DNA from: the human T2T-CHM13v2.0 reference genome, Homo sapiens
DNA length: 64,000 nt
Reading direction: 5' to 3' (one strand)
Assembly: GCF_009914755.1 (NCBI RefSeq)
Contig: NC_060925.1
Shown here: positions 1-64,000 of the stretch, piece after piece
How positions within the stretch are numbered: position 1 is the stretch's first letter
Layout: every line of letters begins with the position of its first letter
Notes under the pieces: model-generated
What the model was told of the DNA's origin: nothing
Seen by the model: the letters and a program-made list of their open reading frames with translations, nothing else
Databases searched by the model: none
Program-made: the position numbers and the translations under genes

Positions 1-240
1 AGTTGTCCAGACTGGAGGGCCTACAAAATGTATATAATCTGCCAAAGGTAGGTGGACTGCTGCATGGCCTTAACTGCATATCTATTACTCCCTCTTGAGT
101 GCATCTTCACCTTTGCTTCTTGGAAGATGGGGGAGAGAGAAATCTATGTGGATTCACCTTTAGGAAACAGAGGGGAGAGCAGGAAACCAAGGGGTTGCTC
201 TTCTCTTAAGGACGTGTAAGGCCAGGGACCAGATGTCAGG

Positions 241-615
241 TGATATGGTTTGGCTGTGTCCCCACCCAAACCACATCTTGAATTGTAGTTCCCATAATCT
301 CCACGTGTTGTGGGAGAGACCCGGTGGGAGGTAATTGAATCATGGGGGCAGTTACCTTCATGCTATTCTCATGATAGTGAGTGAGTTTTCATAAGATCTG
401 ATGGTTTTATACGGGGCTTTTCCCCAACTTTGCTCATTCTTCTCTCCCCTGCCACCATGTGAAGAAGGACATGTTTGCTTCTCCTTCCACCATGATTGTA
501 AGTTTCCTGAGGCCTCCCCAGCCCTGTGAAACTGTGAGTCAATTAAACCTCTTTCCTTTATAAATTACCCAGTCTTGGGCAGTTCTTTATAGCAGTGGGA
601 GAACAGACTAATACA
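241..615 (+). mobile_element. THE1 (THE1C/D-like) MaLR solo LTR
   Basis: TGATATGGTTTGGCTGTGTCCCCACCCAAA...GACTAATACA with a perfect 5-bp TSD TCAGG (236-240 and 616-620). Confidence 0.9.
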
Positions 616-699
616 TCAGGATTCTGAGCACCTCCCCAACCCCTTTTAAAAAACCAGTTGTCCCCAATTCTTTTCCTAACAATAATTAATGTGGTCATT

Positions 700-930
700 G
701 TTTATTGAGTAGCTACTATGTACCAGATACTATGCTGGGACTTTTAATAGATTTTGTTTCCCCTTTAATCCTCTAATAACCCTATGGAATAGGTACTGGC
801 ATCATTTTTATAGATGAAGAAACTGACGCTCTGAGAGGTTAGTGAATTTTTCCCAAACCACACTACTTGTTCAGTAGCAAAGCCAGAATTCCAGTCCAAG
901 TTGGTCTGCCTCCAGAGTCTGTGACCTCTC
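700..930 (-). mobile_element. MIR SINE
   Basis: tttaatcctc...cattttatagatgaagaaactgacgctctgagaggttagtgaa matches the reverse complement of the MIR core. Confidence 0.75.
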
Positions 931-1216
931 TGCTTCAGTCCTTTAAAGGGAAGGGGTTCATGTGCTGTGTTTCTGGAAGGGCAAGGAAAAGGTAAAGTTG
1001 GGAGATGATGTCCCGCGAGGCAGCCAGTTCTGAAAAAAGGGAACTCTGTAAGCTGAAGAGGGTGGTAACTAGAGAGGAAAGGGACCAGGCCTCTAGCTAG
1101 GAAAGTGAGAACACAAAAATTGGTATGGAAGTCACCCAACAGAGGCTCAAGAAGGAATCTGAAATCCCAGGAGTAGCCAGAGTGACTGTCACCATAAGGC
1201 AACTCATACATGTGCA

Positions 1217-1217
<1 letters not shown>

Positions 1218-1262
<45 letters not shown>
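1218..1262 (+). repeat. (CA)~22 microsatellite; (UG)n in the CSMD2 pre-mRNA
   Basis: Seen directly. Confidence 0.98.
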
Positions 1263-1264
<2 letters not shown>

Positions 1265-1335
1265 CACAGAGGGGAGGACTGTTCTTTGACACGGGCCACC
1301 CCATCAGTCATTTTGAGCAGGTGACATCTACTTAC

Positions 1336-1524
1336 AGAGACACTGGGGGCGGGGACGGTCCCATGTGCCATCTCCCTGGCAGCTGAGCACTGGGGTGCCC
1401 AGGAGGTAGAAGCCGTGGTTGCACCGGTAAGACACAGTGGTGCCGAAGCTGAACCTGTGCGGGCCGCTGGCGTGGACCTGACGAACACTATTTTCTTGGT
1501 GTCCAGGATCTGTACAGTTGATGA
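1336..1524 (-). CDS. CSMD2: CSMD2 exon, 189 nt, Sushi (IINCTDPGHQENSVRQVHASGPHRFSFGTTVSYRCNHGFY...WDRPRPQCL)
   Basis: Acceptor ctgttcaattgcag|TCA, donor TCT|gtaagt. Confidence 0.94.
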
Positions 1525-2901
1525 CTGCAATTGAACAGAAGTCCAAACAGGCATGGATTCCCAGTATAGTAAAATCTTCCGAGCAAAACTAGGCAATGAA
1601 GCAGACCCTGTCGGGAGGGTGAGCTGGTCCCAAGGTTGCTGGACTTCTCCCCTCACCTTGGTTACCTGGTCAGAAGAGTCATCCTTCCATGTCCAGCTAG
1701 ACATCACCTCCTTAGAGAACTCCTCCCACCTCTTCCCAGATTGATTACTCCCTTTCTGGTACTCCCTTGCACAAATCGCTATTGCTGACTTTACCAGCCT
1801 GTGCTGTGACTTGTTTGAACACACGAGTCCCTTGAGGGCATGAATGTCTAGTCTCCATATATCTGATCGTAGCACAATGTGCCTCCCACAGCAAAGCTTG
1901 TCAATTGTAAAACTGACGCATTTGAACTGACTTGAACAGGGTTGGGCTCTTTTGAAAATGGTTTTAATCACTTTTATGAGTATTTCAGGGACATATTAAT
2001 ATCCTGGGGGATATATTTGACTTTAAAATCTTAAAAGTGTTTCCAAAGCAGCTTAACTCAAAATCAGGATAAGATTTTAGAATAATGACAACATTATTCA
2101 TAACCCATGACTATACTTTTCTTTCCAAACATCTTCAAATCCATTATCTTACCTGAGTCTCAAACTTATCATATGAAGTGGGCAGGAAGGTATTTTTTAA
2201 AAATCTTTGATAAGCCTTTAAGGATTTTTACTTTTGATGAGGCTCTCTGAGGCTTCACTGCTGTCAAAAGCCTCTAAAAGCGTTAGAAGCTATTTCCTAA
2301 ATACTCCAAATAGAGCCAGGACATTCTGTATTCTCTCTGCCTTTTGAGTCTTTGGCTTCCTCTCTGTGTGTTTTCCCCCAGCCCTCACCCCCTTTATCTC
2401 AACTCTTAGGCTCTCTGCTTTTTAACCCTCTGCTTTTTCATCAAGAATGGGGATCTCTTAAGAGTGGTTCCAAAGGAGCTGCAGCAGCCATTTTGCAACC
2501 ACAAGGAAAGACCAAGATATTGCTCCTGATCTCGTGGAGCAGCTGAAGAAATAATATTACTTCTAGATTTCTTGTTTATGTGAGAAAAATAAACCTCTGT
2601 TAAAAAATAACGGGGCTTTATAAGATAATGATACATTATTTGTTCAATGAAAGGTAAAAAAGACGACTTGAAAGATAAAACTTAAGTTTTGCTTTCCTTA
2701 TATAACCCATGATGATGAAATTTTATGTGGCTCTTTATCTAAGGGTTGAGAAAGTCCTCATTTATGACCCTTCTCTGCTCCATCTTCCCTATCTGGATCA
2801 GAATGATGCCAGAATGAATTCACTGGCTTCTTTTTCTGAGCTACAGAACCACATATAGCAGAGATGGTGGGGACTGGATTGGGAGAGAAAGGGTGACTCA
2901 C

Positions 2902-3075
2902 TTCTGCAGGTGGGCAGCATGTCACTCCATTGCCCGCTGGCCAGGCATTGGGACCTAGCAGCCCCCTCAGCCATATACCCAGGGTTGCAAACAAACTTGA
3001 CCACATCGTTGAGGTTAAACTGGTTACCCTGAGTGAGGCCGTTGACAGGGTTGCCTGGGTGTCCACAGGTAATTG
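2902..3075 (-). CDS. CSMD2: CSMD2 exon, 174 nt, Sushi (PITCGHPGNPVNGLTQGNQFNLNDVVKFVCNPGY...WSDMLPTCR)
   Basis: Acceptor ctgttttggttacag|CAA, donor GAA|gtgagt. Confidence 0.94.
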
Positions 3076-4059
3076 CTGTAACCAAAACAGAAGATAGGTA
3101 AGCCCTCCTACTATTCCACACCCCTCAGAATTTATCCACCTCTCACCTGGCATCTCTTAGGCCATCAGTGAAGTTCAGCCCTAAGTCTAACTTCAATCTC
3201 TTTTGCTGTAAAACCTTTATAAACTGAAATTGTCAGGGGAACATTCTGTCTGCCTTGAAGATATGTCTGTAGCTTGGACAACTTGAGATCAATCATTCTA
3301 TGACTTCCCATAGGGTGTTAGGACTGGACTGTGGTTCTCTGTGGTCTGAGCGGTCAGTGCTATCTTACTTTCCTTGCCTCTGATGCCCTCGGCTCCCCAG
3401 ATCCATTCTTAATTGCTGGGTATACTGATGGCCAACTGTCAGCTGGTTTAGGCCCATCCTCATTCCTGAGCCAACCTTGTAGAACCAGAGTGAATACTAA
3501 CCAAGACTGGTGCAGAGTTCAGTCACTCTGCTAGATCAATAGCCCAGGTAAACTGGGGAAGCAGAGCTGCTGTTTGGAGAGAACCCACTACCTCCAATTC
3601 CTTCCATGGCAAGGGAGTTCAGTTAGTGCACTTTGATCTGTGCAACTTGGGAGTAATGAGCTGGCATGTTTGGCTCAGCATCCCTTCTTTTTCTAGGGAC
3701 CTAGTTGTCTGCAGGGAGCAATGTTCTCGGCTGCTCTCAGCTGTTGAGGAGGGAGGCTATCCCCAACATTGCAGGGCTGCATGCCCCACTGCAGTGTTGC
3801 CTCTGTGGGTGGGTGAATCCATCTCATTCTGGGTTCATGTAGCAGCCTCCATCTGACTGTCACATTAAGCTCCATTTTCCAACTTAGCCTTTATTAGTAA
3901 GCGAGGTAATATTTGGGCCTCCACCTACCAGTCTGTTTTACTATTTTGTTCAGACATGAGCAGGGAAGAGAAAAGGGATGTGGTATTTGCAGGCCACCAT
4001 GCTTATCCCTGCATCCCTCTGATTCCCCCTTTCTCCCAGTGGTATAGCTCACTCTATTT

Positions 4060-4505
4060 GGCTGCACTGGCCTCTTGGAGGTTTCATGAATATACAAAGC
4101 AAGTTCCTGCCTCAGGGCCTTTGCACTTGCTTTTTTCTCTACTTAGGACATTGTTCCTGCAGATATCCCTTAACTCCTGCCCTCTTCTTCTCAGGTCTCT
4201 CCTCAAATTAACCATGTCAGTGAGGCCTTCCCTTAGTCCCTAGTTGGCCAGCATGGCCAGTACTGCCAGGTCCCTTGCTCTGCTCAACCTCTCTCCATAG
4301 CACTGTCAGCAACCAACACACCACAGCACTTCTGTATTTGTTTATTGCTTATCACCCTTCAGCTGAATGCAAGCTCCTTGAGGTCAGGGACTTGGTTTTG
4401 CTTATTGCTGCATCCTTGGTGTATGTACCAGTGCCTGACATTCAGCAGGAGTGTGATAAATATTTGCTGAGTGAATCAGCGAATGAGTAAGTGCATGAAT
4501 GGATG
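4060..4505 (+). mobile_element. L2 LINE 3' end
   Basis: cagggcctttgcacttgc...gcaagctccttgaggtcagggac...cagtgcctgaca...ataaatatttgctgagtgaat. Confidence 0.7.
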
Positions 4506-6185
4506 GATGCCTAGGCTTCTGCTTTGATCCTTAGTCCTTAGTTCTATTTCGTCCCAGCCTGGCACCCTGGTCTCATGGAGTTGAACTCCCACCTGATGCT
4601 TTTGCCAGGCCTCTCGCTTTGTTCTGGGTTTTAATTTGTGGGAAGATTAGGAACTATAAGGGATGTTCTCTTTGTCCAATACTTAAATCCATGAGGATCC
4701 CACCTAAGACCCAAATGGTGATAATGGGGACGGGGGTGTAAGAAGAGGAAGCACCCAGTCCTTGGTGTGGCCAGATCTGGTGTTTTCTGGGCTAGTTCTC
4801 TTCTGTAAATCTCAGTAGTAGCAACCCTGACTCCAGTGGAGGGAGCCAGGAAGAGCAGGGGACATGCTGTTAGTGGACCACAGGGGTTCAAAGCAGCCTG
4901 GCATAGTGAGATGAGAATGAGCTATGAAGGCCAGCAGACCAGGATTTCGGCTCAGCTCTGCCCCTTCCTGACTTTGGGTCTAAGGATAATTCACTTTGAG
5001 CCTTGGTTTCTATAGCTGCAAAGTAAGAATTTTGATATGCATTTCACAGGGTTGCTTTGAAAATAGATTCAATTCACATAATTATTTATAATCAAATGTC
5101 TACTGAGTGCCTTTTATGAGCTAGGTACTCTGCTATGGAGTGGAATATACAAAGAAGAATATAAAATGTTCTCTGACCTCAGGAAGCTCATTTTACAGAC
5201 TTGTAGGAGGGCAGGCAGGGAAGCGGCTGTTAAACCCAGTGGGCTGGTGCTGAGATAGAGCCCAGCGCAGTGGACCGTGGCTTTTACCCTCCTCTGGGGA
5301 GAGAGTGGGTCAAAGAGGGTCCCACAGGGAGTGGCATGAGGTCTGATCTAGGTCTCAAGGGTGAGTAGGGCTTCGCCAGGTCAAGAAGGTGGTGGGAGAG
5401 CAGGGATAAGCATCGCAGCATCTGTAAACCCCTGAAATTATATGCAAGGCACTGGGTGTTTGCAGCCAGCTCGGGAGAGGGTCCATTACTTTCACCGGAT
5501 TTGGAAAAGGTCGTGATGCCCCTTCCCTGAAGGCGGAAATCACTCATATAAAGAGAGAGAAGAATGTTGAGGATTAAAACCCTTGGGAATACCACTTTTT
5601 GAAGGGCAGATGTTAAAAAAGAAAAAACCTATAGGAAACTGAGGAGTGATCAAAAAAGTAGTAAAGCAAAAAGCTCTACAGGAGGGGGTAGTTGTCACAG
5701 AGCCAAGAGCCTCAAGAATTGTCAGATATCCCTGATAGATCAAATAAGATAAAGATGAAAATGTGTTCATCGGATTCATCAATAGGACCACTGGTGACTT
5801 GCAAGTGTCCCCTGCCTGGTTCAGGCTCTTACCCACTGCTTCCCACATATTCCCAAGCCACAGGCCCTGGACCAGGATCAGCAGGAGAAGAAGCTGCTGC
5901 GACCAGGTGTCATCTCTGGTGCCCCCATATAAGTTCTTCTTGCTCTCTTTAGGTCCCAGGCTTTCTGGCTGCTTGGAAGCTTTGGCTGGCACTTCTCAGA
6001 TTCCTGCTCTGCAGCTCTTGGGTAGCAGAGGCTCTGAGCATTCTAGAACATGGCCTAGGACCAGAGATACTGTTGACTGGGATGGAAGTTCTTTCTGGCT
6101 AGAGCAGAGAAGTGGCCTTTGCTGCTAATGAGAGGGGAGAGGTGGAGGCAATTAGTGTAGGCAACCGTCTCAAGCAGCATGGCCA

Positions 6186-6621
6186 TGTGATGGTTAACTT
6201 CACGTGTCAGCTTGGTTAGGCCGTGATACCTAGACATATGGCCAAACATTAGTCCACATTATTCTAGATGTTTCTGTGAAGGGGTATGTTTTAGATGAGA
6301 TAACATTTCAATCAGGAGGCTTTGAGTGAAATAGATTATGAGGCCCTCCATAATGTGGGTGGGCCTCATCCAATCAGTTGAAGGCCTTGAGAGAAAAGGC
6401 AGCCTGCTATCCCTGGAAGAAGAGGGAATTCGGCTAGCAGCCTGCCTTCAGACTTGAACTGTGATTCTTTCCTGGGTCTCTACCCTGCCAGCCTATGCTG
6501 GTGATTTTGGACTTGCCAGCCTCCACAATTGTGTGAGCCAGTTCCTTAAAATAAATTGCACTCTCTCTCTATACACACCTCCTATTTGTTCTGTTTCTCT
6601 GGAGGACTCTGAACTAATACA
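6186..6621 (+). mobile_element. MLT2 (ERVL) solo LTR
   Basis: TGTGATGGTTAA start, gggcctcatccaatcagttgaaggcctt core, ttctgtttctctggag...ctaataca end. Confidence 0.85.
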
Positions 6622-7659
6622 GGCTGCCATGGGCAGAAGAATAAGGCATCATTAGGAGGAAAGTAGAGGTCCTGATGAGGCTTGAGCACTTAATGGGCTT
6701 TTGAGCACATTTCAGGACAACTAGACCTAGTTTCCTAAGGGCAGAGATGATGTATGACACATTCAATTCATGTTGATCCTCAGCACCTAACACAGGGTCT
6801 GGCATATAGTAGATGCTAAGGGAATCTTTATTGAATATGGTCTTAGAAGCTGAGGGAAACAGAAAGGGAAGGTCCATGGTAACATAGGAGAGGATTAAGA
6901 ATAGACTAACCTCACTAAGGAGGCAGGAGGGAAGGAGATCCAGAGACTGGTGGAGGGATTAACCATGGGCTGGGAGAGAGATTCTTCTACTGAGGTGGGA
7001 GAGAAGGGGCAAGGATGGATGTACACAGAGCAGATGTGTGGGTGGGGAAGCTGAAAGTAGGAGAAGCTATTTTCTGATGGCTTCTATCATCTCTGCAGAA
7101 TAGAAAGTGATATTATATGATTAGCTAACAATTGTTGGGGCTCGCAGTCATTGTCTCACTTAATCCTCACAACCCTATGAGGTAGGCACCACCACTATAC
7201 CCACAGAAAACAGAATTTCAGAGGACTCAAGATATTTGTTCAAGGGTCACAGTTTCTAAATGTCTCATCTGAATTTTGAACCCAGCTTCTCTGATTCCAG
7301 GCCATCTTAACTGTTTAACTTAGTTATTTGCTGAGAACGTAGGTAGGGGCGATGGAATATAAGTCTTCAGAAAGGAGGCAGAATTGTCAAACAGCTGTAT
7401 GGAGAAAGGGCAAGGGAACTGACTGAGGAAATGAAGAGGACAGCTGGAAAATTTTGAGAGTCTGGTTGACATTGGAAACCTTGACTTTGTATGTACTGGC
7501 AGCTAACACAGTGCTTAGCACAGAGTAAACACTTACAAATATTTGTTCTTTTATTCTTGCTTTCCTCCTCCAGATAATTCCCAAACCTCTGTGCTCCAAG
7601 AGAGAATGGGCCTTAGTGTAAGAGATCCTGGATTCTGTAATGTGATGGTGGCAGCATTA

Positions 7660-7730
7660 CTACCACCACTACCATCATCTTCATCATCATCATCATCACA
7701 CAACAGCAGCAGCAGCAGCAGCAACTGCTG
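7660..7730 (+). repeat. Compound triplet repeat (CAC/CAT)n-(CAG)6 at a MIR tail
   Basis: accaccactaccatcatcttcatcatcatcatcatcacacaacagcagcagcagcagcagcaactgctg; MIR-like sequence follows at ~7730-7960. Confidence 0.85.
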
Positions 7731-8170
7731 CTTAACATCTGGATCAGACACCGGTCTAACTATCTTATGTGTATTAATTTATTTAATGCTCCCAGTAGTC
7801 TTTGAGGTGCCTGCTTTTTACAGGTGACAAGACTGAGACCTAATGAGGTAAATCGACCTACCTAGAGTTACATAGCCACAGCAGATCTGATGGTAGAGCT
7901 GAGATGTAAACCCAGGCAATCTGGGTCCACACCTGAGTGCCTAACTACTTCACTCACTGCCTTTGAATATGGTCCAGTCTAACGTTCAATGTCTTTAGGC
8001 CAGGCAGACATTCTCCACCCAGACCCCGACAGTCTCTATTATTTATTACCTAAATCTCTTTGTATACATCGTGCACCAATTTCCTGAGGGCATCTGCATG
8101 TTCTTCTGGGTGAAACTAAACATGTTTTATTTAGACACATCTGAAAGAGTGACTGAATACAGATGGAACT

Positions 8171-8308
8171 TTATTTTTTATTATTTTTGAGATGGGATCT
8201 CATTATGTTGCCCAGGCTTGTTTCAAATTCCCAGGCTCAATGGATCCTCCGACCTCAGCCTCCTGAATAGCTGGGACTACAAGCACAAGCTACAATATCT
8301 GGCTTGGG
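8171..8308 (-). mobile_element. Alu monomer (FLAM/AluJ fragment)
   Basis: tttttgagatgggatctcattatgttgcccagg...ctcagcctcctgaatagctgggactac. Confidence 0.75.
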
Positions 8309-8499
8309 TCTTGCTTTCTGTAACCCTTAAGAAGTTATTAAGACTAATTTCAGGCATTGTTTTTTGAGAAGTTCTCATTATTTTATGGCCCCATCCCATA
8401 TATAAAAAGCCAAAAGAAGAATTAAAATAAAAAAACTGCCTTACAAAAATTAAGAAGGAAAACTTGCACTTTACATAAAGGCTCACTTTAGGGAAATTT

Positions 8500-11150
8500 A
8501 AAAAGTGAAGAATTATCCAAATTACTTCCAGGCAGCTAAGCATAACAGTGATTGCCTAAATCAAAAAAATGCAGATTAACCAGAAGAATAAATAATAGAA
8601 AACCCAGGCCTGCAGCCTAACTAGAAGCCAGAGAGTGCTACAAACTTTAAATTACATGTAAGAGAAATATACACTAAGCCCAGGCAGAGTTACTTCTCAT
8701 GGTTCTGTTGCAAGCTTTTGTGGAGAGCAAGACTGTATGAGAAAGAGAAGAGAGGAGCAGGTGAAGGGCTTAACACTGATCTAAAATCACTGCCAGAAGG
8801 AGAAAATCCATCTCATATATGAATATACTGAAAACAAATCTTGGTATGTCAATGTACAACCACAGAAAAGGGACATAAAAGTGTGTGTGATTCTCCCTCA
8901 TTGCTTCTGGAAGAAAAGAAAGTGACATCCTCTGAGTGATAAAGGGAATAAGAAGCAATGATGGGAAAACCTGGGGTTCTGCAAGACAAAAGAAAAACAC
9001 GCAAACAAACAAAAATGAAGGACACACAACCTCTTCCTTACCACACACAAAACCTTATATTAAAAAAAATAAATAAACAAAACAAAGGCAAACATCCAAG
9101 ATAATCAAAATGAGATAAAGAAGTAAAAACAATCAGAGAGAAAGACTTTGTAACACTGACAGAAGAGGGTACTACTAAACCACACTAAAGCCATAAAATG
9201 AATAGAAGACATCAACCTAAATGTATACGAAGCTACTTTAAGAAAAAAATAGAAAAGAATTCAAGAATTTCATCTGATGAAAACCTCCTCACCAAAAACA
9301 AAACATGTGAAGCGTAAGAAAAATGTAGCAGCATTCTAAACTGAACTAAATATTCTCAAATAAGCATCTGGAGATATTTTAAAAACCACCATGAAAATCA
9401 GAAAATCAAAAACTAAACAGCACAAATGGACAAAAGGTGGAAGAATATAAAAGATAACTGATTGTATGCTTTAAAGAGATAAAAGAAAAAGACAAAACCA
9501 TCTGAGAAATGAAGACTAAATTATAAGAGGCCCAAGAAAGAATATTCTCAAATGATAATTTAATAAGAGTTACTCAAGAAAGTCAGGCAAAAAACCAAGG
9601 GAATTAAAATGAGATAAAGAGGTGAAAATAATGAGAGAGAGGCTGAGAGAGAAGATAGGCAAAGAAGATTCAACATACACATAATCAGAGCTGATGAAGA
9701 AGAAAAAAAAAAACAGTGGGAAACAAAGCAATATCAGTGTTTAAAACCATAATCCAAGAAAAGTCTTTGGAAATAAAGAAAGACCTGAATCTATATATTC
9801 AAAGACCCATAGAATACCTAAGGAAATTGTCTTGGAATAATTAACTCTGAAGCATGTCCTAGTAAAAATATTAGACTTTAGGATAAAGGGAAAAATAATC
9901 AGGAACCTCAAAAAAAAAACAACCAAATAACCTATAAGAAAAATAGAATTAAACTAATATTATAATTCCAAAAGTCAAATACGTAGAAACAGAGAGCAGA
10001 ATGGTGGTTACCATGGGTGGAGAAGTGGGGGAAATGGGAGACGGCAAAATTAAGACCGAACATATCAGTCATATTAATATATGTGAATGAGTTTAACTAA
10101 CCAACTAAAAGAAAAAGATGGTTAAGTTAGCTTATAAGGCAATTTATACTGCATACAAGAATCACACCTAAGAGAAGCAGAAGGCTAAAATAGAATGGTC
10201 AAAGGTGCATCAGGCAAAAGAATTAAAGCAGGGGTTGTAAGCCTAATATCAAGCAAAGTACAATTCTAGCTAAAAAATGTTAAAAGTGACAAAAAAGTAA
10301 TCTTTAAAGGCTAAAAACCACAATGTGCAATGGAGATACTAGTTATGAATATCTATGCACCAAATAAGACAGCAACCATCTTTATAGAACAGAAACTACA
10401 GGAAGTGCAAGGAAAAATAGAAACACACTAATAATAGAAAACTTTAAACACATCTCTCAGAATAAAACAGATTGAGTGGGTGAAAAGTAAGAATGTAAAG
10501 GACATAGACAACATAATCAATCAGATATATCTCATGAATATATAAATAAAACATGACATCCTAATATCCTTTCTTCTCAAGTGCACATGGGACATTCATA
10601 ACAACTGACCAACTATTAGGTCACAAAGAAAGCTTCAGTCAATTCCATGAAGTAGAAATATTACATACAATGCAATAAAATTAGAAATGAATAACATAAT
10701 GAAAAAAAAGGGCCTTCCACCTAGAAACAAATCCTTCTATTAAAAATTTTCTATGTAAAAGGGGAAATCAATACCAAAATTACAGAATTTCTAATAAATA
10801 ATAAACATTTATTATTAGACTCTATAGGATACAATTAAAGCAGTGATCAGAGGAAATTTCATAGTCTTAAGCACTTATAGCAATAAAACTCAATAGAAAT
10901 GAAAGAATGAAAATAAATGAATTAAATTCCTACTCAAAAGCTAGAAAATGAACAAAAATGTAAACCAAAAGAAATCACAAGGAAGGAAATAATAAAGGTG
11001 AAAACAGTGATTAATGATGCAGAAACTGAAAACATTAGATCAACAATGCTTTCAGTTTTGAAAAAAAAATAGCAATCATATATATATATATATATTTAAA
11101 ACAAACCTCTAGCTAATCTAATTAAGAGACAGGGAGAAAGTCCATGTTGA
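8500..11150 (+). mobile_element. Old, degenerate L1 (L1M) with ORF1/ORF2 endonuclease remnants
   Basis: Strongly A-rich. gaatatctatgcaccaaat (NIYAPN) at ~10347 and ttcttctcaagtgcacatgggacattc (FFSSAHGTF) at ~10571. Confidence 0.8.
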
Positions 11151-11168
11151 ATCTGAGCCCCATGACTA

Positions 11169-12088
<920 letters not shown>

Positions 12089-12970
12089 TGGGCATCTTGT
12101 TTTTCACCGAGCATCTGCTGCATGGAGGGCACCATTGTCTACATTAAGACAGTCAAAACCTGGCTGTGTTGAAACAACTATGTAAAAACAGATGGTTTGG
12201 CTAAATTCATCTTTCCTTCCTTCTCCTTGAGTAGCACCTAGGTGAATTCTTTTTATTATATGGGATTTGGGTAGAATATATTCCTGGCATTTCTACCAGC
12301 TTCCTTTGGCTCTCTGTGGAAATAACCTGTGACTGTGTCCTTAATGGGCCTGAGACAGTGGCAAGACAGCACTGTTCACCCCAGGACAGACCATTCAATC
12401 TATCCTATTAGGTTTATGTGGCTGGGGCCCTCTTTTAGACTCCAGGGGTCCAAGAAAGGTGTGAGAGGAGACAGAACCATAGAACCAGGGAGTGGATTAG
12501 CCATGGAGGAAACGATAACTTTGTCCTTTGGAAGCCAGGTTGTTTTATGTTTCTGTAATTTGCTTAGTATATATGTATAGATCTATATGTTGTATGTAAA
12601 ATTTGCTAATAGATAATATAAAAGGTATTTTAGGTGTGTTACAGGAATGCATCTGCAAATTTGCCAAAAATGGAGACTGGGGCTTCACTCATTATACAAA
12701 GGCCAATAGGAAGGGATTGTCTTTCTAACCAGAATGAGAACCCCTCAAAAGCTTGTCTCTTTAGATCTGAGGTTCTTCTCCTTCTTTTGGGTGGCCCAGG
12801 AGAAGCTGTTCCAGGGTTTTAGTCATGCCTGATGGCCAATAGTTGGTGTTTGGATTAAGCATTTTATGTCAATAGGTGAAATGATACTGTTTAAAGACTG
12901 GATCTCAGCTTTGGAAAGATCTAATCTATCTCAAGGAGAAAAACTGGGCAGGATAGGCCTGCAGAGGTCA

Positions 12971-13243
<273 letters not shown>

Positions 13244-13610
13244 TTAACCTTACTCTGCTGGAATTCCTGACCAGAATATGGGTTGTGTTGCTGACTTGTG
13301 TGATGTGGCACCTCAACTGGAGGTGTCTCCAGAAGCCCCTGAAGGTTATTTAAAATGCCCGGCTCCACTGCAGGTGCCTGACTCACCAGCTTTGCAGATA
13401 GGGCCCTGGCCTGTGTATTTTTTTAATCCTCCTCAGGTGGCTGAGATGTGCACTGTGGTTAGGAAGAGATGGCGATTCTGTGGTATGCTCCTGAGTGCCC
13501 TGGGCAGACACTGCTAATCAATTTCCTTGCCCTTCTTTTCTGAGCCCAGCAGCCTCACACTCTTTGTCAACAGAGCACTGCTGAGAGCCTCTGGCTGATG
13601 TATGAGGTGA

Positions 13611-14047
<437 letters not shown>

Positions 14048-14218
14048 CTATGCCCAACCTGGATCACAGGCATTGGAAGACACCATTTCTCCTCCTTCCC
14101 AGTTTCAAACTCCCACTTCTCACTGACCACTTCCTTCTACCTCTTTACAATCACTTGCCTCCTCTGTGACATCTGCATTGGTCACATAAATATGATGAGC
14201 ATATCCCTATCGTAGTGC

Positions 14219-14620
14219 ATGCTGCGATGAGCTACTCAGAGCCCCTTTTAGGACCGAGGGACTTATTTCCCCAGCTGCTGGAAAACAACCCTTGGCTGGC
14301 AGCCCTTTTCAGATTGCTGTGGTTGAGGAGTCCTCCCACCTAGGAAGGTCATGTCCCATTCCTAGGCCAGCCTGCATCCAGTGGCTGGTCAGTGTGGCAG
14401 TATAACAGTTCCCTTGCTCCAACTTGTGACAATTCTGAAGGGCCATCCAGAGCTCCCTGGGGGGTGAGCTAAGGCTTTCATGGATACTGCATCAGAGCTC
14501 AATTCTCCTTCTGCCCAGTCCTGCTTCCTTCCCTCCTTTCCCTTCTGTAGGTGGTGTTCTCAAGAGCACCCCCTAATAAGCCTCTGTCTCAGAGTGTCTT
14601 CCCAGAGATTCCGACCTTTG
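14219..14620 (+). mobile_element. LTR16-like (ERVL) LTR remnant
   Basis: ccccagctgctgg...ggccagcctgcatccagtggctgg...caagagcaccccctaataagcctctgtctcagagtgtcttcccag. Confidence 0.55.
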
Positions 14621-15008
14621 AAAGTGTATTAAAGAACCAAAGAAAAACAATTGACAATGGAGAAGGCAGGCAGGTTTAGGTGACCTGTCGCCTGTGCTAC
14701 CCTCATTCCTCCTATATACACTCCCATTTCAGGTCTTATCGCACCACATTATCATCACTTCTTTATGTGTCTGCCTCTCCAGTAGACTATAAAGTCCTTG
14801 TGGGCAGGAACCAAAATCTTTTATCTTCAAACCTCTACAGTGTCTGGCATATAGTAAGAGCCTAAGAATATTAAAGAAATGAATTAGTGCATGCTCATCT
14901 GGACAAAAGCAGCTTTTGATAAGATGAGAAGATGCTAAGAAATACTTCCTTAAAGGAGTAAAGGAGTAGGCATTTTCCCAGCTCCTGATTCTACTAGATG
15001 AGAGTTTA

Positions 15009-15356
<348 letters not shown>

Positions 15357-16030
15357 TTAATTACTTGATTAATTCTGGAAGACCTTGTAAGAGCCCAGAT
15401 CTAGGGACTTGGAGACCTTAATGCAATAATGAAGAATCCAGGAATCTTCAGTTCTCAGGCAGGTTTGGTAAATGAACAGGTGGGTTGGGTGGGGGATGTG
15501 GCAAACTGGGGAGTACAGTTCTGCTAAAAAATTAAAAATTAAAAAAGGGAAATAGTACTCAGTCAAGGTTGACTATTGAATGTTTGAGTTGCATTTGATT
15601 AGATTTTCATTTTTCAAGAGAAGACAGAAATCTGGATTTTAATGTAAAATTTCTTGATTTTAAAAGATTGTGGAGTAATTCAAAATTTGTTATAAAGCAC
15701 CGTGTAGGCCAAAAAACAAAACAAAACAAAAACCTCTGTCTTTGGATGGGACATAGTCGAGGAGGTTGCCATTTTGTGATCTGGCCTAAAAGTTGTTGTT
15801 TTTAGAGCTTTGGAATCAAGGGACATTCATGCAAACTTTCTGACAGGTTTTCCATCTAAAAGGGAGTGGACCAGGCCATTCCTAAGTTCCATGGTGGTTT
15901 GTGGAAACATCTTAGGGCACAATGGTTATCAATGCTGAGAGCAGTTTCAGCACCTGCCTCCTCTTCTGAAATCCTCCAACCTCCATGTCCATGTTTTTTT
16001 TTTTTTTTCCCCCTCATTACTTTGCTTTTA

Positions 16031-16396
<366 letters not shown>

Positions 16397-16899
16397 CTAA
16401 TTAAAGGGTAAAGTATCATAATAAAAAAGAAAATGGGAGGATCATCAGCAGAAGAGTTTTTTCTTCTTTTTTTTTTTAAGTTTGGAAGAAGGAATAAAGA
16501 TAGAAGTGCAAAGAAGCTGTAGCTCAAAATATATGGGAGGGAGCCTCAGGGTGAAACCAGTTCTCCGCCATCTGTTCCCACAAACACAGTGTAGACACAT
16601 TCAAGTATCTACTCTCCAAACGAAAGAGAGAATTTTCTTTTCCACTGAGGGGGGATCTCTCTTAGGATGAATTAGGGCTGTTATGGTGGGAGTTGGCATC
16701 CCAGAGGAAAGCTCTTTTAATTCTAGGATTTATGGTCTCTTGGCCTAAAGGCTGCCCCATTGCCTACTCAGGTCTGCCACATACTCAACTCAACCTCTCA
16801 CTGATAGGAGAGACTTTGTGGACCAAGATATCTGTATATAAAAATAACAAACGTAATCCACATCTCATAGCTGGAAAAATCAACCTGGCCCTTACTTTT

Positions 16900-17870
16900 A
16901 AAATACGATCAAGGATCATTATACATGTGAAGAAAATCAGCAGTGCGAACAAGACAAACCAAGATAAAGTTTAAAATAAATGTCCCCTTAGGAAACAGAG
17001 CTAATTTAGAAAACAGAAGATACACAATCTTTAAACTTCTGATCAGTAGTATCTTGAGAAAGTCAAGGTGACATACGGTACTCATAAAATAAAATCAGTG
17101 TGCTCTGAAGGAAAAAAAAACAAACAAAAAAAAAACAAGGACAAACTCTTTGAAATGAAAAATATGATTGCCGAAATAAGCATTATAGGATTAGAGATGA
17201 AAAGTAAATTTCTCAGAATATAGAAAAAAAAGAGACCGAAAATGAGAGAAAATGACAGAAAACACGGATCAATCCTCAATACAGAAGGTCCAGCATCCAA
17301 CTGTTCAGAGCTCCAAAAAGAGAGAACACAAAAAGTGGATGGGATGGAATTATCATAGATGAAAATTTCTCAGAGCTGAAGAGAGACACAAGTCTTCAGA
17401 TGGAAAGGGAGCCAAAGGAATGCAAAGAGAATCCCTCTTAGATTCACCATCACGGAATTTTGTGTATCTAAGAAGTCCAGAGACACACAGGCATTCCTCC
17501 AAATTACTAGAAAGAGGGAAAAAAAAATGACATAACTGTGAAGGAACGAGAATCAAACTGGCATAAGACTTCCCATCAGCAGTGAGTGTTCAAAGATAAT
17601 GGAACAAAGCTTTAAACCTCTGAAGAAAATGATTTATAAACTAGAATTTTACCCAGTCAACTGACCAAACATGTGTGAGGGCAAAAAGATAGACACTTTC
17701 AGACATGTAAAGTCTCAGAAAATGCACCTCTTGTGAACCCTTTCTGAGGAATTTACTTAAGGATATACCCCATGAAAAAGAGGGTGAAAACCAGGAAAGG
17801 ACAATATATGAGATATGAAAAATGACAGAACTAACTCAAGAATACAAAGAAAAGGAATCTCAAAGGGACA
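16900..17870 (+). mobile_element. Old L1 (L1ME-like) ORF1-region remnant
   Basis: A-rich; gaatcaaactggcataagacttc...caaagataatggaacaaagc...ctagaattttacccagtcaactg resembles the L1 ORF1 C-terminal region. Confidence 0.65.
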
Positions 17871-19855
17871 ACTCAGGAGAGAAATGTTTGCAGCAACATG
17901 GCCAGGATTATTATTTTATAAGGAGTAGGGTCGACATTATGTTTATAGGAGGAATAGGAATTACTTAGGCAAGAGTAGACTGTTTGGTCTTTGAAAGAAA
18001 GTAATACTTATAAATCATCCTTGCTCTTTGACAGCTCAGGGGGTATTACAGATGGAAAGATTAATCCGTCAAAGTACCCACTACTGCCTCCATCCACTAT
18101 CCCCTCTGGCTACTAGTCTAGAGCTCAGAACTTTTTCGCTTAGAGCCAGAATAAGCTTGGGCAGAGTCCCATTGAGATTGCCTAACAAGATGCTTGATGC
18201 TATAAGAATTTCCAGAACCAATAAGAGGCATCAGGCTGGGGCTCCATTATGAATGGAGGAGGGTAGACTGTTCAGAGGGAGAGAAGTTGGAATACCAAGA
18301 TGGAAGAAGGATCTAAGTGTGGGACTTTCCAGAAGAGGAGGATCAGGAACACAGAAGGAATGAGAAATAAGAGAGTGTTTAAACATGAGACTCTTAATGA
18401 CTAATCAGAAAGGCTATGAGCTCCTTCAGTGGAACTAGGTTAGCTAAGCTGTCATATTACATCAACTACCTGCCCAGCTTCCTTGAATCCTTTGGGAAGA
18501 AATACTTGGATCTCCACTGGTGTCTTGCATGGAGAGTCAATCCAGGGAGGGCAGTGAAGGAAGTGGGCGGCAGCCACTTCTCACAGGCCCTGGCCTGGCC
18601 TTGCTCTTGTAGATAACTAAGGGGACAGAAGATAATACTCCAGCCTGAGATACTAAAAGCCTGTGTCTCATGATCTCCATGCCAAAATGCAGTCCCCAAA
18701 ACCCGGTGGTAAGAGGGACACTTCCTGTGGGTAGGAGGGGGAGGGGATACAATCACAAAGTATTTGAGGCTTGTGGTGGAATGAGATCTCTGAGGGAGAG
18801 AGACACAGGTGAGAGAGTGGGCTGGGGAAGGAGAGAGAAGGCATTAGGAGGCATAGAGTCTCTAAAGGAAGAGTGGAAAAGTCATGGTTTGGAAACAGCA
18901 GTAGAGAAGTGGAATAATGCCAGGCCCTTCCTGGCCCAGAATTCTGTGGGAAGTAGGAGGTGGGTGGAGGGGGATTAACACTCCACTTGAAAGGGCCACA
19001 GCATACGTGCTCTCAGAGGACAGCCATGGTCTCCATGGAGGGAGGAAGTGAAGACAGCCAGCTGGGTAGGGACTGAGGGTGTACGCTTGCTGGCCACGGA
19101 ACTAGGATTCCAGAGAACGCAGTGGGAGGCTTAGAGGAAGGGCATCAGTGGGAGGCAAGGGGTGCAGTGGGGAGAAGACATGCACAGTAGTAGGGGGATG
19201 GGTCAACTGAAGTCTGGTGGAGGCTTAATTTTGGGTGGTGATGTAAGGTAACAGAAATGAGAGGCTTAGTAGGTTCCAACTGGCGCTCCGGAAAAAAGAC
19301 TTGTCCTTGTTAATGCAGTTAGAGACGCAGAGACCAAAGCCAAATGCCATTTGCCATTTGTGGACAGCCAGTTCACTGTGACCTTTGCTTAGGGGTAGAG
19401 TAGATTATTAATAGCACATTGTTTTTGTTCTTTGAGAAAGCACAGGCACAGGCGAGAAGGTTGTGAGGATTAGAGATGAGAGATGTCATTAAAAAGTACT
19501 TCACCACTACTGGGAACCAAAGGAAAAATCAAATAGCAATGTGATTTCCTGTTTTTGTCTATGTAGTTGGCAATGTTTTCTTCTTTTTTTAAATGCAGTG
19601 CCTAACGTTGAGACTGTGGGAGAAAAGACAGTTCTCACATGCTGCTATACATGAGGACAAACTTTCTGGGAGGCAATCAGTATCGACAGCTGTCAATCGC
19701 ATACGTTATGATGCGAGAATCTCATTTCTGAGAATTTGCCTTAAGGAAATATGTAATATTCATAAAGATGGAATTATAAGTTTATCGTCACAAAGAATAT
19801 AGAAATCCAAATGACCAAGAAGAGAATGATACTTAAATGAATGACAATTTTCTCA

Positions 19856-20251
<396 letters not shown>

Positions 20252-20827
20252 TTATGGGAAACAAAATCTATAAGAGCTTTGTACACGGATGATCCTATTT
20301 TTATAATCAATACATAAAAGACCAAAGGAAATGTGCTGAAATGTTAACAGTGGTGATCTCAGGTTTATTGTTCATTTTCACTTTTTTTCTTTTGCATTAT
20401 CTACCGTTTTTTTTTTTCTTCTTCAGATTTTTAGTTTGAATGTATATTACTTGAAGGGAAAAAACTGTCATAAATCATAAAATCATAAATCATAAAAGGT
20501 AATGCATGCAAATTGACTGACACATTTCAAGTGTTTGATCAACCCACTTGCTTCTATGAGCCAGAACCCAAGCATCCCCTCTGCTGGGAGCCCTCCGCAG
20601 CTGGCCAGGAGGAAGCAGATCCTTTCTCACCTCTGGACTCCCACAACACTGATTATGCTCCTGACACGACACTTCCTTCCTCTGCCACTTTGCATTGATG
20701 TGCTCACATACCCATCTCCCCCATGGATCTCAAAACACTGAGATTGCTACGCACTACAGATCTTGTAAATGCTTGTGGAAAGAATGAAATAATTATCAAA
20801 GAGGAAACCCACGTTTGGAAGTGACTA

Positions 20828-21106
<279 letters not shown>

Positions 21107-21904
21107 TCAGGGAACTGGCACCAGCAGGAAGACAGACATGGTCTTTCATGCAGGCCCCTTTCCCTTTCGTCTCCCCCCATCCCCTTGTCTTTGCCACTGC
21201 CACATCCTCTGCTGTTGAGGAAAGTCTGAATGGTGGATATTGAAAAACACCCAGTCAGGTTGGTAAAGCCGAAACAAAACAACGGAAACAAAACAAAACA
21301 AAACAAAAAAAACCAGCTTCATGAAGCACTGGGTCCCTTTTGCGGTCCAAAGGTAGATCTGGTGTATGGCTAAGTTCAGGCTCTCAAATCCCTTCAGCTC
21401 CGAAACAGACTTAGAAAGTAGAACCCAATGGGGTTGGTTCCAGAAAGCTGCGACTGCGGGGGTGTGGACTTTGACCTTAGTGAGGGCTGGGCTCCAGTCC
21501 CGTTTCTGATCTGACCAGTTTCTGTAACTTGGGGCAAATCACTTCAGCTCCAATTTCCTCGCCTGTAAATTGGGACTGGTAATACCCACCTCACAGATTT
21601 TTGGGCAATTTAAGCTGTATATGTAGATTGCGTACATAAAGCCCCCAGCACAGCATGGGGCACTCACTGTTCAATGCTCAGTAAGTGGTCATTGTCCTTC
21701 TTTGTGCTGTGTGGGGGAATGTGCTGAGACTGACCTGTGGCAACCTGGGACACACATTTCCCTACAGTGCTCATTTCCCCTCCACATATGGCTTCAACTT
21801 ATTTCATTCATTTATTCAACAAATAGACATCAAGTATCTATTATCTTCCAGATATTGTTCTAAGTGCTTGCAATACAACAGTGAAGAAAACAGACCAAAA
21901 CCCT

Positions 21905-22202
21905 GGCCTGGGCTCACGCCAGTAATCCCAGCACTTTGTGAGGCTGAGGCCAGTGGATCACTTGAGGCCAGGAGTTCAAGACCAACCTGGCCAAAATGGT
22001 GAAACCTCATCTCTACTAACAATATAAAAATTGGCCAGGCGTGGTGGTGCGTGCCCGTAGTCCCAGCTACTCGGGAGGCTAAGGCAGGAGAATCACTTGA
22101 ACCCAGGAGGTGGAGGCTGCAGGGAGATGAGCTCATGCCATTGCACTCCAGCGTGGGTGACAGAGTGAGACTCTGTCTCAAAAAACAAGCAAACAAAAAA
22201 AA
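21905..22202 (+). mobile_element. Alu inserted into an L2 3' fragment
   Basis: Both Alu arms present. L2-like ttcattcatttattcaacaaata lies upstream and continues downstream. Confidence 0.92.
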
Positions 22203-23272
22203 CAGAACAAAAAATCCCAGCCTGAAAGGACTCACATTATAAAGCCTGCCAGGGATCCTCAGGGGGAGTTCTGTGAGGCCAGGAAAGAGGGATGACCAAA
22301 GGAGCAGGCAGATAATTCTCTTTGTTTGCCCTAGGAGTCCCTGGTGGGGTCTTCCAGGCAGAGATGGATAAGGCAGGATGCGCGTGTGGGGCCCTTACAG
22401 CCACCCCTGGTGAGGTCCCCGGCCTCTTTCTTGGTGATCATATCCCTCTGCCGGTGAAATGGTTGTTTTAAATAGCTGCCTTCCAAGCCGAATTTGTTTC
22501 CCTACTCCTGCTTTGCCCGCTGTGTCCTATGTGTGCTGTATCCACATGGTTACCTCCCTCAGGAACAAGAATCTCGGTTGTAAAATATACTTAGTCACAG
22601 TGACAGACGCAGGTGCAAATTACACTCATCTACTCGATCTGAATTATTAAGTACTAATTGTTGCGCCATGTAATTAACTCACTTTCTACGTGGCATATGT
22701 ATTGTAATTACAACTGACTCATTATCCCCAAACACGTTAGAACATCAAGGAAAGGGTAACTCCTTAATAACGTTCAGTTCCTAATTTAGCAACCAGCATA
22801 GTGAAATGCTACCAAACTGCTATATTTCCTGTTTGAGTGAGCAGCTGCCAGGAACTCAGCCCTAAGAGGCACCTTAAAGTTTCTTTTCCATCATGCGGAC
22901 ACTGAAGCCTGAAGTGGTTAAGTACCTTGCCTAATAATCCCACAGCTAGTAGGTGAGAGAGCTGGTCACTGACATTGGGGCACTCAGTCATTGCAGCCAC
23001 CCAGACCCCTCTCCGTGTGCACCAGGGAAAGGAGAGGTTGGATGGACTTTGCAGAGGATATGGGCTCTGAGACAGTCAAGACCCACCTTCTCCCAGGGGC
23101 CCTCAGCTTCCTCTGGTTGGCTCTCCCCTGAAAGCTACACCCAGGGATTCTTTAAGACTGTCCACCCACTGAGTATGGGCTGGTCTTGCAAGTAGGAGAC
23201 CCATGAGAAGAGATGGACTGTGGCAAGTGGGACTTCAGGCACTGAATTTGACATTCCTTCCAACCAAGATTC

Positions 23273-23580
<308 letters not shown>

Positions 23581-24349
23581 CCCAACCAATATTCTTTAGA
23601 AATTTGTTCATTGTTTGCCTGGAATGTAGGCCAAAGGTAGCCAGGGGAAAGAGTGCTGAAAGGGAACTGGTGTGTGATGGAACCCCCCATGGTCTTAAGT
23701 AATTCATTTCTGCCTCCAAGCTTGCGGAGCCCAGTCAGCAGTTCACTGAACCCACCTCTCTTCAAAGTGGGCATCAAGCACCTTGTGAAGTTTTCTTCCA
23801 ACCACAGACAGTAATCCCCATGACGAGAGATCAGATAAATTCAATTTTCTCCATCTCATTATATTCCCAGGATTATTTTTTTCAGTCCTTATAGATTGTT
23901 GCCTGGGTCAGTCTTTGGCCTTTTGATCTGACTCTGTTTATAAGATATGGCTTGCAGAGCAGAAGAAAGGCACCTGGCCTTGAAATATAGCCCATCCTTT
24001 GCTGCATGCTTAACATCTGCCAGTCAGAGATCTATGCCTTAGGGCTTTTTAGTTTTAAGAAACTTTTATTAGCATTTCCTAACTTTCCTAAAGGGACAGG
24101 ATCACTGTTAGGCATTATCAGATCATATAAAATTGTTAAACTTATCCTGAAGACAAAGGCTGGCAGTATGAGAAAAGAGGGAAGAGGTTCAAGAGGGGAA
24201 TGGAATAGAAAAATAGGAGGTAGGGGAATGGCAAAGACCACTTAGCTTCAGGTGAGGCAGATTTAGGAGGGGAATGGCCGCCCGGTCTCCACAGAGGAGC
24301 TTGAGGCTTCGATGAGGAGAGGGCCTGTGGCTTATTTGTGTTTTTTTCA

Positions 24350-24523
<174 letters not shown>

Positions 24524-24855
24524 TTACAGACCATGGGAGCCATCACAGGGAGCCTCCAGGGAAGACCTCAGGGCTCAGAGGGTGGGGTGACTTGTTCAGA
24601 GTCAGCAAAATCATTTGTACTTGCACTCCTCTCTCTGCATCCACAGGCATTGCTCAAGGTGCTCTTTTCTCCTAAGCCCAGCTCTAAAGCAGTGCTCTAG
24701 GAAGTCCCTGCCTACCTCTAGGGGCTGGCAGGTAAGATGAAATTGATTTGCATTTTGAGACTTGACAAGGTCAAGTAGCTGGTTAATGGAAGAGCTGGTT
24801 TTCAAACTGGGAACTTCTTCCACTTGGCCACCCTACTTCTCTTGTGTGTATTTAA

Positions 24856-25239
<384 letters not shown>

Positions 25240-25299
25240 TCATGTCTCGGGGTCATAAGTAACAGAGCTCCCTAATACTGCTTTTGAAAGCTCTTTGAG

Positions 25300-27523
<2,224 letters not shown>

Positions 27524-27992
27524 CTAGAAAATCAGTATTTGAGCACATTCAGATAAGATCCCACATCCATCACTGTGCTGCTCCATGACATGAGGTGGGC
27601 TTAGATCCTGTGTCAATATTGCAGTATTTCTGGGACTTGAGCTTTGCCAGTTGGTTGGAATCACTTCCTAGATAAGTTGTGGGTTCTACTACCTGGCTTT
27701 GAGTAGGGGAGGATGGAACATACATACAGACAACAGTAAGGCTTCCCCAGATCCAAAGGAGATAATCTATAAAATGGGTTTTATTTGAACAAAGATTGTA
27801 CTGTATAGGGCAGAGGTAAGTACATGGGATTTTGAGTCAAATACACCTGGATTCATAGCCCACCTCTGCCACTTACTAATGGTGTGGTCTTGAACAAGTT
27901 ATCTCCTCTCTGTGTGATGGCTTCTCTATCTCCAACACAGAGATAACACAGACCTTACAGGGCTGTTGTGAGCATTATATAAAATATTACAT

Positions 27993-28275
<283 letters not shown>

Positions 28276-30073
28276 TATATCTATATACATATATGTATAT
28301 ATATATATTATGAAATAATATATGTAAAGCATGCAACATAGTGCTTCAATAAATTGTAGAGGGAATGATGAAAACTGCATCTTGAACAGAAAGGTCTCAG
28401 AACTTGGCTGTGGCTTAATTAGTACTATTTATATAGCTAAAGAAAAAAATGTCATTCTAAGGAAGACATTGAGCTTGGAACTTAGAAAAGGAGGAGCTGG
28501 AGGAGCAGGATTCGTTATTTCGTCATCACCATGAGTGGGAGGGAAGCTGCTGGTTCAGAGAGGCCCTTCCCCAGCACTGAGGAGATGCTGTGTCCTGGGG
28601 CACAGGCAAGCATCACAGCATGAAAGCAATTTCAGGACCATCCACCTCCATTTGTTTGGGTTGCGGACGCCAAAGCAAAGTTCTGAGGACTAAATCAACT
28701 TCTTCAGTACATTGTTCTTTCAGTACAAAGGTGTGCATTGACAATAGTTGTAAGTATTCTTATCACTGCACACGGAGAAATCAGTGTTTTGCAGTAGATG
28801 TGCCTTTAGACAGGCTTCCTGGGTCTGCTGGATTCTGGGACACTGCTAAAAGGGAGGTTCTGGAACGGGAACTGCAAGACCAAAAATTAATCCCAGGATT
28901 ACAATTTCAGGTAATGCTATTTTGGGTACAAGACTTTGCCATGGGCTGTTCACCCATCTCACCTCTGCCTTCAGAGAAGTGGGGCTTGGTAATCAGCACG
29001 GGGGCTGGGCTCCTAGAGTCTTGCTGTGGCCCAGAATTTCACAGGACGCATCCAGGATTCTGCCTGAGTAGCTTTGAAAGGTACTCACTGACTTTTCCCA
29101 ATAGAGCTTCCTTTTTAATTTTAAGAGGAGAAGGAAAACTAATGTCTTCTAAGAGGAAACTCGCTTAGCTTTGACATGTTCCTGATTTCACTAATCCGAT
29201 GACCAGCACAGGGCACTGAGATGTGGTGATACTTAAGTTCTCTCAGGCCTCGTGGTCCTCTCCTGCCTCTACCAGGTCTGCTATTCCTTACTGACAGTCC
29301 ATATTGCAGGTTCTTCCTACTCTTGCTTTCCCAGAAGTGGGGGAAAGGCTGACCTGTTTCCCCATAGGCTACTGAATATTTGCAGGTAGCAGTAGTTCTA
29401 GAAACAGTAGTCGCACTAATGATAATATTAACACAAATATGGAGCAATTACTGCATGCCAGGCATCATTCTAAACTGGTTTATGTTATTAACCCATTTAA
29501 TACCGCCATGGCATAAGTACTATCATTATCCTCAGTTTATAGAAGGGAAGGCTGAGGGCAGGACAATCAGGTACCTTGCCTTAGGTCAGATGCCTGATGA
29601 GTGGAGACTATTTTTTGATCTTAATTGGGGTGACTCGCTGAAGCGAATTCATTTCTGTCAAGGCATGGTACACTGGAATAAAGACTGCTGTGGTCTCTCA
29701 GTTGCCTGGTTTGGCACACAGCACCTTGAGTGCATCCGCGCATCAGTAAAGCAGGGATGGTGTGTGAGCCCACGCCCACACCAGGGAGGGACTTCCTCCT
29801 TCCAGTACTCAGTATGCAATTCCAAGAAATTCCCAGGAATGAAAAAAAGGCAGATGAAAATAAATGTGGCCACTGTGGCCAATTCACAGGTTCAGATATC
29901 AGAACAGGGCAGAGAACCTATCTAGAGTGATCACTCACTCATTCCTCATGCACTTACTCATCCATCAGACAACATTTACCAAGTGACCTTTCATGTTATG
30001 GGGCAGTGACTGAGCTGAGAACTGGGAATAGAAAGAGGAGCAAAACAAGAGCTTTGTTCAGGAGGAACTTCTA

Positions 30074-30250
<177 letters not shown>

Positions 30251-30537
30251 TTAAGAAGTCCAGTCATTAGTACCTTGAACCCACTTCCAGGTGAGATAAT
30301 CAGAGGCGGGTCATGTTCTGTTCAGACTTAAATAACTAGCTCAGCTCCCATCAAATGGCCCAGACGACTGCTCCCCTCTCACAACTCAGCCTTGTGTGAG
30401 CCTCAGAATGTTTCATATTCCAGGACATTTTATACTGTCTTGCATGGATTTATTTCTCAAAAAGATGCTGACTTGAACCAAAAAAAGAAAACTATTTTTC
30501 TGCCTCCCCTTTTGATTTTATTTTGGGTGTAAACTCA

Positions 30538-30804
<267 letters not shown>

Positions 30805-32223
30805 TCATCATTCTCCAGGTACACCGTCATTCATTTGTTCAATTCTTCACTTTCTCATCCCTCATTTATTCACACACAGATATTCATGAGTACTTATCTG
30901 TAAACAGGGCAAGTTTAGCCAAGTCCTTTTTGCTTATCTTCTGTCATCCTTATTGAAATTAATAATAACAAAAGAGGGGCAATCTAAGGAGTCAGTGACA
31001 CCATCACCAGCACTGAAGGGTGGGAGAGGAGCGTTTTCTGAGTGCCTCGTGGATATTAGGCGTTTTATAGGCTGCCACTCTAACCCTCACAACATCTGAC
31101 CATGCTGTGAGGTGCTCTTACTCTACTCGTGAGCAAGTGAGATTCAGAAAGGTGAAGTAAGTTCCTCAAGGTCACACAGGAATTAGGTGGCACAGGTAGG
31201 ATTTGAATGCAGGTCTGGCTGTTCCCAAACCCTGTATTCTTCCCACCACTGAGCATCTACATGCTGCATGTGGCTTTTGCGAGTACCTACTGAAGTCAGC
31301 TGACAAGCTGACCCTTCTGATCTTTGACCAGATACTTCTGGATTCACAAATTTTCTAGGCTGGAATTCATCCCTATGGGCAGAGACTGGATGATGCTAGA
31401 GGCAGGATGCTATTTACTGAGGCTAAGTTCAGTGTGGGCTCATAACCTGGCTTTTATTACTAACACAGAGTCAAGTGCTATACAAGTGTTAGCTGCTCCT
31501 GCTGCCACTGCTGCTGTTATCGTTACTATTTCCAATCACCCCAATCCTTGCTATATTAAAAAAGTGTTCTTTAATAAATACAAATATAGTACATTATCAT
31601 TAAAGAAAATTTGAGGTATTCTATGGAACAGTAGGAAGAAATCAAACTTATCCATTGCCCTCTCAGAGATAACGACTGTTAACCAATTACAGTACGTTCC
31701 TGGAGTGTTTATTCTCTGCAAATATAAATATTTTTGTTTTATACAACTTGCATTATATGTTATATAGCTTGTGTTGATCCTTGCACACTTATTATTATAT
31801 TGCAAGAATTTCCCATATAATTACATTTCTTAGAAAATATGATTGAAATAACTTCATAGGATTTAATCATACAGATTTACTAGAATGTATTTAACAGATA
31901 CTCTGTTAACCATTTAGGTTTCCAAAGTTTTGCAATTTAAAATAAAGCTGCAATGAAATCTTTTTTTATATATGCATCTTTTACGTTTTTTTCTTTTTCT
32001 TTTTTAACTAGGAAGATTCAAGTACATGACCCTTTTGAAAGTACAGATATCTCCTGCTGAATGTCAGTAATCCTTTCCTGGAAATCAAATGTTCTGTGTA
32101 AAGATATTAACTAGGAGCCTATATCCCATTATTTTAAGTGGGAAAAAATTATACTGTGTTGTACTTCAACCCAAAATCCAAAAAGTAATTAAGACAAAAT
32201 AAAATACCTAAATATATGCAACA

Positions 32224-32403
32224 AACCATTATGTTAGAGAAGTTAAATACTTAAAACATCACGATCACCCAACAACATGGTGTGACAAAACAGCGCCTCT
32301 GTGCATTGCATACTGTACCATCCACATCCAGTGCGCCATGAAATCTTGCAGCTTGAGACATTATAAAACTCTAGGCAGAAAGAAGGTCTAGCTATGAAAG
32401 ACT
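32224..32403 (+). repeat. Copy 1 of a ~180-bp local direct duplication
   Basis: aaccattatgttaga...gaaggtctagctatgaaagact, about 90% identical to 33193-33376. Confidence 0.95.
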
Positions 32404-33192
32404 CAGTGGGAATGCATTCAGGACTGGCACTAGGTGGTAGAGTACAGTTTACAATGAACAGCATGGAGTGACACCTCAGAGCCAGCAGCCTCTGAGACAC
32501 ACATCCCCGCCATGGAATTGGAGCCCCTTTCCAAAAGTCCGCATGGGATTCTGACATTTTACCAACTGTAGTTGGAATGCAGCTTGAGACTTTCCCTGCA
32601 TATAGATTTATTGAAAATGGTGTACTATGTTTTGGGGGATCTAACTGTAAATGTTTTCTATAGACGCACTCGCTGAAATGTATCGTACTGAGAGATACGT
32701 AAGCTCTATGAAATGTGGGTGTTAAAACTAAGAGGCACTCTTGAGGTAACCAAGTGGGTTTACCTTTGATTTAACATAAGCCTGGGAAGGCCACGTCCAC
32801 ACTTGCTGCATGCTTCCACTTTGCCCTCCAGGAAAATGGTTCCCATTGATACTGTCAACAGAGTGACTGTTCCTCCAGCACTGGGTGCCATCATTCTTCT
32901 TTCACCCAGTTCATGTAATGATTGTCTATGGAGGGCTCACCCTGGGTCAGGCACTGTGTCAGGTGATGAGGTTACAAGAACAACCAAAACAAATACATCC
33001 CTTGCCCTCACAGAACTTAGGCCCCACTGGGAGAGATAGTCGTCTGTTTTAATCTTTGTTAACTTGCTAAACAAAAAAGCAGCATTTATTTTATTTTAAT
33101 TGGCATTTGATAACTAATTAGGCTAAGCATTTTTCACGTTAATGGCCTATTTGCATTTCTCTTTTTAACTGTCTATTAAAAGAGTTGTGATG

Positions 33193-33376
33193 AACCAATA
33201 TGTTAGAAGTTTAAATACTTAAAACATCACTTCATGATCACCCAACAATATGGCGTGACAAAACAGTGCCTCTGTGCATTGCATACTGTACCATCCACAT
33301 CCAGTGCACGGTGAAACCCCGCAGCTTGACACATTATAAAACTCTAGGCAGAAAGAAGGTCTAGCTATGAAAGACT
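33193..33376 (+). repeat. Copy 2 of the ~180-bp local direct duplication
   Basis: aaccaatatgttaga...gaaggtctagctatgaaagact. Confidence 0.95.
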
Positions 33377-33733
33377 TTCTTTGCCCCTATTTTTCTTATA
33401 AATTTGAAGAACTCTGAATATTCAAGGTTGACCTTAGCCGTTAATTATATTTTCCCAGTTTATCATTTGCTTAGTTTTATTTATGGCACTTTTGATTTGT
33501 AGAAGTATTAAGTTTTTATGTAGCCAATTATAATTTTTCTTAATAAGTTAAAAAAATTGGTGCCTTCCATTCTCAGTGTCATACTTATCTTCAAAACTTC
33601 TAAGGCATACTAAACTTTTCCAGGAAAAAAAAATGAATAAAAACAAATCCCCACTTAAATACAGCCTGGGTACTTTATATTTTGTGATTACTGTTTTGAT
33701 TGGGGTGATTTTCCATTACATTTTAAAACTAGG

Positions 33734-34038
33734 TTTTTTTTTTTTCAGGGTCTTGCTCTGTCACCCAGACTGGAGTACAGTGGCACAATCATGGTTCACT
33801 GCAGCCTTGACCTCCTGGGCTTAAGCTATCCTCTCACCTCTGCCTCCCAAGTAGCTGGGACTACAGACTCATGCCACCACACCTGGCTAATTAAAATTTT
33901 TTTTTTTTTTTTTTTTTTTGTAGAGATCGGGTTTCAAGATATTGCTCAGGCTGGTCTCAAACTCCTGGGCTCAAGTGATCCTCCCACCTTGACCTCCCAA
34001 AGTGCTGGGATTACAGGTGTGAGTCACTGTGCCTGGCC
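33734..34038 (-). mobile_element. Alu (AluJ-like)
   Basis: gcagccttgacctcctgggcttaagc and actcctgggctcaagtgatcctccc are J-type diagnostics. Confidence 0.92.
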
Positions 34039-34195
34039 ATAAAATTACAAATTTCTGTTTAATGCGGGAAGCTCATGGGATACTAAAAAGCAACAAAACA
34101 AAAATTTCCCAAATCTCACCATCTAGGCATAAGCATTGTGAAGATTTTGCTGTAGGATCTTGGGTCTTTTACAGACACGCCCTCCCTATTTCCCA

Positions 34196-34197
<2 letters not shown>

Positions 34198-34240
<43 letters not shown>
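34198..34240 (+). repeat. (CA)~22 microsatellite; (UG)n in the pre-mRNA
   Basis: Seen directly. Confidence 0.98.
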
Positions 34241-34245
<5 letters not shown>

Positions 34246-34251
34246 TCTTAC

Positions 34252-34363
34252 CACATTGATGGTATCCCACTGTATCCACCATGTTATTGCTACAGAACTC
34301 TAGGGCAGGGGACATTCAAGGCAGACTCTTCCATTTCATTTTGTGAATACCCTTCTTCTTCCC
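34252..34363 (-). other. Putative cryptic/poison exon of CSMD2 (112 nt)
   Basis: Acceptor ctcaacacctcaccctcttcccctcag|GGGAAGAAGAAG, donor GTG|gtaagagtata(tg)n, in-frame TAG. Usage is inferred, not observed. Confidence 0.4.
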
Positions 34364-34586
34364 CTGAGGGGAAGAGGGTGAGGTGTTGAGAGAGCATAGC
34401 CAGATTCTGGTGTGTGTGAACATGTTAACTCGTGAACGGTGGGGGCAATTGCTTTATTAATGTTAAGCAGCAGTTGGCTCAGCAGCAGCCATTGTGAGCA
34501 ATGGTCCCTGTCGTCTTCCTGGGAATGTTATTCCTCAAGCTGCTGGGTGTGCTGAATTGGCCTTTCATTTGAAGCTTTTATTTATC

Positions 34587-34892
<306 letters not shown>

Positions 34893-35227
34893 TCATTTGC
34901 AGCCTTTAAAACCAAATTAGCTTAGAAAAAAATGTGAGCTCACATGGTTCATTTGAGCTTACCAAAGGACTCAGGCTCTGCTTTTGAATCTGGGGTCCAT
35001 GCCCAGCTAATATTGAAATGCCTTCCTTTGCCTTTGTTTCTTGTCTGTATCTCTTTTTCAGAACATCACAAGGAGTGGTGAGTGTGGTCTAGGGTGGGAG
35101 TCCATAATCACTGCATTTTCTTGTGATACCATCACCTGAGTTTTTAAAATCACCTGCTTTTTTTGCACTGAACAATATAAAATAAACATTTTCCTAAATC
35201 AGTGAATTGTATTCTACATGAGTGATT

Positions 35228-35445
35228 CTTTTTATTTTCTTTTTAGAGACAGGTTCTCATTCTGTCACCCAGGCTGGAGTGCAGTACCACAATCATAGCT
35301 CTCACTGTAACCTCAAACTCTTGGGCTCAACTGATCCTCCCACATTAACCTTCTGAGTATCTGGGACTACAGGCATGCACCACCACACCCAGCTAATTTT
35401 TTTTTTTTTTTGGTAGAGGCAGAGTCTCACTATGTTGCCCAGGTT
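35228..35445 (-). mobile_element. 5'-truncated AluJ
   Basis: Flanked by tacatgagtgatt and tacatgaatgatt. Confidence 0.85.
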
Positions 35446-36272
35446 CATACATGAATGATTTGTAATGACTGTATCTTTCCCTATCTCTCTCTCTCTGAGT
35501 ATACACTTTAAATTTATAATACCTAATCTCTTACTATTTTTACATTTAGATTATTTCTAATTTCCCTGTTATAACATATCAAGCAATATCTTCATGCACA
35601 TATCTTTGCATAATTCCCAGAAGTAGGATTGCTGGGTCCTAGGTTGTTGTATTCCTTGGGAACCTTTGGATGTAAATAAATCAATTCAGGCTAGAATAAG
35701 CAAAAAAGCCTCTCAGAGAAGAGAGAACCCAAGGGTGGGTTTGCAGCCAGACTTCACAAAGGTAGAGGACGAGGAACTGAAGGGCCATCAGAAACCAAGG
35801 AAATTTTTCCACTTCTCAATCATTCTCTTTCTGCACATAGGATTGTTCTACTTTTTGGTCCACATGGAAAGTAGAAGAGCAGCAATCCATTGCACTTGGA
35901 TTTTTATCTTTTCAGGAGATGGGTCCAGGCAAAAGTAGAATCTCTTGGGTCCTATTTCAACTTCCCAAGAGAGAACATCTGATTGCCCCTGCTGCAGTCA
36001 GCTCAGGTGTCCACCTCTGGTCCAAGCTTCTGTGGCTGGGGGGCAGATGTGTGCGTGGAGGGGTGTCACAATGTACAAACAGCTGCCAAGTGCCCTGAGG
36101 AGCAGTTAAAGAGAACATTATGAGTGGCACAGGCACCACAAAGTGATTGGAATGTGTAGCTAATCATATTGTGTTAAGGTTTTGGATCTGCAATTCTCAA
36201 ACTACCTATCACTAAGTGGGCATCTTTCTGCAACCTTCCTAATTGGATAATCACTTTAAAAATTATCATGAC

Positions 36273-36795
<523 letters not shown>

Positions 36796-36944
36796 TCTGC
36801 ATTTTTCTTTGATTGTTACTGTTGTTGTTTATGTTTGCCCAATATAATCTCTGGCCACCCTTTTATCTTTAAACTGTGTCACATTGTCTTAGTTATGTTC
36901 CTGGTATAGAAAATATAGTTGAATGTTATTTAGGTTAATCTAAA

Positions 36945-37290
36945 TATATTAGTCCATTTTCATGCTGCTGATAAAAACAAACCTGAGACTGGGCAATTTA
37001 CAAAAGAAAGAGGTTTATTGGACTTACAATTCCACGTGGCTGGGGAGGCCTCATAATCATGGTGGAAGTTGAAAGGCATGTCTCACATGGTGGCAGACAA
37101 GACAAGACAGAGCTTGTGCAGGGAAACTCCCATTTTTTAAAACCATCAGATCTTGTGAGACTTACTGACTATCATGAGACTAGCACAGGAAAGACCCACC
37201 CCCATAATTCAGGTTCTTCCCACAACATGGGAATTGTGGGAGTTACAATTCAAGATGAGATTTGGGTGGAGATACAGCCAAACCAGATCA
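36945..37290 (-). mobile_element. THE1A-like MaLR solo LTR (sense to CSMD2)
   Basis: Reverse complement of THE1: tattagtccattttcatgctgctgataaa...caagatgagatttgggtgg...cagccaaaccagatca. Confidence 0.88.
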
Positions 37291-38459
37291 TTAAGAGTCT
37301 TTGTTTTTTAACAGGAAATTGAATTTTAGTAAATTTGCATTTTTCATTACAATTGAATGATTTTATTCTACTGCTGTATCTTATTTTGTGCTTGCTGTAT
37401 CTTTGTCCCTACATAGTTTCCTTTGTTCTCTGCCTTTTATATTTGAATTATGTTTTACATGTTTTTTCTTTTAGTGATTTAGAAGTACTATACTTTATTT
37501 TAAATATATTAGTGACTAAAGTATATGTTCAAAATCCTTATTTCTCTAGTGATCAAAGTCAACAATTGGATAATATATATTGATTCCACCGTCACAAAAG
37601 ATAAGGACATTCTCTTATCCCTTTTCCACCTTCTTGCACATTTATTAATATAAAATAATTATTTGTAGTCTTTTAAGAATTATTGTATTTGCACTGCTTT
37701 GAATCCATATGTTCCATTATTATTTAGCTTTAAGTCTGTGCTTAACTAGTATCAACACTCCATTTTTATCTTTTCTTTCATACATCTTCTCTATTTTGAG
37801 TTACTGGTTCATCTGGAGTTCATCCGGAGTTACAGCCACCTGGAGTTACAGCCCCGCTTGAGATAGAGTGGCAATAATTGTAAATTCTTGAATCCCTGCA
37901 AATAACAATTTCTTGCATTCACACATGAAGCCCCTAACTTTTTCTCCTCCTTAAACATCACCTCCTTCATTTTCTGTAATCTAACGTCAAAAATTAGCCT
38001 GAGAATTGTCTGATTTTGGTTCATTTAAGGTAACTTTCTCAGCCTGGATTCTTGTAGATTTCCCCTACTCCTCACCCTTACAAGTTGAAAAAATTGCCAG
38101 CCTCTTTTTTATTTCTCTTGGTATCCAGAGAGCTCCTTTATATACACAGGTTTTCTTTCATCTCAGAAAAGTTTTATCATTTCCATTTGGTTCCTTTCTT
38201 CCTGAATGCTTGTTATCAGTGTCTTGGCTCTTTGTCCACTGGGTCTCCTTATTTCTTATCTTCTATCTTCTCTCTACCATTTTCACGCCTCTGCCCTTCT
38301 CCCTATTTGGGTTGAGATTTTCAGGTTTGTCCTCCTCATCTTTGCATTGTTTTTCTACAGTGTTGCTTCTGCTCTCGCTGATTCTTGTGATGATGAAAAT
38401 TACGCTATTTTGTTTCTTTTCAGTCTTGCTATTTTTTAGTATCTAGCTTCCCTTGGAAA

Positions 38460-40050
38460 TAAAAGTTTTAATTTGGAGCAGCCACAAAGGTATAGGAGAA
38501 GTTGGAAGTATAGTACAAAAATCTTTTTCCATGAACCGTTTGCAAGTAAGTCGCCAACATGTTGCCCTGTAACCCCAGAATATCTTAGTGTATTTCCTAC
38601 AAACTAGCACATTCTCTCACATAACCACAAAACAACCATCAACATTGGGAAATTAACACTGACACATTACTGCCATCGAATCTTCACATCTCATTCAAGT
38701 TTCACCTGTTTTTCCGATAAATTCCTTGATAATTTATTGATCCAGTTCAGAATCACATGTTGCATTTCATTGTCATGTCTCTTTGGTCTCCTTTAGTCTG
38801 GAATGGTTCCAGTGTCTTTACTTGACCTTCAGAACTTTTATATTTTTGAAGACTGCCTGCCAGGGAGTTGACAGTCCGTCCCTCAAGTTAGGTTTGCCTG
38901 GTGTTTCCTCCTGATTATGTTCAGCTTGTCTTCTGCAACTGGATAATCATGGAAGTGATGCTGGCTTCTTCTCACTGCATCCTCTCACCTGGAGTATGAT
39001 TTCAATTTGTCCCATTATTGATGAGGTGGGCGTGTCTTCCAGTCTTCTCCACTTCTTTTTCCCTTTGTTATTATTGTGTGTGGAGTGGGGTGGGGGAAGG
39101 GGTAGTTTGAAGTTATGTAAATATCCCCTTCCTTATAAAAACTTGTAATTATTTAATGTCTGCGTGGATATACATAGTGTTCTGTTTGATTCAATAGGTC
39201 ACCACCATTTGTTACTATTTTAAACAACTTTGATTCTCAAATTATCCCCAATATGGTCAATGAGAACCCCTCCAAGCCAGATTCTATGTCCCTTTGACAT
39301 GTCTCCATCATGCCTTGGGCATTTCCTTAGTTTCTGCCATAAGATATTCCTGGCTTGTCTTCTACTTTCTCTGCCCCAGGCTTGGGATTAGCCATTTCTT
39401 CAAGGAGCCCTGGTCCATTTTAGTGGAAAATGTTATTTAGGAACCAATATCTGGTGCTAGATGTGCTCATTACTATTGAAGAATCACTGCTCTGAAGCCT
39501 TCTCAGTAGAAAGAGCTAAGAAATGTATGTGCAAACACACATGTACTCAAACATGCCCCACTCACACACTATTTTCTTCCATATCTCTACATATTGAAAA
39601 CCATAAGCTCACACTGATACATCCAATTCAAATTTAACACCATTGGGTATATTATAATTTTTGCTCTATCCATAGTTCTAACCCTCTTCTCTGACAGTGA
39701 GACACCTGCCTTCTATTGTCCTTGACGTATTAACGTATTCGATCACTCACCCATCTGGAACCAAGGTTTCATTTCTGCTGACCCCTCCCTCCTCACCCTA
39801 CTTGGGCTCTGACTTCCTTTCCTGGGCTGATCCTTCTCTGTGTGGCTGTCCGCCTTCCTCTGCTTGGGCTCCAATACCCTACATGGGTGTCTGCTCATCC
39901 TGCGCAGAGCTCTGACACCCTGTGCCAGCTCCATCCCTGTACAGATACCTAAGCTCCAGCTGCCCATGCCAGGCAGCCCATCAGTGTGGCTCCCCCTGAC
40001 ACCCCGGCCTGGGCTACAATGGTTCACACTCCCTCTTGCCTGACAGGTAT
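38460..40050 (-). mobile_element. L1MC-like 3' region
   Basis: ttagtgtatttcctacaaactagcacattctctcacataaccac...tccagttcagaatcacatgttgcattt...gccatttcttcaaggagccctgg; internal gggctctgac repeats. Confidence 0.65.
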
Positions 40051-40056
40051 GGATGC

Positions 40057-40435
40057 TGTATTAGTCTGTTCTCACACTGCTAATAAAAACATACCTGAGA
40101 TTGGGTATTTTATAAAGGAAAGAGGTTTAGTTGACTCACAGTTCAGCATGGCTGGGGAGGCCTTAGGAAATTTACAATCATGGGAGAAGGGGAAGCAAAC
40201 ACGTCTTTCTTCACATGGCAGCAAGAAGGAGAAGAATGAGAGCCCAGTGAAGAGGGAAGCCCCTTATAAAACCACCAGATCTCGTGAGAACTAACTCACT
40301 ATCATGAGAACAGGATGGAGGAAACTGGCCCCCATGATTCAATTATCTCCACCTGGTCCCTCCCATGACATATGGGGATTATGGGAACTACAATTCAAGA
40401 TGAGATTTGGGTGGGGACACAGCCAAACCATATCA
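40057..40435 (-). mobile_element. THE1C/D-like MaLR solo LTR (sense to CSMD2)
   Basis: tgtattagtctgttctcacactgctaataaa...gggtggggacacagccaaaccatatca; TSD GATGC/GATGT. Confidence 0.9.
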
Positions 40436-41129
40436 GATGTCTTTGCTTTGTCCCATCTCACAGCTTTAGGACTGAATTATTCAAGTGGGGAAGGGAAGAG
40501 ATTTAGCTTTCGTTTTATTTATCTCTTGGCCAGATCTTTCTTTTCATTTGTGTGCTGTCTGAACATTTCACCTGTTATTTGGAGTCCATGTTATCTAGAC
40601 TTATATTAGAAGAAGATGCTTCCCAAAATTTATTTCTATTACTTCTAGTTCCTAAACCATGTTTTTTTTTCAAGGGCATTTTTCTCTGTAATTCAAACTT
40701 CATGTTCTAACTTTTAATGTTATAAAATCTTTCACAGGTCTCCTTAAGGTATTTTTCCTTTTTCTTATTGATCCTCATATGAAAAGAAAGTTCCTTAGGG
40801 CTGCTTGCCTGGAGAAAGGCAAAAATTCTTTCCCCCACTCCCTTCCACTGTCCACTTTTTGCAAGTCTAGCTCCTTTTTTTTTCTTTAGTTCTTATCTTG
40901 AATATCCTCTCTTAGGTTTTCCACAATTACTTTGCATGGAATTCTACAACTTTTTGTTTGCTATCTTATCCTTTTATGTCTTTCGAAGCATTTGTTACAA
41001 TTTGCAAAAATTTTGTCCTCTTGGTTACTCATTATCTCTTTCTCCTTGGAGCAGGAAAGCTGTCTGGGGAGCAGACATTTCACAGAGCAGGAAGCATGAA
41101 CACTCAGTAACACAGGAAAGGATGCTCTG

Positions 41130-41870
41130 CCTCATCACAAGCATACAAGTGAAATGCCATCTCATGCACCTACCAGACTGGTAGAAATGTAAAGTCTGCT
41201 AAAACCCAGTGTTTGCAAGGATGTACAGCAAAAGGAACTCTACTTCAGTTGCTGGGAAGAGTGTAAATGGTTATAACTGCTTCTAAGATAAATTGAGCAT
41301 TACCTAGTGAAACTAAATATGTGGATATTTACAACCTCACAACTCCACACAGACATGTACTCAAGAGAAACCCTTGTACATGTTCACAATAAGGAATAAG
41401 CAACAATGTTCTTATTGCTTGAAATGAAACAACTTAAGTGTTAACAGTAGACTAAATAAATTGCTATATTTTCATGCAATGAAATCATACAGCATTGAAA
41501 AATGAGTTAAGTGCAGTCACATGCATCAACATGAATTTCAAAAACTTAATTTTGAGTGAGAAGAGCAGGTCACAGAAGAACATTTATAGAATGATTGTCT
41601 TTACATAACAGAAATAACATGCAAAATTAAACAACATATTTTTGGAGACTCACATATGGAGTAAAATAAAAAGAAAAGCAATGAATATTAACCAAAAGTA
41701 CAGGATCATGGTAGGGTAGGGGAATGTGCTGAGGAAGGAACAGAGCTTCAAAGGCTTAGGTGTTCTTTTTCTTAGGCTCAATGATGGTGTTCATTTTATT
41801 ACTCTTTAAACTGCACATACATGTTACATACATTTTTATATGTAGGATATATTCCACAACTTACCAAAAG
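41130..41870 (+). mobile_element. L1ME-like 3' fragment
   Basis: gtgtttgcaaggatgtacagcaaaaggaactc...gtgtaaatggt...catgcaatgaaatcatacagc...caggtcacagaagaa. Confidence 0.65.
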
Positions 41871-42043
41871 TTCTATGAGGCATGGAATGTGCCTCTCTTG
41901 CTCACTCATCCCCTAGTCCAGTGCCTCTCCCACTTGAGCCTGCCGATCTGGGCACAGCAGTTCCTCCTCTCTTGCCCCAGACCCTTGCCTGCTCCTGTGG
42001 TCAGTGAAGCCTTGGGCTCTGGTCTGAGCTGGGACTGAATGGC

Positions 42044-42735
<692 letters not shown>

Positions 42736-44263
42736 AGGGCCTTGTGTCTCATCTGAGAGGCAGAAGGAGCATTGTGCCCTTAGGCAAGCACTCTCAATGA
42801 AAGACCTTGCTGAGAAGAACTTGGAAATAAGGATGGCCTGGGGCTGTGCTGAGCCTCCTTTGCCTGGTTCTGGTACAGGTGAAGGCTCAGGAACAGGAAC
42901 AAGAGACCTGGCCTACCACCAAGGTAACTTTACACCAAGCCTGTCAATATCTAGATATAATAAAAATAATCATGACAATGATGACTATTAGAACTATAAT
43001 TTATTGATCACCTTTTATACTCTGTGCCTGGAGCTAAGGATTTCCAAGCATTGTTTCATTTAACTTTAGGAGGTTAGGTACTTATATGATTCCTATTTTG
43101 TGCATAATAACATTGAGGCTCAGAAGGGTGAAATGACAGACAAAGTTACATAGCTTGCATGTGTCAGAGCCAAGGTTTGAACCCGTCTGTGACTCTGAAG
43201 TCCATACTCTTATCACTCTATGGGAAAGTCACAAGTCAAAATGACAGAGCCTTAAAGCCTGGATTTCATTAGTGGAGCGACAGGTGTGCCCAATGAGAGG
43301 GGCATGGGAACTGAGCAGATGGAGAGGGCGGAGTCTCATTCCCACATTGCACTCACCCTGGACGATAGCTCCTGGGAATGGCAGTCACAGCTGCTTAGGT
43401 TCTTTACATCCTTGTTTCTCTCTGTTGCTTTCTGTTTCTTTCACTACCTCTTTCACAGTCTTAGTGTGTTTCTGCAAGTGCACGCATGATGTAATAACAC
43501 TGTATAGTCACACCAGAGCAGATACTGTAGCAGATACTGCAGCAGATACTGCGGAGGCTGGGTTCTGTTTCCAGTTCTATCCACATGGTTTTGGGCAAGT
43601 ACTTGAGCCTTCCTTTGCCCTATTTCTTCATTTGTAAAGTGGGGGTTAGAATATTTGCCTTACTACCTCACAGAATTCTTACAGGTCACAAACTCCAAGC
43701 CGGTAATTCTACAGGTGAAGAAACTGAAGTCTCAAGTGGGGAAGGGACCTGTGCAAGGTTTTACACAGCTGGCCCAAGGTGGAGCTGGGAGTAAAATCCA
43801 GCTTTCCTGATTTCTGGTTAAAATATCTGCAGTGATCTGTAAATTGCAAATATGTGCATCATTCCATAGATAGGCACAAGTCCACAGAGAACATTCTATA
43901 AGTTTCTCTAGGCAATTCCACTATAATAAAAATGAGGAAATATCCAGATCCCTAACTTGGGACTTGTAGAAGAAAACAGGCTGCCAATAAAGGCATACCT
44001 ACTCTGAATTGTTCATACTCTTCCTACTCAAAAATCACAATATCTTCATTTGTGCACAAAAACACAGTGCTCCTTGAGAGGTCAGCAGAAGCCCTAGATC
44101 CCTTTGGAGAAGGAGAACCCGCTAGAAAGTGCTAAGGGATAAGCTGGGGCACAGGTATAGGGATGATCCAGCCAGTGAGTTGATGTGAATGAGTGGACTT
44201 GGCACCAAGGTTTGGGCTTCTGTGCCTCTCTGCCCTGGCAGTGTGGAATAGGAGGAAAACTTG

Positions 44264-44635
<372 letters not shown>

Positions 44636-45354
44636 TCACTAGTCACCATGGCTGCCTGCTCCACTTGGTGCCATCAGTGGCCTTAAGACAGACCTGGAGT
44701 GGGAGGCTATGATTCTTTTTGTACCAACACTTCCCCACACCATGCCCTAAATACCTCTCCCAACCGTTCCCAACTTGGTCTCCCAACATAGTTGATAGAA
44801 TTGGTGAAGCTCACACTGATTCCTCATCCACCTGATTCTTCACCAGCCCAATGGGCTCCTGGGCAAATTCAGGCTCCATGGAGCAGGGGTGTGGGTCTTA
44901 CCACAGGTCCTCTCAGTCTGGGGCAGCACTAGGACAGGGCTGAGGAGCTGGTGTGAAAACCTGCTGCTATGCATATCGGCTCCATGCTCCATTGCCTTGT
45001 CTTCCAAGCAAAGAGTATACCCACAATGCCTTTTGGGACAAAAGATTTCTTCCCTGAAACCTTATCTAACCCCTCCTGTCTGTTCCTAGCCATTGCTTGG
45101 AAATCATGCTGGAAATTAACCCAGGGCAGTCTGGTTACAGTTATCCAAGCCCTGGGAATTTTGGAAGAGAATTCCCCTAACCCCGATGATTCTCAGAATG
45201 GCAGTAACCACCAAACAAAGGAATTTTAAAATTATTTGCTCTTCCAAAGATCCAGTGGTTTGGGAAGAAACTGTCCAGGAAACTGCACATATCAAATGCT
45301 AATTTGTATTCCCAATGTAAAATTAACTCTTGTTGTATATAACTACATAACTCA

Positions 45355-45548
45355 GAGCTGAGCTGTCCAATTCAGCCACTGCCAGCCACACATGGCTATT
45401 TACATTTAAATTATCAAGATTAAATAACATTTAAAAATCAGACCCTCAGTCATATCCAAGTACTCTGTAGCCAGTGGCTACCATATTGGGCAGCATAGAC
45501 ATAGAACAGTTCCATCACTGCAGAAAGTTCTGCTGGAAAGTGCTGGCT
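45355..45548. mobile_element. MER3/MER33-like hAT DNA transposon remnant
   Basis: ccagccacacatggctatttacatttaaatt...tggctaccatattgggcagca...ttccatcactgcagaaagttctgctgga. Confidence 0.65.
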
Positions 45549-45963
45549 CAGCACCAGATGACCAACGGGACATCACAAAATTCCACCTCAAATCTCTTCC
45601 ATTAGTCTGGGTGGCTTAGCCCAGGTACATGTAGAATGTTGGTTTGAACTCTGGAAATACCGAGGAAAGTCTGTGTACCCACACCTACTCCCATTAACAC
45701 ACCCACTGGTACTTTCCCTGGCCCTGGCAGGGTTGCAGGCTGGGAGCCACTGCCCTCCCATTCCTCTCCCTTTAAGGAGCCATAATGGCCAGTTGGAGCT
45801 GAGCCCCATTCCACTATGTTTATTTGAAACCCAGGAGGCTGACAGCCTTTAAAAACCATTCACCTCTTGGTTTTTCTAAACCAATAGGTAACTGACTGGT
45901 AACCCAGTGTAGAACCCCAGTAATGCTCCTTTCTAATTGGCTGTTGACATGGCACCTGGCCTA

Positions 45964-46197
<234 letters not shown>

Positions 46198-48698
46198 TCA
46201 GATGCCTTCCTGAGGAAATCCCAGCTCCCAGAACTAATCATCCTGTCAGGGAGGTTGGGTGGGATGCGGAAGGGGAGGCCAAGCTGAGGATGGCTGCACC
46301 TGGGTCTACCCACCAGTCCCCACACAGAACACCCTGGCTGGCTCTCAATCATCACTGCAGGCCCCTCTGTGGGTCTGCCTCAGCCTCCCTCTTTCTCTTT
46401 CTTATGAAGAGAACTGCCAAGAAGAAAGGATGCCCTGAAGCTGTCCCCTCTCCCTTCCCAGGAATGGGAGGGAGCAGACGTTAGGGTCAGAGCTGCAGTG
46501 CTTTTGCTGGGAAGAGCTAAGAAATTAGGAAAGTCTTTCTTTCTTCCTCTTTGATCTGCTCTTTCTAGAGTGGTACTTGTGGTCTAGACTTCGAGTTGAG
46601 GGTTCCTGGGGTGAGGCTAAGGTTGGGTTCAAATCATAGCTGAACGATGTATTGAGCAGATAGTCTTAGATAAGTAGTTTAGCCTCCCTGAGTCTCCATT
46701 TCCTCACCTGTAAAATGGGACTAAGAATACCTCCCCCATAGGATTGTGGTGGTGATGAGGTGAAACGATGCAGGCAAAATGTTCAGCCCAGGCCCTGGAA
46801 GAGGACGCATTTGCTATGTAGATAAGATCCTCTCTCCTTATCTTCCTGTTCCCCAAAAGCAATACTCAATTTTAGTCTCACTGATTTAGGCCTCAGGCAG
46901 GAGGATGAAAAGACTTTGACATCTTCATGGTATTCAGAATCAGTCACCATGGAGGAAAATAGATGGGGATGGTGGACAAAAATCCCCAAACACCATGGTC
47001 CAGAATAATGAGTGTTGTAGCTGACATGGGGCATCAAGCAGACATCTGGTTGGGGCAGACCAGACTGAGGAGAGAGAATCCCAACAGATTCCAAGCAGAG
47101 GCCAGGGGTCCTGTGAATGCACGTACATCCTGAAAGTGGTGCACAGGTACACGCCATCCCTGCTACATAAGCTGAATATCTCCTGGGTGCCAGCCATGGC
47201 CTGGGAGACAGTGGGGAACAAGGTACTCTAGTTCTGTCCCAGGCACACACACCACTGGGACACAGCCAAACACACCAGCATCTGTAGCACAGGCTGGACC
47301 ATGTCATCATCATGAATGCCACGGGGGTGTTTGGGGGAGCCCTGCATCTGGTTTTGTGAGAGTAAGAAAGGACTCCTTCTAGAATTCATATTTATACTCA
47401 GACCTAAGGGATGACTAGGGTTAAGTAGGCAAGGTAAGAGAGAGGAATGCTGTATGGGAAAGGAACAACATATGCTAAGACCCAGAGGCAAGAAAACATG
47501 GCACATTGGAAAACAAAGTATTTCAGCTTAGGCTGGAACATAAAATCTGCAAGACTGGAGAATATGGGAGGTCAGCAGGGACTAGGCCCTAACCTAAGGG
47601 TCATGTGTGCTATATTAAGGGGCTTAAAATTTGCCATTAGGGACATGGGAGAAAGCAAGAGAGTATGGTGTCAGAGAAGCCAAGGGAAGAAGGCTTCTGA
47701 GGAGGAAGAACAGCTTCTGGCTCAAGCTAGCAGACTGAGAAAGCGCTGCTCTTTTCTCTCTCCTGTGATGCCACAAAAAGACAAACAAGGTGTGAGAATG
47801 GAAGAAAGCCCAGGATGAGGCTTGTTGCACAGCACGTGATGGGCCAACAATTGCGGAATGACCAACTGGTTACGCAGAGCAGAGCTCTGAAAATCTGAAA
47901 AACTAACTGAGGCTATAATAGTTTTAGAAATCATGGTTTTACATTCCAACACCAGAACGGCTCAGTTTCGCAAACAAGGTCCTCTTTCCATCGAGAGTTA
48001 AACTGAGAGTTTGAGTCTGAGAGTGAGCCATCTGTGAAGTCCTCCAGCTCTTGTGAAATAAAGATGAGAAGTCCCACTTTACTGAGGAAGAACCTGAAGC
48101 TTAGAGAGGCAAAGGGGTTTGAGTTGGAGCCTGGGGTGATCTGATCCTAGAGCTGGGGCACTCTTTCCTGGATTACTGCCCTTGCTAAGGCTTCCTTTTT
48201 CAAGACAAATTTCTGCCACTCCTCCAGGAAAATGATGGGATGCCAGAATGAAGAGGGAAGGCAAATGGAACTGAAGTGTGCAGATGAGGGTGGAGGCAGC
48301 ACAAGCTCTTGGTCACCTTCCTTCCTGGTTCTGGGTAAGGAAGAAGACCCAAGAAAGTGCCACCTCCGGCTCCCTGATAGATCAACTCAGGTCTCTCCAG
48401 CCCTGTGTAGAAGGAGAGTATAATGGAGCAGGGAGGGGGAAGATGAAGAGGGGAGCAAGAGAGTTCTTATAAAGAGGCTTCATGCTCTTCTCCCTTTGGG
48501 CAGGTGCCTGGATTAACTCTACCTCTCTAGCTCTCAGCATACCACTGGGCTCCCACTCCCTCACATGGAGCCTTCCCTTCCAATGGGAGTCCTCCAGTCT
48601 GTCAGGGTGGATCTTCCCAAGGGCTGGGTGTGTCTTCCTCTTGGCTGTGGCCCACATCTCCTCCAGGTCCTCCCTAGTGCTGGCCCGGAGCCCTGTCA

Positions 48699-49094
<396 letters not shown>

Positions 49095-49447
49095 TTATTC
49101 TCTCTGACCAGAAAATAGGAGCGGCAGAAAGCATAGTGGTGAAGCCTCAAGATTTGGACTCAGATGGACCTTTGTCATGTACAAGTCATTGGCTTTGGGT
49201 AAGTAATTTAACTTGTGTACGCCTCAGTTTTCCTGTGTATAGAATGATTATTTTGAGGACTAAGTAGGATAACACATACATAGCTCTTTCCACAGTACTG
49301 GCACATGGTGAAAGCTCAGTAAATAGTATCTATTATTAGTAATTCCGTAGGAAAAGGAGGCTCAAGGAAGACATTGCTCAATTGAACCTCTATTCACTGA
49401 GTGCCACTGGGGGCCAGGCACCAGCCTAACTCCTTTCATGTTGCTTA

Positions 49448-49606
<159 letters not shown>

Positions 49607-52058
49607 TCAGAGGGAGTAGCTGGGCTAAGGGACGTGTGGCTGTCACAAAGCAAGTCCCTCCAAAGGGCAGGGAAGCTGTTTCCATGAGAGTGGGTGGCCT
49701 GACTCCACAGGAGATGCCTCCATGGAAGCAGCTGAGGCCAGTCCATTGGGGAGAGGCTGCTGACGGATTCCTGAGCAAGGCCTTTGATGAATTGGGTCCA
49801 CAGGACACAGAACAGCCTTCGTGGCAGTAATTGCGCCCACTCCACTCAGGAAATTGGCAGTGGGAGGAGACAGAACGTTCCTACAGTGGGAATCCTCAGT
49901 GGAAGTAGTTGGGACTGGATAGATGCTTCTTAGAAGTACATGTGTTTCTCATACGTAATAACAACATCAATAACGCGGATCTTGAAGATAACATTTCCTG
50001 AGCACTCACGTGGCTGTGTTATGTTTCCATTCAGTACCTCACAGGGAAGTCTCAGGGGGAGGAACTGGGCAGGTTTCCCTGGGAAATCATTGAGGTAATT
50101 GGGTGTGCCAAAAACTGAGCAACCACATGGGTGGGGTGGCTGCTTAGCCCCAGGACAGGCCTGGCCCTGCAGCACGGGGGTTTGGGCCGTTTGGCAACGA
50201 AAGTCTCAGCGGAAGCAGGGGGCCTTTTGCCCAGGGAGGCAACCCAATGGGATGGGTTGGGTCTTTACAGAAAGGCTCAGGGTAGCCACGTGGACTCAGA
50301 GACGGGGAGAGAAGGAAGGGAGTGGCTGTGTGTGGGAAGCCAGGAGCAGCCTTGATGAGAGCAGCTGGGCCTCTCCTACAGGAATCATCTCCAGTGGAAG
50401 GATCTAGGCTCTTCAAAAAGACAGAAACTTCAGTGAGAGTACCTCAACACTGAGAGAAACCTCAGAGCCTGTTCCCCTGCAAGAAGCTTCAAAGGGAGAG
50501 GTTGGCCATATAAGGCAGAAATAAACCCTAAGAGGAGGAAGGATGAACTTCCCCAAAGAAGGACTCCTCAGGAAAGCAAGTGGGTTTGTTCTAAAGGGAC
50601 ACACCTGGTGACAGTGGGAACACACTTCCAAACAAAGTGCCATAATCAGGTAGATACAATTTCAAGCAAAATGCCATTATTTTAAAACATTAATAATGAT
50701 GATGCCTAGCATTTGGGGACAATTGTACATCTTAGCCATTTTGCTAAGTTCTTTATAAACAGAACCCTCCTGAGAAATTGTCATGGAACACATTAAGCAT
50801 GTCGGACCGGGAGGCCTGGCTAGGAGTTGCTTATGCTGCTACTAAGAACTTGATGGGAATCTTTACTTAAAGAAGAGAAAAGAAGACCCTAGCATGGGAA
50901 GTGCAGAGTATCAGTTGGAGGAATTTTGAGAAAGAGTAAAGAGTTGGACTTCTAAGGAAAGTCGAGGGGCCATAGAGAGCTGGGTCTGACAGAAACAGCC
51001 TCAGTGGGGACAAATGGCTCGTTCATTGAAGCTGGGTTTTTCCCCAGAGGAAAAACCTGGGGAGAGTGGTCAGAGCTTGCTTACGAGGTGCCGCTCCGTA
51101 CGGCGGAGGAAGGTGTAAACAGAGAGTGTGGGCTTATGGTCAGGGAGAATTATTTGGGCCTATCACAAATGATGAGGCCTCTGTGGGAATACTTAGGCCT
51201 CTGGCCCTAGAGGCAACCTAGCCCAAGAGGTTGGGATCGCCCCAAACGAGAAGCCTTAATAGGGGTGGAGCCCAAGTCTGAGGGGAGCAGGTGCCCCGGC
51301 ACCATGTGTGGCTCCACAGGAGTCCTTGGGACTGTGGCAGACAGGTGAACGCTGAGGGAGTGGCTGTGCCTGGGACTGAAGGGGAACATCCAGGCAAGTC
51401 CTGAAGGTCACATGCTTGTGGGAGGAGGGGGCCCATTATAGGGTGGAAGCCCCATTGGATGTCGCTGTGCCTCTCACATGTTGGGCCAACTCCTGGTGGA
51501 GGAGCTGGGTGTCTGAAGGCAACTCGCTGCCCCCTGGCCTCCCTACGCAGGGAAAGTTATCAGAGGAGGACTGGGCCTGTGGAGGCTGCAAACCTCAGTG
51601 GGAGAGACAGGCCCATCCCAGGGAGGGACACTAGTCCCGAATGTTGGCTTGTCGTCCAGGAAACCTCAGGGGGACAGCGGGGCCCCTTGTGCAGGGTGGC
51701 CATAGTGGGAGCATTTCCAAAGATGGGGGCTGGGGAATCAGGGGCGAGTGAGCCCAAGGCCAGGGCTCTGTGGGGGTAGTTAGGCCTCTTCTGTCGGGGG
51801 AGTCAATGGAGAATCTGAGGCGGTCACACAGGCACAACCTTTACAAGGACAAGTGGGCTCATCACACGGGGAGCACAGCGAGTGGCTGGTCCCATCACAG
51901 GGATTCAGTGGCAGGACCGTGCCTATTGTCTAGGGTGAAGGCACAGTGCACGGGGTGGGCCCAGGGCAGCTGTCCCTGGCACAATGGTGGCACTGCCATT
52001 CCTTATATTTATCCGAGAAGGAAGGTCTCAGGGAGAGAGCACTTGGGCCTGGGAGGGG

Positions 52059-52506
52059 TGCAAGGGGCTGAAATATGTCTCCCAAAATTCATATGCTGAA
52101 GACTTCACTCCTTGTGAATATGACCTTATGGGAAATAGACAGGATCTTTACCAAACTTATGGAAATTAAAATGAGGTCACTAGGGTGAGCTCTGATCCAA
52201 TATGACTGGTGTCTTTATAGAAGGTGGGAATTTGGAGACAGAGGCACATGAAGAGCACCATGTGAAGATGAAGCCAGAGGTCGGGGTGATACTTCTAAGA
52301 GCTGAGAATGCCAAGATTGTCATGAACTACCAGAAGCCAGGGGAGGGGCCCGGACAGAGTCTCCCTCATGGGCCTCAGAAGGAACCAACTCTGCTGACAC
52401 CTTGATCTTGACCATCCAGCCCCAGAGCCATTGGACAGTAAGTTTCCGTTGTTTAAGCCACCCAGTTTGTGGTACTTTCTTATGGCAGCCCTAACAAACT
52501 AAGACA
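52059..52506 (+). mobile_element. MLT1B/C-like MaLR LTR
   Basis: aaatgaggtcactagggtg...ccatgtgaagatgaag...cctcagaaggaaccaactctgctgacaccttgatc...ttaagccacccagtttgtggtacttt. Confidence 0.85.
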
Positions 52507-53448
52507 CAGGAAAGCCTTGGGGGAAGGCGTTGCATCTGTCTCTGAGAGGACATATTTGGGACCAAGTCCCTCCTGTGACATCACGGCCATCCGACGCGTC
52601 ATGACCTGTTTGACAGGTACACACCTCCCAGATAATAGGCACAGACATCCTTGGGCAAGGCTGGCCTCTGTGATGAGCCTGCACACACCTTCCCTGGGTG
52701 TGGCAGCTGTGCTAACACCAGTGAAGTGGCTCTGTCTGGGTGCAAGGCCCAGCTTCTCCTGAGGCTCCCTCTAGATGACAAGCCCAGCCGCACTTACCAA
52801 AGCTTTCCCTGAGATGGACCCCGGAACCCTGAAGTCTCCTGCAGAACTGATTCAGTTGCACCCACCTCGTGGGATGCCCTTTAAGGCTTTCCCTAAATGA
52901 GAAGCCCAGTACCCCCTCAGTATTCTTCTCTGGCAAGGGAGGAGCTCCATCCCCACCATATTATTTCCAGAATAAAGAAGTCAACTCTCAGAAAGCTGCA
53001 TATAGGATGGTACTATTTATATAGAAAACGTGGTCAAAAAATTTTATAAAATGTTACATATTTTTCACAGGTACATGTAGCATACACATATCCAGGCCTG
53101 GAAAGGTCACAACTAAACAATAGTAGCCGTTTCTGGAGAATAATCCTGGGTTTGGAGGCTATAGACAAAGAGAGCTTTGGCCTTACTTGTAAGGTTTTAA
53201 TTTCTTTCTTGTATTTTTCTTTTTTTAAAAGATAAATATGTTTGTAAATTGTTTGTGTAATTAAAAATTAACTTTAAAAAACAAAATTGGAAAACTATAG
53301 TACGATCCAATTTTGGCTAAAAATATAGCTACAGCAATATATATACCGAGAAAAGCGGGGAATACATATTGAATTGTTGAAAGTGTGTATCTCTGCATAG
53401 GGTAGTGACAGGATGGGATTATGGGAGGATTTTGACTTCCTGTGACGG

Positions 53449-53790
53449 GTGTTAGGGCCTGAATATTTCTGTCCCATCAAATCCCTATGTTGAAACCTAA
53501 TCCCTCATGTGAGGGTATTTGGAGGCAGGGCATTTGGTGGCCCACCCTCCTAAATGGGATTAGTTCCCTTATAAAAGAGGCCTGAGAGAGCTCTTTTGCC
53601 CCTTCCACCATGTGAGGACGCAGTGAGAAGATACTGTCTATGAACTAGAAAGTGGGTCTTCACCAGACACGGAATCTGCTGGCACTGTGATCTTGGACTT
53701 CCTAGCCCTCAGAACTGTGAGAAATAAATTTCTGCTGTTTGTAAGGCACTTGGCTTATGGTATTTTGTTACAGCAGCCTGAGCTAACACA
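53449..53790 (+). mobile_element. MLT1A-like MaLR LTR
   Basis: tatgttgaaacctaatccc...tgggattagttcccttataaaagagg...agaactgtgagaaataaatttctgctgttt. Confidence 0.85.
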
Positions 53791-54534
53791 ATGTGCTCAC
53801 AAAATTATCTACAGTGTTTAGATTTTTTTTTTTTTTTTACAAACATGAATTAGTATTGGAAAAAAAATCTAAAAATATTTTTAAAAATTCAGTGGAAGAA
53901 TCTGGGAAAGGGATTAGAACAAATGCTTCGGTCAGTCACAATAAGGGAAGCATCCAAGGGCGAGGTTGGGCTTACTCAGGACCATGTACAGCTGCACAGG
54001 TTGGGCACAATCTCCACATCCACAGGTGATGGATGGTCTACAACACAGGGGAACCTGAGTGTAGATGGGGCTCTTTCCAGGGAATGTCCCAGAATGAGTG
54101 GGGCCGGTCACGGGATCCCACCTCAGAGAGGTGGAGCTGTGGTGAGTGTGGTTGGGCCTCACAGGAAAACCTGCTCCTTGTGCAAGGCTTAGAGGTGCCC
54201 TTGGGACTGTTACTAGAATCCTCCATCCTGTCATAGGAAGAGCTTTGCTGAGAGTAATTGGGCTTGATGTGCAGGGAAGGACCCTGGGGAAGTAATTCAG
54301 TTTATCAAGCCCGAGGGGAAGTGACTGGCTGGACAGTTTGGGACACCTGAGAAGGCACAGATGGGCCACTTGCCCAGGGACAGCTGTACAGAGTGGGAGC
54401 CTCAGAGGGTGCTGTTGGGCCTGCCACTCTTGAAAAGGCTGTGGGAGAACTTAAGCTGACAAATGGGGTCCGGAGAGATCTGCCACCAAAAGGAAGCTTC
54501 CCTGACTGGGCCTGCCACCGCAACCCACCCCTTA

Positions 54535-54894
<360 letters not shown>

Positions 54895-56162
54895 TCAAGT
54901 GTGCTGCCTCATGAAAGCAGCTCCTGCCAGAGCCATGAGTCCCTGCTACTGATTTCCCACCCAGCCAAGGCTCCTAGAACTGGCTTTGGGAATTGCCCGT
55001 CCAGCCAAGTCTCTTGTCTTTGACAGGGCTGAACTTAAAAGTGTATTATTCATTCAAAAATAAAGGCATCAGTCATTTCAGAGCTCCACTGGAGTTCATT
55101 TTATTTTGTTGAAAACAAAGTTCAGGGTCAACACTTGTTTAAATTTATGATTCATATGTCCAATATCAGCATAAAGATAGTTTTGCTAGAATAAACTTTT
55201 CATTTAAAAATAACACCCCCAATACTTAATCAAAAGACAAGACCTTCAATACTGCTGTTTTCTAGAACTCTTATGATAATTCAGAAACGTAGGGCTTAGA
55301 AGTATACATTGTCCCCTCTGTTCCATAAAGAAGCCAAATAAAGTTTCTACTTTGGGATCTTAGTGAGTTAATCAAGACATTCTAGCAACCTGACAGGTTA
55401 AATAAATGTAATTAAGTTCTTAATGTACATAGTAATATACTCTTTCAAGAACGAAGGTGGGAACATTTATGTTTGTTTACTGATAAGATTTTTCAAAATT
55501 AGATCACCATGGAAAATGTTATTGAAGAAATATATTTACTGAGCATAGGAAAAAGCCCATATTGCATTGATAATTGTAAAAATCAGATGACAAATAGTAT
55601 GCTGTATACAATTCTAATTTTTGTATTATAAAACATGGAAGAATATTAATTTGCCTGCTAGGAATATTTGCTGGGCATTTGCTGTACATCAGGGCTGTGC
55701 TAGGCATTGTACAGGATGAGCAAGATCAAGAAGGTCCTTGTCTTCATGAGACTTACATGGTAACGCTGGGAGACTAAGCCATTAGTGATTATCGCTGCAC
55801 GATGAGATTATAGATGGATTTTCATTTTTAAAATTGGCTTATCTGTGCTATCAAATAAGCTCAGAATAAGCACGAGTATAATTCTTTTTGCATCTGATCA
55901 TTTAAAGAATAAAATAAAGACTCGACACTTAATGTTGAAGATCTTTCATCTCCTGCCCTGTTCCATTCCTTTCCTGCCCTCCACAGAAGCAATCACATGA
56001 ATTTGGAAGCTATCCTTCCAGTTCATGGTTTTGGATTCTTAAATATGTATCTGGGTTTATGTGTTTTCAAGATTTACATAAATGATATTATACTGTACAT
56101 ACAGTTTTTTACATAATATTGTGTTTTTCAAGGTCTATCCATGTTAATATACAAAAATATAG

Positions 56163-56484
<322 letters not shown>

Positions 56485-56651
56485 GCTGTGATGACATCTT
56501 TGTATACATTATCTGAGGAGCCTGTGCTTTCCATTCCACTGCCCAGGCATCGTCCCCTCATATAGGAGCCCTGCGGGCTGCAGGCCCACAGAAGGGGCTC
56601 TTTAAGGATGGCGGAATTTCTGACTTGAACTCCAAGGAAAGAACTGGACTG

Positions 56652-56686
56652 TGACCGCCATCTAGTGGAGCAGCATGTAGCTGCAG
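56652..56686 (-). promoter_or_regulatory. CTCF binding motif (core plus upstream module)
   Basis: The minus strand reads TGCAG-ctacatgctgct-CCACTAGATGGCGGTCA. Confidence 0.6.
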
Positions 56687-57038
56687 CAGCTCTTTACACG
56701 CTGAGACCAGGTACCAAGTTAGGGACCTCGGCAGAATCCAACATTAACTTGAAAGCAAGGGATCCCGGGCCTTTGCAACTGGACCCAGCAGTAGCTTCTT
56801 CCCTGAAACCTGAATCAGCACCCAGAATTTAGAGGTGAAAATGGTGGCTGAACATAAGGACTTACAGGGAAAGCCACCTCATTCAAACTTCTGTTTGCCT
56901 TTGGATGTTGCCCTCCCCACCTTCTATCATCTTGGTTCTGCCTCAAGACTGGATGCAGAGGTACAGGGTCTCCCAGATCCTCTTAATGTCTCAAAGTCTG
57001 GAGTCTCCTAAGACTGCCGAGGGCGTCATCGCTTTGCT

Positions 57039-57100
57039 CCCAGTTTCCTTCAGAAGATGGTACTGAACACCCAGTTTCCTTCAGAAGATGGTACTGAACA
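57039..57100 (+). repeat. Perfect 31-bp tandem duplication
   Basis: CCCAGTTTCCTTCAGAAGATGGTACTGAACA x2. Confidence 0.97.
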
Positions 57101-58018
57101 GAAAATAACATCTTTCAGAGGGCCACCAAGCTCTCTCCTCCCCTCCAACCGGATTTAGAGAAGGCCAGTTAGACTGCTTTCTCCCAAAAGCCCCTTCCCT
57201 AATCTCTAATCACACTCCAGGCTGAATAATGAAGGATAAAATGGGAGATCTTCATTTCTGAGGCTCACAGACTGGCATTCAGGGCTATGCAGGCATAATC
57301 CCCTTGGGACATTTCATTCCTAGAAGCAGTGCAATGGCTTGGGCAAGATGACCCGTGCGTACGGCCCATCAGTTCCATGTCAGCACAAAGCCCTCATCCC
57401 TTCAACAGAGACATTTGGGTTAAATGATATTCCCAGTGCATAATATGTGGATCACCAGCAATTACATTTTGTACCCACACTGATGTCCTCCACACCCTGA
57501 CAACCTCCCATGCCTAGCATACTCCAGCTCCAAAAACAAAACAAAACAAAAATAACCCCCCAAAACCAAAAAAACAACCTTCCCAGTCTCTAGGCCAGCT
57601 AGAATGTGCATACGAAGAAGAATGCAAACTCGATTTCTCATTGATTTGGCTCAATTTAATTAGGATGATAAATTAGACACTGGGGTTAAAAGTACAACTT
57701 GAGGTCCAGTCTCTGTACGACAGATTTCCGCCCCACCCCCGCCTTTTTTTTAAGTCCCTGAGTAATTTATTTTTATTTTTTATTTTTAATATCAAGTGAT
57801 ACAGTGTTAGTTAGGTATAATCCGAGTAATTTCTCATTCCACATTCCTGGATTTTAGTTTATGGCTCAAATAATAATAATGGCAACCCCTAAGATTTTTC
57901 TCCCCCCTATATGTTAATCTCTGCCATTCTTAATTGGTCTTCACAATTGTACAAGAGGTCAACAGATGAGAAAACAGAGAGGCAGAGTACTAAACAGACT
58001 TGGCCCAAGTTTGTGCTA

Positions 58019-58252
<234 letters not shown>

Positions 58253-59804
58253 TCAAGGGGTGTACAGGGCCCTGCCAATGTTTGGAAGCTCCCTTCAAGC
58301 AGCAGTTTTTAAGCTTTCATGAGTCATATAGCCCCTTGAGAATCCAAAGGAATCTTCTTAAAAGACTAAGCCCACGGGCAACATTCAATATGTACATTCA
58401 GGAAGGGAGGTACATTCTAGGACAGCCTAAAAGTCCACAAACCCAAGTTATGGACTCTTGACCTTGAACATGCCCTTCACAGGTCAGTTCCCTGGTGAGG
58501 ATGTCCAGGAAAAGTGAGGAAGTTCTGTGCCAAAAGAAGTCCAACCATTTCTTACCGTATCCCCCAAATCTCCCTCTCCTCACTGCCCAATCTACTCTTT
58601 CAAGACTGCAGAAAAAGGATGAAGGAAGGGGACTGGCATGCATCAAGTCCCCACTCTGTGCCCGGCACCATGCCAGGCTCTTCTCAAATATATATTTCAG
58701 GGGGCAGGGTGGGCGGCAGGGGAGGCTCACCACGAGCCCATCCTCAGAAAAGTGACTGTGATCAGCATCCCACAGGAGCCAACCACCAGGCTGTCTGAGT
58801 GACCCAGGGGCTTAGGGACATCTGATATGCCAATCAAGGTGAATTCAGAGTCATCTGAGGATGCAGGGCTGGGGCACCCCTGCAGTCTGGTCAGTTGACA
58901 TCAGTTCTTTTCTTTTGCATCTTATTAGGAAAAGGTTGTGTGAACAGAAAGGGGCTAGCCAGTCTTAGAGACCCAGGGAAAGGATCATAGAACAGGGATT
59001 GGCAGGTCCAGGCAAGTGCTTTCTGGGGAGAGGACAGCTTGGCAAACAGACCCGAAAACAGTGCAGAGTAGGCTCCAGCCTCGACTGCCTGTGTCACAAT
59101 CCCACCTTCACTTCCGATGGGACCGTGGGCAAGTTCAAAACCCTCCAGAACTCGGTTTCCCACAACTGTAAAATGGAACTAGTGACAGCACCCTTCTAAT
59201 GGGGTTGTTGTGAGGTCATATCAGAAAGGACTGCATTTACTTGGGACAAGGCTGGCACATGTTGTAAACCCCTAATGAACAGCAGCTGCCGTTAAATGAA
59301 TGGTTTCCATAGCAAGGTCTTTGTAGTCTCTAATGGGGGAAAGTGCCTTGGGCTGACCGTTCACATTTCTGACCTGCTCCACAGATGCCTATGCCCTACA
59401 CCGTGGTGAAACCACAGAAGAGAAATGCCATCGTGCTTGAGTGTCACTCCCTTACCTCCCTGCCCCAAGGTCAGCCTTGAGGGGCACCTCACAATCGACT
59501 GGGCACCAGAGAACCTTAGGTTTCCGTTCCTGACTCTGCCACTTCCTTTTTAATCCTAAAAGACTGAGATTTCCTGTTTGCAAATTGAGGGTAATGGTAC
59601 CTCCCCTGCAGGGCTGATCTGAGGAAATATGAAGCTCCATGCCTAGCATATAGTAGATATTAAATAAATGTGCCTTTCTTCTTTGCCTAACTGGACCAGA
59701 AGCTTCTGAAGGGGAGATGCTGTCTTTTCTTGTGTCTGCTGATCTGCTCATCACTGCCGTAGCACAGGGTAAGGGACGAAGCCAAGTCCTTGTTTCGCAC
59801 GTAG

Positions 59805-60151
<347 letters not shown>

Positions 60152-60438
60152 TAGATTTGTCTGTCTGTCCCACAAGAAGTCACGGGGGAAGCCCAAAGTG
60201 CCTAGAAATTCCATCTGGGATCTGGTTGATTAACTAGAGCCAGAACGGTCATCATCATGTTTTCAAATGGGCAAACCTCCTGTAACTTTTCATTTGGTGG
60301 GGCAGAGTTTCCAAAAGTGATGACTGCATTAAATGGGAGTTAGAGATTATAAAAACATCAGTTTAAAATGACTGACTTGGAACAAATCCAGAATATCAAA
60401 CTTTCTTCTGATTTGAACTTGAACTCAATGATACACTA

Positions 60439-60579
<141 letters not shown>

Positions 60580-61075
60580 TCAGGAACAGGGATGGGCTAG
60601 CTGTCCCCGTGGGCACAATTGTATGTACAACCAGGGGCTGTACAGGGGTCTGGTTCAGGGGCCTCATGTTAAGGAACAAGATACACAAAGACACACAGAT
60701 CCACTGTGGGATGGGAGTGAGGTAGAGGGAGAGAGAATTTGGGGAAGGACAATTATTAACAACGATTACTAAAGAATTCTCATTATTAGAGGTTTCCTTG
60801 TGAGAGTCCTTTAATTACTAAATTCCCTGATGGCCTTCAAAGGGAAATTAAATTTCCCTAAAGCCGAATCAAACCCAACTTTGCAGGAACACATTGGAGG
60901 TTGGCTTGTGCCAAATTGTTAAAGTCAGCAGAGTTTATCTTTTGCATGAACAGCTCCAGGAGAGGATAATGGTACCCGGGGGACCTGGGGGCTGCTCCCT
61001 GTTCTTTGGTGACTGTAGCTCTGCTGGTGTAAGGCTGGCCAACCACATCTCAGGGGACACCTGTTTCCTGCTCTA

Positions 61076-61261
<186 letters not shown>

Positions 61262-62889
61262 TCAACGTGGCGGTAGGCTGGGGTGAGATGCTGGTGGCAG
61301 GGAGAAGGGGTGCTTCTAATTTGTGCTTTCTCTCATCCTGTAGGCTAGTTCTTCCCAACTCTCTTCACCTTGCAGCACACAGAGAAAAAGAGTATATTTA
61401 CATGGCACGGAGGCTCAACAGACCAAAGCTCCTTGAGAAGGTGGGTGTGATCCCAGGGGATGCTGGCTGTCCTGTCCACTCACTGAGCTCTTAGCTAGGG
61501 GGCTTAGCTAGGGAGACTTCTCTGCATGCTCTCCTCCCACATCCCTCCTGCTTCTTACTCTTAACTCCCCTCTGTCTTCCTTACCCTAAGAAGACAGATC
61601 CTGTGGGCTAAGACACAGAGAGACAGAGAGAGAGAGAGGGAAAAGAAGGTCAAGAAGGAAGGAGAGCAGGGAGGGACACATCAGCGATGCTCAGGGGCTC
61701 AGTTAGAGTCCGACTTTCCAAGACTCTGAGAAAAGTGTGTTAGCAGATAAGACTCTCCACTGCCTTATTTCTCCTGTTGTGTTTTCAAGGTCAGGCCAGC
61801 CCCTTTCTGGGAGCAGCACTGGTGGCCTCTCACACTTCAACTCCCGTGTTCAGCTCTGGCCTCACTGAGCACTGGCCCCGCTAAAACCCTCCTTCATCCC
61901 CTACCCCAAGCCACTGCTAGTCCAGTCCACCCTGCACTCACAGGCAACTCGTGTTGCTTAAAATCTCTCCTTGAATTGTGGGACCTCCTTGCTCAGTGAT
62001 TTGAAGCAGGTCCTCATGGCCTATAATATGGAATCCAACTTTCTCATCCTGATGTTCTAAGGACTTTCATGATCTTGGCCTAGTCCTCTTTCAAGATCAC
62101 CTCCACAGGATCTCAAATGCTCCTCCTTCAGTCTCCTTTCTTGACTTTTCAAATTCAACCTGCACTCATTTATTCCTCATTACATGCCTGGCATTGCACA
62201 CAATGTTTTGCTAGAGCACCCAGCTTAATCTTCCTCCTCCTCCTTTCTGCCAGTCCATACCATCTTCCCAAGAGAAGTGCTCACTGAGCACTTCCATGAG
62301 CAAGGCTGGGGCCCATTGGTGAGGGTATCCCCTCATACCCTTCAAGCAGGTCTTCACATCCCATTTCACAGATGAGGACACAGGCCATAGGAGGCACTGA
62401 AACATTTCCTTAGTAAGCCACAGACCCAGGATTCAGACCAAGCCCAGTCTGACCCCAGGTCGGCCAAGCAGAAGCCAAGCCCTGAGGCCACATGAGCCCA
62501 TGTCTGACCCTGTCCCCTGCTCTCCCTGCCTCCCCTCCTAAAACAGTCCTCATCCTGCTTTGAATCCCTCCCTGGCTGCCTCCCACACAGCAAATGGGAG
62601 TGTAGCATTTCCAGACAGGGGGCTTCCTGCCTCTCCTGTGCTCTGCAGGAGTCCATGTACAGGTGCAGGCACTTCACATGCACTAAAAAGTTTCTGTGTC
62701 TTGCTGGACTGGACTTGGAGGGCACTTGTCCAGGGGCAAGGGCCAGAAGACTCATGAGGAGGCGGAGAGGTAGCTGTAAACTCTAAAGTGGTCTTCCTAA
62801 CCAAGGCGGCAGAAATGGAAGGATGGCAGACCGTATCTGGGTGGCATGGCCCAGAGAATGTGGGAGATGGCAGCCTTGGCCCTTCTGGA

Positions 62890-62935
62890 GGCTCCCTTGG
62901 GGGATACAGGCTCCTTTGGGGGATACAGGCTCCCT
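62890..62935 (+). repeat. 19-bp tandem repeat, ~2.4 copies
   Basis: GGCTCCCTTGGGGGATACA / GGCTCCTTTGGGGGATACA / GGCTCCCT. Confidence 0.9.
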
Positions 62936-64000
62936 GAGGAGCCCACGTGTATCCAGTGCCCACAGGCAGCTAGGGGCTCATGGAAAAGAAACAGGAAAGG
63001 ACCAATCAGCCTAGACCATCAGCCACCAACCCATCTTCCCAGGCAGCAGCTAATGAGTCCTCATGCCACATTCAGAGATGAGACTCTGATAACTACATGT
63101 GCTTTTTTTCCCTCTGAGGGAAACTCACATATAACAAAATGCAAAAACTGTGCATGAACATGGTAATAATCAAGTAAACATCATAATCTTGAGTGTACAT
63201 GTGCTGAGTTTTGACAAATGCCTGTACCTTTGTAACCCAAACACCTGTCAAAACCACAGAACGTTGCTATCACTCTGGAAATTCCTCACACTTTTCCCAG
63301 GCAATTCCTGTCCCACATGTGCTTTTAAGATATGAGTGTGATATTTGGAAATGAAAACTCTTTGAGCCTTGTCCAAAACTCTCAGCAGCTGAGACAAAAG
63401 ACCCCAAGGACAAGCATTAAAAAAAACCCATCAAACTGAGTTTCAAGTGTTTCACTTGTCATCTTGTCTATTTCTCCCCATTCCTCTCCACACTCCAAGT
63501 AGAACAAAACTCACTATTTAGTGCAGTAGTTGCAACTAACTAGACCTACTTATTGGAAAGACCTACTTACTGTCCAGTGATGGAGAGAAGAGCAGAATGA
63601 GGACAAAAAAGCGTGGTAGGAAGAAAAATGGAATGGGAGAAAGATGAGGCTGAAGAGAAAAATGGAGGGGGATATAGAAAAGTCCATTCTAACTTATCTT
63701 ATGCTACACAGATTGATTTTATTTAAGCCATGCTTACAACAAAGGAAAAATTATTTTTTATCATATGTAATTTATTACTTTTGAAAGCATATTGCTCCAT
63801 TTCCATTTAAATTAAATAAACAATTATGAATCATAGCAGTGGATGTGACTTTTCAGTACCCTTCAAAACCATTTGCCTGTACAATAGCAGTTAATTCTCT
63901 ATTGTCTGTGAGCTCTTTGTAGATTATCCTACAAAATAAAATATAACTACAGGGCCCTGGCTCCTAGGAATTCCAGTCTCCAAATACCAGTGGGAAGCTC

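What the first reader, a model, noticed from the sequence alone, without database searches (positions are those of the whole stretch)
34198..34395. Candidate TDP-43-repressed cryptic exon in CSMD2: strong acceptor, GAA enhancer, and a donor abutting (UG)~22
Seen on the minus strand, in order: a branch-point-like CTCAAC/CCTCAC, the tract cctcaccctcttcccctcag|, an exon opening with purine-rich GGGAAGAAGAAGG, a donor GTG|GTAAGA at 34252/34251, and a pure (TG)~22 run starting 11 nt later. Spliced after the phase-1 exon 44461-44606, the 112-nt form reads GEEEGYSQNEMEESALNVPCPRVL-stop, giving a poison exon or a truncation before the transmembrane region. A second acceptor (tcccctgccctag|, 34299) gives a 48-nt in-frame, stop-free insert, EFCSNNMVDTVGYHQC, which would be a potential neo-epitope. 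Established: TDP-43 binds UG repeats and represses adjacent non-conserved cryptic exons, and CSMD2 is brain-expressed. Inference: this exon is included when TDP-43 is lost, and repeat-length polymorphism may tune its leakiness.
Basis: partly seen in the sequence, partly recalled or inferred. Interest (0 to 1): 0.8.

Follow-up and report, generated by a model that had tools for sequence, protein, structure and literature searches.

The report
Unused pseudo-exon beside CSMD2 UG repeat
A well-formed exon look-alike sits right next to a long UG repeat inside a CSMD2 intron, but the one public table of TDP-43-loss splicing events I could read lists two other cryptic splice junctions in this intron and not this one, so it is most likely an unused pseudo-exon.

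Summary
These are acceptor AG|34363, second acceptor AG|34299, donor GTG|GTAAGA after 34252, a perfect (TG)22 at 34240-34197 starting 11 nt after the exon end, phase-1 entry, and both translations.

On a crude matrix built from recalled frequencies, the acceptor scores at or above all 18 annotated acceptors in the window. The donor is mid-range.

The functional claim is not borne out where I could test it. The supplement of Brown et al. 2025 (PMC12667841) covers 3,905 cryptic events from TDP-43-depletion datasets. It has five CSMD2 rows, which are two junctions, both ending at the exon-30770 acceptor of this same intron. One maps exactly to a donor at window 32764 (AAG|GTAAAC). The other maps to about 35387-35431. 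Neither uses 34252, 34363 or 34299. The held supplements of an NMD-inhibition study contain no CSMD2.

So TDP-43 loss does cause cryptic splicing in this intron, but through other sites. Raw reads, the main table and a further supplement could not be seen. Low interest.

The parts
34378..34390 (-). Branch-point-like motifs: CTCAAC (34390-34385) and CTCAC (34382-34378, A at 34379)
   Evidence: Read directly. CTCAC fits the yUnAy consensus (recalled), but its A lies only 15 nt before the AG.
34364..34383 (-). Pyrimidine tract plus AG of the main predicted acceptor (cctcaccctcttcccctcag)
   Evidence: Crude matrix score 12.5, at or above all 18 annotated acceptors in the window (matrix frequencies recalled from memory).
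34252..34363 (-). 112-nt pseudo-exon. In phase 1 it reads GEEEGYSQNEMEESALNVPCPRVL, then stop (TAG at 34292-34290).
   Evidence: Not among the RefSeq exons in the hub table. Not in the cryptic-event table of PMC12667841.
34351..34363 (-). Purine-rich GGGAAGAAGAAGG at the start of the exon
   Evidence: That GAA repeats act as exonic enhancers is recalled knowledge, not tested here.
34252..34299 (-). 48-nt in-frame alternative form (EFCSNNMVDTVGYHQC) from the second acceptor, AG at 34301-34300
   Evidence: Acceptor score 6.2; only 3 of 18 annotated acceptors score as low or lower.
34246..34254 (-). Predicted donor GTG|GTAAGA (exon ends at 34252)
   Evidence: Score 7.9; 10 of 18 annotated donors score as low or lower. 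It has six contiguous base pairs with U1 (positions -1 to +5), judged by eye against the recalled U1 5' end.
34197..34240 (-). Perfect (UG)22 in the transcript, the probable TDP-43 binding site
   Evidence: It is by far the densest GU cluster in intron 30771-44460: 41 overlapping GUGU/UGUG in 60 nt, against 8 for the next best window. TDP-43 binding is inferred, not shown.
34410..34418 (-). Short CACACACAC, 47 nt before the acceptor and complementary to the UG run
   Evidence: The minimum-energy fold pairs it with the UG run, but the region folds no better than shuffles (z = -0.44).
32758..32766 (-). Cryptic donor AAG|GTAAAC (exon ends at 32764), which matches the published junction chr1:33587168-33589162 (hg38)
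   Evidence: PMC12667841 media-2.csv rows. The published span of 1,994 equals a 1,993-nt intron plus 1, which places a GT exactly at 32763-32762. Score 6.8.
35387..36094 (-). Exon of other RefSeq transcripts. In phase 1 it reads GHLAAVCTL then stop. It is the probable source of the second published junction, chr1:33587169-33591806.
   Evidence: Hub table. The mapping is 22 nt off in either direction (35387 GGT|GTGGTG or 35431 ATA|GTGAGA) and remains unresolved.
30690..30770 (-). Annotated downstream exon whose acceptor receives both published cryptic junctions
   Evidence: Hub table.
44461..44606 (-). Annotated upstream exon, ending in phase 1 with G

Best explanation
The stretch is a genuine, unusually well-formed pseudo-exon. 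It is a chance set of splice-like signals in a 526-nt single-copy stretch between two masked repeats, 11 nt upstream of a (UG)22 microsatellite in the 13.7-kb CSMD2 intron between exons 44461-44606 and 30690-30770.

The UG run is very probably a high-affinity TDP-43 site. This is inferred from the known UG preference of TDP-43. TDP-43 depletion in iPSC-derived cortical neurons does provoke cryptic splicing in this intron. This is shown only by a published table.

The junctions called there use donors at 32764 and at about 35387-35431, both spliced to 30770.

Splice-site strength plus an adjoining UG run was not enough to predict use. The donor actually used scores lower than the predicted one.
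For: - PMC12667841 section 5 describes a compendium of TDP-43 depletion datasets. The threshold is liberal: inclusion below 5% in controls and above 10% in knock-down in any dataset. It yields 3,905 events.
- Its supplement media-2.csv holds 'CSMD2' 5 times. Four rows are chr1:33587168-33589162. The two of these four rows that I saw are labelled Seddighi-i3Cortical and UPF1-i3Cortical, 'non-NMD rescued'. One row is chr1:33587169-33591806, labelled Seddighi-i3Cortical, 'Never observed' in tissue.
- Anchoring 33587168 on the annotated exon edge 30770 puts the first donor at 32764, where the sequence reads AAG|GTAAAC. Donors scoring at least 6.8 occur at only 2.0 per kb, so the hit is unlikely to be chance.
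- The same acceptor was quantified in those datasets, so a 34252>30770 junction above 10% should have been listed.
- PMC12262666 (NMD inhibition in TDP-43-deficient neurons): 0 occurrences of CSMD1, CSMD2 or CSMD3 in its 2 held supplementary files.
- Strong pseudo-exons are common: 11 unannotated sense pairs against 10 antisense pairs in 64 kb.
- GGTAAG placed before (TG)12 is not enriched in the genome: 602 matches against 782 for the control.
- A second (UG)22 lies 74 nt after the donor of constitutive exon 1336-1524. A nearby UG run is therefore compatible with normal exon use.
Against: - The architecture is the textbook one for TDP-43-repressed cryptic exons.
- The predicted acceptor (12.5) and donor (7.9) outscore the sites actually reported: 6.8 for 32764, and -1.7 or 5.1 for the second junction.
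- The list is thresholded, and I saw no reads.
- The paper's main table (media-1.xlsx) was too large to open.
- No acceptor-side junction is listed for either reported event, so the table is not exhaustive per junction.
- CSMD2 events were called in only one or two datasets, which suggests marginal coverage.
- If 34252 splices to an internal cryptic acceptor rather than to 30770, my argument from the shared acceptor fails.
- The hg38-to-window mapping is my own arithmetic, not a lift-over.
Confidence: 0.62

Rival explanations
1. TDP-43 bound to the (UG)22 run 11 nt after the donor blocks U1 recruitment or exon definition. When TDP-43 is lost, the 112-nt exon (PTC, NMD) or the 48-nt in-frame form is included, at a level or in a cell type that the published calls missed.
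For: - All sequence elements are present.
- The acceptor scores at or above 18 of 18 annotated acceptors, and the donor at or above 10 of 18.
- The UG run is the dominant GU cluster of the intron.
- The intron is demonstrably sensitive to TDP-43 loss.
- The PMC12667841 abstract says that the most sensitive events have stronger splice sites and denser canonical motifs.
- The 112-nt form carries a PTC, so NMD could hide it.
Against: - It is not among the 5 CSMD2 rows of the 3,905-event table, although the same acceptor was scored there and a UPF1 dataset was included.
- There is no CSMD2 in the held supplements of the NMD-inhibition study.
- No paper in the library pairs CSMD2 with 'cryptic exon' and TDP-43 (0 papers). 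By title and abstract opening, none of the papers concerns TDP-43-dependent splicing of CSMD2.
- A recalled paper, whose title phrase is found in 19 papers but which I did not read, reports that UG repeats near 5' splice sites have unpredictable effects.
Confidence: 0.16
2. The exon is silenced redundantly, so TDP-43 loss alone does not release it. Candidate extra brakes are hnRNP L on the CACACACAC 47 nt before the acceptor, PTBP1/2 on the CU-rich tract, or a pUG quadruplex formed by the freed (UG)22 next to the donor.
For: - CACACACAC lies at 34418-34410, and the tract contains CUCUU.
- The PMC5959245 abstract states that TDP-43, PTBP1/PTBP2 and hnRNP L each repress cryptic exons through dinucleotide repeats.
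- The opening of the PMC13558559 abstract states that TDP-43 binding prevents the pUG fold, and that the fold prevents TDP-43 binding.
- That 22 repeats are enough for such a fold is recalled knowledge.
Against: - The argument rests on motifs alone, with no binding or knock-down data for this site.
- The CA run is only 9 nt long.
- The local fold is no more stable than shuffles (z = -0.44; 61 of 200 shuffles fold at least as well). That program does not model quadruplexes.
Confidence: 0.1
3. The exon is an unannotated, low-level poison exon used independently of TDP-43 in normal brain and removed by NMD. The neighbouring UG run is incidental.
For: - The splice-site scores are strong.
- The PTC lies 38 nt before the exon end, with at least 11 exons downstream.
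- The same intron already holds an annotated PTC-bearing alternative exon, 36094-35387 (hub table).
Against: - It is not among the exons of the 11 RefSeq transcripts in the hub table.
- No expression data are available here.
- There is no CSMD2 in the held supplements of the NMD-inhibition study.
Confidence: 0.08

Closest known systems
TDP-43-repressed non-conserved cryptic exons (as compiled in PMC12667841; examples recalled: UNC13A, STMN2, ATG4B, HDGFL2)
   Same: An unannotated intronic exon with usable splice sites, a long UG run next to a splice site, and a frameshift or PTC or an in-frame insert, in a neuronal gene.
   Different: No evidence of inclusion on TDP-43 loss: it is absent from the 3,905-event table. 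CLIP binding and conservation could not be tested.
The two CSMD2 cryptic junctions already tabulated: hg38 chr1:33587168-33589162 and chr1:33587169-33591806 (PMC12667841 supplement)
   Same: The same intron, the same downstream acceptor (30770), and the same trigger (TDP-43 knock-down in iPSC cortical neurons).
   Different: Their donors map to window 32764 and to about 35387-35431. These lie 1.4 kb downstream and 1.1 kb upstream of the UG run, not at 34252. The nearest GU motifs to them are short: UGUGUGU at 32503-32497, and GGGUGUGGUGGUG at the 35387 donor.
Intronic pseudo-exons in general (recalled: splice-like site pairs outnumber real exons in human introns)
   Same: A good acceptor and donor at exon-like spacing with no annotated use. 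The window holds 11 such unannotated pairs on the sense strand and 10 on the antisense strand.
   Different: This one is at the top of the window's ranking, and it adjoins a repressor-binding repeat.
CFTR exon 9 (UG)m(U)n and TDP-43 (recalled)
   Same: TDP-43 bound to a polymorphic UG run next to a splice site lowers exon use, and repeat length tunes the effect.
   Different: There the run lies at the 3' splice site of a real exon. Here it follows the 5' splice site of an unannotated one.
Cryptic exons repressed by hnRNP L or PTBP through CA or CU repeats (PMC5959245, abstract only)
   Same: Repression through dinucleotide repeats. A short CA run and a CU-rich tract flank the acceptor here.
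   Different: The motifs here are short, and no data link them to this site.

Membership tests
TDP-43-repressed cryptic exon | Absent from normal annotated transcripts | tested here: met
   Not among the exons of the 11 RefSeq transcripts listed in the hub table. No RNA-seq was available to confirm absence in normal tissue.
TDP-43-repressed cryptic exon | UG-rich TDP-43 motif next to or inside the exon | tested here: met
   A perfect (UG)22 at 34240-34197, 11 nt after the exon end. It is the densest GU cluster in the intron.
TDP-43-repressed cryptic exon | Usable 3' and 5' splice sites at exon-like spacing | tested here: met
   Acceptor score 12.5 (at or above 18 of 18 annotated acceptors), donor score 7.9 (at or above 10 of 18), length 112 nt. 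The matrix is crude and uses recalled frequencies. MaxEntScan and SpliceAI were not available.
TDP-43-repressed cryptic exon | Inclusion rises when TDP-43 is depleted | tested here: not met
   It is absent from the 5 CSMD2 rows of the 3,905-event table, which does list two other junctions into the same acceptor. No CSMD2 appears in the held PMC12262666 supplements. Caveat: these are thresholded calls. The raw reads, the main xlsx table and the Seddighi supplement were not seen.
TDP-43-repressed cryptic exon | TDP-43 CLIP signal on the adjacent repeat | not testable with these tools
   No CLIP data were reachable.
TDP-43-repressed cryptic exon | Not conserved across species | not testable with these tools
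   No other vertebrate genome is held. Within the human assembly the 240-nt stretch is single-copy: 1 match, itself.
NMD-targeting poison exon | An in-frame stop more than about 50-55 nt before a downstream exon junction | tested here: met
   TAG at 34292-34290 in the 112-nt form, with 11 annotated exons of this window downstream. This holds only if the exon is ever spliced in.

The most novel reading that the evidence does not exclude
The 112-nt or 48-nt exon is a real, so far unreported TDP-43-repressed cryptic exon of CSMD2. In this reading it is hidden by NMD, by low coverage or by splicing to another cryptic acceptor, and its leakiness depends on the length of the adjoining UG run. In line with length variation somewhere nearby, the second published junction maps to a GT donor in this assembly only if hg38 and this assembly differ by 22 nt. 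That difference would fall within 32764-35386, a segment that holds the (TG)22 and three homopolymer runs.
Probability: 0.15. Interest if true: 0.4.

Novelty: not a real feature. Interest (0 to 1): 0.2.

Why it matters
If the exon were used, it would add one more entry to a list of thousands of TDP-43 cryptic events. It would lie in a synaptic complement-control gene, and its 16-residue in-frame insert could serve as a neo-epitope marker.

As things stand, the value is mostly cautionary. In this intron a textbook pseudo-exon (top-scoring acceptor, GAA-rich start, donor 11 nt from (UG)22) is not the site that published TDP-43 knock-down data report. A weaker donor 1.4 kb away is. Reading motifs alone therefore over-predicts cryptic exons. 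The locus could serve as a negative or hard case for splice predictors and for rules on where TDP-43 must bind to repress an exon.

Tried and rejected
- **Local RNA structure hiding the splice sites.** The 256-nt fold gives z = -0.44, and 61 of 200 shuffles fold at least as well. Rejected.
- **Known RNA family in 32000-36500.** 0 Rfam matches at gathering score.
- **Repeat-derived exon.** The 240-nt query finds only itself in the assembly. That search skips very common words, so an ancient repeat origin is not excluded.
- **Papers naming the event in their text.**
  - CSMD2 + 'cryptic exon' + TDP-43: 0 papers.
  - CSMD2 + TDP-43: 4 papers.
  - CSMD2 + cryptic: 26 papers.
  - CSMD2 + TARDBP: 6 papers.
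  - By title and abstract opening, none of these concerns TDP-43-dependent splicing of CSMD2.
  - The junction numbers themselves: 14 papers, of which the 10 listed are unrelated by title.
- **Main table of PMC12667841 (media-1.xlsx).** Too large to open. The supplementary PDF is unreadable here.
- **Exact placement of the second junction.** There is no GT at the position expected without indels (about 35408, inside an A15 run). GT donors lie 22 nt to either side, at 35387 and 35431. Left open.
- **Acceptor of the exon ending at 32764.** The candidates are 32851, 33026, 33066 and 33343. None can be chosen without reads.
- **MaxEntScan and SpliceAI.** Not available. I used a position matrix with frequencies recalled from memory, so the scores are only relative.

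Full report
**1. The observation**

- CTCAAC lies at 34390-34385 and CTCAC at 34382-34378.
- The pyrimidine tract cctcaccctcttcccctcag ends in AG at 34365-34364, so the exon starts at 34363.
- The exon opens with GGGAAGAAGAAGG.
- A second acceptor, ccctgccctag, ends in AG at 34301-34300, so that form starts at 34299.
- The donor is GTG|GTAAGA, with the exon ending at 34252.
- Tandem Repeats Finder reports a perfect dinucleotide run of 22.0 copies at 34197-34240. It begins 11 nt after the exon end.

I checked the frame from the annotation. The 18 annotated exons of the window joined (2,916 nt) are open only in frame 2, with 0 stops against 27 and 38 in the other two frames. Exon 44461-44606 ends in phase 1 with a G.
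- The 112-nt form then reads GEEEGYSQNEMEESALNVPCPRVL-stop, with TAG at 34292-34290.
- The 48-nt form inserts EFCSNNMVDTVGYHQC and rejoins the normal frame at [10 protein letters not shown].

**2. Is it more than chance?**

MaxEntScan and SpliceAI were not available. I scored sites with a simple position matrix whose base frequencies I recalled from memory, so only relative ranks count.
- The 34363 acceptor scores 12.5, at or above all 18 annotated acceptors in the window.
- The 34299 acceptor scores 6.2; 3 of 18 annotated acceptors score as low or lower.
- The donor scores 7.9; 10 of 18 annotated donors score as low or lower.

Good site pairs are not rare. With acceptor >=10, donor >=7.5 and spacing of 40-250 nt, there are 11 unannotated pairs (8 acceptors) on the gene's strand. 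The antisense strand, where no gene is annotated in the hub table, gives 10 pairs.

Only two sense-strand UG runs of 5 or more units exist in the window. From site densities in the window, the chance that a given run has such a donor within 30 nt and such an acceptor upstream of it is about 0.4%.

Across the whole assembly, GGTAAG within 20 nt before (TG)12 gives 602 matches, against 782 for the reversed-pattern control. I count 28 distinct places on contig C1 alone. The arrangement is therefore uncommon per repeat, not enriched genome-wide, and present a few hundred times by extrapolation.

The 240-nt stretch around the exon is single-copy in the assembly. It lies between two masked repeats. 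It matches no Rfam family. It folds no better than shuffled sequence (z = -0.44).

**3. What the published data say**

No paper in the library holds CSMD2, 'cryptic exon' and TDP-43 together in its text. Wider pairings found nothing relevant by title or abstract opening.

Supplementary tables were more informative. Brown et al. 2025 (preprint PMC12667841; I read the abstract, section 5 and one supplement) assembled TDP-43 depletion datasets. They kept any event with inclusion below 5% in controls and above 10% after knock-down, which gave 3,905 events in 2,684 genes.

Their file media-2.csv holds CSMD2 five times.
- Four rows are chr1:33587168-33589162, on the minus strand. The two rows that I saw are labelled Seddighi-i3Cortical and UPF1-i3Cortical, and 'non-NMD rescued'.
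- The fifth row is chr1:33587169-33591806, labelled Seddighi-i3Cortical, 'Never observed' in post-mortem tissue.

**4. Mapping those junctions onto the window**

Both junctions share their low end. I equate that end with the annotated exon edge 30770, which gives hg38 = window + 33,556,398. This agrees to within about 10 nt with the gene start I recall for hg38.

The first junction spans 1,994, which corresponds to a 1,993-nt intron if the coordinates are the exon edges. That puts the donor exon end at 32764, where the sequence reads AAG|GTAAAC with GT at 32763-32762. Donors at least this good occur at about 2 per kb, so the fit is very unlikely to be accidental.

The second junction lands at about 35408, inside an A15 run with no GT. 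GT donors lie 22 nt to either side.
- One is at 35387 (GGT|GTGGTG), which is the annotated end of the exon 35387-36094 used by other RefSeq transcripts.
- The other is at 35431 (ATA|GTGAGA).

Either way, hg38 and this assembly would differ by 22 nt somewhere in 32764-35386. That segment contains the (TG)22 and three homopolymer runs. I could not settle which donor is used.

**5.

The acceptor at 30770 was evidently quantified in those datasets, two competing donors passed the 10% threshold, and 34252 did not.

One dataset included UPF1 depletion. A separate study of NMD inhibition in TDP-43-deficient neurons (PMC12262666) has no CSMD2 in its two held supplementary files. NMD masking is therefore a weak escape.

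The donor that is used scores 6.8, below the predicted donor's 7.9. Several still stronger donors in the intron, up to 10.0 at 33838, are also unlisted. Site strength and a neighbouring UG run did not predict use here.

The second (UG)22 of the window lies 74 nt after the donor of the constitutive exon 1336-1524. A UG run close to a donor is therefore compatible with normal exon use.

A paper I only recall reports that UG repeats near 5' splice sites have unpredictable effects. Its title phrase occurs in 19 library papers.

**6. Limits**

- I saw called events, not reads.
- The main table (media-1.xlsx) was too large to open.
- Neither reported event has an acceptor-side junction in the file, so the file is not exhaustive.
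- CSMD2 events were called in only one or two datasets, so coverage may be marginal.
- If 34252 splices to an internal cryptic acceptor rather than to 30770, the shared-acceptor argument does not apply.
- CLIP binding and cross-species conservation could not be tested.

**7. Mechanism, as far as it goes**

- Shown: the sequence anatomy, the frames, and the existence of two tabulated knock-down-induced junctions in this intron.
- Inferred: TDP-43 occupies the (UG)22.
- Open: whether that run, 1.1-1.4 kb from either reported donor, controls them. The alternative is that short nearby GU motifs do. These are UGUGUGU at 32503-32497, about 260 nt after the 32764 donor, and GGGUGUGGUGGUG at the 35387 donor.

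If the pseudo-exon is silent even without TDP-43, there are three possible reasons, all motif-level speculation.
- hnRNP L may bind the CACACACAC at 34418-34410.
- PTBP may bind the CU-rich tract. The PMC5959245 abstract names both factors as cryptic-exon repressors.
- The unbound UG run may form a pUG quadruplex next to the donor (PMC13558559, abstract opening).

**8. Verdict**

The stretch is best treated as a well-formed but unused pseudo-exon next to a probable TDP-43-binding microsatellite. It is of a known kind and of low interest. Its main use is as a hard negative case for motif-based prediction of cryptic exons.

Noticed in passing
window 1219-1262 (minus-strand transcript): A second perfect (UG)22 lies 74 nt after the donor (TCT|GTAAGT) of the constitutive exon 1336-1524. 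It is a natural example of a long UG run close to a donor that is used normally. No CSMD2 row in the compendium file concerns this exon.
   Followed up: partly
window 32758-32766, and acceptor candidates at 32851, 33026, 33066 and 33343: The published TDP-43-knock-down junction maps to a donor AAG|GTAAAC with the exon ending at 32764. Its acceptor is not in the table. Four AG sites score 5.2-9.3 and would give exons of 88-580 nt. Entered in phase 1, the 88-nt form has no stop, while the 263-, 303- and 580-nt forms do.
   Followed up: partly
window 35387-36094: The exon of other RefSeq transcripts has a good acceptor (tttaactgctcctcag|G at 36094). Entered in phase 1 it reads GHLAAVCTL then stop. 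Its low end lies 10 nt past an A15 run, at the GU-rich start of an Alu right arm. The annotated end gives a very weak donor (GGT|GTGGTG, score -1.7), while ATA|GTGAGA at 35431 scores 5.1. The second published junction sits 22 nt from either.
   Followed up: partly
window 30690-30770: The downstream exon that receives both cryptic junctions has the weakest donor of the 18 annotated exons (TAG|GTACCA, score 1.9 on the crude matrix).
   Followed up: no
window 34120 and 34363: A stronger donor, ATG|GTGAGA (score 8.6), lies just beyond the UG run. Paired with the 34363 acceptor it would give a 244-nt exon with the (UG)22 inside it. It is not in the published table either.
   Followed up: no
window 32764-35386: The second published junction can be matched to a GT donor in this assembly only if hg38 and T2T-CHM13 differ by 22 nt in this segment. 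The segment holds T23 (33897-33919), (TG)22 (34197-34240), a T-rich 35-mer (34576-34610) and T15 (35397-35411). This suggests length variation in one or more of these simple repeats.
   Followed up: no
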